Below, one piece after another: positions 1-64,000 of a DNA stretch of 64,000 nucleotides. Position numbers and translations under genes: made by a program. How positions within the stretch are numbered: the stretch's first letter is position 1; every line of letters begins with the position of its first letter. Source of the DNA: Calcarisporiella thermophila CBS 279.70 (taxonomy: Eukaryota > Fungi > Calcarisporiellomycota); contig NW_027192210.1 of the NCBI RefSeq assembly GCF_041956535.1, positions 504,021-568,020 on the forward strand. Direction: 5' to 3'. The notes under the pieces are model-generated. The model did not search any database. It saw nothing but the letters and a program-made list of their open reading frames with translations, and was not told where the DNA came from.

Positions 1-172
1 TCTGGATTTTGATATCGGATTCAAGCGCCTCGTTTTTGGAGGGAACATGCTCCAGAACAGGGTCCCTTGGTCCGCCGTCATTAGTACCAGAGAGCACGGT
101 GGAGGTTGGGCTTAAGGCCTCCCTGTGCTGCCGCTGTGGGCTCTGGTCAGCGTGGTGAGAATCTTTCGTCAT
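1..172 (-). CDS. 5' end of a gene running off the left edge (MTKDSHHADQSPQRQHREALSPTSTVLSG...), product unknown
   Basis: ATG at 172-170 after a pyrimidine-rich leader, open to the window edge; no diagnostic motif visible. Confidence 0.5.
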   Translation of the reverse strand, partial: MTKDSHHADQSPQRQHREALSPTSTVLSGTNDGGPRDPVLEHVPSKNEALESDIKIQ

Positions 173-708
173 CACAGCTTACGCCAGGCGAGGGGAAAAA
201 GGGTTCTTGAGTAGGCTGCAGTGAGGAAGGGGAAGAGGACGCGCAGGATTGTAGCAGTGCTATTTATTCTCTGCCTATTAGAGTTAAAGATTTTCTATGC
301 AGAGATCGGATTTAAGTGGTTTTTGGGTTCCTCTGGGGTACAAAATAATTTGCTAAGTCAACCCCGCGCAATTGCTCCATCCCTCCCTTGCCTCTCCCGG
401 CCGAGGCTCTCGCCAGCCCTGCTGTTTCTCCAACACGCTGCGGATCCCCTCCTGGCCGGCCTGCGCGGTGCCCTCAGCGCCCCCTCCCCTCCCTATCGGC
501 CTGGGCTAGGGTTCGGCCGATGGCTAGATCGCGTCATCCTAGGCAGTCGTCGCGGTTCTGGCTCTTGGAACGCTACCGCAGGGACTCGTTAGATAAGGTC
601 TGACTAATTGGGATTAGCAGGAGAGGAGGCCGATAACATGCGAACCTAACCTTCTCCTTTCCCCTTTATTGCCCAACCCTGATTTTTTTTTCTCACATCA
701 CCAGCATC

Positions 709-984
709 ATGTTTGACAAATATCGGCAGTCCCGAATGCCCCTAATGGGAGCGTCTCTTTACCTCCCCGACTCCCGCTCCTCTCGCCTTGACTCTGTTTC
801 CTCCCTACACGCCGCTTACTCCAGGCTCTCCTCCCGCCACACGGCTAGGCTCCAGGCTGGGATGCGAGCACTGCCGCGGTCCCTGAGAACAAAAATGCTA
901 GATCTCGGGCGCAGCATGAAGGAGAGCGAGGGCGTCGAAAGGAATGAGGGAGACGGCGGGCCACTCCAGCATTTCATAGGCTGA
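709..984 (+). CDS. Hypothetical small Ser/Arg-rich protein (91 aa; model may be incomplete)
   Basis: ATG in catcATG context after a pyrimidine tract ending in CAG (possible 5'UTR intron); no family recognised. Confidence 0.3.
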   Translation: MFDKYRQSRMPLMGASLYLPDSRSSRLDSVSSLHAAYSRLSSRHTARLQAGMRALPRSLRTKMLDLGRSMKESEGVERNEGDGGPLQHFIG

Positions 985-1432
985 GCTTGTGCCAAAAATG
1001 ATTTCATGTGTGCATGCGGGATTCCTTTTTCTGCTGAGATTCTCAACTCCAATTTTCGTTGCCACCCCGAGCCCCTATTGGAGGAGGGCCGCTGATTCAA
1101 CCTCCCCTTCAACCAGAACAAGAGGATATGAAATTGGCCACGGGTTCACAAAGAGGAGGGCTGGGAGGGGCGACGTCACTCGTCTGCTTGCTTCGGTCGG
1201 GGAGGCTTCCAGCAGCCCGCCCAGGATAGCCTGCATTGCGCTTGGAGGAGTGTCCAAAGGGGGTTTATTAGTTGGTAGATAAGGTATTTTCTGAAATAAA
1301 AGTGCAGAAAGATTGAGGCACAGTTTTGGGTGGAGAGGAGGGTCCCCCCCCCCCACCACCGGCTGAGTCGAACAAGCAGATAATAGAACAGGCCGATAAT
1401 ATTACAAGACACAAATAAAATGAAATGCAACT

Positions 1433-2588
1433 CTATAGATCCTCCTCGCCCAGCAGGGACAAAAAGTAGCTTCGCTGCGAGAAGAACATGGAACATACAC
1501 AGAACCACCAAATGCTTCTGGGCATTGCGCCCACGAAGAAGGCGCGGTACATCGCGGCCGCCCGCGCGAATCCACCCCTCGAACCCTGCTGCTGCACCAC
1601 ATTGCCGGCAATTTGGCGGGCCATGGCCCACATGCCGGAGGGATTGCGCTGGGAGTTGGCCATGATTTGCGCGCGCATCACATCCATGGGGGTGGTGAGA
1701 TAGCCGGCAAGAAAGCCGGATACGCCGCCGAAGAGGGCCGATTTCAGGGCGGGCACCTTGGCGGGGAATTCGAGCTGAGAGCTGGCTACTGTGCCGGGCA
1801 CGGGACGGAGGTCGTGGATCGGGAGGGAGGAGTGGGTGCGCTGGAGTTGGCGGTGGGAGTTGGAATGCATGAATTCGTAGCACACAAAGAGAATGACCAT
1901 GAAGGGGCAGTCGCGGGCGGTAATGGTGGTGAAGCCGCGGAAGAGACCCGCCACCCCCTCCTGCTTGATGACGGTCCGCGCCATGCTCCATGCGCTGTTG
2001 GCAGTGGCGTCTGCTGCCTTGGCGGTCTGCATGCGGACCGTGATAACCTCCCGCGGCACCTTGATGACCGATGATGCGATGTCACCGACGATGGCGGAGA
2101 GGGCGGTGGCGGCGGTGGGATTGAGGAAGGGCATGTACGAATTTTTGGAGGAGGGGTGGATGTATTTCCGTGTGAGCTCGTAGGTAGCAAGGCGTGTTCC
2201 TCCCTAGCGTGGAGTGGCGGGTTAGTATGCGTTGGCCAAGTGGCCCGATGCGGAAAATGCGCCTGCGCTTACCTGGAATGCAGCTCCAACGGTGCTGACC
2301 ACGAATCCTTTGGAGAGCGCACGCAGAGTTTCTCTTGTGAAGATCCGGCTATTTGCCACTCCCGCCTGCATGCGTGTCTTAAGCACATCCAAAGGATGCA
2401 TGACGGCAAACGAGATCGCGAGGGCTCCGCCTCCAGCGATGAAATGTCCTGCATCAGAAATGGCCCAAGAAATGGGAACAGGATTAGCAATTTCGGGAGC
2501 AGGATGCTGGCAGATGGAGATGCTTACGTGTTAGGAATGTGGGTAGAGGCGTGCTTGAGCTCTGGCTGGTGCGGCCACTTACTGTCAT
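1433..2588 (-). CDS. Mitochondrial carrier family (SLC25) protein, SAM-carrier (Sam5/Pet8)-like; spliced
   Basis: Three carrier-signature repeats HPLDVLKTR / VPREVITVR / TPMDVMRAQ and GVAGLFRG; GTAAG donors and YAG acceptors join the exons in frame; exact 5' exon structure uncertain. Confidence 0.85.
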
Positions 2589-3010
2589 GGTGGGGGGCGA
2601 TGTAGGGGATATTAGGGAGAGAGTCGGTGTGGAAAAAAGCAAATTTCGAAGAGGAGAATAAATAAACAGATTGTCTCTGCGCTCTGATTGGATATGACAC
2701 ATATCTTATCTGTAATGAAATAGGCGATTTCGTGACTGCATTGGGGGAGATGAAACCCCCATGCTTGCCACCAAAGTTGGCAAAGCTTCCCTGCCATTGG
2801 ACGGTCTGCCGGCGGTCACAGAGGGTTCACGGTGTCTTATGAAAGCTTAGGACGATTAGAGTTGGAAAATAACATCTAGTTTATTAAGGTTATAGAAAAA
2901 GAGTCCGTCCCGAGAATGAGAATGATTAAAGATAAGGGAAACGCGTGTCTCGAAAAAAAAAAAATTAAGATAAGCGCGAGAGAACACAAGCCACCGCTCA
3001 AGGGCGGCGG

Positions 3011-4985
3011 CTAGAAGAACCAGGGCCCATTGGCCACGACCGAGGGCGAGCTCAGCAAATGGTCGTGAATGACATTGAGCGCGCGGGTGGCAGAATGGTT
3101 GGCGATAACGCATGAAATGTTGATCTCGCTCGCGCCCTGTGAGATCATCTCGATGTTGATGTTGGCCGCGGCGAGGGTGGAGAACATTTTGCCCGCAATA
3201 CCGACCATATTCTTCATCTGTTTGCCGACCAGCGACAAGATGGCCATATCGGTGAGCACGTCGACCTAAGATTCAGCAGGCGGGCAGAGGGGTTAGGGAA
3301 GGGGGATTCAAAGGCAAGCTGCGAACCACAGCGAGGAAAGAAAAAAGACATACCGTTCCGAATTTGCGCAGGTCGGCAATGGCCTTGCGGAGGTCCTTCT
3401 CCAGACTGCTGGCGGCCACGGCCATGGACACGTGGACCTCGCTCGTGGAAATGAGGTCCACCACAATCCCATAGCGGTCGAGGGTGGTGAAGATGTTGGC
3501 GAAAAAGCCATGGCTCACGCTCTTGCGGTTGGAGTGGACGTTGATCACGATGACGTCGGTTTTAATGGTGACGGCGGTGGGATGGCGCCGGGTCAGGTCC
3601 AGCTGGTAGCCATTCTCCAGCAGCAATTTGGGCGGGGGAGGGGGGGTGGAGGTTCCATTTTGGGACCTGATGTCGGGGAAGATGACGGTGCCGCGGCCCT
3701 GGGGATTCTCGACGTTCTTGATGCGGATGGGGATGTGGGCGCGGATGACCTGATCCATGGTGAAGGGGTGGATGACCTCGGATCCATAGTACGTCAACTC
3801 GGCCGCTTCCTCGGGGGTGATGATGGCGAGGTGACGGGCGCTGGGGACCTTGCGCGGATCGGCGGTGAAGATTCCGTCGACCTCCTTCCACACCTGCAGC
3901 TCCTCTGCACCCAGGCCGACCGCAACAAGGGCGGAGCAGAGATCGGTGTAGCCGCGGCCGACATTGGCCAGCAAGCTGCCCGGCACGACGCCAAAAAACC
4001 CGGTGACCACAGGGATGCGATTCCCGCATTGCTTTACGATGGCGGCCATTCTTGTGGTGAGGTAGTTGTAGAAGGACTGATCCAGCTGACTGGGATCGAA
4101 CTCACGCTCGATAATGTTCTCGAAAGAGACGAATTCGCTGTCGATATTCTACCAAAATGGAATAGGGGAGAGGTGAGCGTTTGTAAGCGGGCATCGGACT
4201 CGAAAGTGACGCAAGAAATGCACTTGGGAGCATACCCTATCCCTCAGCACCGCAGCCACCAGGCGGCACGCTAACTTTTCACCAACTCCCATGATAATGT
4301 CTTTGGAGCGGGGAGACACCTCATCTATGATCTAGAAGTTGGATGAGGTTAAACAGAGATAGGCGGACGGAGGAGAGGAGGGAAGGGGAGGGGGAATTTA
4401 CCTGGGCCGCCTCAAGGAATGATTTTAGTTTGCAGCATTCTTTTTCAAGCTGCTTTTCTAGTTCGCTCAAGACCTGTTTATCGCGGATAAGAGAACGAGC
4501 TGCCTCCAAGTGATCGTTGAGGATGTCTTGAACAATTTCGGTATACTCCGTTGAGTTAGGCTTGAGGGCTTCCTCGGCCGCTCTTAGCAGTCTTGGGGGG
4601 GACGAAGATAAGAAGGTAAGACCCGGCTCGCATATCATGCTCATGCTGAAAAGGGTATACTCTACCTGCTTGTGGTTCCCTTGGCTTTTGTCTCGCCGCT
4701 CCATGCAGAACACACCACAACGATTCGGTTGGTTTTCAGATAAGATCTAGTTGTATAAGCAAGGCAGTGTGAGAAGAGAAGCATACGGCTTTGCGCACAC
4801 CCTCTGTGGTTGGGCCGGGCCAAGGATCTAGGCGGGCAGGCCCGAATCCTCGACATCCCCGACACTTACTTGACGACCTGCTCGGCTATGACATCGAGGA
4901 ATTTTCCTACGCTAGTTCCTCCGAACTTCTGGACGATCCACGGCAAATGTTCTTGGCTGGTCTGGAGGGGTTCCTGGGGGGTCAT
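3011..4985 (-). CDS. HOM3: Aspartokinase with C-terminal ACT domains; multi-exon
   Basis: WIVQKFGGTSVGK, VVCSA, GRGYTDL, WKEVDGIFTADPRKVP, EAAELTYYGSEVIHP, NIEMISQGASEINISCVI; start MTPQEPL at 4985. Confidence 0.96.
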
Positions 4986-5917
4986 TGGGGGGGGGGGGGA
5001 TGGCGGGTAGATGCAGGCGGCGATGGCTGGTTGAGGCTAGGGAGGAGGAGGGGAAATAGAGCGGGGGTTGTTTGTTTTTGAAGCTTCTCGAATTTTGAAT
5101 GATTATTTGTGAATTTTTGTGACAAGACCCTACAAATTGTGCCCGCCGTTCCTATCTCGAACCTAATCTCTTCCGCAGCAGTGGTGTGTAGGTGTTTTGT
5201 TGGGCTGCTGATAATCGCGGGGCGTGACTTGCATTTGCGTTTGCCCCGCAGCCTCCGGACCCCCACGAGGCGATCTCTTAGGCCTGCATTGCTGGGCCGG
5301 AGAGGTCATGCTCGGGCGGGTGATTGCACATGAAAATGGAGGCTGCAAAATTAAGCTCGCCTGCAGAGGGGCGGGTCGCTGCCCCTCGGCCCAGCTGCGG
5401 GCGGCGTCGGAAGAGAAGATCCCGCGTGCACAAGGGCATGCCGGGCCGCTCCAAAGATGCCGTGCGCACAGCTGCTGAGCGGATTGGAAAGTCACTGAAT
5501 GCCTCAGCTTACGGCCCGTGGGCAGGGGAGTTGGAAAGCGGGGGCTAAGCCTCCCCGCGAGCCCAGCAATGTGACCCCGAGAGGTTTTTTGGATTAGTCA
5601 GGAGCCCAACTGTGTTTTCCTCGCCGGCCTTTTCCCCCTCGGCCTGACCGCGGGTGCAAGGTGATTTGGAGAGGGCAAGTCACTCGCCTGAGCACATGCT
5701 CCGTTTGGCTTATCGAAAAATAAGAAATCACGAGAAACGGTTCAATAGGATGCGCCCGTGCTACCGACAAGTTTTGACATAATGAGTAATTATTTTTGCC
5801 CTGTTTTCGATTTTCTTTTTATAACCCCCCCCCCCCCCATCCCGCCCTCCGCCATTTCCCCTCTGCTCCCGCGCCCATCCGCTTTTCGCGCCCCTGCTTG
5901 CTCGCTGCATTTGCCAA

Positions 5918-6581
5918 ATGCTCACAACCGAATGCCTCGCCCCGTCCTCCTGTTTCTACCAGCACACGCTGCCCGATAGTCTGCTAGGTAAGCTGTCCCC
6001 CGCCATCATCCCGCTCGCCGCCACGGGCTGCTAACCATTTCCCCCTGCGTTTGGCCGTAGCTTTCACAACCGTATCGGTCGATGCCCTCCTGAATCCCTT
6101 CCCCGAGACCACCCCCATTTCTAAGACCCTGCGGCGCCATCGCCTGAATGAGTCGCAGCTCCCTCCCCTTCTCGCCTTCATACGGCAATTGACCTCCGCC
6201 CTAAGCGTGAGTGCCCTCACGCTGGTTGTGGGCCTCCTCTACATGCGCCGCCTTGCCAAGGCACTCCAGCCGGCCCACTATGCAACCTCCCCGGGCACCG
6301 CACACAGAGTCTTCATCGCCTCGATCATGATTGCAAGCAAGTATCTCGACGACGAGCAGCCCTTGACCAGCGCTCGGCTGGCCCGCACTCTGCACGCCAT
6401 CGGGATCGCTGCTTGGAATTCCCGGGAGATCAGCCGCATGGAGAGAGCGCTGCTGACCTTCCTGAAATTCAACATCGAGGTGGACATGGATGCGGTGCGC
6501 CAGCTTGTCCGCGATAATGGGCTGGGGAATCTGGAGGGAGAGCTCCTCAAGGACCTCCGGGTGCCCTCGTTGGATGATTGA
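5918..6581 (+). CDS. Pho85-type (PCL1/2-like) cyclin; 1 intron (5988-6060)
   Basis: Cyclin box LVVGLLYMRRL...TAHRVFIASIMIASKYLDD...EISRMERALLTFLKFNI. Confidence 0.85.
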
Positions 6582-6818
6582 TACCTTGTATATATGCAAT
6601 CTGAGCTGTATCTTCGTCTTGTACCATATGTTTTTCTCTTTATTCCCGTTTTCCTTAATACCGCGGGATGCTCCCGCATCCCCTCTCCCCGCTCACCCTC
6701 TTCATCCCTCTGCTCTATAGTCCCCTTCTTTATTTCTTCTAAATATAAATAGCTTGTTCGTTTGATTATTATTATTAGATGATATATATGCGGATGGCTC
6801 GGTAAACGTGGTTGCGGC

Positions 6819-7928
6819 TCAGAATCTCTCCTCTCCCTCATGAATATCACGTAAGCTTAGCAGCTCCACTTGCCCCTTCCCTTTAGCCTCCTGTTGGACC
6901 AGCTCGTTGATCACCCGGAAATGGCCGGGATCAATCAGGCAAATCTGGGAGGAAAAACTAGGTTAGCCAACCCTAACTTACACAAATAAATCACAAGAGC
7001 GGCCTTGTACCATTTCATATTCCGACCCAGCCGTGTCCTCCTCTTCGATTTTGGAGGTCAACGACGCCAGCTTCTCCTTGATCCGTTTGGCTTCCTTGGC
7101 GGGCAGTGCGACGCGAAGTCTCATCTGTGCTCGCTGGATGGGAATGATCTTGCTCTCCTGCAGCTTCTTAATCACCTCGAGGGACTACAAATCGCAGACA
7201 CAGTCACTTGGCTCTCCCATTCCAATCCCCTCCCCGCCCGAAAATAGCTTGGATGGCTTACCTGTGATTTCGAGCTCTTGTTCGGATTGACCGAAAAGTG
7301 TAGTTCTGCAATTGCCTTCTCAATCATCGTCACGGTATATGGCCGACGAGTCTCAGGGTTGACGCAGTTCTCCGCCACCATGGTGGCAATATCTCGGAGC
7401 ATGTTGGACAGCTGGTGCGATCGCTCCTTCTCGCTCACCTGCAGCTCGCCCTTCTTCAGAATCTATGCCAAAAGAACAGGCTAACATTAGGGCTCCGGCT
7501 CGGAAAAAGTCGGTTGAGTAGAGAGAGTTGCCTCCTGTATGATTTTGTCCTCATCCTCCGTCTTGAAGCACTTGTGTAGATCCTCCTTTGAGGCTACTGA
7601 TCCCTTCGACACATTCGAGAAGACATTGTGAATCTGAAGCACCTCATCCAAGTCTGTCTCACTGTTGTACAGACAGAAAAAGTTGCATTAGCATGTATCC
7701 CGCATGCAAAGCCCATTCTCCAGGGCACTGCAGAACTTACACTCCCGACCGCCATTCCATCACCTTGTTCTTGTAGCATGCGATCTCAAATCGTTTCCCT
7801 CCCTTCTTCAGTCGGACAATGGATACGTTGGTGAGTCTATTTAGTTCATGCAGTCAGCGAATAATAAAAATCGAATTCCGAAGCAAATGTCTTTACTTGA
7901 TCTGATTACTTGGTTGATTAATCGGCAT
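6819..7928 (-). CDS. SDO1: Ribosome maturation factor SDO1/SBDS; multi-exon
   Basis: [64 protein letters not shown]. Confidence 0.96.
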
Positions 7929-8111
7929 CTTCGGTTAGATCGGCCTGTATTTTCGTTGCCAAACCCAAAGCCCGCTATAAATTCGGTGTGATTCGCATTC
8001 GAATTCGATTTGGTGGCTTTTACTTCTAAGTTTGGCGCGCTAAACCTTCCAATACCTTTCCCCCTTCCCCCTCACACCTCCTTACTTCAGAATCACAGTA
8101 AAATTATCTCT

Positions 8112-9550
8112 ATGGATGTTCACAGCAGCCCAGCCCATGGAAGTAATACGCCCCGCTCCGTGGCGGAAAACGCTTCCGGCACTCCATCGGTGAACTCCTT
8201 CGAGCCGTCAAACGAGAGCGCGCCACCCAACGACTCTACTGAATCGCGAGATGAGCATCGCAGAAGTAGAGCGCCGGCAGAGGGCGGAACTTTTGTGGTG
8301 GGAGTGAGCGAGGATAGAAATAAACGCTGTCGGCGTGCAATGGAGGTGCGTTTTCTTTTGACAAAGCCATTTCTTTCACCATGATGGAAGGGATTGGATT
8401 TGATAAGTGATCCTATCTGGCCAACTCAATAATTTCGCCGGTCCTCTAAAATTAGGATTCACATTCGTACTTCTATGACTTCAATAACGTTAAGGGGCAA
8501 GGATTCTTTGCGATTTTCGACGGACATGCGGGTAGATCGGCTGCAGAGTGGTGTGGCAATCATTTCCATGAGGTGATCCTTGATTTTGATTCAGCTTTAT
8601 TACTTTGCGCACTTACTCTCTATCACCCTGATTCCATGCACACAGACTTTTCTCGATGTGTTAGAAAATAACAAGGATAAAAGCACACAGGAGGTTTTTA
8701 ATTTAGCCTTTCTTCAAGCCGATGCACAGCTCAATCAGACAGAGGGCAAGCATTCGGGCTGCACCGCGGTGACGGCATTTCTGCGGATCGAAGAGGCCAA
8801 GGACAACGAGGGCAACCCCGTTAAAAAGGTTGGTGTGCCTTCTTTTTCTTTTCGATTCCTTAGCCTCGTGCCTAAACCTGCGATTTAGAAAATTTTGTGC
8901 ACAGCCAATGTTGGTGACGCTCGAGCCGTGTTATGGTTGGTATCTCTTTCATGCTTCCAGACAAGAGGACCGTTTTTCATCCTGGCTGTATTTTTATTTG
9001 TTTTAAAAGTCGGAACGGAAAAGCAATTCGTTTAAGCTATGATCACAAAGGAAGCGACGAGCAGGAGGCAAAGCGCATCACCGATTTAGGCGGGTTTATG
9101 ATGAATAACCGTGTGAGCGGTAAATAGGATGCTTCTTTTGTGAGACTGCTGTTTATCTCGGTATTCATGGTTACATTGCTTTGCATCCTCCACGCGTTCC
9201 AGGCATTCTTGCGGTAACGCGCTCGCTGGGCGACTGCTCGATGAAGGAGTTTATCGTGGGAAGTCCATACACATCAGAAACCGAGCTGACAAAGCGAGAT
9301 CCTTTCCTGATCCTCGCATGTGATGGGGTAGGCGAAAGTGTTTTTGACCGAGTTCTAGGTTTGGATGGTGTTGACCCTTTTCACCAACATTTAGCTTTGG
9401 GACGTCTGTGATGACCAAGAGGCCGTCGACCTAATCAAGGATATTCAGGATCCCCAGGAGGCAAGCGAGAAATTATTAAAACATGCCTTAACGAATTTCA
9501 GTACTGACAACTTGAGTGTCATGGTGGTGCGATTTTCGAACGATGACTGA
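8112..9550 (+). CDS. PTC1: Protein phosphatase 2C, Ptc1 type; multi-exon
   Basis: [72 protein letters not shown]. Confidence 0.93.
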
Positions 9551-9863
9551 TTGTATTTTTCCCTTCATAATTTTTTTTAACAATTCTGTGTGTTTCTCTT
9601 CGATCTCCCTTTCTCCTTATTTGTTTGGCTTTATTTGTTTAATCTTCTGAAGTGTTTCCCTTTTTTTTTGTTACTTCGCTTTGACAATACTTTTGTGTTT
9701 AACCTTCTTGGAAATAAATGGTGGCAAGCATGAGTATTTCAAAAACGATTGATTCACAAAGCATCCATGGATCGAACAAACCCACTCACTGGGCCAACAA
9801 AATGACTCATACCAAGGATCAGATTATCTAACGAGGGTTGGTATGGAGAAGGAAGCACACAAA

Positions 9864-12477
9864 TTAGAAGGCGTAATACTGCTCAACGTGGGCCAGCCCA
9901 GCCAACTCCTTCAGCATTGTCTTCAGCTCGGGAGAGAAGAGTACGGTATCAGGGAGGGGGGGCGAAGAAGACGGGTAATGCTAGGAGGGAGAGGGTGGAA
10001 GTGAGATGATCTAAAAGTTTCTGCCTGCCAGGGGGTCTCCCTTTTGCTCTCCTTACCTGTTCCTGCTTAAAGCTTGTATGGGCTCTCAATATGACGTGAC
10101 AGAGGACAAATCGGGCCACAAACAGACGGAGGAAATCGTCCTGTAGGAATCGCTTCACCGATTTATCTACAAACAAAGAACAAAACTCCAGTCAATGTCC
10201 AGTGGCGACTAGAGACCCTGCCGAGTGGTTGATTACCTAGCGATGAGCTGTTCAAGAGTTCCAGGGCCTTATCCTCCATCTGCTCAACCACCTTTATACA
10301 TTGTCCCCACACTTCCTGTGTCATTTCAGCAATGTCGGATACGAAACTAAAGCCAAGGATTGGGGCATGCAGAAAGAGCGTAAAAAGGCTTCCGATCTGA
10401 GAAACGTCTATAGATATCCGGGGCAAAACAGTCAATTACATGGAGCGCTTAGAGGAACGAGCTGCTCAGTATAACGGGACGATACCTTGGATGGCTGAAG
10501 GATATTCGGTGGGCGCCAAGAGGGCAAATAGGGGCTGGTTGAACATCCTAGGCATGCTCTAGTAAAAGGAGAACAAGGATGAGTTATTACTCCAATTCAC
10601 TAAATCAACGTCAGTAGATACTTTGAACGCAACGCTCTTGGGGCTATCTATGATCAAGAGTAACGGTTTTCTGGTAAAGGGTACCAGGTCCCCTGGGTAA
10701 AGGCCATGAATATGATTCGAAACAGTCGCATCCGACTTGTCGGTTTGGCGACGCTGGTGGGTCGCTACACCACTAGTATATCCTGTGGTGTAGAAAAGCA
10801 TTTGGTTTACCATTGGAATCCTCCCAGCCACAACACGTTTGCCTTACCAGCCAAAGGAGCGACGCCATTATCTGCATTCTCGTTGTTCTGCATGTCAATC
10901 CCGTCGGCCGAAATGTAAACCAACAGTGCCGAGTTATCATTAATTTCCTGTAGTTTGGGTTAGGTTAGTGCTCCCGGAATACTGCGAAGAGTAGTGAATA
11001 CCTTGAATGCCGTAGCTATGTACACCATGAGCTGGCTAAAAGTGGGGCGGTAAAGCAAGTATTTGTGAGGGTTTTGTCTGCGGACATTGGGCTTTTCCTT
11101 TGGTTTGCTCTCCTCCTCCTCCTCCTCCTCCTGTCCCTGGGGCTTTTCCGAGCTCTCGTTGCCTCGCTGGTATTGGTGCCGCAGCGGAATGGTGGGTTCA
11201 CGCTCTAGGCTTTGTAGAATGTAGTACATATCGAGGGTCAGCTCGGAGAACTTGATTTGGTTCTGGTGGTTTCCCACGAGAATGGCTTCCTGCAAGTGTA
11301 ATCTTGTGGCGTCATCCATCTCGACACTTGCGCATCGATCCTGGGGTAGCCTGCGGGGGAAAGAGAGCTGATCTCCTTCGGGAGTGGTGGGAATAAGCTT
11401 CTTCTTGGCCTTTTCACGAAGCGGAGACAGGGTTCAATCACATTATCCTTGAATGACTAGTAGCTATACTCTACCTCTACAAACATGTTAATCTCTTGAA
11501 GCACCATCTGCCACTCCACCGCGTCAGTGGGCTTGAACGTTTTACTGTAGCTATCAATAATGGTGGAAAGTTCATCCACCAGTGTTCGTACCAGAGATCT
11601 CTTGTCAAGCAACAGGCACACTACAATAAACCGAGCATAATAGCGCAGCTTTTTGATCATCAGGGCGGGGCTGCACATAGGTGAACACGATTAATAGTCA
11701 AGAAATAGAAGTGGTAGAAAAATGGTTACTGTGCTACTTTTTGGCCTCCAAAACATCCTTAAAATAGGCTCGGTCTCGGATTGCTTCATAGAAAATGAAG
11801 GATTCGTGTAAGTAATTCGTTTCGCTAGTTCGAAGACTGTAAAATAGAAGAGATTAGAAGAGAGATGGAGCAAAATAAGGTTGGTACACACTAGTAATGA
11901 TAATAGAGCTGGCCGATTTTAGAAGCAATTTCCCCCAATTCCCATCTCTTCAGCCCATAATTCTCCTTATTCTCAAGGATTACCCTACAAAACACGTCAA
12001 ATAAACTTAAAGACAAAACGTGTCGCGGAGATGGTCGCTGTGATATTACCTGTGCTGCTGCTGGAATTTCCACAGCTAAGTGATTCGCAGATGCAAATAC
12101 AAGGAGGTCAATGCCTATGGAATAGCTATGAACGGATATACAGAAAGATACCTTGGTATAAACCTCAAAGGTCCGCTGGAAATAGGGTTGCCACTGGCGA
12201 GTCCCGGTAGGCGGCAGATCTCTGCACGAGCAAAGTAAACGGTTTTTAATTTTCCAAGAGAGCAAGGGAAAGACAGCAAGTTATACCGAAGACCAGCGAA
12301 GAGCTGCTGGCTCTTCTCAAGAAGATACTGGAACTCCTCAATGATTTTCTGGTTCTTCAGGACTTCTGCTGCACGGTCAACCTCCGTCTGATCCACCGCA
12401 GGAGCAGTTTCTTCCGCTATCGACTCTACTTGTGAATGAGCAGTGGTCGCGCTGTTGGTGGGAGGAATTTGTTCCAT
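9864..12477 (-). CDS. SCAI: SCAI (suppressor of cancer cell invasion, DUF3550) family protein; multi-exon
   Basis: EFQYLLEKSQQLFAGLRDLP, WQPYFQRTFEVYTKLWKFQQQHR, GLKRWELGEIASKIGQLYYHY, KKLRYYARFIVVCLLL, NPHKYLLYRPT, LYPGDLVPFTRKPL. Confidence 0.92.
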
Positions 12478-12952
12478 TGTGTTCCGAGATATATGGATTA
12501 GCTAGCTGGTAATGGAATCAAGGGATATATAGAGAGAATATGAAAAAAAAAGATGCTGAGCCACTCTCCAATAAAATTCAGTCAAGTCTATTCGGCTTTC
12601 TCTCGTTAAATATGACTGAATCCAACTAGTTTATTGCAAACCGGGGCAAACAGAGCTCATTCACCAAGGGCGAAGGATGAGCTGGTAAACAACTCTAGGG
12701 ATTCTAACACATTTGGCGCCTTTGATATTTGAAGCACAACATATTACACCTGTACTTAGAGAGGGTTGCCTTTTACTGCTCGTTTCTTTAGCAGGAATAT
12801 GAGAGTTTGTGACTGTTGGAAATTTCCTTTTTGAGAATAGATAGAAGTATTGGCGTTTTGTTCGAGTTGATATAAATATAATTGAGGGTTTCCAACCTTT
12901 CTTCTCTCTCTTATATTATGCAATTTGTTTTTATATGATCTATTGTTCAAAT

Positions 12953-13405
12953 ATGCTACGTACTCTTCCTTCACAACTTCGCCATCCTATCCGGCAAGTG
13001 TTGAGCCCTATAGCGCTTCGCTATTCTACAGGGTCTCACATGAGCGATAATGATCCTCACGTACTCGAGAGAGAAAAGCAGAAGGTGCTGAAGGGTAAGT
13101 ACATGCCTATCCGATACACATCCCGGTTCAACGCCTCATATGATGCTGACCTAATCGTTATAGGAAAGCACTCTGGTTGGAACGAGCTGCTGGCATCGCA
13201 TAGCGAGGCAAATGTAAAGGCGGAGCGGGAACCAGATATGGACGTGAAAGATATGCAAAAGCACAGCATAGATAAGCTAAAACAACACGAGAATTCAAAC
13301 GCTGAATTTGAAATGCATACCATGTCGCGCGAGCAGCGGCTAGAGCAAGGGGATACGAGAAGAATTATTAGGGAAGAGACAGGCACTGTGAAGAGGTCAA
13401 TTTAG
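12953..13405 (+). CDS. Small uncharacterised fungal protein with mitochondrial-type presequence; 1 intron (13095-13163)
   Basis: Arg/Leu/Ser-rich, acid-free N-terminus; SDNDPHVLEREKQKVLKG...GWNELLASHSEANVKAER motif resembles a conserved small fungal family. Confidence 0.75.
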   Translation: MLRTLPSQLRHPIRQVLSPIALRYSTGSHMSDNDPHVLEREKQKVLKGKYMPIRYTSRFNASYDADLIVIGKHSGWNELLASHSEANVKAEREPDMDVKDMQKHSIDKLKQHENSNAEFEMHTMSREQRLEQGDTRRIIREETGTVKRSI

Positions 13406-13573
13406 AGCCAACAAACGGTTTCCTATTGGCGCTGTCATCTTCATCCCACTTGTTTTCAATATAATAAAAGTGAAATACGCTCCAAATACGTGTGGAAAGA
13501 AATTCACTATTTATTTGCAGACACAAAAAAATCATTTTAAAAGGTTGGATGCAAAAATAAAAAGAATACACCA

Positions 13574-14359
13574 CTAAAACACAGTTCTTCGGTCCGTGAA
13601 GACTCGCACTATGCAGCCGTTGCCTGCGACCTCGGTGAGCTGCTCGTTGACAATTCATGTTAATTTTCATGTTAAAATTCATATGAACTCCCATCAGATA
13701 ATCATGAATTACCTTCTCATGCCATGTCAGCAAAAGGGCCGAGTTAAAATGTTCAGGTGCAGCCATCCCGGCGTACAAATATTTCATCAGCAAATCTTGC
13801 TGCTCTCTTGATAGTTGCTTTACCGCAGTGGAGGCATCAGCTGGGGGAAATTGTGAAAGGGTTTCATAAACAGTTTGAACAGCCCGGAGCTGATGAAACA
13901 GAAAAATATCAAAAAAGAAAGGGGAGAATGATAAGTCCAATTGCATATAAAAAATGCCGTGCAATATATAACATACCTTGATGGATTTGTCGCAAGGACC
14001 ATAGGGCGGATTTTGGAGTGCTTTTATCAAAGCGTCCGAATGATTACCCCTGAAAAGATAGCCCCATTAATAAAAATAAAGGGAGATTAGGGAGAAAATT
14101 AAAAAAAAGTAAGATTGAGCATTCTAACAAGTGTCGGATGTTTTATGGTTTTACTTTTCTTTCCATAAAAGAATTGAGAACAAGAGGATTTACTAACTAA
14201 CCTTGATAGCAAAGCCCTCACCTCTTGCTCGGTTGTCCTCACACTAGCATCAATCTCAGCAGGCGAGCGAGGCGTATCCCCAGTGGCAAAATAATAGAGA
14301 TCTTCTTCGTTGAGTCTATCCTCATCAAAAGCATCAATATCGATTTTTCGGTGTGCCAT
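13574..14359 (-). CDS. ARC15: Arp2/3 complex subunit 5 (p16-Arc); 4 exons
   Basis: HRKIDIDAFDED, ALQNPPYG, DLLMKYLYAGMA, LLLTWHEK, GCIVRVFTDRRTV. Confidence 0.95.
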
Positions 14360-14382
14360 GGTGGTTTATGATGAATTTTAAT

Positions 14383-14492
14383 CGCGTTCAATTCACAAAA
14401 CTTGGCCCCACAAGAGAGTTATTCGAAATGAGACTGCGCCACCATGGCTTCAGTCATTTACGCGAATAAAAAAAATTGGAAATCGCGTCGCG
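14383..14492. promoter_or_regulatory. Cluster of four CGCG (MCB/SCB/E2F-like) elements in the ARC15-SMC3 divergent promoter
   Basis: CGCG at 14383, 14461, 14484 and 14489 in otherwise AT-rich DNA. Confidence 0.5.
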
Positions 14493-14557
14493 TATTTTTT
14501 TCTTTGACTATGCCAGTTAAAAGATCGAATCTTGAATAGAATTCCTTTTATGAAGCA

Positions 14558-19765
<5,208 letters not shown>

Positions 19766-19919
19766 GAATGCTTGTATTTGTATTGTTTACTCTATGTTAT
19801 ACTTTATATATTCGTAGCACCCATGCTTTCAATGTAGCATTCTTTGTTTATTAAAGAGAGGGAATGAAAAAAATTGCCAGGGCTATATACATAAGTCGCA
19901 ATCATGTCGTTTTGCTGCT

Positions 19920-21699
19920 CTAGAGGGCTAAATCCCTTAGAAATTGGCGCATCTCCTGAAGTTCTTCAATTCCAGACTCATCAAGCACGTGTTGATATTT
20001 GGCGAGTGTCTCTTCAACTTCTGCTAGCGCTTCCGAGTGCTGTCCACTGAAAGGAATCAAGAGGGGGTCGTAAATAGATTGGATAATGAGCAGAAAAAGC
20101 AAAATAAAATCACCTATTAAAGAGCAACGAGCATAGCTTGATCTTTTCGTTCGCAAGCTCCACTCCTTCTCCATATACCCTCTGCACAATCTCTAAGGAT
20201 TTCCTGCATTTTTCCACTGCTTGGGTATATTGCCCCATATATGCTAGCACTTGTGCCATTCTGTCATAAGTCATACCGATTAGCCGGCACTGCGGGTGGT
20301 ATACACGCAATTGAACCTCAAGAAGTTTATTCAATTTTGACATGGCAGGATCAAAGGAAATATCCTGGATCAGTGATTGAATTTGGTGCATAAGAGCCTG
20401 TCTTTGAACAAGATTTACGGGCGTGGCACAACGGGAGCAGAGGGCATCCTGTTCTGACAGAAAATTGGAACATGCGGAATCGGAGCAACGGTATACGTAT
20501 TCTAATGGATTTTGCTCACTATTTGTCGTTAGGAGAGCTTAGTAAGATTCAGATAAGCACATGAAAAGTACCTGTTTTGGCAAGATTCGCACTCGCAATC
20601 GAAGAAATAGTTCTCTCTTAATATTCTTTTACGCTGTTCGGTGCGCTGTTTTCCTACTAGTGGCCCATAACTGATACACACCGGCTCACCCTCTTTAACT
20701 TCCCGTGCCACTATCACTTTCAACACGAGAGAGTTCTCCACATGCTCAAACTTGACTATGGAATTTGGACTACAATCATGGTTTATCCGACTCGCTACCA
20801 GATAAAGCCCCAGCCCGATCGAGGTAGAAGTGAATTCGACGGTGTTTCCTTCTCGAACCACGGTAGATTCAGATTTATCCCCTTGGATTTTGAAGGCATT
20901 GCATCTGACTTTGGCAAGCATGTGCATGAGCTCCAGAAGAGCCTCGTCGGGAAGTCCAAAGGTGATTGCGAGGATAGAAGCAGTTATTGCATATTGGGAA
21001 ACTAGGGCAGGAGGCTGCGCATCCAAGTGGTGGACAAGTGTGTTAAACCCGTATTTATCTGCAACAAAAATGTTAGCATAAGTTTGGTTACTTTCAAGAA
21101 AGGGCGACCAGCTGTTATATATTGGGTCATTTACCATTCAAATAATCAGGAGCACCATGCTTCTGCATAAAGTATGCCTTTACAGCCATTTCGGTAATCT
21201 CTCCAAATTTCGCTGATAAACCTTTAAGTCCGCATACAAATCTGTGTCCTCCACGGTCATTGTCGAAACACTCTTTTCCACAAAACCATACTTCATTGCA
21301 TTCTGCACATTTGATTCGTTTGACATCCTTATCGCCCAGCACAGCAAGACACGCTTCGCACCGCGCATTTTTCAATTCTAATTTTAACGCATGCGTAAAA
21401 GGTAATTCTTCGAGCACAACTGCACCAGCAGAAAGACTCCGGGTAGCAACAAGATAATTCCCTGCCTTTGAGGAAGACGTGAGAGTCATATCTCGGGGAG
21501 GTGTAAAGATGTCATTTGGTCGAGTTAGAGGTTGAGAGATACGACGACGCGCTGGAGCATTTGACCATTCAGAGAGAAAGGATCGCAATGAAGGAGATTT
21601 CTGTACATAGGCACGTACACGTGCTCGTTCCTGTGCAGATTCAGCGAAGTTTGGATTAATTCTGAGAGAGTCAAACCATTCTGTACGCAACAGAGACAT
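19920..21699 (-). CDS. SET and MYND domain (SMYD) lysine methyltransferase; multi-exon
   Basis: MYND CEAC...CAECNEVWFCGKEC...H...C; SET VRCNAF, GLYLVASRINHDCSPN, ISYG; post-SET YFFDCECESC; TPR-like C-terminus. Confidence 0.92.
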
Positions 21700-21838
21700 T
21701 TATTGTTATATTTTGTGGTCTTCCTTTGGACCTGAGTGTCCTGCCGTAATTATAAATGGTGGCGCAGCCAAAATATTAGCAGGTTCTAATTTAATGATAG
21801 ACTAGCATAGGCAGTTTCAATAGGCAGGACTAATCATC

Positions 21839-22971
21839 ATGGTGCTCTATTTCACAAGCAATGGTATGCATAGCGCTCTGAAATACTTTTATTCAGTTGA
21901 TTAATAGTAACTGTTGTTTCTTCTTTAGTTGTCGATCCTCCGGCAACGATCTATATGGGAAAAGACAAATATGAGAGTAAGTGGAAATTTCTAGACTATG
22001 ATTTTTTTTCATAAAAGTTAACTCATGTACATTAGATGAAGAATTGATTAAATATGGATTTGACGAAGACGTATGGTAAGACCAACTTTTTTGGCTTTTC
22101 CTTACATTAAGAAATTTAACCCAGACGCGTGCTTTTGCTTTGTTTTGTGCCTCTATGCATTTTAAATTGCAACTTAGGGTAAGTCAGAACCTTCCATTCT
22201 AACTGACTATTTTCGAATTTATAACTGTTCAAAATACGACTAGTTTCACGTAGACAAACTGTCGAGTGCACACGTATATCTTCGTCTTCGTGAGGGTGAA
22301 TCATGGGAGGATATTCCAAAAGCAGTACTCAATGATCTCGCACAGCTGGTGAAAGCCAACAGTATTGAGGGTGAGCTATTTCGCCCCCTTATTAGATTTT
22401 CCGTCAGAGTATTGATATATAATCGCAATGCTCAGGGAATAAAAAGAATAACATCACTGTGATATACACTCCTTGGAGCAATTTGAAGAAGACCGGAGAC
22501 ATGGATGTTGGCCAAGTGTCTTTCCATAACCCTAAGCTTGTGAGTACATATTCTTATTTCTTTGCTATTTTTCCCTCATGTAACCGAATCTGGCTTTTGA
22601 AAGGTGAAACGGGTATTTATCGAGAAGCGTGTCAACGAAATCGTGAACAGGCTCAATAAAACTAAACAGGAGAGATACCCTGACTTGTATGCAGAACGCC
22701 TGGAGCGAGATAAACTAAAGAGAAGAGACGCGCGGATTGCACTGAACAAGCAGGTGTGTAAACTTTGATAATTGGGTTCACACTTTCAAGGTCACCTTGC
22801 TCATGATTTATCACTTCAAAACAGCGCCAAGAAGAGCTTGCGGTCAAAAGAGAACGGGATGCAGCCAAGGCCAATTCACTTGAAAACCTGTTCGATATTA
22901 CCAATATGAAGACTAACCGGCGCGTAGACGATGATGACGGGGACGTCGTCGATGAAGATGACTTCATGTGA
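21839..22971 (+). CDS. CCDC25: CCDC25/Jlp2 (NFACT-R domain) protein; includes a 1-nt exon at 22178
   Basis: [81 protein letters not shown], acidic DEDDFM end. Confidence 0.95.
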
Positions 22972-23720
22972 TTCAAAAGCCATGCAGAGGAATTGGCAAT
23001 CTACATAAGCCGACAAGGCTTCATTTTTTGTGTATATTTGGGGATAATAGAATTGAGAGTTGAGAATTGGCGAGGATAAATAAGGATGCATCTTGGTTAC
23101 TATTTTGGCCCATTGTTCGAATCCGAGAGCTTTCTTTTTAGTGTATTCTAAACTGAGAATTTCACCTTCGCATCAGTATTTTTCTCGTGCTAACGCGAGG
23201 ATCCTTGATGCAGACTGCATTCCAGTGACCGCTGTCAAAAATTTAATTAGACGATGGAAAAATTCGCTCTCAGAGCGGGCATTTTTGGAAAAGATCCCCC
23301 AGAAATTGGTACTAGATTACGGAAAATTGAGACTAAGTCGCGCTGCTATGCGCACGGTTGTTGTCAAGTCCCATTATATAAGGTTTTGCCCGACTCTACG
23401 TTCCTGCAATAACGAAATCTCTTTTGAAAAGCTTCCCTCTCTTTATTGAGTGCCCCTTCTATAAAACCGATCTCTACATCCTTTTATCATCTCGAAGTCC
23501 TTTCTTCCTGGGAAGAGAAGAAGAATACCCCCATTATTCCTCCTTCATTACCTATCTCTACTGTAAGAACCACCCTCATTGCTCGTCTTTAAAGCTAAAT
23601 ATCTTCAGGAGCTGAGCTCTTGTCTTTATATTCTACAATACTATACAATTTCCTCTATATCCTTATACGTTCTTTTGCTATATTTCCTATCTTTACAAAA
23701 GTTTTTGTTTGATTGATATC

Positions 23721-24656
23721 ATGAAGACGCCAGTCCTCCTAACGCTCAGCCTGTTGGGTACGACGACGCTAGTTCTCGCTGCACCCAGCAAGCGTGGTCT
23801 CCTCGACAATACCCTCAACAACCCTCAGATCATTGATCACATCAGCGCGTTGAATTCGATGGTCAACTCCAATCCGCAGACGAGCGAGAATACAAATGCA
23901 AACACTAAGGCCTCCGGCCCGGGCGACAACTCGAATCTCCATAAACAGGGCCCGGAGGGCGCGTATATTAGTGGATATCACCACCATCATCACCACCACT
24001 ACGCAAAGAGAGAAGCCATTCCCGAAAACGACGCGAAAATTCAGAAAGATGCCAAGGTGAAAAGGGGAAATAATGCCAAAGCCAAAAAAACGGGCCGGCA
24101 CTCCAATAAGAAAAAGCACAAGGATGATGGCAATCGAGAGCTAATCGCGTCGCGCATGCGTATGGTGCACGAAATGATGAAGCAAGACGTGCACGAGCAC
24201 GGCTCGGCGACCATCGGAAAGCGTGGCGTTCTCGACAACACCCTAAATAACCTTAATGTGCTTGACCATATCTCTGCGCTTGACTCGACGGTCAATTCGA
24301 ACCCGCAAAACGGCGAGAACAGAAGTGCCAACACCAAGGCAAACGGTCCTGGCGACAATTCTGTCTTGTCGAAGCAAGGTGGCGAGGGTATCTATGGCTA
24401 TCACCGTCATCACCACCATCACCACCATTATCCGTACCATTCTCACAATTGGAAGCGAGCGACAGATGCGGACAAGCTCAAGTATGGAAATTTCTATGGT
24501 AAGGACTATGACACAGCAATGGCAGCCATTAAAGCACAGATGCGCAAATCAAAGGGGCCATACACGGAATTTGAAGACGAGCTAATGCGGCGCAATGAAA
24601 TCGATAGCCATGCTAACTATGAGGACACCCTCACCAACAATTCAGCAGCCCTTTAA
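23721..24656 (+). CDS. Secreted Kex2-processed repeat precursor with two Asn-rich repeats, each ending in a poly-His tail; intronless
   Basis: Signal peptide MKTPVLLTLSLLGTTTLVLA, multiple KR sites (one followed by EA-IP), repeats G(L/V)LDNTLNN...ANTKAxGPGDNS; TATA-like TATAAAA at 23460. Confidence 0.85.
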   Translation: MKTPVLLTLSLLGTTTLVLAAPSKRGLLDNTLNNPQIIDHISALNSMVNSNPQTSENTNANTKASGPGDNSNLHKQGPEGAYISGYHHHHHHHYAKREAIPENDAKIQKDAKVKRGNNAKAKKTGRHSNKKKHKDDGNRELIASRMRMVHEMMKQDVHEHGSATIGKRGVLDNTLNNLNVLDHISALDSTVNSNPQNGENRSANTKANGPGDNSVLSKQGGEGIYGYHRHHHHHHHYPYHSHNWKRATDADKLKYGNFYGKDYDTAMAAIKAQMRKSKGPYTEFEDELMRRNEIDSHANYEDTLTNNSAAL

Positions 24657-26217
24657 AAGAGCAGATATGCAGAGTCAAACGCCATATCGAAATGTCATAG
24701 CCTAATCTCAAAACTTGAAGAGCAGAGGCAGACGAAGTTTTAAACTCATTGTATTGCACTTATTTTATTATTTTGCCTTCTTGCTCTAATGTTTTTTTGT
24801 ATCCTCTACTCTCCTTTGCCTTCATTTACTATTACTATGTTAGTACTTTATTTATGAGTTGCGAGGGATAAAAATAAATATACTCTATTCATATTGAATA
24901 AATTCACCCGCACTGAGACCAGCATCCACTAGCTGCTTAGGGGTTAGGAACGCACTCAAGGACTTTCTTTCAGAGCATAATTCTACACTGGAATGTTTTG
25001 AGACGGCTCATCTTCGACCGATCCATTATCCATACAAAATCCTCAATATTTCTAAATACGTATTCTCTTGCACTGGCCCTACATTTCTCCGGTTTTCGCT
25101 TCCATGCATTTGGAAATATGGATTCGATCTTGAAAGGAATGACAAAACAAAGAAAGTGGCCAAACAAAGAGGCGATAATTAATTCCTCTTCGTATCCAGA
25201 GCGTAATGGAGTGAGTATTAGGTTCCTTCGGAGTACAAGACAAGCTTTTTTGCAGTCGTAATTATTTATATGTAAAAAAGGAATGTACAAGCTTCTAATA
25301 TAGCGGTAAGTTGATGATTCTAAAGGTAAAATAAATAACTAAACGTATTATAGGTCATTCAAACTTCGTGTACAAGGAAACTGTTTATTACGTCTGTGGC
25401 GATATTGGTGAATGAATATCCAAACTTACGTCTTTCTTTCTATTATCTCTACAACTTGTGGTATGCTGTTTATAGATTATTTATTATACGGAGTTGCCTC
25501 TGATTATTTTTGCTTTTTAACACTTATTCCTGTATTAATAGAGGAGCAAGTATGGAGCCGTTCGCCCAGCTGCTAAGATATCTCTATAACGTGGTTAACA
25601 GATTATAGCTTGTATGAAATATCTTCATCCTCTAATGTATATGTGAAAGAATCTGTTAGTCACCGCGATTTGGATTACATGAGCTAGTTGGATTTGTTCA
25701 TATCACTGTGCCTCAACTGGATCTTTGCTTGTTCGTTTCATATAACAATTTATCGCTCCTCGGAATGCAAATAAAGTATAGTGTCATACAAAACTTACCT
25801 CCATACCAATATGGCCTTCAAAAGATATCGTGGACAATATAAACTCTCCACTCTTATGGAACGCTATTAAACCAACCCCAAAAATCCAACCAAAGGGAAC
25901 TTTCAGATCACGGCCCTGGCACAAAAATATGAACACAAAAACTAGCTCTGCAATGACTCGGAGCTCTATATATCATTACACCCCAATTGTTTTAAACAAT
26001 GAAAATTTAATTCAATTCTATGAATATATTTCTATATATTATGCCCAATCTCCGGGAGTAAAGCAAACCACTGTGTCCTATTTTTATTTCATATTCAAGA
26101 TATCGCATTACCTCTCCATTTTCATTATATTCTTATCACTATAGCATTTTACGGCATCCGCACACAAGACAACCACAAACAGCAATCCATCGCAACTTTT
26201 TCATTTCTTTTTTGCAC

Positions 26218-27517
26218 ATGGCATCCAAACTATCCCAGTCAAGCAACCAAAATTCGTCTCAGGCGAAGCCCACGGCCGACGAGCAATATGGAACTCACAT
26301 TCGGCCCACCATGTCCACTCTTAGAAAATGGAGAAAGAAGACGCCAAGGCCAATAAAGTGCGTAGAGATTGTCTTTTTCATATTTTCATAGATGCAGAAA
26401 ATAACAGGGTATTGCTCTACCTATTATTCAACATAGCTGTTTTATGGCTTACCGCATGGACAAGCACCACGAAATTCTGGCCAAATATCCAGGGATGAAC
26501 AACAAAGAGATCAGCCGACTAGTTGGTGAAATGTGGCGCGTGGAACCCGAAGAAGTGAAGACGGAATACCGCAGGCGTGCAGAAGAGTCGAAAAGATTGC
26601 ACAAACTGAATTTTCCCGAGTATCAGTACCGACCAAAGAAGAAATCGGATGTTCAACGGACTGCACTGAATTCTCGAGAAATTTCGAACAGGACTTTGGA
26701 ACAACCGGAGTCTTACACCGAAAGCAAAAGGGTGCTTCATGGGGGAATAGGAAAGAGAAAAATAGAAAGAACTTTACTATGGAGGAAGACCCATGAACAG
26801 TGGGTATCAAAAAGAGTCACGGGTATTGAGGAGCCTGAGGTGGGCTTGAAACTGCCGATAGCGATGCGTATGAGAGGATCGAGCTCGGGAGCTGAATGGG
26901 GAAGATTGCACAATTCCACAGTCTCAACCACGAAAAGTGGCCTGTCTACAGGGGATGTTCAAACTGATATCTCTAACCTCTCACTCAGGCCTTCATATCA
27001 ACTCTGTGGTGGTGCAAACGGAATCACAAGCTGTGGCAGCGATTATATAGGCATGATACCGCTGCCAATTCAAATTACGCATTCGTTACCAGAGTTTTTC
27101 TATAGTTCGAATAGCTATAATGAAATGGAATCGAGGTTATCTCACATTGTCGACAAGCATAGAAATCTTCCCCACTGGCTGTCCGAGTTACAGAGAGGAG
27201 TATCGCATTCTGAACCACCGCCTACGCTACTAGATTTTGAGCATCAACCCACAGCCACGACTTGGACCCGAGCTAGTACAACCTTTAACACTGCACATGG
27301 GTTGTATAATTGGGATATATCCTTTCCACCTTTTAACGAAGAATTCCTGCTCGATTCGAGTCCAATGTGCCATCATTCTTACACCTCTTTTATAGAGAAC
27401 TTTTCTTCGGAATTATCTGGAGAGTATAAGGAGGCCCTTCTAGAGACTGAATTTTTCTCACCTGAAGAGTATCAACAAAAGCAATTCGAGTTGAGCTTTG
27501 AAGGAACACTGGGTTGA
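26218..27517 (+). CDS. MATA/Sex-type (SOX-TCF class) HMG-box transcription factor; 1 intron within the Asn codon of PRPIN
   Basis: Splicing AA|gtgcgt...catag|C gives KTPRPINCFMAYRMDKHHEILAKYPGMNNKEISRLVGEMWR...HKLNFPEYQYRPKKK; acidic C-terminal region. Confidence 0.92.
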
Positions 27518-27636
27518 TATACATTTTGGTTGCTTATTTAAACTTGAGGGATGAGAGCATTTAGAAACCCATATTTTTGCATTTTCTCTTTCAATTCTTC
27601 TATGCTTCACTTTCTGTGCATTATAATAATATTATA

Positions 27637-27659
27637 ATCCGGGTAATTATTACCCGGAT
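27637..27659. repeat. Perfect inverted repeat (11-bp arms, 1-nt spacer)
   Basis: ATCCGGGTAAT-T-ATTACCCGGAT. Confidence 0.85.
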
Positions 27660-28491
27660 CACTCCAACCTACTATCACGATACACTACATCGTTGAGAGG
27701 GATAGACGGATCATTTAGGGATCACAGAAACATCAAATCTATTTAAAAGAAGGAAATGCCGACTTGAAACTGTTCACTGTATGAAAATGAGAGCATTATT
27801 TTTCATTTTCAAATCCGTCATTTCTTTCTGTAGTATAGACTTTAACAACGCTACCTGAGACGGTGCTCAGAAAAGCCAGACAGATTAGAAAGCTATTCAT
27901 CTCAATATATCAACGAGAACAGTTGAAACAATAGAAGGTTAGATTAGAAAGAAGAAAAAAAGGGTAAATAAAAAGTTTTCTTTAAAACAAAAGTTATCTG
28001 ATCGAAAGCTACCTTGTTCTTATATAATTCAATGAACAATTTTTAATATTAGCTTGGTTACAAGAGTTTTTTGAAATTATTATATCTATATTTATATCAA
28101 TAATATAGAAGAAACTATGATAACACCATTATTCTTTTGTTTTTTTCTGTGAAATAAACATTACTACTTCATTGAGTAGAATAGAGGGAGCATAGAGCTA
28201 ACAGCAATTTTCACAAAGTACCAATTTACTTAGAGGAGAGAAAACCGAAGTTTTACTATATCCATATCAATGTTACAGAAGAATCTTCAAAAAAATCATT
28301 AGTTGTTTTGACATTTATAAACTTTATCTTGTGTATAAAAGATCAATGTAGTAAGCGCAAGCCAACACCATATAAAATATTTGTTATACGAAGAGCAGAT
28401 AGTGTATTTAGCTTGAGAGCAAGACAAATTAAATGCTATGGATAGCTTTTACTAAACTATAACAAGTCAGTGTTTTTTATATCCATTTTTC

Positions 28492-28849
28492 TTATTGTAC
28501 AACTACCGTTCCCGTCATAGAAGGATGTAATGCACAGTGGTATGTAAATTCTCCAGGAGTTGTAAGCACACGGGTAAATGACACTATGGTAAAATATTCT
28601 TAAGCCAAAGCCTCTCACGTCTAGCTTCTATCTAGATAACTTACTTCCAGGACTTAATACTCCAGAGTCCCATCCCGGCCCATCGCTAGTGGCGGTATGC
28701 TCAGCATCGTCATTATTCGCCCATCTTACCGTGTCACCACTGTTTATTGTCACATGTTGGGGTACAAATTGGTAACCGTCCATTACAACTATATGATTTG
28801 CGGCTAAAACAACGCTCAGCGAAGCTAGATAGATTGGTAGGATTTGCAT
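28492..28849 (-). CDS. Secreted type-1 (blue) copper protein, amicyanin/plastocyanin-like cupredoxin, 98 aa; 1 intron (28584-28644)
   Basis: Signal peptide; FVPQHVTINSGDTVRWANNDDAEHTATSD; spliced exon 2 gives PGEFTYHCALHPSMTGTVVVQ* with His/Cys/His/Met ligands. Confidence 0.9.
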
Positions 28850-29030
28850 CTCAATATATCAACAAGTGAAGTTGCGACTTAAGGAAGATTACAAAAGATG
28901 ATATTAAAAAAATAAGGTAAAAGAATAGAGAGTATATACAGTAAGGTATTATAAATTAAAAATGCTCCTTGTAGAAACACTTCTTGTTCATATATAATGC
29001 GGCGAAATAGATCTTACATTAACACATGTA

Positions 29031-29119
29031 TTTGGAAATAGTAATAGCCAGAATTTTTTGGCATTACTATTCCCAAAAATCAGAAAAGAATTAATTTAAT
29101 AGTAGATATTATCTACTAT
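29031..29119. repeat. Two adjacent inverted repeats in the cupredoxin/RPS25 divergent promoter
   Basis: TTTGGAAATAGTAATAGCCA...TGGCATTACTATTCCCAAA (29031-29077, imperfect) and ATAGTAGATA-T-TATCTACTAT (29099-29119, perfect). Confidence 0.75.
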
Positions 29120-29238
29120 ATCTAATAAACAGTCACTAATCCGATCTGAACTAATTCACTCATGTGGGGGAAATCGTGAAATCTTTAAGACCTAGGGAAA
29201 ATTTTTCTTTTTCTTCTTTCACGATAATTAAGGACAAA

Positions 29239-29881
29239 ATGGTGAGTGTAAAACATCATTAAAATGTATTAATGGATGGATAGATGGATGAAGAGATGGA
29301 TAAGGTGGATGGATGAATGGGTTGAATGAGTGTAAATGATGAAAAGGGTGTAATTATAAAGGAGTATGGATGGAATGATGCACGATGTGGACAGCTGATT
29401 TTTTTCATCTAACAATACTGAAATCTGCATCTCTTCTATTTTTATTAGGCCAAGAAGGAAGCCGCTGCTAAACCCTCTGGTGGTTCTAACAAGAACAAGA
29501 AGAAGTGGTCTAAAGGAAAGGTTAAGGATAAGGCCAACAATGCTGTCGTTTTCGACAAGGTCGCTTTCGATAAGCTGCACAAGGAAGTTCCTACCTACAA
29601 GCTCATCACCCAGTCCGTCCTAGTTGATCGGTTGAAGATCAACGGCTCCTTGGCCCGTATTGCCATCCGGGAGTTGGAAAACAAGGGACTTATTAGGCGG
29701 ATCTCGACCCACGGATCCCAGCTGATCTACAGTAAGTTCTTTTCTTTTTTTTCTTTTTTAATCCAAACCTAAGCACTTAATTATCTTCAATCTAGCTCGC
29801 AATACTGGTGTGGAGGATCTCGTTGTTGAGCCCACCGCAAAGGCTGGCAAAGGCAAGAAGGCAGCTGCTGAGGATGAGTAG
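29239..29881 (+). CDS. RPS25: 40S ribosomal protein S25 (eS25); 3 exons, first exon is only the ATG
   Basis: [59 protein letters not shown]; missed by the ORF track. Confidence 0.97.
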
Positions 29882-30469
29882 ATGCAGAACTACATTTTAT
29901 TCTTTTCTCTTGTGCAAATAAAACAATATAATCACGTACTGTCTCTTGCCTCGAAAAAGTATATGAATACGAATTATATCTAGTATGATTGTATCTGTAT
30001 CAGTGTTGCTCAGTATTCGCCACCAACGAAAAATAGTGAAGAGTTTAGGACGTAAACTGAAAGGCAGTATGTTGTATGTAAAATGGATACTAGCGCATGC
30101 AAATCATATATATCGATAAGTGCTTTGATATTTTTCTCCAACACATTTTGGAGCAGATAAAAGTGTAACCGAAAGTGCTTCTCTTAAGGGCACATTGGAC
30201 ACAAACAGGATATTCGATTTTTCTGATATTAGTTCACTTTAACTACAAGGCCTTGCTTGTGTTGCATAATATAAGAGGAGAGGAATATTAGTAGATAACA
30301 GTAGCTTGCTGTTTTATAGAAAACCTGGAGAATCATACAGCTTAAGAATTGTAAATGTAAAATTTAACGATCAAATGTGATTGTACTATAGAGAAATTAC
30401 AAAAGTCTTGGAGTAATTCTCAATGGAAGATGAATCTTTTTCTTTCATTGTTCACAACAAGATTCCAGA

Positions 30470-30795
30470 TTATTTTAGATCCTCGTCATCAAAATCATCT
30501 TCAAAGTCTATCGCAAAAAAAAAGCGAATTAGTTTTGTAAACGTAATCAGAAGCAACGTCAATTATCCACCATTATAGAAATCACTATGCACAATTCGCT
30601 CGTGTACCCTTGATATTCTGCCTATAATCTCATCACGACCGCTCACCATGGAAGAGGGAGTAGAATCCATCAGTTCATCCAGATCATCGGTGCTCATAGG
30701 ATCGAAATCTTAAATGAGGTTAGAAAAGTATATTAATATAATTGTATGAAAATGAACAAATATATATATATGGATTTACCTTCGATTTGTGACAT
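30470..30795 (-). CDS. COPS9: COP9 signalosome subunit 9 (CSNAP/MYEOV2), ~63 aa; 3 exons
   Basis: Spliced product ends HERIVHSDFYNDFEDDFDDEDLK*, matching the CSNAP C-terminal motif (V)HxDF(F/Y)NDFEDxFDDxD; missed by the ORF track. Confidence 0.85.
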
Positions 30796-32422
30796 TGATT
30801 AGGAGGAGAACGCGAATTATATGCTATCGAATTTATTATCTATTTTCTTTCCGTGTAATAAATGAACGTGTGACTTAATAATCAGTCAAATATGACTTGA
30901 TGTACATTCAAATTTCATTGTGTATATCTTGGTTATCTCGAAATAATAATAACAGGAAAAAAAAAAGGCCTACATGCGTTCTAGACTAGATATATTTTCA
31001 CTTTTATTAGAAGAAAACTGACATCAATTAAGTCCGGGTAACGGCTCAATAGAGCTCATTGTAATGAAAATATATTCTTATACAAATTCTTGAGTGAGAA
31101 TAAAAGGTATACGAAGCTCAGCCCCCCATAAAGAGGGTCTTGTCACAAAACAACTGTCATTAAACCCTCTTCCATACTATTAGGATATTGGATAAACCTT
31201 TTTAATGGCGTCAATACTATAAAACTGTGAAGATAGTCCATCCTTGCAAAGATGTCACCAAAGAACTGCAAAGGGGATTAAAACTCATCAGAAGTATTCA
31301 CAACCTCATACCAGCATAAACTAGAGAGAAAGGCATGGAGCGTAAAACACAATTGAAATAACGCACTCGCACTTGTTTGAGTGCCTTCATATACGGCACT
31401 TTTTGCCGAGTGTTCACCAATTTCCTTGACGCCATACCTTCAGATATACTTGTCTGATTCACTCAACATAAATATTCTATAATATAGAATACAAGGACAT
31501 ACTATGTTTTTAGGATATAACCGGTAGAGGGTGGTGGGTTGGCTCTTCTAGGGTAATCCTGTGGGTTCTTGTTAAGGCATCTTAGGGGTACAATGGGAAA
31601 TATTGAGAGCAGAAGCCCTTTATTGGTGGTTTAATGTAGTGTTAAATTTTGATTATGATGAAGAGTAAGAGTTTGCCTTCTTTAACTTCAATGGTTTAAT
31701 AAAGCTATTATGTAATGCACTTATGGTAGCTCACTGCCCAAAAAGACCATAATGTTTTTCATGTGACCTCATGTTGGATCGTTTAAACTTGCACAGTGTC
31801 CAGCATCCAAATCGAGTCATATTTGACTAAATAAAACAAAACACGTCACAATGCTAATAGCAAAACAACTATTCAGTACTATCTATTCAAGAAGAGTTTC
31901 AAAGACTTGCTGTCTTTAGCTATTCTTTGTATGGCAAGATTGTAAGTCCTGCCAGAAATCTTCTGGATCTTCTTCAATAATGCCCGGTATAGCGAACCTC
32001 ATCAAATTGGGTTTATAGCGGATGCCAACTGGCATTGCACTGCGGCGCTAAAACAAATACATGCAAAATAGGGCCTTGTTTCTGACATATTATGCCCTGA
32101 TCAAATGGCGTCAAATTTGGGAGACTTGGCATTCAATTCGTAGAGGATATAAGATATAAGAACTATAATAATGCTTGAGGATATGATACGATCCTATTCT
32201 CGGTCAGCTCTATCATTGAAATGAGCAATGCTCTTTCCGAATAATTAAGATAGGATATCTTGAATAATATGATAATCCGGTCTGTATAGCTCTGGGATTC
32301 TGAAGGATAATAAAGGATTTTGGAGAAAACATATATTTGAAATTGTTTTGGGTGTAGCAAGGTACATTTATGTAATTTTTCTAGTCTAACAATAACAGGG
32401 ATTAATACATAATGTACAACAC

Positions 32423-32968
32423 TTATTCCTTGAGTTTCTGGATGAGCTCCAGCGATGCTTTGATATGTCCTTGAATGTCCGTCATGGAGTTGAAATAGCC
32501 CTTCACAGTTCCATCGGGTCCGATGATATAGGTGGCTCTACCAGGTAGCAAGCCAAGCGTATTGGGGACCTGGAATGCCTTACGAGCTTCGCCCTTGGGA
32601 TCGGCCAACAACGTGAATGGGAGTCTCCGGTTAGATGCAAAGGCCTTGTGAGAGTCCACAGAGTCGGAAGAAATTCCAACGACCTCAGCTCCATGCTGTT
32701 GGAACACTTCGTAGTTATCCCTAAATGCGCAAGCCTGAGCAGTGCAGCCCGAGGTTTCGTCCTTGGGATAGAAGTAGATGACGGCAGATTTGCCGGCGAA
32801 GTCATCGACCAGGGTTACCTCCTTGCCGTCTTGGTTTTGAAGCTTAAGGCCGCGTGGAGCGGGCTTGTTGAGAAGGGCGTGGGAAGACATGGTTCGAGTT
32901 AATTGCTGTCGAAAGATTAGCGAGGCGGGAGAGAGAGAAGGATTTTTGAAGAGTAAGGAGAAATGCAT
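32423..32968 (-). CDS. Peroxiredoxin of the BCP/PrxQ (Dot5) class; intronless
   Basis: YFYPKDETSGCTAQACAFRD (CxxxxC), VVGISSD, LPFTLLADP, GLLPGRATYII. Confidence 0.93.
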   Translation of the reverse strand: MHFSLLFKNPSLSPASLIFRQQLTRTMSSHALLNKPAPRGLKLQNQDGKEVTLVDDFAGKSAVIYFYPKDETSGCTAQACAFRDNYEVFQQHGAEVVGISSDSVDSHKAFASNRRLPFTLLADPKGEARKAFQVPNTLGLLPGRATYIIGPDGTVKGYFNSMTDIQGHIKASLELIQKLKE

Positions 32969-33401
32969 AGGTCGAGGAGAGCGATCCAAGGGTTTTATAA
33001 ACCTCCCTGAGAAATACGCAGAACCATAGGGAAAGTTCTGTGCACGCGTCATATACGATTATTATCGGACTTTGATCGTTCGATTTTGAACACAGATTGA
33101 AGAGGAAAGTAATCATGTTTTTTGCGCGGGAGATTTTACCGAGAATCAATACGTCACAAGAGCAGTGCAGAATTTCCGGAGAGTCAGCCCTAATCTCTAC
33201 GCCCCCCTTATTTAGCCGATCCAAGCCGGAAGCAAGTTATCGGGTACCGCTGTGACATGTAATGTTGTGTGGTGGCGAAAAAATTTTTCTCACATAATAA
33301 GTTTTTCCCATTTTTTTTTTCCTGGTGAGAACACAAACCACCGCGCTCTTCTCTTTACCGCTCTCCATTCTGCTCTGTTCTCCACACTCTCACATGGCGA
33401 C

Positions 33402-34323
33402 ATGGCTAACTTGTTTGAGTTGGAACTCTTGGTCAAAGGCCCTATAACGGAGGACATGACAAGTAAGCGTTGCCTCTCGCTCTCTCCTTCCCATTGACTC
33501 TCTTGCGTTAACCCTCCATTCTCTTATTAGCGTACATCGCCAACATGGCTGCCCGTGTTCTGCCGTGTACTCCGGTGCGTTCTGCTGTCCTCCTTCCTCC
33601 ACTTCCAACTTTCCTCCGCATGCTTACCTGCCACATGCCCATCTCCAACGGCACCCTCTTCGCCACCCTCCCCCTACTCGACCGTCTATACCAACGCCTT
33701 CCTGCGGACGCGCACGGACTCGAATGCACTGCCCACAGGATTTTACTCGCGACGCTCATAGTCGCCAGTAAAGTAGTGAACGATACAGCACCTAGGAATA
33801 AAACGTGGGCGCGGGCTTGCCCATGGTTTGAACTCAAGGAGATTAATTTAATGGAAAGACAACTGCTCATGCTGCTCGTACGTGGTCTTATTCTTGCCAT
33901 TCCTCCCTCCTCAACGAGAGCATTTAACTTAATACCTCTTACGTTGACAACTCATAGGGCTATGATCTTAGCATAACCGAGTCGGACCTTCTACCCCACC
34001 TCTCTCCTCTTCTCCGCTTTTCCTTCGCCCTTCCACACTCTTGCACCTCGGGAAAGAAGCGCACAAGGCATCACCACCGCTCCATTCCACCCTCAGTCCC
34101 GCCCCCAAAGCAGCCTCTTCCCCCCATTCCGCGGCCTCCAAGGCCTGATACATGGATCGAGTCAATTACTCCTGAGGCTTCTGAGGAGGAAGATGCTGGG
34201 GCTAGGGTGGATACGCTGAGAGGTAGAACAAGAGAAAGAAGGTGGGAGGACACACGTGCATATATTACACCGCCTTCACCCTCGCCCCTCTCTGTCAACA
34301 ATAGCTCTGTGAATTTGATATAG
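33402..34323 (+). CDS. Pho85-type PCL1/PCL2 family cyclin; 3 exons
   Basis: LPPLPTFL, LDRLYQRLP, CTAHRILLATLIVASKVVNDTAPRNKTW, FELKEINLMERQLLMLLGYDL. Confidence 0.9.
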
Positions 34324-34721
34324 TAAATTATTTATTGTACATATTATCCTTTGATTTTTTTTAATATCTACTCTATCTATTATTTGTTGCTGTCCGTGTG
34401 TATCATTCATTTTCAATTGCCTCTTTCAACTTTGCTAGCTGTTTATTTGTTCGTTTTTTATTTTGTTTTTTCTTTGAAAGTGGAATTGAGAGGAGTTCTA
34501 TTGCCCTTGTCCTTGTTTTGCCTTCTATTTTCTCTCCCTCTAATGATCTTCTACTAACCTGTATATTAGTGCTTCTCTGGTTTATTCCAGCGGCTTTATT
34601 TCTATCTGAAACAGAAGGAATTCACAGTGATATTATTTGAATTAAATAATTACAAGTAATACAAAAATTGGGGAGAGGGGGATAAATGAAAGTTAGGAAT
34701 ACAAACTTCTGCGAGCCACGC

Positions 34722-35583
34722 TCAGGGGCTTGAGTGAGGCGGGGGAGGGTTACTTGCTATAGCCGCCCAAGAGTGGCCGGTGTGGTTGGCGGATATTCCA
34801 TCTCGGGGAAGTGGAGGTTGAGATGGAGGATGGAGGCTTTGGGAAGGTGGCCTCCACGGCATACTCGAGAAGTGCCTCTCTCTTCCGCCATAATATCCAC
34901 TTCTTCCACTTCTATCTTCATGGTGGCTTCTCCCACCATGATATCCTCTGTTGCCTCCATAGTGTCTTCTTCGACGAACCTCCTGGATAGGCATACGATC
35001 TAGTCTCTCTATTATCTCTCTAACCTCATCGGCTCCATATGTACTGGTTGGCCATGGCATTATTGTCATTACGCGATGAAAGCCTTCTTCAAGACGTGGT
35101 TCCCTAAGATCATCTACAAAGCGACGTAAGATTTCTATGCCACGCGGTCCCTCCACTCCAGTGGGATGATTTTGGCGACTAATAATTCTACGCTCACATT
35201 CCTTTGGTAAAATGAAGGGATTTTGATTAGTGATTGACGAAATGGAATGTCAAGAGATAAAGGTTTAATCCCACCTCATAGCTTGTTCCGAAAAATATGC
35301 ATTCCACGTTCACACCTGCATTCTGACCAATCCTAATCCATACCCCTCTCTGTCGATTATCGAAATTGCACCTATCTATCACGACATTATTCCTTGGCAA
35401 AGAGGCGCGTGCAAGCGATTCGCAAGCCTGGCGAGAGCCCAAATCATCCTGGTTGACGCGGACCCAATTAGGAAGGGCATTAACCAATGCGGAGGCAAAT
35501 GTGGACTTTCCACACCCAGGGGGTCCTACTAACACAAGAAGTCGAGTCGATGTTGCTGAGGGGAGATAGGGTGGCATATTCAT
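34722..35583 (-). CDS. P-loop (AAA_33/PNK-like) kinase domain protein with RGG-like low-complexity tail; 2 exons
   Basis: LVLVGPPGCGKSTF, WVRVNQDDLG, VVIDRCNFDNRQR, PRLEEGFHRV. Confidence 0.88.
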
Positions 35584-35750
35584 TCGGGATTCGAAGAGAG
35601 ACTCAGAGGAATTTATACTCGCTTCAGCAACCTACCATATTTGATGGAACAATTGAAATAGAGTAGGGTGTGACTGCCAACTCATACTTAAGGTCTTTTC
35701 CCCATCTCGATTCTCTAGAGTACCATTCATCCTTTAAGAGGTGGAAAACA

Positions 35751-37539
35751 ATGGCGGCGCCTTCATCCTTTGCCGCTTTCATATTTTACACGGGGCTTCT
35801 TCTTTCATTCTTTCTACTTCTTCTTGGCATTACCTTCACCTTCACTCTCCTCTTCGCACGCAGACATATAGCCCGAATTCGCTCTAAAACCCGATCCCGA
35901 CTCCTCGAGAGTGTTAAATTGGAGGGTGGTCAAGCAGGACAGCGAGAGCCGGTTGTATTAGGGTTATTTCATCCGTACTGGTGCGTATATGGAGTAGATT
36001 TCTAAGTCATGTTGAACGTCAAATGCTGACATGAATGAAAATATATACATATAGTAATGCAGGTGGAGGAGGAGAGCGCGTTCTCTGGTGCTGTGTTCGC
36101 GATGTGCTCGCAGCCTACCCTTATGTAGTTTGCGCGATCTATACAGGCGATACGGATGCGACTAAAGATCAAATTATTTCCCGTGCCAAAGTAGGCTTAT
36201 CCGCTCTATGAATCCCATTGGGATTTCAACATGTCTATAGTTTGCCTTTTTTAGGAACGATTCAATATCGAACTAGATACGGATCGAATAGTATTTGTGT
36301 TTCTTCAAGGAAGAAAATGGGTGGAGGATAAAAGGTACCCGCGCTTCACTTTGTTGGGTCAAGCGCTCGGGTCTATGGTTCTTGGGTGGGAGGCCCTCAA
36401 TTTATTAGTACCTGACATTTATTTTGGTAAAAAGCCTTAATCCATCACCACCCCCATTTTGAACTGCTCCGGCTAAATCATATCAATGTAGACACGATGG
36501 GCTATTCTTTCACGTATCCTCTTGTCAAACTTCTCTGCGGGTGCCCTGTAGCTTCATATGTGCACTATCCTACTATCAGGTTGATTTACTGGCACGCCAG
36601 CCTAATCCTGTTCCATTTTGATTCACATGCTAACGCAATTTTGCTTCTCCTTATTTTAACTTCTTCTATAGTTCGGATATGCTACGACGTATTAGTGGCC
36701 GTGTCTCCGCTCATAACAACCAATCCCATATTTCCAGGAATCCTGTTCTTTCCAGGGCTAAGCTAATTTACTACCACGCGTTCGCAGCACTCTACACTTT
36801 CTTCGGCTCTCACTCCGATGCCGTCATGGTTAATTCGAGCTGGACAAAATCACATATCGACTCCCTGTGGCATACAAACGCGCAAATTGTGTATCCACCC
36901 TGCGATACAGAACGACTTAGGAGAATAAAACTGGAGGGCGAGGAGCGGGAGGAAGGGATAATCGTGAGCGTTGCACAGTTCCGACCCGAGAAAGATCACC
37001 CGCTTCAGCTACGGGCGATCAGCGAGCTCGTGAAGCGATATCCCGCCTATAGAGAGAAAGGATTGAAATTAGTGCTTGTGGGAAGCGCGCGCAATGCGGG
37101 CGACGAAGAGCGCATCGAGGCTCTTAAAGCCCTAGCCACAGAGCTCAATATTATCGATCTTGTGCATTTTGAGGTGAACGCCCCGTACGAGAAGTTACTG
37201 CATTGGCTAGCACGGGGGCAAATAGGGATTCACACGATGTGGAACGAGCACTTTGGCATCGGGGTGGTGGAGTATATGGCGGCAGGATTAATTCCAGTGG
37301 TCCACAATAGTGGGGGGCCTAAACTCGACATCGTAGTTGAGTGGAAGGGAGAGCGGACGGGATATCTTGCTGAGACTGCCGAAGAATTCGCAATGGCATT
37401 GCACACGGTGCTCTCTATGCCAGAGCAAGAGAGGTGGCGGATGCGAGAAAGAGGAAGAGAGAGTGTGGTGAAGAAGTTCTCAGAAGAGCAGTTTGTAGAC
37501 GGGATACTGGAATCACTGGATGCTTTTTTGACGAGATAG
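35751..37539 (+). CDS. ALG11: Alpha-1,2-mannosyltransferase ALG11; multi-exon
   Basis: [72 protein letters not shown]. Confidence 0.97.
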
Positions 37540-37804
37540 CTCTAGACAATAACAAAAATATTAATCAAAGCGGCGGGGCCAGCAGTATTTTGTTGCTTTT
37601 ATCAATATTTCCCTTTAATAAACATAAATGACGAACTTTTATTCCTAAGAGTTGAAGAATCACCCCAGAAAAGATGAAATAAAATGCAAGCTTCCATTCA
37701 TAACATTAAGATTAAGCTGCCGCCCAGCACCAAAAAAGAGCAGGGTTTGACAGCACGCTGGACGAGGAGAACCAGCCTAGAGATAATTTAGTTTTGAGCA
37801 TTCT

Positions 37805-40800
37805 CTAGAAGGGGGCAGCACACACCGGCCACAACTTCAATTCCCATCCGGCCAGGTATTTTTCCCATGGCTTCCAACCCAATTCGCTCACCAGCTCACG
37901 CTTCATCTTCCAAGCTTTCTTCGCATCTGCCAGCGCCGAACCACTCACCTCCACGTCTGCCAAGAACTTGTTCAGCGCCTTTAGGACATTTCCGTAGCGG
38001 AGTGCACGTCGTTCGCGCTCAAGATAGGGTAGGAGGGCCTGCCAATCTGCAGAGGAAGGAGGTAGATCGGTCCACTGGCAGAGGAGACGGTATGTTGCCT
38101 CGAGTTCTTCGGCCTCTTTCCTCTCACCCTCTTGCTGATCGGTGCCTTTCTGGCAGAGATAGGAGAGAGCACGATGACGACCCCGCAGTCCCGCAATAAT
38201 CGCGTCTCGTCGTTTCTCCATCTCTTTCCTCTTGTTCTTCACCTCTTTACTCTCCTCCGCCCCAGAAGATTTGATCCCAAGGAACGCGGCAACTTCGTCG
38301 GGTGGACCAGCTTTTTCCACCACCATAGAGGCCGCCTTCTCTGCTCTCCTCGCGGTTTCCTCGGAGGGTGAGGCCTCGAACACTTCGAGGGCGACGTCAA
38401 GGTTGGTCATCAGTAGTGGGAGGTGGGTTGGATCGGAGTTGAGCAGGTCGGTGAGTAAAGCTTGTTGAGCCTCTCGATCGGAGGACAACTTCTTTGCATG
38501 GGCGATCTTCGCGTCCCTCACGGCATCGTTCAAGGCCTTTGCAGGGTCCTCCTTCTCCTTCTCGCCGCCCCGTCCTCCCTCGTCTGAGGGCTCTTTTGCC
38601 TTGATCGGCTCGGGTGGTACAACCCATCCGACCCGATATTCTCCACCTTCAATTTTACCTCCGCTACTACCCACTAATTCCATCCGTCCACACAACATAT
38701 CTCCCAGTTTGGCGTCCTTAGGCAGAGACGACCAGTCATTCGGCGCAGCAAAATAAACGGGCACACGAGAGCCCCTATCAAGTGCGCGTTTACCGAAGGT
38801 GCCGCTTGAAGCGGTAAATGCCCCTTGGACGTAGGAGTGGGCATCTAGAGACAACGAGCGAGGTAGATTAGAGTCCAGCAGGCACACCAACGACTTCAGC
38901 TTCTCTAACATATCCTCGACCTCTGAGGTCAACTGCATCCTCAGTGTGTATTCTCCTTTCTTTGGTAGCTTGATATTACGAGGATAAATATCCAGATAAC
39001 CCATCACTTGCCCACCCGCGTCAGTCAGGATACCAAACACGCCGCGCAAGAAGTGATCATACATGCGATCTTGGATGGCTGGGAATCGTGCGGTTACTTG
39101 AGTATTGGGCTCACTAGTCCTGAAGGTATAAGTCAGGACAAGGCCATATGCTTGTCGCGTAGTGGGTAGGACGTCACGCTCCTTGCTGAGTGGGCGAATG
39201 CTGGCGTCACTCGGCCGAATGGCACGCCGCAACACATCCAGCGTTATGCTAGGGTTGACATTTTCTTCAAAGCGCACTCTCGGTTCAACGTCGATGCGCG
39301 TGACCCCATCCCCGCCATTCAGTAAGATCCGGCCCTCTCCCCCTGCCGCACCGCCTGCCTGAGCCGCGATGACTTGCACCCCTCCGAAGGACAAGTCAAC
39401 ATCCAGTGTGTGCTCTCCAGGAGAAGACCAAAACTGGGCCAGGCAAATTTCTACCACAGTGTTGGATTGGAGTGCGAAGCGTTTCTTGTGCATATACATA
39501 GGAGAGGAAGGAGAGGCATAGGAGCCTTTTGCAAGAGTGAGCTCATAGGAAGTCTCGGTGTGAGTGAATCTATACACCACGTTAATAAAAGAATAATAGA
39601 TGAGTCAGCCAATTGGACCACGATGCTATTCTCGAGTCAAATATTCACCGTGTATGGGGAACCAACTGCATTACCCGCACCCAGAGTCTGGCGGTTTCTT
39701 CCGCCTTGTCTTGCCCTTTGTGCCTCCTTCCATCATTTCTGTTCTTCACCACTAGCTCACCAAACGTCGCTCCAGCAGGCACATTCACAAACTTGCGGAT
39801 AATTTCTCCTGGGCCGAGTTTGACACCCTCCCATTCTACTCTGCCATCCTCTGTTTGAATGCTTTTGAGGACGGTTACCGGGAGAGTGAAAACAGGGCCA
39901 CGCTCAGGGCATTTTGTGTCAAATGCCTGCACCTCTGCATAGTGCACTCCCCCGTCCGTGGGGAGGCACGTCGGGTCGACTTTTACAGGGAAATCGCGAC
40001 CTGAGCTTCCCATTGCCAAGAAGTCCGGGCAGCGAACCCAACTGGCCGTTGCGGTAAGAGCAAGTCGCATGTCCAGATCAAACTTAGTCCGGTTTGAGGT
40101 ATCTGAGGCCGGGATGGCAGAATCATTGGGAGAGAGTGGGTCGAGCATGAATACGGGTTTAGCAGAGCAGGTGAGGGTCTGTATACGCGCAGCGGCATCA
40201 TGTTCTCTCAGATAGATTCCTCGGTCGGATCTGGAAGGTAAACCCTAGCAATAACCATCGGATAATATTGTCAGTCTTTAATGCTAAACTTTTGAGTGTG
40301 TTATTTTGGGTGTTGGTGCTTACCGGGCCCATGCACGTTACGTCGAACATCATATCCAGTTCTTTATACTCCCGGAACTTCTCCAGGTACGCCCACGCCT
40401 TTTCGACTTGGATCAGACCAACCCCCATTGGGTCTCCGATATCTTTAGTCGTCTGCACCAACGCTGCCCTGACTCGGTAGGGCGTCCAATCCATACCCTC
40501 TGCTTTCAGGGCTGAAACAAGGAGGGCGACACAGCCGGCGCAATTTGGGCTTGACATGGAAGTTCCGTTCGCAAGCTGCGACTTTTGTAGTCCATACACC
40601 GGCAAGCTCGCAATAGCACTTCCAGGAGCATACACGTCCACACCTTTGTACCCATCCACCGTTGGACCACGTGAACTCCATGTATAAGCCTGCTCAGGAA
40701 CATAGTCCAGCAGTGCATATTCAGCCTGCTGTTGGGAATAGCTGACGTGAGCCCCCACGGAGATCATTCCGGCCCACATTCCTGCAGGTGCTCCGATAGT

Positions 40801-42415
40801 ACTGACACACGGTCCCTCATTGCCAGCGGAGCAGACAAAGATGCAACCAGGCAACCGCCCGATCACTTGTGTCCGTAAAAGCTTTGCAAAATAGCCAAAG
40901 GTAGGCAGCGAGGCAGCCTCACCATAGGACATATTTGCAACATCACACTTGTGAGTGATGAGAGCTTCAGCGGCACGAGCGAAGCCAGTACCGGTCTCCA
41001 GTGAGCCGAGTCGCGTGTCACCAATCTTAAGGGAGACGATCTAATTCAAAATAAGCGTTTTTAGAAATATAGATTGCGCAAAAATTCAATCTCGAGGATT
41101 CACCTGAGCGCCTGGAGCCATCTAAGAGAAGCAAGATCAAGCAAACAAATAAAAAATTAATATCCAAGGCAAAATAGGAAAAGCAGATAGTTTGAATATA
41201 TGTACTCCGTTTAATGCAGGCTCCTCGGGATGGCATGCAGCAACAATACTGGCAACGTGGGTTCCATGGGACCCCGCCATTGTAACAATACTTTGGAAAT
41301 TAGACACAAATTAGAGCTGCTACAAGTACACGATATAAACTTTAAATCACCTGACTAAATCACCATTATCATAAATATTCACGGAGAAGCTTAGTAAATC
41401 CTGGTTTGTAAACCGACTAAACTCTCTTTCCTTTCTGAAGTCTGTCAAGGGCTTTTGTGTCCTTAGATCTCCGTTTTCCATGGTATCGACCACAACCCGC
41501 CATGTCTCGCCATCATGGAATACAACAACATCGAATACAGGCCCTGCATCATCGTAGGATTTGAGGAATTCTTTCAAAACCTCGATGCGTGCCTCAAGAT
41601 CAGCCTTCTTGGTAGCGAGGGGTGAATCCGAGGGAACAGAGGGATTTGATTGCTCGAATGTGGCGAGTTCACTCCGGGCTTCAGCGAGTAGTCTATGATG
41701 CTCTATCTCGAATTTCTCACGGCGTTCCTAAAGATACAAGGTAGTAGTATTAGTGAAAACACACTAAGAGTAGTTCTCGAAAATTCTTTAATATTCACCT
41801 GAGTTAATCTCTTCACTAATGAAGAAGGGAAAAGTTCCCACGCTCTCTTGATGCCCAGTCGATATTCGCCCGTTGGATTCTTCCACTCTGGATTAAGTGT
41901 AAGTGTGCGCCCTGACAGGCCGCTGAGTATCGGGCACGACTTGCCATCTACCTCGGCCAAAGTCGGTTTGACAATAGTGGTAGTGGTAACATCACCTTAG
42001 AAATATTAGGTGTTAAAAAGGGTCGATTGGTAAAAAAAAAAGGGAACACTTGTATTACCAGAGCCAGTACAATCAATAATGTCCAATACCTTAGGCTTTC
42101 CCTCCGTCGTCACCTGCATGCCGGCAGCAGCAGGGTCAAGTCCTAATGATATCCGAAAATGGAACACTCAATTTTCTTCGATTATCTCACTTGTAAGCTA
42201 ATTGTCTTACCGGTGTCAAGAATCGCGACAACTATGCCGCGACCATCGAAGTTAGGATGCTTTTTAATGAATGAGGACGCTTCAGTGTCCTAATATAGAG
42301 ATCATTATTAATTTTGAATTTGCACTTTCCAATTGCATGCTATTCTCACCTCCTTTGGCATTAGCCCATGCACCGGGAACTCGGGAATGGGTCCAATGCT
42401 TGTAGATTTCGTCAT
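37805..42415 (-). CDS. TPP2: Tripeptidyl-peptidase II (S8 subtilase); multi-exon, includes an 18-nt exon (41104-41121)
   Basis: [63 protein letters not shown]. Confidence 0.96.
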
Positions 42416-42755
42416 TGCAAGGCAGAAATAGTGATGGGTTTCAGGTTAAAATTCCGTGCTATTTACAAAAGAAAAAACTTTCAGCGTTTAAATACTTTAT
42501 TTAAGCTGTAAGAGAGAGAAAAAAAAAAAAAGATTACGCGTATAATTGTCAATTCTTGCTCTTAGCTGAACCTCAGCCGAAGTGAAATTGAAAATTGTTC
42601 GCAGTACAAACTAAGAAAAAAAATTAATTAAATAGATAAGCAAAAATATTTCGATATGATAGATAGTATATAAAAGCAATAAAAAAAAGCAGCGTTGAAG
42701 GGAAATTAAAAGAAGAAAAAGTGGTGGATATCGCATGAATAAAGACTATTTAACA

Positions 42756-43675
42756 TCATCGCTTAATCGATGCCGGCGATGTTATCGGTGAATCCTCTGA
42801 GGTTAGAGGCGATTGATGCTTCTTTCCTGCATTCCCTTTTTCTTCTCTCCCCTCTTTCATGTTCATAAGCACTTTGCTCCGTACCGCCTCTAATACCTCC
42901 TCGTGGGACATGCCTTTCACGCCTCTCCCGCTTGAGCTTGAAGAGTTTGCGGCGGTGGGTGATATTTTGCGCTTGCGCGGTGACTGCTGTTGTTCACTGT
43001 TGTTTGGCGAGGGCAATTGTGTTGTTGGACCAGCAAGGACTGTTGGAGAAGTGATGACGGAGAGGCGAGGTAATCTGGGACGGCTAAAGTGTCGCTGATG
43101 AAGACGAGGAGAGGAGCTACTGGAATTGGAGGCTTGGTTTGGGAGTGGAAGCTCAAACGGAGTGAAGACGGAGGAGGGAGATGTAGAGTAGGTTGACACA
43201 GATGGTTCAAGAGGCGTGCTAGGTTAGATAAGATGAGTTTGATTAGAAAAATGGAGTTTTTAGAATAGGCCCAGGATAACTACTTTGGCACACTGTGTGG
43301 ACATAGAGTACATGGCTTTCGTTGCTCTAGGAGAATGTCGAGTTCGACTTTCCGACCTTGTAGTCTCAACTGCTCGAGCCTCACCCGCTCCTCTTCTTGC
43401 CGCCTCTATATCCAATAAAAAGGCATTTAAACCATGAATCCAATAGATCAAAGTAGCCTAGGGGCGAAAAAACCTACGCGGTCCTCCTCAGCCTTTGCTA
43501 CCAAAATAACCTTGAGCAGCTCAGGATCATCAATGTCACGATACTTGTCGAGAAGCTCGGTGACGGTTAGATCTGCACTGACTGAAGTTGATGCCGGGGA
43601 GGAAAGAGAAACAGAGGGGGGTTTAGGCGAGTTAAAATGGTCGGAGTTCTGCGTTATCGGGGGCGGATTCTGCAT
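42756..43675 (-). CDS. Uncharacterised Ser/Pro-rich protein with LLKVILVAKAEEDR coiled-coil motif; 3 exons
   Basis: In-frame GT-AG joins; DPELLKVILVAKAEEDRRRQEEE and HEEVLEAVRSKV motifs look like a conserved small fungal family. Confidence 0.7.
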
Positions 43676-44310
43676 TGTGTCTGTCTGGCTATGAAAGTAA
43701 ATGAAGAACGTATAAAAAAAAAGCGAGATGGCTGTCTGACCCCTTTTGGGTGTCTTTAAGTGCGTTGTAAATTTCAAATATAAAAAATGGAGTCTTAAGC
43801 CACGGATGTGACTATCTCTTTCAGTGTTCCCATAAAAGCATTTGGCCACCTTAAAGTCTATCGTGAAGCAACTGGCCGATCACCATGGCGGAAACCAAAC
43901 AGGTTGATATTGCCAATACACATCCTAAAGATGCAACTTCGGTAAATATGTTGACTCTCTTTATGCTGAGTAAACGAAGAAGATTTGGTTTCTCTTCTTC
44001 GTGATGTCGAGAGATTCCGAGTCCTCTTTTCATTTGGTTGACGCTGAAACAAATGTTGCCCACCATATGTTGAAAACTACTGCGCTGTGTGTTGGAAATG
44101 CATTTGGCTGACCTTTCCTATTATTTATATTTTTTTTCAAACCTGCATGAATAGGCCCAGCCAGAGCAAACGATCCGTTCCCAATTCATCTCTGCAGGCA
44201 CTAGGTAATGACAGAGATTAATATATCTGTGTTTCAGTTTAGTAATGTTTCAAAACTGTTCTTGCTTCCTCTCTCCTGCACCTCCTATATCATTTTGAAT
44301 TAGCTCTAAA

Positions 44311-45736
44311 ATGAATGCCGTGGACCCTCAGATCCTTCACTCCGACGATCCGCTCGTGCTCGCGGCTGAACTCGAGCGAGTACAAGATCTTATACGTGAG
44401 CAGGAACTTTCTATACAAAAGCTGAAACTTGAGCTAGAAATTGAGAATGGGCATACCAATGCGTTGCGACACGATAACCAGATGCTACGACAAATAACAG
44501 TTGACATGGCAAGTGTTCTTCTACTAGTTTCTTCTTGCTAAATTTCTTTTAATCAAACCTGTTTATTAATAGCATGCCCACGCGGAACAAGAGGAAGAGT
44601 ACATCTGCAATCGTTTGCTGAGGCGCATTGCAGGATTAAAGCGCGAAAAAAGTGAACTGCTAGTGCAAGTGGAGCGCGAGGAAGAATATATGACCAATAT
44701 GCTCCAAAAGAAACTCTACCAGGTATATTTTACTGATCATGTGAATAACTAATTTGAACTTGTGGATTAACATTATATCTCCCCCTTCCCCTGTGGCAAT
44801 TAAGTTGCAAAAAGAAAAAGTGGATATGGAGAACCAACTTGAGCAGGAGCAGGAGTATATTGTAAATCGGTTACAGAAGCAACTGGATGCTCTTCAGATG
44901 CAATCGCCCGTCTCTCCGACCTCCATGTAATTAAACTTTCTCTTATTGGACTCTATTTCGATCCAGGTTAACACGTTGTTTTTATGATACAACGCTAGGA
45001 ACAATAAAAATCACAAATGGCCATTGTCGCACTCTCCAACCTCGTCCTCCTCAGAATTTGGAGGTGCGCCCTCGCAGGGCGTTGTAGAGATGCTGAAGAG
45101 TGAGGTAAACTCATTGCGACAGAAGGCTGATATGATAGAGAAGGAATGTAAGTTTTTTTTTCCTCTCATTCCAGTTAGGCTAATCCTTTCTGACTTGCTC
45201 TAACACATTAACTTAGATGTAAATAAACTCAATCAAATAAAAGGGCTGAAGACCGAACTTATCGATCTTCGTCGCAAAGACAATCTCCCAGTGGACGACC
45301 TCCTTACCGAAGAAACCGTCCCTTCATGCATGACCTTGAAGAGTCCTTCACCTCGATACGGTCATATTCCACAAGGGCCGCCGGCTGGGACTAGTCGTTC
45401 TCGTTCAACCTCAAAGTCTAGCTCTCGCTCCTCTCTGGATGGCGCCCGGCCTACAGGTATAATAGGGACAGGGACAGGGACGGTGCCGATGAGTATACCT
45501 TTTGGAGAGTCTCCTCGGACGCGTTCTGGTATGACATTTATTGGGCGGTTAACCTTGGAAGTTTTATATTTTTCTCACCCATTATATACGACTGTATAGT
45601 ATCGTGCGAAAGAGGGCTTTCACCTAATGCTGCAACATCTTCCCCACCATCTCGTCGCTTTTCGGGTGGCTTATATTACGACCAGCCCAGGGGAGGTGTC
45701 TTAGGAATGGGCTCCCCATCAAGGACTTCCAAATAA
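44311..45736 (+). CDS. CCDC6/H4 (DUF2046) coiled-coil protein; multi-exon, first intron GC-AG
   Basis: AEQEEEYICNRLLRRIAGLKREK, EREEEYMTNMLQKKL, LEQEQEYIVNRLQKQL. Confidence 0.85.
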
Positions 45737-46814
45737 CTTTTTCTCGAATTGCTCGAACTTATATGGCTGACGACTGTTAGCAGCCAAAACACTGGATCCT
45801 TCCACTCCTTTGCATATTATGAATTCTATAGTGAACATGGGTGTTTGTTTTGATTTTTCATTTTAAGACGTAAACAGTAAAGATATTTGAACAATTGATA
45901 ATGGTTGATTTATTAAACTATCAATTCTTTTATTTTTATAAAAATGCCGAATCCTCTCGTTAGAATAGAACCTATCCATAAAAGAGTTGGTATTAGTTCT
46001 GGTCAACTCTAATATTATTTAGAAATGGACAAAGAATAAGGAATCAGAGGCCTAAATCTCCACAAGGAAGCAAGTGGTAAAGCGATTCTTGCTTCGGTTT
46101 GAAACAACCTATTTTAACTCTCATCACATAGAACAAACAAAACATCCTCCAACATCTTCTGGAACTTACATTCGGCAAATCAAAAGTTAGGCGTGCATAC
46201 TAGATAATGAAAAAAAATAAAATAAAAACAAGAAAAGGAAGCGTAAAGAGAGGTAAGAGGTGATAGAATTTGTCTTTAAATAAATAGCAAGACTGCGCCT
46301 TTTTAGACGCAGCAAAATCGGAGCAAGAAAAAATATAGTAACCAGAATTCTTGCAGATTGCTGCAGAGAAATAATTTCGCCGGGTACATACTTCAGAGTG
46401 GGTGGATAAGGCTTGGGCTGTTCCTCTCGTTCCGCCTTTCCTCTACAAAAGACGATATTCAAGATATCTATCTTTTTTCAGACACAAGGATGATACTCTT
46501 TATATTTGTGAATAAGAAATGAGTTGTTTAAATGAATTGCCAAATTGTGAGAATTTCACATCTTTTCACACATCTGGTAGTCAGAAAGGGAAGAATGAAT
46601 TTTTCTCATAGTTGAGAGGATGATTGCTTTGGCTCTCTTGGATTAAAAATAATAGATCTTTATAGGCGAATTAGGACTCAACACAAAAAAGTGTGTTGCG
46701 AAGAGGTACAACATTAAATACGGTATAAGAAACTGTAAATTAGAAACTGTTTTGTGCGATAAATTATTTGAATCAGCTAAATAAAATAAGTAAAGTAAAA
46801 TATCTAAATATGAA

Positions 46815-47789
46815 TTAATATGCTTTGCAATTTCCGTTGTTGCGGCGATTCTTGCTCTTCCCCTTCCCCTTGTTCTTCTTGCCCTTGTTCTTCTTGTTCT
46901 TGTTTTTGTTCTTGTTCTTGTTGCCGCATTTTCCATTCACAGAGTTGTTGCAATTGCCCTTAGCCTCGGTATTAGCATTGTTATTTTGCACTTCACTGGA
47001 CTTGGAATTAATGTTGGTGTTAAGGAGAGAAATGTTGTCGATGAGGTGGAGATTGTTGAGAGAACCATCCAAGACACGCTTATCCAGTTGCTTGATAGAG
47101 TTGTTGCCTTTTCCGCGAGCCTCTGTGTTGGCGTTGTTATTCTGCGCCTGGGAGGTCTCGGAGTTGATGAGAGTGTTGAGGGCGGAGATTTGGTCGAGGA
47201 TGTGAGCATTGTTGAGAGAGCCGTCCAAGATCCGTTTATCCAGTTGATTAATAGAGTTGTTGCCTTTGCCACGAGCCTTAGTGTTCGCGTTGTTATTTTG
47301 TGCCTCAGTGGTCTCCGAATCGACATGGACATTGCCAACCGATATATGGTCCGCAATATGAGCGTTGTTAAGGGAACCGTCCAGAATTCGCTTATCGAAC
47401 TGCTTGACAGAATTGTTGTCTTTCCCCTTGGCCTTTGTGTTTGCATTGTTGTTCTCCACGCGCTGTTGTTTCGAGTTAACCAACACATTAAGGAGGTCAA
47501 TATTGCTTAATATATGGGCATTATTAAGCGAACCATCCGCAATGCCGCGGCGACACCAGCGCTTATCGATTTGATTCAACGAGTTGTTGTTGCAGCCATC
47601 GGCGCGAGTATTAGCATTGTTGTTCTCGACCTTTTGGGTGCTGGAGCCAACAAGGGTGTTGAGGATAGAGATGTCACTTGCCACGTGCGCATTGTTTAGG
47701 GTTCCGTCGGCGATGCCTCGAGCAGAGAGGGGAGCCGCTGAAACGGAAAGTGCAAGGGAGATGAAGGTAAGGAATGAAATGTGCTTCAT
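46815..47789 (-). CDS. Secreted Kex2-processed repeat precursor: five ~52-aa Asn-rich repeats separated by DKR, Lys/Asn-rich tail; intronless
   Basis: Signal peptide MKHISFLTFISLALSVSA; repeats (G)I(A/L)DG(S/T)LNNAH...NNNANTxAxGxxNNSxxQxDKR; TATA-like TATAAATA upstream near 47951-47958. Confidence 0.9.
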   Translation of the reverse strand: MKHISFLTFISLALSVSAAPLSARGIADGTLNNAHVASDISILNTLVGSSTQKVENNNANTRADGCNNNSLNQIDKRWCRRGIADGSLNNAHILSNIDLLNVLVNSKQQRVENNNANTKAKGKDNNSVKQFDKRILDGSLNNAHIADHISVGNVHVDSETTEAQNNNANTKARGKGNNSINQLDKRILDGSLNNAHILDQISALNTLINSETSQAQNNNANTEARGKGNNSIKQLDKRVLDGSLNNLHLIDNISLLNTNINSKSSEVQNNNANTEAKGNCNNSVNGKCGNKNKNKNKNKKNKGKKNKGKGKSKNRRNNGNCKAY

Positions 47790-48569
47790 GTTTGTGTGAG
47801 GTCGGCTAGAAGAAATGTGTTGTAAGTGGTAAGGAGTGTGGTGGAAAAGTGAGGTGAGAGAGGAGGGGAGGGATGTGTTGGCGCAAAATGAATCGGATGG
47901 GGAAAGGGCAGATGTGAGGAGAATGCGCTGCCCATGCTTCCATGCGTGTTATTTATAACCACGCGGGCTCAAACCTCTGCAAACCCTCAGTTTCCGGTTC
48001 CCACTATTTTTAGCCTGTTGCTAAGAACTAAAGACAACATCAATAGGATTACGCAAAGGAACAGGTTCCCTTGCAATCAATCCAATTTCTGAGGCTCTTA
48101 GCATTAATATAGTCAAATATAGTCGTCCATTTGACGAATGGCCGGACATTTTATTATAGTCGGAGGTAGGTTTTGTGATCCACTGCCCGCGGCAATTTAG
48201 GTCTGTTTCACGCAAAAGCCTGGGTCAATTCTTCTATCATCCACTGATCCTTTCTCAGCTAATGCGAGCATGCATGGTTGAATGGAGGGAGCGCGATTAA
48301 AAACGACGAAAACAATGAAAAATATCTTGCAGCGATTCATTGTCCTTCCGGGCACAACATCAATGAGCGGGCGAAGGGACGCCTATGCCTTATTCTGATG
48401 TTATTGCGCTCGACACCCGCAACTGAGACGGTCTCTCTCCGACCATGACTATGGGAGTCGTACAGCTCCCCTTAAGCGATGATCTGAATGTGCCGGCCAG
48501 GCGGCAAAGGCGGGCATATTCTCCTGTAGATCGCTTTTGACTTTGGGGAAACTTGGAGAAGACAATCTC

Positions 48570-48601
48570 TGTAACAAACTTTTGTAACAAACTTTTGTAA
48601 C
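48570..48601. repeat. Short tandem repeat (TGTAACAAACTTT)x2.5
   Basis: tgtaacaaacttt tgtaacaaacttt tgtaac. Confidence 0.8.
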
Positions 48602-49841
48602 AGTGCAAGCGGGTTCCTGAGGAACGAATAGGCGCTTGCAACCATTAGAGTAGAGATCGACTATTTCGCAAAAAAAAAGTTTTGCCGCGGTTGTACGGGC
48701 TGCGTTCTGGAAGGCACAATCTCTCTATAGAAAAGAGTGGAAATAACCGGTTTAATAATATGGTTATACCAGCATCAAGGGTTCAAAGCCAACATTTGTC
48801 TCTAAATCATTTATGTTTTTTCATCCGCTCGATACTGGCTTGGCTTTGAATATTCATTCCCCCAGCCAGTGATCTACTCTGACTGACGGTCACCACAGCC
48901 AGCATAGATTACATAAAGAGAGACTTTTATTGTAGCCGTCCTTTCTATGAGATACGAGTACGAGATTACTACTACGAGAATCAGCTCCAATGAGCTGATT
49001 CTATAGTCAAGAAGGGCGTCTATACTTTTTCCCCGCCAAGCTTTGGCCTTCAAGAATTAGAGGAACGAAAACAGATTGATTTTGTTACAAATCGGGCATA
49101 TATTGGCTTTCTTTGTGAACTTTTACACCAACCTTAACCGAGATTTGATGGTTATTTGTAAAGGCTAGACCCGCGGAATGAAGAGAGAGCAAACAAATCA
49201 TTTCGAACGAGATAGTAGCCACTACTTTGTGTCGATATTACAGAACGCATATTTATCTTTACTCATCCATTATGGGCATGATGCCATTGGTTAGCAGAGT
49301 AGCTTATATTAGACTCCAATTATACAATGGTAGCATTAAACGTTCATCTCGGTTGCAACTGATCGTAGATATTATACTTTGAGCAGCCCGAACTCGAAAA
49401 TATCATATTATTGCAAGCTGCTCCTTTCCACTTCAAATGATACGAGTCACTTAATAAAAAAAATCATAATAATGAATTTGGAGTTGTGCTATTGAACTAT
49501 CCTAGACATTAATTATGGCTGCTGGCGCTTTGCCCTCACAAGTGCAGGCCATACATAAAAGGCTGGGAGCCTTTATGTATTAAAATCCGTTGGTAGCAGT
49601 CATTCTGAGCCACACCCTGTTGCCCTTTGCTGAGTGTGAATGAGTTCTCCATGGCTAGGCAGAGAAAATCGCGTGGTGTGACGCGCTTCCTTTGTTTTTT
49701 TTTACCAGTCCTGACTTGGTGGCCAAATTGCTTCAATTCGTCCCAAAGGCCACTTGTTTGCATTGTCGACACATTCATGAGTGCCCTGATCTTTCCCTTC
49801 CTAAGTTATTAGTTGAAGCATCGTAACACTTCTTACCTCCC

Positions 49842-52049
49842 ATGTTCCGATTATATCCACGCACGTTTCCCCTGTCATCTTCCCGAACATTATTAAGGCG
49901 ATATGCAGGTACAACAAAACACATCATCAGATCTAAGCAATCCCCTTCCACATCTCCCTCCACATCCCCTTCATCCTTCACACCCATCTACTCTCGCCAT
50001 TACCAGCCCACTACAGACGAAGTCCGCTCGTTTCTAGATAGGCATCAACAGTTTCCCCGGCCGCTGAAAGGGACGACAGAGGAGGCACTCGTTCCGTGTC
50101 CACACTGCCCGCCAAAGCCGCGAGCAAGTCGATATACAGCTCGCATCCATCTTCGAACAGGACAATACCAGTGTCCATCCTGTTTATCACGCGGAACTTG
50201 GAGCGATTTTGTGAGTGCCGTGGCAAAGCCTTCGTTCGCCATTCTTGATGCCACATTGAAAGATGCGGGAGGTCAAAGAGGTGCTGGTAATGAGATAAGT
50301 TTCTCTAGGCCGATCTCTGAGATTGAAGCATACCCTGAACAGCTAAATGAGTATCCGGCTGTACGGGACTGGATGATCGAGATCGGGATTAGGGAAGAAA
50401 CACTGCAAAAATTTGGTGTTGGAGTGGCGAAGTATGCGTCACTGGAGACGAAGTTGGCTGCACATGGAAAGGAGCTAGAGGCCCAAATAGAAGGGGAAAT
50501 ATGTGTCACATTTCCAATGATGGGTCCGGATTTCGGCAAGTCCAATAATGAAAAGGCCGCCACCGACAATACCAAGCCAGCCGAAGATGCGGCGAAGCCT
50601 GCAGAAACAGATCTCGCCACCATCGAGTATCGAACTGTACGCATCAAAGCGGTCCGTCCGGGAACATCTGAGCTCATCGCTTTTGACCCCGCCACTCGAG
50701 CTAAATCTGACGTCCCTTGTCTGTTTGGATACCATTTACTGCACCCAAACACAGAGGAGATCATCCTTACTGCCAATGAGCTTGACTGCATGGCGGCGTT
50801 CCAGGAAACTCGCGTGCCTTCCGTCTCGCTTCCGAGCTTAAACCAGCTGCCCGTCGAGGTCGTGCCGCTTCTAGAGCGCTTCTCCAAGATCTACTTGTGG
50901 CTCGAGGACGATGTGAATGGGAGATCTGCTGCGGAAAAATTTGTGAGGAAATTGGGTATACACAGGTGTCGCATCGTGAGTACCCGGGGAGATTCGATTG
51001 ACGGACCCCGAAGCGCACACGAGGCCTTGGCTCGCGGAAGCAACCTACGGAAACTGTTATCCGAAGCGAAGCCGCTGGGCCATGATCAAATCATCGACTT
51101 TTCGGACCTCCGTGACGCTGTCTACAGAGAAGTGTTGCACCCGGACCAAGTGTGCGGCACTCCTTTCCGCGATTTTCCCGCACTCACGAATCTCCTTAAA
51201 GGGCATCGGCCCGGCGAGCTGACCGTGTTCACGGGGCGAACGGGCATAGGAAAGACAACCACGCTTTGCCAGCTCTCGCTTGATATTGCTCGACAAGGGA
51301 TCCCGACCCTGTGGGGTAGCTTCGAGATACCCAACGTACGGCTGGCGAAGAAGCTGCTGATGCAGTTGGCGGAGCGCGATTTATCGACCGTGCCGGAGGA
51401 GTTTGACGTATGGGCCAATGAACTCCAGAGAGTAAGGATAGGGCGATGCTTCACTAGGATTAGATGGAACACAGTTCAACTCTAACAATTCAACTCCTTC
51501 ACACCCCATAGATACCAATGTATTTTCTCCGATTTTTCGGAAGCACCGATATCAATACTGTCGAAGAGGCCATGCTCCACGCCCTCCATGCCTACGATGT
51601 CCAGCACGTTCTGATTGATAATCTCCAATTCATGTTGTCTGGTCAACGGCACTCCTCACTCGAGCGGTGGGAGCTTCAGGATGAGGTGCTCGCGCGGTTC
51701 CGCCAGTTTGCCACCCAGCAAAATGTCCACGTCACTCTGGTAGTGCACCCAAGAAAGGATGAGAATCCTGCGCTGAGCGTGAACAGCATATTCGGAAGCG
51801 CCAAGGTCACCCAGGAGGCTGATAATGTGGTCGTGATCCAGCAGGGAGAGAAGGGGGTCCGCTACTTGGAGGTGTTGAAGAACCGATTTGATGGAACGCT
51901 TGGCCGGGTGCCTTTTGTATTCGATCGAGAAAGTCTGAAGGTAAATGGGAATAAAAAATACGCCGCGGCACTCAGAATCAAACCTGGACTAACCGCTTTC
52001 TCGTCTTTAATAGATACGTGAAATTAGGGACGATAAAATCAAATATTAG
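49842..52049 (+). CDS. TWNK: Twinkle mitochondrial replicative DNA helicase (T7 gp4-like); 3 exons
   Basis: Mitochondrial presequence; CPHC...CPSC; TOPRIM-like region; LKGHRPGELTVFTGRTGIGKTT, TLWGSFEIPN, HVLIDNLQFM, HVTLVVHPRK, SIFGSAKVTQEADNV, KNRFDGTLG. Confidence 0.95.
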
Positions 52050-52879
52050 TGTACACTATTGTTGCCTTGCATTTGTTTTGTTATTTAGCCTCTTTTTTTT
52101 TATTACTCTCCATTTTCTTCCTTATATTTCCTTTACGAAATGGGGCAACCTTTGGCGCTGTTTCACCCATTTACCCAGTTAATAGAGACAATAAAAGGTT
52201 AAAATGACTAAATGATGACTTGTATACATCATTTGCAGGTGAAGTTGCCAATGGTAGGCATCTTCCACTCGTCCCTGCTGCTTTTCCCCCTCCAAATCTG
52301 TTGGTTTTTCTCTACCTCCGTATCAGCGATCTGCTTCCTCTTGTCTCACAACGACGATAGCTTCGTTGACTTTGCACCGATACCTTCACATTTTCTCTCC
52401 CGATAGCGAAATCCTTTATAACTATCACTTCAAATGCTCCCCACCGGATATAAGGTATGAATTGTTTTATTATCTATAGCTGGCAGTGTTCAGCATAGTA
52501 AAATGGATGGGAAGAGGAATTCTCGTGGTTAATTCTAAAGAAAAAACGGACTTCCAAAAGAGAAGAGAAGAAAATAATAACAGACAATAACACAAGTGAA
52601 AGAAGCGAAAAAAAAATAAAAGATTTGCAATAAAAGAATCAGCAAAAAATATTATGGAACAATTAAAATATCTATCAGATAAAAAAAAATCGAAGAATAA
52701 CTTGGCCATAGATAAAGAAATATAAAATAAAAAGCAAGCAGCAATTATGAATGTGAAAGTTAAAACCAAAAATTAAAAAAAAACCAACTGTCCCCGGTAT
52801 GGTTGTGCAAATGGATATTGGGGGCCGAATCGCGGGCGCTCGGGTGAACCCCACCGTGGCAACTTGCATTCTCTCACTC

Positions 52880-55800
52880 TTAGTCAGTGCGCGACTTTTC
52901 ATTCTCAGCCTCGTCTCTCTCGCTTTCTTCCTCCTCCTCCAATTCTACGCTTCTTGCTCGCCGTAAAGCTTCACCTTCACCCATCTCCTTCACCTTTCTT
53001 ACCAGCTCCAATGGGCTCGCCGATTTATAGCTGGCGTCATCCTCTTCCTCCTCCTCGTCCGCAATGACAAAGTCCGAGGTGTTCACCGTGAGTTCGGGAT
53101 TGCGTGCCATCGACATTTCATAGGGCTGAGTCAATGGGCGCGAGGTGGTGTCATCCTCTTCGGCCTCGCCAATTGAAAATGCTGCTCGCAGAGGCTCAGG
53201 CTCCTTTTCATCTACCGCCCCAAGCCCTTGTGCGTCTCGATAGTGCTCGAGTGCTGCTGCAATCCGATCATTCACAGACAAGAGCTGATTCAACACCGCC
53301 TCCTCGCCCCCGTTACATTCCCGAATATGAGCACGGACACGGTCCAAGAGACTCGAACATTGTGCATAGAGAACTCCCGCCTCCGTATCCGCCCCACACT
53401 CCTCCTCGCGTGCTCTGCTCTTACGCAGAAGCTCAACCAACTCCTCAAGTTTGGCGACACTTTCTTCTGCATGTTTGATATCTCTCTCCCTCTCGTCGGC
53501 GACTCGCGGGGGCTCCTGAACTTCAGTGGACTGTTTTGGGAAATCTTTTTCCGATTTAAGGCGAGCGATCTCGGCCAATCTTTCCGTCTCACGATACGTA
53601 CTTAGGGGTTGAGGGGCAGCTAGAGCGGCCCGATCCTTTCCTCCATCCCCCGCGGGGTTTTGTGCGGCCTCTGCGTTCCGGATGCACACACTTACGATCT
53701 CTCTGCTTAGTCGCGCCATGTCTTTGTGATTGGGCGGTACATTCACATCCAAGCATGTGAGGCTCCAGTTCATCTTCACACTTACGCTGAGGGCGAGCAC
53801 ACCCGCCAGCTCCAGCCTAGGGTTCCCGGTCAGATCGAGGTGCTGGAGGTGTTTCGTCTCGGTGATGCTCTCAGCCAGGGCAATCGCCCCCTCGGAAGTC
53901 AGCCCCGTTTCGGCAAGGAAGAGTCCACGCAAGGATCGATTCAGGGTCAGCGCATTTTTGAGGGAGTGAATACCCTCAAGGGTGGGGGTGGACAGCGGGT
54001 TGCGATTTAAATCCAGAATCTCCAGGCTCTGGTTTCGCTTTAATGCTTCGGCAAAAAAGGTGAGTCCCTTGGAGTCGATGCGATTATCGGCGATCAGAAG
54101 CTCGCGCAGACTTCGGTTTCGCCGCAGGCTCTGTGCCACGTATTGGACGCCGTTGGTTCGGAGATCGTTTCCGCACACATCTAGCACCTCGAGCCCACGT
54201 TTGTATGCCCTGTCTTGGGAACCGATCCCCACTGACCTCGACGACAAGGTATCGCTGGTGGCAAGAGTGGGAGTTCCCGAGCGACTTGGAGTGTCCTCGT
54301 AATCACGTAGAATAACCCCTAACCAGACGGCACCCTGATGGGTGATTTTGTTATTCCGTAATGAAAGCGTGCGCAGCGCGGAACGACGTATAGCTGGGGC
54401 CAAAACTTCCAGGAGGGGCAGTTTGACCCCGCAGTTGTCGAGCTTGAGCGTTTCTAACCGAGAGAAAGGGGAATCTGGAAAAGAAGGGGAGGGCGAGAGA
54501 GCCTGTGCGATGAGCTGAGCAGCTTTTTTATCAAGGTATGTATTGGAGAGGTTGAGGGAGCGAAGATTTTCAGACTATAGATTATAAAAAAAGAGTTAAT
54601 AGTAAATAAAAAAAGGAATGAGACTAGAGGGGAATAAAGAACTACTCCCGCACCTTATTCATATATATAGCGATATATTTGAAACCATCTGCCTTGATGC
54701 GGCGATTCCCAGCTAAGCTTAAAACCTCAATCTCATCCGTTAGAACCAGGCTATGTAACAAAATTCGCAAGCACTCGTTCTCTATCCCACACTCATCTAG
54801 TATTAGCTGTCGTAGTCCAAATCGTAATGTGAGCAGATCGGCGAGAGGCTCTATGACATGCCGTTCCAATGGGGCGCCGGTGAGATCAAGCTCGAGATGA
54901 TCGGGTGATGTTGATGCTCTTTGGAGGCACTGGATAACACGATCTAGGGGCGGCTCTTCGCGTTGCTTACAGGTGGTGAGATAGAAGTTGAGAGCTTCGG
55001 CAGGAGAAACGGGCGATGCAGAATCTTCGAAGCTCGGCGATATCGACGATGAGCCGAATCCCGGTGCCGTTCCCGGGACCGATAACGAAGAAGCTTCAAG
55101 CGAATCCTCTTCAACCGCGGTGGATGGGCTATCCTTAACGCAAGCCTGCTCCTCCATGTTGGTTGATATTGCCTTAGCATTCTCTGTTTTTGCCCCCTTA
55201 TCACACTCAGCCTGGTTTAAGTGCTCCGCATCCTGATAAGCATCACTATTCTCCTCTCTCCCCTGTTCCGGGTCTACCTCATTCGCGTAATGAGTCAACT
55301 TCTCTCCTCGTGCAAATCTGACCCGCTTTAGCTGGGAGGTAACTAGTGGATCTGTTTGCTGGTGACTGGACAAGCTACCCGTGCCACCAACCGGTGGCAC
55401 CAATCCTGTATTCCTGGCCCCTCCTCCTTCAACCCCAGGCACCACATCGCCTCCTTGTCGGTCGTCGTTGGAAGCTGTATGGTTTAATTTCTTCAACGCA
55501 TTGGATAAAAATGACGACTGCGCACCTGAAGCGCCGCTATGTTGTGTGTTGATATTGGTATGAGAGGCGGGTTGTAAGGCGCCATTGAGCTTTGCATTTA
55601 GACTGGAAAACCAATCGCGTTTGAATACGGCGGTAGCCCGATTAGTGATTTGGGGAGAAGACTTGAGAATACCCTTTTTGGGTGCGGAATATTTAGAAGA
55701 GGCCTTGTCGTGATTCATAGCTCTTCGCACCGTTTCTAATGAGGAAAGCAAAAAGTAAAATTAAATGAATGACTCCGTTCAAGAGTCGAAATTAGAATAG

Positions 55801-56102
55801 TTTTGCCACCCCGCATTCAAACTATACCAACTCAATCTCTCTCCAACTAAGACATGCTTGTACATACCTGTTTGCTGGCCAACGATCCATCCAATTACTG
55901 CCTCCAACTCCGAGCCTGGATTTTCCTGAATGGCAAGCTGAGCAATGGAATCTTCAAAACCCATCGTGACGAGCTGAGCGTGCAGATCGTCAATCGATAA
56001 CGGCTGAGGGGAACCAATTGCATTGTTATTGCTGGTGGTATTGCTGGTACTGATATGGGCTGCCACACCTGTCCTTTCGGCGGACACTGTGGGTCCTGTC
56101 AT
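52880..56102 (-). CDS. RNI-like LRR protein, PP1 regulatory subunit (PPP1R37/Mhp1/Gip3-like), with N-terminal UBA-like and C-terminal GAT-like regions; 3 exons
   Basis: LVTMGFEDSIAQLAI (UBA), KKGILK and KRVRF PP1-docking motifs, YLTTCKQREEPP, RNI repeats, LLSVNDRIAAALEHY. Confidence 0.85.
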
Positions 56103-57197
56103 CACGTGCTGAGGGAAGAATTTGAAGATCGAGAGGAATCCGAGTAGAAATATTGATCGAGAAGTTAAGTATATTGATAGTGGAGGGAGGTAGTGGCCGT
56201 AAAAATCCACCGATGATCTCAAGCTCTGGGCGAAAGAGTTGTTTACGCCGAAATGAGAGGCGCTTCAATTGGCCAAGATTAATAAGAAAAAGAGGTTGCG
56301 CTCTCAAATTTTCTTTTCTCAGTTTTGTAATACCTCAGGCAACAAACGATAAAACCGACTCTGAGTGAAAAAGCCAAAACGCTAAGCCGCTTCTCCCCCT
56401 TTCTATCTTGGAAATTAATGAAAATGTTTTGGTAGGTGGCTTTGATAGCTTAGAAAAGCAAGAGCCGTATAATGATCGATGGCTGAATAACCCCCAAGAT
56501 TATACGCAGCCTAGGTGACGCACAATAACTGCTGTGATTGAAATCAACCTCCAGCAGGTATTGAAACTGGGCCGGAATTCCGCACAGGACCGCTCCGCCT
56601 ATTCTTTCTCATAAAAATAGGTATGAAAGCTTGGGCAATCTAGGAGGAGCGTTGTGTCGAAGGGGATTAATGTTCTGAATAACTCCAGCGAGGATGAGCG
56701 GTTTGCGCGGGCTTATTGTAATCGACCCCAATCAAGGTAGAGCTATCATTCTTAAATATAGGCTAGAATATTACAGTTACACTGGGATTCAAAGTATTCC
56801 AACCCGCTTGTTCTATATGGGCCACCTCTTAACCTAGCTACAAGTCATCAGGGGTACAGAAATTGGTGTAGCTCCACTGGGCAGTCCGTAGCCTTTTGAA
56901 TACTAAAAACAGATTTAAAATATCGTATTATTAGGGTTACTGCTCTCATCCTAGGAAAAGATTATATTGGGTTATGAAATATATTTTACAACTACAAATA
57001 AAATATAATTAAACAAGCAATGCTGTATAAGAGGAGAGGTATTGAAGCAAATTCAGTAACCAAAGTGATTTACTACAAAACTCTATGGTCATGGGCCCGC
57101 TATTGCATACCGACATCGATTCTATATCCATCAGACATTATTGAAGTGAGCGTAGAGTAGATATTATCTCTTCGCCCGTTCCCACCGCCTTTACCAC

Positions 57198-57548
57198 TCA
57201 CTTATTTAATTCCATACTATCACATGGTTCATCAACCATAACTCTTGCTGCCCCCATAAACCTATACAGATTACAATTAGCGTCTAGATGCGTAACCACG
57301 ACTAATTTTTCCCTAGCCAATGGGAACTACTACTCTACTTACATGGCAGTATGAATTGCACCTAGTCTTCGCACGTTTTTCGCATGAGCTCCTGCCATCT
57401 CAAGTTGCCGTGACAATCTCTGAACATTGGACTGAAGTCGATCAAGTTTTAGACTAAGTTGGGCATAATTAGCGGATTTCAAGGTGGAGGTAGTGTTTGA
57501 TTGGGACAAGGTAGAAATTCGGAAGGTTCGATCTCCCATTGATTGCAT
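57198..57548 (-). CDS. HSK3: DASH/Dam1 kinetochore complex subunit Hsk3; 2 exons
   Basis: NYAQLSLKLDRLQSNVQRLSRQLEM...VRRLGAIHTAM-FMGAARV matches the Hsk3 pattern. Confidence 0.8.
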
Positions 57549-57861
57549 TTTATGTATTGTAAAAAGAAAAAAAAGAGTATCCAAAAAAAAGAGCAATAAT
57601 TAAAATTCGCGAATACGCGTTAGAAATATCCAGTTAATATCCCGCAGGATAAATTGGCCGAAGGAGAGCGAAAATCTATTTTAAATAGAAAATAAAGGAA
57701 ACCGAATGTCAGTTACGAAAAAGGGTAACTAGGAAAGAAAGAGAATAAAAAAAAGGCACCCCAATCCATGAAACAGAAATACAAAAAAAAAAAGAATAGG
57801 TAAGAAAAAGTGTGCGACTCTTAGAGTAGGCAAAAAAAAAATAATCCAACCATCGCCTCGC

Positions 57862-59180
57862 TTAGTTTTTCTCGTCTTTCCCGTTGGTTTCATGATTTCC
57901 GTTTATTTCTGCAGAATTATGATTTAAATATTCGGGGTTCTGCCACGGGCCTGCATCGCTTGAACGGCATCCACCTTGCTCGGCGCAAGTACACTTTCCC
58001 CCAAGATAGCTCGGCAGATTTTCGGGATCTATGTCCTTCAAAAGGGCAGACTGGTAGCGCGAGCCAAGGATATGAATTTTATTGACTGTGACTTCATCTA
58101 GGAAAGGCTAAATGGAAAGCCGATTAGTTAAAAGCCTCTTCCCCAAGCCTTCCCATCGGCTGCACTATTCTTACCTTAATTAATGCCCAGATGGAGGAAA
58201 ATAGGAAAGGAGCATTGATGATATACATTTTGCCCATAAGCTATTCAAAACAAGTCTTGATGAGCATGGGTTCCATCGTTAGAGCTACAAGAAGAGACGA
58301 CCTACCTCTGGGTAATAGTCCTGTGCGATAGAGGAGGTAAGGCGGACAAACCCAAGAACGGTGGTGATGTTCATCATCTTGACGCCCTTCAAGTCCATGA
58401 TGGTAAAGGATTGCTCGATATGACGACCTGCCTTTGCAGAACACGCAACGAAGCGTTGATTGATGAGCTTCTCGTACCTAGTTAATTGGATGAGAAACCA
58501 GGTGAGCCTACCCCTGGAGGGTCCCTCAAGCTGGAAAACAAAATTTACCCAACAACGAACTGCTTGAGCATGCGATCCTCGGTAGTGATCTTGAAGAGCT
58601 CATTCACGTCAATATTGCCCAGGTGCTCGATATAGATAGGCCGGCCAATACGGTCTGTTTTATGGTACTATCATATAACGTATGGTTAGCAACCATTTGG
58701 GCTCGACAGATGGAGGGCGACTTTTTTCGGGTTCGAAATGAAACTTCGAGGAGAGAGTTTCAGATCAGATCATCAACTTACGTAGCGAGGGTATATTTTC
58801 GCTATCTTTTCCGCCTCAGGAAATTCGAATTCTTTCACCAGTTTGTCGACGCCGAACTCCTTACGCCATTTTTCGCATGCGATGAACATGGCCTTGGTCG
58901 CGTCCAGATCGAATTTCCGGGCGCGCAAAAATCTTAGTAAACAGTGATCATCATGTCGCGATGGATCGAAGTATCCGCCCTGTTGAAGCTCACTGCGGAA
59001 ACGTTCTAGTGCAACCTCCTGCATGGGCGTGAGGGTGTCGAGTCTCCCTGTGCCGCCGTAGCTAAGGGCGGCTGAGGGGCGCACGGGGCGCATGGAGAGG
59101 GTGGAGAGGGTGCGGGGAGTGTGCAAAGGGGAGGGGGTAAGGAGGTCGTCGTTGGTTTGGGTTTCGAGATGGCGACTCAT
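57862..59180 (-). CDS. SEC14: Sec14 phosphatidylinositol/phosphatidylcholine transfer protein; multi-exon
   Basis: DDHCLLRFLRARKFD, YPRYYHKTDRIGRPIYIE, AQDYYPE, INAPFLF, SDAGPW. Confidence 0.95.
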
Positions 59181-60028
59181 GGATGCAGGTTTTCAACAAG
59201 TAGGAAAGAAGAGCAGAGAGAGAAATGGGCAAAATTAACGATGATGATCTGAAAATAAATAGGTCAATCAATTGAATAAGAATTCAAATTGCAGTGGCCG
59301 GAAACTGGAGAAGATTGAGAGAGAATCAGATGAACTAGTAGAGGCAGGAGAAGGTTCTTGTCCACACTAACAGATGAGCATAAGAGAGGATAGCTAAAGA
59401 GGAGGGAATGAAGATGAGCGATCTATAATTAAGCACTTGACAAAAGAAACTAGTTGCAAGAAACCGTTAACAACAGTGTACAAGTTTATCTCCACGGATA
59501 ATTTAATTCGCAGGGCAAAAATAAAGCTAGCCCACTCAGAAAGGGGAGATCGCGCCAGAGCCGATTACTGAACCATTCGGTTCGTTGTGCTCCTGCAATC
59601 CTATGATCTCCTCAACCTTCTTTCCCCCTTCGAATCCTGGCACTTCTTCCCGTTCCTCTGCTCTTCCTCTAAACTCGAAGGCTGCCTCTCTGCTTTTGTC
59701 TCCCTGAAGGCCCCATTATGTTCCTCGACATCTTAGCTTGTGTGCCTTCCATAACGCCGGCTGACAAATCGCTTATTTATTATAAAATTTTTCATTATTT
59801 ATTAATACTGTAATGGGTACACTTTGGGCCGAACTCGGTTGGGCAGCACTTATTGATATGTACTTTTATTCCAAAGGACCGTAAATAAAAAGAAAATAAA
59901 ACTACTGTAGGAGCTACGTGCAGGCAATTATACTAGGCAGTGACTATTGGTTTCTTTGAGAACAAGGATTGGAGGGTTTTGAAGGTGGAATGATTCTTGG
60001 GGAGGGAACAACATTCTCTATGTTGCAA

Positions 60029-60478
60029 TCATTCCTGCGACTCACCCTGCTGCTCCTCAACATTATTCACCTGATTCTGGTCGGGTTGCTCTTCGACATT
60101 ATTCTCTTGCTTCTGGTCCGGCTGTTCCTCGATCTTCTTCTCTTGCTTCTTCTCTTGCTTCTTGCCGTGCTTCTTGCCGTGTTTCTTGCCGCGCTTTTTA
60201 TCGTCCTTGCAGTCCTTTTTGCCGTGCTTCTTTTTGCCCTTACGATGATGTTTTCCCTTCTTGTGCTTCTTCTTGTCACCGTGGCCGGGAGTGGACGAGG
60301 GCAGAGCAGTTTGGCTCGCAGAGGCGGAGGAGGAGATGGATGAAGAGATGTCTCCGGTGGGCACGGGCAAGGCTGTCAGAACGGAGGTCTGCTCAGGCTC
60401 GGTCTCAGACTGTTCCTGAGCGATGGCAACGGCGGAGAAGGCGAGAGCAGCAAAGGCAAGGACAGTGAAGTACTTCAT
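60029..60478 (-). CDS. Small secreted protein with Lys/His-rich basic tract and Gln/Glu-rich repeat tail; intronless
   Basis: Signal peptide MKYFTVLAFAALAFSAVAIA; KKHGKKHGKK and EEQPDQ repeats; TATATATAA upstream near 60620. Confidence 0.8.
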   Translation of the reverse strand: MKYFTVLAFAALAFSAVAIAQEQSETEPEQTSVLTALPVPTGDISSSISSSASASQTALPSSTPGHGDKKKHKKGKHHRKGKKKHGKKDCKDDKKRGKKHGKKHGKKQEKKQEKKIEEQPDQKQENNVEEQPDQNQVNNVEEQQGESQE

Positions 60479-61888
60479 GGTGGTGCTTGTTCTAGAGGTG
60501 GGTGATGAGAAAAGCTAGTGTGGATGGGAAAGAAAGAGAGGATGAGAGGGGTGCAAAGCTTTCAAGGAGAGAAAGTTGTTGCTTTTCAGTATGGCAACCA
60601 TCCGGAAAAGCTGGGCTTCTTATATATAGGAGATCTCCTCTGGGGATCGGACGTGGAAATAAAGATAAGGTAGGAGTGATTTTCAGTAGCAATGAATACA
60701 GCCGTAGGACGAAATTCTAAATCTAATAATAACCGCGGTCGGGTACACTCGTTTTGCAACACTATACTGCATGTGGTGAGGCCAACTGTGATTTGATTTT
60801 AACCATGACAATTGATTTCTATTAATTTTCTTGGCGTTAACGATATCCGGATTATTGCCCTCGGCCGCGGCCCCCCCTCCACGCGCTCTCCGCCAATATC
60901 GCTCCTGTTCTAGAGCGCAAGTTCGTCAGCGCCGGATCAAGTTCAGCCTAACTTCAGGTGGTATCCACGGCAACACGCCGGCCAGGCCCACCTTACTGAT
61001 CTGCGAACATGGGTGAGGATTTGTGACAACTTTCAAGCGCTTCACCAGTAGGATGGGTTGGAGCAAGAGCATCGTAGGAGCTAAAGACCGGCATGTGCCC
61101 ACAAGCTATGACGTTAACTCTATTAATTTTAGCTTCGCTGGTGCGAATTAAAAATCCATTTAGAAACGCCCTTTCATTGGAATCGAGAACGTAATCATTA
61201 GAGGGCCTCCCGTGTGATTGATAAGCTTTCCAATCTCAACATTTTGCATGAACATAACGTAAAACTAAGCAAGAGCGAGGCTAGTATTGCAAATGATAAT
61301 TGAGTTATATTAGGCTCACTACACCTGGAGTCGGGGCTCTCTATCCCAGGCACCGGTTGAAAGGCTCAAATTGCTCCATCCGTCCACACACAGCCCCTAA
61401 TTTCCTTCCAATTTGGCTTGTACCAAGGGCTTTAGGTTATAGGGGAGTCGTGGCCCTCGGGAGGACGAGGGCCTCCAACCGCTCCCAAAACTCAGTTCTA
61501 ATAACCACACCTACGTCATGCTTGTGGCTGTTCCCAGGAAAGCTATTGAACCAGTTGGGCTTTCATGGAGACAGAGCTTTACAGTCAGTCGCCCAGCATT
61601 TTGCAGATGGATTATTCCCGATCGGGAATAGTATCGGCTTCTTAATTGCTTTTCATCACAAGGGATGGCCGTCCCGCAACAATAACAGATCGTTTGCTCT
61701 GGATCTTTCATATTGTTATTATTACTAATGCTCTTGAAAAAAAAAACGTAGAATGGGGGAGTGGAAATACCAACCAAAAAAAAAATTAGACCAAAAAAAG
61801 ACTACTATACACACATCACAACACACGTCTTAATTACAAAACAGAGATCACAAAAATAGCCTAAGGGGAGAATTTTGGTGCTGGGATA

Positions 61889-63093
61889 TTAGAATTGTAA
61901 TGCGGGCGGCCGACTTTTCCTTACGCGCTCCTCTCCCACCAGGGTCCACCCAGACCTGCCTCCGATCAGAACTCGTACCACCCTCATCATCACCGTCAAC
62001 GGCAAGAAGATCCAACCCACAAGCCAACCGCTCCACGATGTTCCAGCGTCCCGCAACATCAACTCGTGCTCATGCAACCGAGCCTCGAGGCGGGAGAACC
62101 GCTGCGACAAGCCGGTCGCAGACTCATTGCGCGTGAAACGATGGACCCTTCGCTCGAGAGTGTGGATAGCAGGCTCAACTCCGCCACGCAGCTCCTGAAT
62201 ATCACCCTTGGTTGCGCACGCACCCTGGAGTTTGACCATAAACGACTCCAATTCTTTGACGTGGCCCTTCAGAGCCTCAACTTCTCGATCCGTGGCTCCC
62301 CCCTTGTTCATGCGCGGGGGGCGAGTGAGGGGAGGGCGCTGCGCTTTTCCTTGCCAAAGCTTCAGAACATGAATAAAGGGGCGGATCGCGGTAGCGAACA
62401 CAAAAAGACGAACGTCAAGGTCAGATAAATAGCGGGTGCTGCTTAAAAAGGAGCGGCCCCAGCGCAGCGTCCACCCCGCCACAAATGGTGAGGCGAGGAC
62501 AAGAATGAGGCAGCAGCGTTCTTGAGCGAGGAGCTGGGCCGCCATACGATGGCGTAGCTCGCGATCTTCTTCCGTTTCTTCATCCTCATACTCCCCCTCT
62601 ATTGGCTCGTTCTCCTCCATCACCTCTTCCTCTAACTCTTCGTTGCCACCAAGGAATTCATCATTCGAATCCTCCATGGTGGGAGATTTTCTGTAATTCT
62701 TTCCGTGTTCCTGCTCGCGTGCCTTCCCCTTGTCCTTGTCGCCCGATCTGGCACTCTTACTCGTGAACGCCCCTTGATATCTATCAGGTAATTCGCACGC
62801 ATATCGTTTCGCTCTCGTTAGATTATATAATTCCCAGGGTGCTTAAGGGGTTGAAGAAAGGAGAAAATTAAGTTGCGAGTAGAAATCTCACCCATTCGCA
62901 GCAACTAACCTTTCACAATTTGGAAAAGATAAAACCCAAGTACCACTAGCCACACCATGTCTCCCCATACCTCTTGTTTCCCAAATGCAAGAGGTCCAAA
63001 TGCGGGTAGCAGAGTAACCAGTATAGGCCAGGCGTGATCAACGGCGGTATCCGGTGGGGATTGGACGCGTGTTTTGGATTTTGTTGATAACAT
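61889..63093 (-). CDS. Uncharacterised multi-pass membrane protein with acidic loop and coiled coil; 2 exons
   Basis: WPILVTLLPAFGPLAFG...FYLFQIVK|APWELY, LVLASPFVAGWTL, LFVFATAIRP, C-terminal hydrophobic helix. Confidence 0.8.
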
Positions 63094-64000
63094 GGTTATG
63101 TTTTATTTTAGTTGATGAGAATTAAAAGGCCATTAAGAAGCTGTATTCGAATTTTTTTTTTCGTTGAGGTGAGAAGAGAGGCGTGGGTCACAAATTGTGT
63201 GAGGATTTTTTAATTTGGATATATTTTCATTTCACTATTTTTCAAGAGTGTGTGCATCGAAATCAATAAAATTTTGAAGGAGATAATGCGGAGAGATAGG
63301 ATCAGTCCAGAGGCAGGCTCGCGCATTGAATTCGGTAGGTACCCATGTCTCTTTATTTTTTGAAATACAAATAAGAGGAGCATAGAAAAGGGCGACATGG
63401 ACGGCAACCAAAGGAATAAATCTTAACAAAATTGTACAAAATGAACATATTAATGTTCGGCTAATTTAACTTCCCTCAAAGTTCACTAAAATACAGTTTC
63501 TGGGTTATGTTTCCACATCCTCGGTCTCTCTGGTACTGAAATAAACTGATTTTCCCATGGAGAGCTCTACTTGCATATTTCTATGAACTTGACTGTCATA
63601 CATCTCTCCAAGGCTTTGCTTTGGCTCTTCTCCCGGCCATGGGAATTAGTGTCCTAATTCCCATGAGTTGACTAAAGTTTCGGTGGCGGTGCTCGGGGGC
63701 GTGAGCTGCGGTTTTGGCCTGTCTATTCCGTTTTCATGGATGAGGTTGCGGGTAAACCCATGGAGACAAGCTAAAGAGATGAAGTTTTAAGTTTTAAGGA
63801 GTGTGGAAAATCGATGGCCACTTCAAATCTTAAACTATGAAAATGGACATGATGTTACTCCAAATAAAATAGAGTGTCTAGTGGTGACCGCTGGATTGAA
63901 GAATGAATTCAGCTACTGCAGAAGTAGCTAATAGTGAAAGGTGGGAAATTAAAAAGAAATCCCAATAAAAGGGAGGATATCAAGTCGAATATAGGATAAA

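What the first reader, a model, noticed from the sequence alone, without database searches (positions are those of the whole stretch)
22076..22243. One-nucleotide exon (G at 22178) required in CCDC25/JLP2
Seen: the upstream exon ends ...GAC GTA TG|gtaaga (donor 22076) and the downstream exon starts ctag|TTT CAC GTA GAC (22244). The conserved DVWFHVD needs one more G. Inside the gap is acttag|G|gtaagt, an acceptor and a consensus donor flanking a single G. Two introns (22076-22177 and 22179-22243) restore TGG, whereas a single intron frameshifts the gene. Established: 1-nt exons are very rare. Inference: splicing is ordered (twin-intron-like), and skipping could act as an NMD switch.
Basis: seen in the sequence. 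Interest (0 to 1): 0.8.

Follow-up and report, generated by a model that had tools for sequence, protein, structure and literature searches.

The report
Conserved one-nucleotide exon in fungal CCDC25
The CCDC25/JLP2 gene of this fungus (Calcarisporiella thermophila) almost certainly contains a real exon only one base long (G at 22178), and the same tiny exon sits at the same place in many distantly related fungi, where it has caused widespread wrong gene models in public databases.

Summary
Exon 3 ends GAC GTA TG (22075). Intron A is 22076-22177 (gtaaga..cttag), the exon is G22178, intron B is 22179-22243 (gtaagt..actag), and exon 5 starts TTT CAC at 22244.

- **Only solution:** among GT/GC-AG combinations, the two-intron model alone restores the conserved Trp of DVWFHVD. 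One intron (22076-22243) gives a stop after three codons. The only other in-frame option (donor GTATGG at 22071) deletes Val-Trp.
- **No RNA for this species:** no sequencing run was listed.
- **Comparative evidence:** all 32 distinct orthologous loci that read TG|GT...AG|TTY have exactly one internal AG|G|GT with both halves at least 40 nt (about 1 expected by chance). Donor B, acceptor A and branch-site motifs show real splice-site features.
- **RNA in an orthologue:** a Hypoxylon argillaceum transcript contig reads GTATGGTTCCAC over a genome with the same layout.
- **Evolution:** a chytrid and animals carry only intron A's position. Some Dothideomycete-like loci carry only intron B. Others carry neither.
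- **Annotation:** 68 of 120 annotated Pezizomycotina proteins lack the Val-Trp.

This is a new, unusually deeply conserved member of a known kind (Arabidopsis APC11, Fusarium CYP621A, Coprinopsis). Ordered splicing is plausible but untested, and nothing supports an NMD switch. The scan's first-stage notes list other microexons in this genome (unchecked).

The parts
21839..22971 (+). CCDC25/JLP2 (NFACT-R_1) gene. CDS in 8 exons: 21839-21863, 21929-21976, 22036-22075, 22178, 22244-22370, 22436-22539, 22604-22753, 22825-22968, plus TGA at 22969-71.
   Evidence: tblastn of Actinomortierella CCDC25 (P0413) and P0390 against the window covers the orthologue from residue 1 to about 215 exon by exon. 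The other introns are 65, 59, 65, 64 and 71 nt.
22036..22075 (+). Exon 3. It ends ..GAC GTA TG, so it supplies the first two bases of the Trp codon.
   Evidence: The orthologue alignment ends at ..DEDV(W), and residue 39 resumes at 22244.
22071..22076 (+). Alternative in-frame donor GTATGG, made of the Val codon plus TGG. Used with the acceptor at 22243 it would delete Val-Trp. This is the solution chosen by many automatic gene models in other fungi.
   Evidence: In one search, 68 of 120 annotated orthologues read ..D[ED]|FH[VA]D with no VW.
22076..22177 (+). Intron A, 102 nt, phase 2 inside the Trp codon. Donor gtaaga, acceptor cttag.
   Evidence: Its position is shared with the single intron of a chytrid (L096) and of animal-type loci (L090-92).
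22115..22120 (+). Candidate branch site of intron A: TTTAAC, with the branch A at 22119, 58 nt before the acceptor. A pyrimidine-rich tract follows. There is no usable AG before 22176-77, because the CAG at 22122-24 is only 5 nt away.
   Evidence: Sequence inspection. One search found no YTRAY in the last 45 nt of the window's intron A, so this assignment is weak.
22178..22178 (+). The one-nucleotide exon G, third base of the Trp codon (TG + G).
   Evidence: 32 of 32 orthologous loci; the orthologue's transcript contains the G.
22179..22243 (+). Intron B, 65 nt, phase 0 between Trp and Phe. Donor gtaagt, acceptor actag.
   Evidence: Its length equals the gene's typical intron length. Loci L028, L030, L043 and L045 keep only this position, as TGG|GTAYG..AG|TTY.
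22199..22207 (+). Candidate branch sites of intron B: CTAAC and CTGAC, with branch As at 22202 and 22206 (41 and 37 nt before the acceptor). A further ATAAC lies at 22221-25.
22244..22370 (+). Exon 5, [18 protein letters not shown](G), the core of the NFACT-R_1 domain.

Best explanation
G22178 is a genuine, constitutively used one-nucleotide exon of the CCDC25/JLP2 gene of Calcarisporiella thermophila. Two complete, canonical U2-type GT-AG introns lie one base apart: A (22076-22177, phase 2 inside the Trp codon) and B (22179-22243, phase 0 after it).

The introns are most likely recognised by intron definition and removed one after the other, because the acceptor of A and the donor of B overlap physically. 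Either order works. If A goes first, TGG|GTAAGT is formed. If B goes first, cttAG|G TTT is formed. The mRNA then reads GAC GTA TGG TTT CAC (D V W F H).

Shown: the anatomy, its uniqueness as a solution, its conservation across fungi, and the mRNA junction in an orthologue. Inferred: that this species' mRNA carries the junction, and the sequential order of splicing.

Evolutionary reading (inferred): intron A occupies an old opisthokont position (animals, a chytrid). Intron B was added one base downstream in a fungal ancestor. Later lineages lost both introns or only A.
For: **Uniqueness.** Among GT/GC-AG combinations only the 1-nt exon restores the invariant Trp without a stop. Orthologue residues 38 and 39 abut exactly at 22076 and 22244.

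**Conservation.** I drew 80 metagenome loci without regard to intron structure and added loci from NCBI, JGI, ENA and Logan. All 32 distinct loci that read TG|GT...AG|TTY have exactly one internal AG|G|GT with both halves at least 40 nt. Chance gives about 3% per locus, 0.97 expected in total, and a product of p of about 3e-55. The intron sequences are otherwise unrelated between loci.

**Features the search did not require.**
- Donor B has G at +5 in 29 of 32 loci and A or G at +3 in 29 of 32.
- Acceptor A has C or T at -3 in 28 of 32 and never G.
- CTRAY branch motifs lie 6-45 nt before the acceptor in 20 of 32 introns A and 17 of 32 introns B, against about 5 expected.
- Median lengths are 58.5 and 58 nt, each a normal fungal intron.

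**RNA.** The Hypoxylon argillaceum genome (L093) has TG|GTGAGT..110 nt..GTCAG|G|GTATGA..90 nt..AACAG|TTC. An intronless Logan contig from SRR10915310 (L094) is 100% identical to the exons and reads GACGTATGGTTCCACG. The five Logan-only orthologues listed all carry the Trp.

**The gene is otherwise intact.** All exons are conserved through to the C-terminal DEDDFM, and the locus is single-copy in the 28.2-Mb assembly.
Against: - No RNA data for this species: the look-up of sequencing runs listed no run, so the junction GACGTATGGTTTCACG is not observed here.
- A cDNA cannot tell which G is retained (the donor's first G, the internal G or the acceptor's last G). The choice of the internal G rests on canonical splice rules and on conservation.
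- The window's intron A has no good branch motif in its last 45 nt. The best candidate, TTTAAC, lies 58 nt upstream.
- No splicing intermediate or lariat was seen in any species.
- The most similar orthologue over exon 5 that I found (L003, 86% over exon 5) has no intron at this site.
Confidence: 0.88

Rival explanations
1. One intron with a non-canonical end is removed, either 22077-22243 (TA..AG) or 22076-22242 (GT..TA). This would give the same TGG TTT mRNA without any internal exon.
For: The mRNA sequence would be identical. The BLAST alignment of the Hypoxylon cDNA to its genome is ambiguous by exactly these bases. Genomic TG+G22076 already reads TGG in tblastn.
Against: No known spliceosome uses TA-AG or GT-TA, and neither donor resembles a U12-type site (gtaaga, gtaagt). 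This model predicts no constraint on the intron interior. Yet 32 of 32 loci keep one AG|G|GT with donor-like and acceptor-like flanks and a branch motif before the internal AG. The total length is about twice a normal intron.
Confidence: 0.04
2. The main mRNA uses the in-frame donor GTATGG at 22071 with the acceptor at 22243, giving a protein without Val-Trp, as in most GenBank models of the orthologues. Under this reading the internal AG|G|GT is unused.
For: This is a canonical GT-AG intron of 173 nt that keeps the frame. 68 of 120 annotated orthologues are modelled this way.
Against: Those models are automatic predictions. Transcript-derived proteins (the five Logan-only entries) and the Hypoxylon transcript contig contain the Trp. 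The Val codon plus TG is conserved in all 32 loci, although it would be intronic under this model. [VI]W precedes FH[VA]D wherever the N-terminal part is read contiguously, from animals to fungi. This product may still exist as a minor isoform.
Confidence: 0.04
3. Assembly error or pseudogene: one G is missing from GTATGG|gtaaga (true sequence TGGGTAAGA), or the gene is frameshifted and dead.
For: TGG against TGGG is a homopolymer-type difference. A few fungal loci do read TGG|GTAYG with a single 62-64-nt intron (L028, L030, L043, L045).
Against: The same 'missing' G occurs in 31 other independent assemblies from four data sources, always together with the internal AG|G|GT. With an extra G the window's single intron would be 168 nt, against 59-71 nt for the gene's other introns. 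All other exons are intact and conserved.
Confidence: 0.02
4. The microexon is a regulated switch: skipping it (donor 22076 to acceptor 22243) yields a transcript with a stop three codons downstream, which is degraded by NMD and so tunes CCDC25 levels.
For: The skipped product reads GAC GTA TGT TTC ACG TAG, so it would be a plausible NMD substrate. In an artificial plant construct with a 1-nt exon, a third of the transcripts skipped it, according to the discussion in PMC4674806.
Against: No isoform data of any kind. Conservation over very long times in a housekeeping-type gene is equally expected for a constitutive exon. Many lineages lost the introns altogether with no sign of a substitute.
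Confidence: 0.1

Closest known systems
One-nucleotide exon of Fusarium CYP621A P450 genes (Nelson and Syed 2026, PMC12940212)
   Same: It is a fungal nuclear gene with the identical AG|G|GT core. The exon supplies one base of a codon in an invariant motif. It was detected because the flanking exons are out of phase, is conserved among orthologues, was confirmed by SRA reads, and is missed by annotation pipelines.
   Different: The gene and codon position differ (middle base of a Gly codon). That case is known from one genus (20 orthologues named in the Results). The CCDC25 exon is found in five classes of Pezizomycotina, in Calcarisporiella (Mucoromycota in the broad sense) and in a Mortierella-like metagenome lineage. 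Here the two flanking intron positions can each be traced separately in other lineages.
Single-nucleotide exon of Arabidopsis APC11 (Guo and Liu 2015, PMC4674806)
   Same: A constitutive 1-nt exon between two canonical introns. The authors also propose intron definition with one-after-the-other removal.
   Different: It is in a plant, the exon is an A, and it was validated by mutagenesis and reporter assays, which are lacking here. Both rice paralogues lack an intron altogether.
One-nucleotide exons in the long-read annotation of Coprinopsis cinerea (PMC12230235)
   Same: That work shows that fungal spliceosomes handle such exons: 13 exons of 1 nt, 57 of 2 nt and 27 of 3 nt, supported by long reads. 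Omitting them breaks gene models.
   Different: It is a genome-wide count in a basidiomycete. The text I read does not say which genes are involved or how conserved the exons are.
[D1,2]/[A2,3] stwintrons and the one-nucleotide intron shift (Fekete et al. 2017, PMC5587772)
   Same: Two consecutive U2-type splicing reactions by intron definition in fungi. A single G sits at the junction of two intronic units. Orthologues carry discordant canonical introns one nucleotide apart, in phase 2 and phase 0, as seen here.
   Different: In a stwintron the internal intron interrupts a splice signal of the external one, and no base between them stays in the mRNA. Here both introns are complete on their own and the G is exonic. 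If this layout mediated an intron shift, the intermediate would be a 1-nt exon, not an alternatively spliced stwintron.
Recursive splicing at zero-nucleotide ratchet points (AG|GTAAGT) in Drosophila
   Same: An acceptor is placed directly against a donor, and the donor is used after the upstream part has been joined. This comes from my own knowledge and from the papers cited in PMC4674806.
   Different: Ratchet points keep no nucleotide and subdivide very long introns. Here one base is kept and both introns are short.

Membership tests
One-nucleotide exon between two canonical U2-type introns | The flanking exons, aligned to intron-less or spliced orthologues, lack exactly one base. | tested here: met
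   Orthologue residue 38 (Trp) has only TG in exon 3, and residue 39 starts at 22244. Intron-less orthologues read GTN TGG TTY (L003, L095, L097).
One-nucleotide exon between two canonical U2-type introns | An internal AG|N|GT supplies the required base, and each flanking intron is of viable length. | tested here: met
   cttAG|G|GTaagt at 22176-22180, with introns of 102 and 65 nt. It is the only stop-free solution.
One-nucleotide exon between two canonical U2-type introns | Each intron has its own branch site. | tested here: inconclusive
   The window's intron B has CTAAC and CTGAC 41 and 37 nt before the acceptor. Intron A has only TTTAAC, 58 nt upstream. Across orthologues both introns are enriched for CTRAY (20 of 32 and 17 of 32, against about 5 expected).
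One-nucleotide exon between two canonical U2-type introns | The mature mRNA contains the base. | not testable with these tools
   No run was listed for this species. The feature is met in the orthologue Hypoxylon argillaceum, where the transcript contig L094 can be compared with the genome L093.
One-nucleotide exon between two canonical U2-type introns | The layout is conserved in orthologues beyond chance. | tested here: met
   32 of 32 distinct loci, 0.97 expected.
Stwintron (spliceosomal twin intron) | An internal intron interrupts the donor, branch site or acceptor of an external intron, so that the external signal exists only after the first splicing (definition in PMC5587772). | tested here: not met
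   Both introns have intact GT and AG ends in the genome. After G22076 comes TA, not GT, so [D1,2] is impossible. 22177-78 is GG, so [A2,3] is impossible. The G between them is exonic.
U12-type (minor spliceosome) intron | A donor of the type RTATCCTT, or AT-AC ends. | tested here: not met
   The donors are gtaaga and gtaagt. The criterion itself comes from my own knowledge.
CCDC25 / Jlp2 (NFACT-R_1 domain protein) | A Pfam NFACT-R_1 domain above the curated cut-off, and full-length collinearity with named CCDC25 proteins of about 210 aa. | tested here: met
   Exon 5 scores 39.4 bits and exon 6 scores 31.2 bits, against a cut-off of 29.8. Actinomortierella 'Coiled-coil domain-containing protein 25' (P0413) aligns over all exons, with 79-89% identity in the domain exons.

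The most novel reading that the evidence does not exclude
The G exon is an ancient, stably maintained intermediate of a one-nucleotide intron shift. The phase-2 intron inside the Trp codon is ancestral to opisthokonts (animals, a chytrid). A second intron was gained one base downstream before Mucoromycota and Dikarya separated. Loss of the upstream intron alone then produced the phase-0 intron seen in some Dothideomycete-like lineages. This would be a route to intron 'sliding' that needs no stwintron and never changes the mRNA, and it would make this by far the oldest known one-nucleotide exon.
Probability: 0.45. Interest if true: 0.7.

Novelty: new member of a known kind. Interest (0 to 1): 0.6.

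Why it matters
- **Limits of the spliceosome.** One-nucleotide exons mark the lower limit of what the spliceosome can define, and very few have been described. This one appears to be conserved across fungal phyla. That argues such exons can be stable over very long times rather than short-lived accidents.
- **Annotation.** Most public Pezizomycotina CCDC25 models (68 of the 120 best matches) silently drop an invariant Val-Trp from the NFACT-R_1 domain. This is a systematic error that a simple rule could correct: out-of-phase exons plus an internal AG|G|GT.
- **Intron evolution.** Lineages with only the phase-2 intron, only the phase-0 intron, both or neither make this gene a natural test case for how introns come to lie one nucleotide apart.
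- **This genome.** First-stage notes suggest that C. thermophila has many microexons. If that holds, it would be a useful organism for studying how they are spliced.

Tried and rejected
- **RNA evidence for this species.** The look-up of sequencing runs on 21700-23100 listed no run, so read laying could not be used.
- **Same-species cDNA and genome pairs among the metagenome loci.** None found. The best pair was 92.5% identical, L040 against L045.
- **The species' own annotated protein.** The C. thermophila CCDC25 protein was not among the 120 best hits. How its annotators modelled the junction is therefore unknown.
- **Assembly error.** Rejected, because 31 other independent distinct loci show the same layout.
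- **Stwintron reading.** Rejected on the sequence (definition).
- **U12-type or GC-AG solutions.** None exists.
- **Larger microexons (4-67 nt) inside 22076-22243.** All contain stops or insert residues absent from every orthologue.
- **Origin of intron B by duplication of intron A.** There is no A-B similarity within loci (mean z 0.28; window z -0.8).
- **Literature.** I found no paper on introns of CCDC25/JLP2, and no stwintron title or abstract listed mentions this gene.
- All searches were exon by exon by reference, or used database proteins against the window. Mammal-like CCDC25 proteins in the hit list (for example P0094) were not followed to contigs. The one vertebrate locus fetched (L090) is not human-like in sequence, and I used only its acceptor.

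Full report
**1. What is in the window**

The + strand of 21839-22971 carries a gene in eight coding pieces.
- The exon translations are MVLYFTSN.., [15 protein letters not shown], [12 protein letters not shown] and [42 protein letters not shown]. Three more exons follow, ending in DEDDFM.
- Exons 5 and 6 match Pfam NFACT-R_1 above the curated cut-off.
- A named CCDC25 protein of Actinomortierella aligns exon by exon over its whole length.

- Exon 3 ends GAC GTA TG at 22075.
- gtaaga begins at 22076.
- cttAG|G|GTaagt places the single G at 22178.
- actAG ends at 22243, and TTT CAC GTA GAC starts at 22244.

**2. Is the one-base exon needed?**

I enumerated every GT or GC donor and AG acceptor around the gap.
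- The obvious single intron (22076-22243) shifts the frame and runs into TAG after three codons.
- Three single-intron choices keep the frame, and all delete conserved residues. The mildest uses the Val codon itself as donor (GTATGG at 22071) and removes Val-Trp.
- Among two-intron solutions with the outer sites fixed, seven of eight contain stop codons. The remaining one is the 1-nt exon, with introns of 102 and 65 nt. The gene's other introns measure 65, 59, 65, 64 and 71 nt.
- AGGGTAAGT occurs twice in both strands of the window, which gives about 0.0025 expected in a stretch of this size.

**3. RNA evidence for this organism**

None was available. No sequencing run was listed, so no reads could be laid. 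The locus is single-copy in the 28.2-Mb assembly.

**4. Organism**

A long ORF for a Twinkle-type helicase (49842-51482) is 98% identical to a protein of Calcarisporiella thermophila. The next best hits, at about 45%, are Glomeromycotina and Mucoromycotina. The window is therefore from C. thermophila or a very close strain, a Mucoromycota-grade fungus.

**5. Comparative evidence**

An exhaustive HMMER search with exon 5 alone returned many ORF fragments that read through the intron up to ..Q|FHVD. It also returned one full-length model (P0143, Variospora sp.) that reads GWDED|FHVD, without Val-Trp.

The DNA behind six such proteins showed the window's layout in every case: Val codon, TG|GT....AG|G|GT....AG|TTY CAY.

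For a sample taken without regard to intron structure, I scanned metagenome contigs with an alignment of exon-5 peptides and classified the 80 best loci together with the earlier ones.
- 41 loci have no intron at the site.
- 5 loci have one phase-0 intron, TGG|GTAYG..AG|TTY. Four of these measure 62-64 nt and one is doubtful.
- Every other resolvable locus shows the 1-nt-exon layout.

After removing near-duplicates, 32 of 32 loci with TG|GT...AG|TTY carry exactly one internal AG|G|GT with both halves at least 40 nt. Shuffling gives 3% per locus and 0.97 expected in total.

Features that the search did not demand also behave like real splice sites.
- Donor B has G at +5 in 29 of 32 loci.
- Acceptor A has a pyrimidine at -3 in 28 of 32 and never G.
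- CTRAY branch motifs precede both acceptors about four times more often than in shuffles.
- Median intron lengths are 58.5 and 58 nt.

The intron sequences are unrelated between loci, and A does not resemble B within loci.

**6. RNA evidence in an orthologue**

P0208 of Hypoxylon argillaceum is encoded both on a genome scaffold (L093) and on an intronless Logan contig of run SRR10915310 (L094).
- The contig matches the exons at 100% and reads GACGTATGGTTCCACG.
- The genome reads TG|GTGAGT..(110 nt)..GTCAG|G|GTATGA..(90 nt)..AACAG|TTC.

So the mRNA carries exactly one G between TG and TTC. A cDNA cannot show which of three genomic Gs it is. Only the internal G is compatible with GT-AG rules, and only that reading explains the conservation described in section 5.

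**7. Taxonomic spread and history**

I assigned metagenome loci by their best match to named proteins. I also took named models that lack Val-Trp as an indirect marker of the layout.

The layout occurs in:
- Pezizomycetes (Wilcoxina-like);
- Eurotiomycetes (Aspergillus-, Trichophyton- and Exophiala-like);
- Dothideomycetes (Phyllosticta-like);
- Sordariomycetes;
- Lecanoromycetes;
- C. thermophila;
- a Mortierella-like metagenome lineage (L005/L006).

Other lineages show other states.
- Actinomortierella and Coemansia have no intron there.
- The chytrid Entophlyctis has a single intron, TG|GTGAGT..ACAG|G TTY.
- A vertebrate locus and another animal-type locus show ..ttttccccAG|G TTC.

This shared position is that of intron A. 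The phase-0-only loci are Dothideomycete-like, and their nearest named relatives include taxa with the 1-nt layout.

The simplest reading is that A is old, that B was added one base downstream in an early fungal ancestor, and that later lineages lost both introns or A alone. This is inference. Independent gains of B cannot be excluded without a tree.

**8. Mechanism**

The acceptor of A and the donor of B overlap within the footprint of the factors that recognise them. Simultaneous assembly on both is therefore unlikely, and stepwise removal by intron definition is the natural model. The Arabidopsis authors proposed the same (PMC4674806).

Either order regenerates a usable site: TGG|GTAAGT if A goes first, cttAG|GTTT if B goes first. 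The layout is not a stwintron, because no signal is interrupted (definition in PMC5587772). It works like a recursive-splicing ratchet point that keeps one base.

Skipping the G would give a stop three codons later. Whether that ever happens or is regulated is untested.

**9. Consequences for databases**

Of the 120 best annotated relatives of the Variospora protein:
- 68 lack Val-Trp;
- 27 have the Trp, among them several JGI-type models and the five Logan-only, presumably transcript-derived, proteins;
- 25 are otherwise broken at this point.

Verticillium dahliae appears in both forms (211 and 213 aa).

**10. What is known**

One-nucleotide exons have been described in three places.
- Arabidopsis APC11 (PMC4674806).
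- Fusarium CYP621A, with the same AG|G|GT (PMC12940212). That paper calls itself the second example overall and the first in a fungus.
- Coprinopsis cinerea, as a count of 13 (PMC12230235).

I found nothing on CCDC25/JLP2. This is a new member of a known kind, notable for its depth of conservation and for the traceable history of its two introns.

**11. Limits**

- There is no RNA for this species, no intermediates and no lariats.
- Intron A of the window has a weak branch-site candidate.
- Taxon labels of metagenome loci are by best match only.
All searches used single exons by reference or database proteins.
- The first-stage notes of other microexons in this genome were not checked.

Noticed in passing
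window 49842-51485 (+): A long ORF for a Twinkle-type mitochondrial primase-helicase. It is 98% identical to Calcarisporiella thermophila VTP21DRAFT_5021, and the next best hits are Glomeromycotina at about 45%. This identifies the organism.
   Followed up: partly
L002:2021-2207 (Variospora sp., GCA_051942325.1): The next intron of the orthologue (after ..SIEG) is 187 nt long and contains ctAG|GTAAGT at 2149-2156. This is an acceptor set directly against a consensus donor with no base between them, like a zero-nucleotide recursive splice point, and it splits the intron into 130 + 57 nt. It may be chance.
   Followed up: no
other pieces of the same genome (first-stage notes s1-605900, s1-593843, s1-588371, s1-593991, s1-594115, s1-594271, s1-600635): First-stage readers report further microexons in this genome: 1-nt exons in APC11 (the gene with the Arabidopsis 1-nt exon) and Hsp78, exons of 2, 3, 4 and 5 nt in ras, RNR1, thiolase and DAG kinase, and an array of 3-nt exons. 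If real, C. thermophila is unusually rich in microexons.
   Followed up: no
public protein records (P0143, P0151-P0269): Verticillium dahliae has two deposited versions of this protein: 211 aa without Val-Trp (VdLs.17) and 213 aa with it. Many genera show only the truncated form.
   Followed up: partly
L096:499-635 (Entophlyctis helioformis): The chytrid's single intron at this site is largely a (GCATGTGT)n-like microsatellite.
   Followed up: no
window 20529-21699 (-): The neighbouring gene on the opposite strand looks like a SET/MYND-type protein, judged by eye from two long ORFs with a Cys-rich zinc-finger-like stretch and a SET-like C-terminal part. It lies head to head with CCDC25, about 140 nt from its start codon.
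   Followed up: no

Follow-up and report, generated by a model that had tools for sequence, protein, structure and literature searches.

A predicted precursor of poly-His-tailed peptides in Calcarisporiella thermophila and its cross-kingdom family

Anatomy of the gene and its predicted products

The window analysed here, a continuous stretch of 64,000 nucleotides of the Calcarisporiella thermophila genome, carries at 23721-24656 (+) a single-exon gene, stop codon included, for a secreted-type pre-pro-polyprotein of 311 residues. The open reading frame is intact, running from an ATG at 23721 to a stop at 24654-24656 with no internal stop over 311 codons, and its product is recovered as P0001, the 100% self-match. 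The N-terminus, MKTPVLLTLSLLGTTTLVLAAPSKR, consists of a eukaryotic-type signal peptide followed by a four-residue pro-piece with a final KR. On inspection, the signal peptide (MKTPVLLTLSLLGTTTLVLAA, residues 1-20/21; 23721-23783, +) comprises MK, 17 hydrophobic or small residues and AAP, and AF2 models a helix at residues 3-19. The MK(T/S)P-hydrophobic start is also found in 15 paralogues, and inspection of the 311-residue protein revealed no other hydrophobic stretch and hence no transmembrane segment. The short pro-piece, PSKR (23784-23795, +), ends in the first dibasic site.

Two copies of an Asn-rich module, each extended by a tail with seven consecutive histidines, make up much of the remaining protein. 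Predicted peptide 1 (residues 26-95, 70 amino acids; 23796-24005, +; module HMM E=3e-26) joins the core GLLDNTLNN...GPGDNS to the tail KQGPEGAYISGY-H7-YA, with the His7 run at 23979-23999 (+; CAC CAC CAT CAT CAC CAC CAC), and is closed by a KR site at 24006-24011 (+). Predicted peptide 2 (residues 169-244, 76 amino acids; 24225-24452, +; module HMM E=5e-23) joins the core GVLDNTLNN...GPGDNS to the tail KQGGEGIYGYHR-H7-YPYHSHNW, with its His7 run at 24408-24428 (+; CAT CAC CAC CAT CAC CAC CAT) and a closing KR site at 24453-24458 (+). The boundaries of both peptides were set by in-silico cleavage. The first module ends in ...GAYISGY-H7-YA and the second in ...GIYGYHR-H7-YPYHSHNW, each directly before KR, and the two peptides account for 146 of the 311 residues (47%). 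The two core copies, the His7 tails, the KR ends and the EAIP start of the spacer, all read off the intact reading frame, are exactly as the original prediction had described them.

The spacer between the peptides (residues 98-168; 24012-24224, +) starts with EAIP after the first KR and is composed of EAIPENDAKIQKDAKV-KR followed by a basic 51-residue piece with the end ...TIGKR. It contains a conserved helix (residues ~136-167, ELIASRMRMVHEMMKQDV..; 24126-24221, +), apparent from the alignment, from AF2 (pLDDT up to 89) and from own-genome matches to query positions 127-244. The helix is common to three aligned paralogues (P0003, P0005 and P0008), and in P0003 and P0005, as in the gene at 23721-24656, a module follows directly. 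The 65-residue C-terminal extension (24459-24653, +), which is acidic and helical in the AF2 model, is gene-specific: only the self-match covers query positions 246-311, and the own-genome search with this segment found no counterpart in the paralogues.

In-silico cleavage and trimming of the precursor yields PS, the 70-residue peptide, EAIPENDAKIQKDAKV, the basic 51-residue spacer piece, the 76-residue peptide and two acidic C-terminal pieces. The computed charge of the 70-residue peptide (pI 6.3) shifts from -2.2 at pH 7 to +5.6 at pH 5, and that of the 76-residue peptide from -1.0 to +8.5. For the full-length protein, the overall AF2 confidence was low (pLDDT 51) and good only in the signal peptide (helix 3-19, pLDDT ~82), the spacer helix and part of the C-terminal extension, where helices were placed at residues 261-276 and 281-304. 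The module modelled with an alignment of 84 sequences reached pLDDT 52, with a tentative helix at positions 3-25 and disorder elsewhere. In these models, nothing about the modules suggests a folded repeat domain, in keeping with a peptide precursor. The modules are hydrophilic in composition, and their N-terminal segment has a low computed helical hydrophobic moment (0.10-0.11); as modelled, the helix would not be amphipathic and would be a poor fit to a classical membrane-active antimicrobial peptide. We know of no member of the module family with antimicrobial activity.

The genes within about 10 kb encode housekeeping or regulatory proteins, namely ARP2/3 p16, a SET/MYND protein, an HMG-box protein, a peroxiredoxin and a cyclin. 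A three-gene module uniting the precursor with the HMG factor and a copper protein was considered and rejected: the cupredoxin-like gene has two paralogues, neither of which lies beside another family locus, and neither the HMG-box gene nor the cupredoxin-like gene recurs next to other family members. The adjacency of these two genes thus looks coincidental.

A multigene family with variable tails

The paralogue anticipated 23 kb away is indeed present at 46815-47789 (-), with a BLASTP E value of 1e-20 against the gene at 23721-24656. It encodes 324 residues comprising a signal peptide, five modules separated by KR/RR and a Lys/Asn-rich tail without His runs. The original prediction viewed these two loci as a two-gene family made of a major and a minor subunit, with the plain unit as the reference form. 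The genome-wide count of paralogues gives a different picture. A six-frame search of the genome (28 Mb, 116 contigs) with the module profile returned 74 matches, on contigs 2, 8, 9, 12, 14, 20, 21, 23, 28 and 29, a number far beyond chance. After iterated HMM searches, the family comprised 22 ORF pieces at about 18 places, corresponding to ~20 genes, and contained 95 module hits, of which 87 span the full module, with 1 to 12 modules per gene; the module counts are lower bounds, since several paralogues have masked N stretches inside them, which were kept as they are, and some ORF pieces are split by N. The gene family is lineage-expanded in the C. thermophila genome, with at least 95 modules in place of a pair of subunits, and His-rich tails, found in 13 of the 22 ORF pieces, are the commoner form among the genes.

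A word search of proteins retrieved seven named C. thermophila paralogues with 41-73% identity, all of them annotated as "uncharacterized". Searched with both proteins of the window, with five paralogues and with ten homologues from elsewhere, Pfam gave nothing above cut-off; NCBIfam gave nothing above cut-off for the module family, and a profile search of the PDB with the module produced no hit at E<=1. In the module alignment, which covers 61 profile positions in 84 sequences, S27 and G43 never vary, and D6, N26, N34, N36 and N38 hardly do. Its consensus of ~48 residues is Asn-rich and reads G-h-h-D-[GN]-[ST]-L-N-N ... N-S-x-P-Q ... E-N-x-N-A-N-T-[KR]-A-x-G-x-x-[DN]-N-S. Both modules of the gene at 23721-24656 match the family profile over ~48 positions, including D6, N26, S27, N34, N36, N38 and G43, and in a tree of 79 modules they fall into a clade restricted to Calcarisporiella (support 96/81) and marked by the signature GPGDNS..KQG.EG.Y. 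Comparison of these two modules with the closest paralogous ones gave pN of 0.12-0.16 against a saturated pS of ~0.8; the module core is old and under purifying selection at the protein level.

Full-length modules are preceded by KR in 53 of 87 cases and by RR in 25, so that 78 of the 87 begin directly behind a dibasic pair; 3 more follow KR but lack the Gly, bringing the share to 93%. Conversely, 82 of the 143 dibasic sites in the family are followed by G. A genome search found six loci above the cut-off for P_proprotein (PF01483), the P domain that characterizes kexin/furin convertases, and the genome also holds two DPPIV-like genes. With a signal peptide in place and 93% of modules behind KR/RR, the idea that the protein is a secreted repeat precursor and carries dibasic sites of the Kex2 type is borne out. 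The KR-EA-IP motif, which had been taken for a Ste13 signature, did not fare as well: just 2 of the 143 dibasic sites in the family have X[AP]X[AP] behind them, and in the gene at 23721-24656 it stands ahead of the spacer and not of a module. Its frequency is at chance level, and the motif is probably fortuitous.

The tails were compared across the paralogues and the distant homologues. A run of three or more histidines occurs in 13 of the 22 ORF pieces, as mentioned, and in 25 of the 87 modules (29%), which implies that the tail cannot be essential to the core function of the module. In the 29 family runs of at least four histidines, CAC and CAT switch at 54 of 120 adjacent pairs, against 57 expected; because the two codons are mixed at random, the runs are unlikely to be fresh trinucleotide slippage, the residue having been kept while third positions drifted. 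Elsewhere in the genome, (CAY)6 has 151 overlapping matches, many of which are pure CAC or CAT tracts. Tail forms in the paralogues include KQGGEGIYYKGGH-C-DDDD-C-HHHH-W, KKKKHHHH, GGHHHHHW, a 40-residue HRHH stretch and Asp/Trp runs, and the paralogue His runs are set in Cys-x4-6-Cys, Asp or Trp contexts. An 11-module gene carries HGHHHHS inside a core, and the "plain" genes have short GQHQ or KQYE tails. Several bacterial homologues end in GQH or HHHGQG. The codon pattern supports the view that the His tails are a selected feature and not slippage noise. In this gene, the His7/Tyr tails represent a C-terminal appendage that varies across the family, being made of His, Lys, Cys/Asp/His or Asp/Trp in many of its members, and that is kept at the amino-acid level. 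As judged by composition (His7 here and His/Cys/Asp clusters in paralogues), the tails may bind divalent metal and/or act as a pH switch.

Relatives in bacteria and other fungi

When run against 1.84 billion representatives, the module profile recovered 60 proteins at E<=1e-3, headed by 16 Calcarisporiella genes; the others were mostly proteins of 50-170 residues with one module. Named bacterial sources are Streptomyces (WP_360791965 and WP_124283743, the latter a MULTISPECIES record), Actinokineospora and Phytomonospora, next to metagenomes; named fungal sources are Orbilia oligospora, Dactylella cylindrospora and Crucibulum laeve, and two plant assemblies, Stipagrostis and Papaver, also appear. 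In a Streptomycetaceae sample, 8 of 301 genomes had the gene, with one copy each. In the ESM Atlas, only unnamed actinobacterial clusters were found at 0.88-0.89. The nearest named Atlas clusters of a Streptomyces homologue, rodlin and chaplin, lie at 0.79-0.82, a range that is often chance, and this link was rejected as evidence.

What precedes the module differs from one group of homologues to another. A Sec signal peptide with a final A-x-A is present in about 19 proteins, and this is the form seen in Streptomyces and other Actinomycetes; three metagenomic homologues have a double-glycine leader (...ELxxVVGG). In the few other fungi, the module stands behind KKR or a signal peptide; the Orbilia protein has KKR after a signal peptide and a pro-region, and the Dactylella protein RR. 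In some homologues, nothing but the start Met, or a short acidic leader with a final R, comes before the module. Directly after every such leader or site comes G-[ILV]-[ILV]-D-G, in all release groups. Four release routes would thus expose one and the same N-terminus, G-h-h-D-G, which suggests that the fungal modules, too, are released as free peptides. This convergence is the strongest argument available here and argues for the free peptide as the probable functional unit.

P0021, one of the homologues with a GG leader, is encoded between the genes for an HlyD_3 protein and a Peptidase_C39/ABC_membrane protein; the gene for an ABC ATPase comes next. An HlyD protein and a C39-peptidase ABC transporter together form the usual cassette through which double-glycine peptides are exported. 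Over 47 residues, the P0021 module shares 79% identity with a module on contig 28 of C. thermophila (E=6e-22). The bacterial gene contexts other than that of P0021 had no recurring neighbours, and the bacteriocin_sig model scored 13.2 bits against a cut-off of 15.7. Since most bacterial homologues are without conserved neighbours, the term "bacteriocin-like" applies on the basis of one lineage. No C39 peptidase was found in the fungal genome.

The tree of 79 modules, built on 48 columns, has an unresolved base, and the Calcarisporiella modules do not form one clade; P0021 is sister to modules from contigs 28 and 9 with support of 99/89. Sporadic single-copy occurrence in bacteria and a very patchy distribution among fungi would fit a possible transfer into fungi.

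Interpretation and comparison with known systems

Alongside the observed anatomy of the gene, the size of its family, the homology across kingdoms, the selection and the presence of processing enzymes stands a reading that we consider probable: the gene at 23721-24656 encodes a secreted precursor of the Kex2-processed-repeat type, which gives rise to free peptides of a cross-kingdom family, with the tails as metal-binding or pH-switch appendages and the core as a competition or signalling peptide. The signal peptide would be removed first, kexin-type convertases would then cut behind KR/RR and a carboxypeptidase would trim the basic pair, setting free two peptides of 70 and 76 residues along with the spacer pieces. 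We infer secretion, kexin cleavage and peptide release from the arrangement of these signals. A role of the core as an extracellular competition or signalling peptide is the most likely reading of its function, and is favoured by the bacterial export context.

The original prediction proposed that His-tailed and plain modules co-assemble into an extracellular fibre or coat, which would be amyloid-like and comparable to that formed by Rep1, with the His-tailed units as minor metal-binding subunits. The cores are rich in Asn/Gln and, as monomers, disordered in AF2, a composition compatible with amyloid; Rep1, a Kex2-cut precursor giving rise to amyloid fibrils on hyphae, is a precedent (PMC3133707), and rodlin and chaplin are the nearest named Atlas neighbours of the Streptomyces homologue, at the often-chance scores given above. 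Nevertheless, we regard this assembly as unlikely. With ~20 genes and many tail types there is no major/minor pair, the modules differ from repellents and hydrophobins in being very hydrophilic and without amphipathicity, the genome has hydrophobin-family hits and hence no surface-coat gap to fill, one bacterial homologue is associated with a bacteriocin-type exporter, and the sequences offer nothing positive that would point to self-association. The protein might instead stay uncleaved, as a disordered repeat protein that is secreted or attached to the wall intact and in which the dibasic pairs are part of the repeat unit. Cleavage is a prediction from sequence, and the confident AF2 helices in the spacer and the C-terminal extension could act within an intact protein. 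Against this, 93% of the modules begin right behind KR/RR, stand-alone homologues begin at the same Gly after signal-peptidase or GG-leader sites, and after KKR in Orbilia, and the genome has six kexin-like loci, all of which makes an intact product quite improbable.

Two further alternatives concern the chemistry and the tails of the peptides. KR-flanked repeats with Tyr/His-rich segments recall the repeat precursors with Y or HH motifs that lie beside DUF3328 genes (PMC7329392), and raise the question of a ribosomally synthesized and modified (RiPP) precursor of the ustiloxin/dikaritin type, with cores altered by tailoring enzymes. This is hardly credible here: the conserved unit extends over ~48 residues, in contrast to a short core, the homologues in bacteria are plain exported peptides, the neighbours within about 10 kb are unrelated and include no tailoring genes, and UstYa/DUF3328 (PF11807) had no matches in the genome, although the control genomes gave none either. 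As for the His runs, they could be neutral low-complexity expansions by codon slippage, without a role of their own. Tail length and composition do vary widely among paralogues, a run of three or more histidines is confined to 29% of the modules, and pure tracts abound among the (CAY)6 matches of the genome. The random CAC/CAT order within the family, the return of the runs to one position in 13 of 22 ORF pieces, namely the C-terminal tail ahead of KR/RR, their Cys-x4-6-Cys, Asp and Trp surroundings in paralogues and the GQH or HHHGQG ends of several bacterial homologues all speak for selected tails, and we judge neutral expansion to be rather improbable.

Returning to the precursor of free, tailed peptides, a broader evolutionary scenario can be offered, tentatively. 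A small peptide exported by bacteria, and resembling a bacteriocin in one lineage or more, may have crossed into fungi and, in a thermophilic member of the Mucoromycota, been amplified to ~20 Kex2-type genes with at least 95 modules, where His/Cys/Asp tails would have conferred metal- or pH-dependent activity. If the reading is correct, one mature N-terminus is exposed by signal peptidase, by a C39 leader peptidase and by kexin in different hosts, and C. thermophila is a natural source of poly-His-tagged secreted peptides. Thanks to their natural His7 tails, the products should bind readily to metal-affinity resin and so be easily captured, and the predicted KR cleavage is directly checkable. 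To our knowledge, the Kex2-processed repeat precursors described so far number in the thousands, almost none of them with a known function or with relatives outside the genus. A bacterial relative wired to a dedicated peptide exporter provides a route to the function of the fungal family. The architecture of such precursors is already known; what is new is an unnamed cross-kingdom peptide family, its amplification in this genome and its apparently selected poly-His tails.

Among known systems, the closest in architecture are the Kex2-processed repeat proteins (KEPs), which are common in Mucoromycota, where their peptides are often long (Le Marquer et al. 2019, PMC6339444; Umemura 2020, PMC7329392). 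KEPs share with the gene at 23721-24656 the signal peptide, the lack of a membrane segment, the tandem units bounded by KR/RR and the large share of repeats. The definition of PMC6339444 asks for a signal peptide without a transmembrane segment, at least three similar fragments between KR/RR/KK sites, repeats making up at least 15% of the protein and a kexin in the genome. The gene at 23721-24656 has a signal peptide without a transmembrane segment on inspection, 47% repeats and six kexin loci in its genome; with two modules it stays below the three-repeat threshold, which its paralogues, with 3-12 modules, reach. It differs from KEPs in its units of 50-76 residues with poly-His tails. The module has bacterial homologues, whereas the available parts of the KEP surveys (PMC6339444, PMC7329392) make no mention of such; Calcarisporiella is absent from the main text of PMC7329392.

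Rep1 of Ustilago maydis, a pre-pro-protein from which cuts in the secretory pathway release some 11 related peptides, each tens of residues long (PMC3133707), resembles the gene at 23721-24656 in its predicted mode of processing. The repellents form amphipathic amyloid fibrils on aerial hyphae, whereas the modules here are hydrophilic and non-amphipathic. The alpha-factor precursor of Saccharomyces, processed by Kex2, Kex1 and Ste13 and the sole case in which KR-EA-xP has a proven meaning (PMC6339444), is likewise a secreted Kex2-type polyprotein, but the modules of C. thermophila start with Gly straight after KR/RR and have no Ste13 dipeptides.

Salivary histatins and Hpn of Helicobacter are His-rich metal binders. 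The zincophore Pra1 of Candida albicans is a secreted His-rich metal binder, too (PMC12663325). The likeness to Pra1, histatins and Hpn is compositional only, in that the predicted peptides would be extracellular and are His-rich, and some paralogue tails are rich in His/Lys/Arg/Tyr; the module family has no sequence relation to these proteins, and no partner transporter gene adjoins the gene at 23721-24656.

Finally, the double-glycine peptides exported by C39 ABC transporters, among them class II bacteriocins and peptide pheromones, have their counterpart in the ...E-L-x-x-V-x-G-G leaders of the three metagenomic homologues. P0021 combines the GG leader with an adjacent C39-peptidase ABC exporter, whereas the fungal gene has a eukaryotic signal peptide and dibasic sites; the family is a likely example of a secreted peptide gene that moved between kingdoms with a changed release mechanism.

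The spacer helix and the His7 tails

Between its two modules, the precursor carries a conserved helix of approximately 30 residues (ELIASRMRMVHEMMKQDV..TIGKR; window 24126-24221), which alignment showed to be common to three paralogues of C. thermophila, P0003, P0005, and P0008. In P0003, P0005, and the studied gene, a module comes directly after this helix. Together with the signal peptide and part of the gene-specific C-terminal extension, the spacer helix makes up the confidently modelled parts of the protein (AF2), and it may serve as a pro-domain or itself be released as a second peptide.

At the codon level, His7 run 1 (window 23979-23999) and the His7 run of a paralogue on contig 21 (L006, at ~74 kb) have the same order, CAC CAC CAT CAT CAC CAC CAC, an identity that hints at common ancestry of the two tails or at gene conversion. 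Outside the peptide family, long (CAY)n runs of mixed codons also occur on contigs 17 (508326-508454), 8 (782733-782765), and 11 (422930-422956) of the assembly, where they may encode further His-rich proteins. Because long stretches of masked or withheld N inside the reading frames break up several paralogues (L002, L006, L008, L012, L019, L034, and L038), the gene and module counts of the family are lower bounds.

Neighboring genes and homologues in other sources

Downstream of the studied gene, the window holds an HMG-box gene at 26444-27517, which matches PF00505 with E=2e-13, and, at 28628-28849, a small cupredoxin-like ORF. The latter has paralogues on contigs 20 (at 612532) and 19 (at 159652), neither of which adjoins another member of the peptide family.

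Outside Calcarisporiella, a leaderless bacterial homologue of 54 aa, P0019, is found on a metagenome contig (L053:6616-7165), where it starts 5 nt past a gene for an ArsR/SmtB-type HTH regulator and is adjoined by a FecCD/ABC/periplasmic-binding uptake operon. This gene context, found in just one lineage, possibly links the peptide to metals. P0028 of Dactylella cylindrospora is a long secreted-type protein (788 aa) with different repeats of its own, bounded by RKR/KR (..GRKRSASLASDLAP..), and one copy of the module near its C-terminus, behind RR. Genes predicted to encode a signal peptide plus module are also present in two plant assemblies, those of Stipagrostis (P0039, on an 8-Mb contig) and Papaver (P0050, on a 9.6-kb contig), where they may be true plant genes or contaminants.

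Hydrophobin-family matches and convertase loci of C. thermophila

The Pfam Hydrophobin family has three matches above the cut-off in the genome (best E=4e-21), including those at contig 25:89122-89352 and contig 18:373349-375051. They speak against the idea of a hydrophobin-independent coat and, in a Mucoromycota genome, are possibly of interest in themselves. P-domain (kexin/furin-type) convertases occupy six loci, two as divergently oriented adjacent pairs, with positions on contigs 5 (1110032-1112179), 7 (757755-759762), 17 (at 258385), and 19 (at 558104). Given that many fungi have one kexin, the convertase set of C. thermophila may have grown in step with its substrates.
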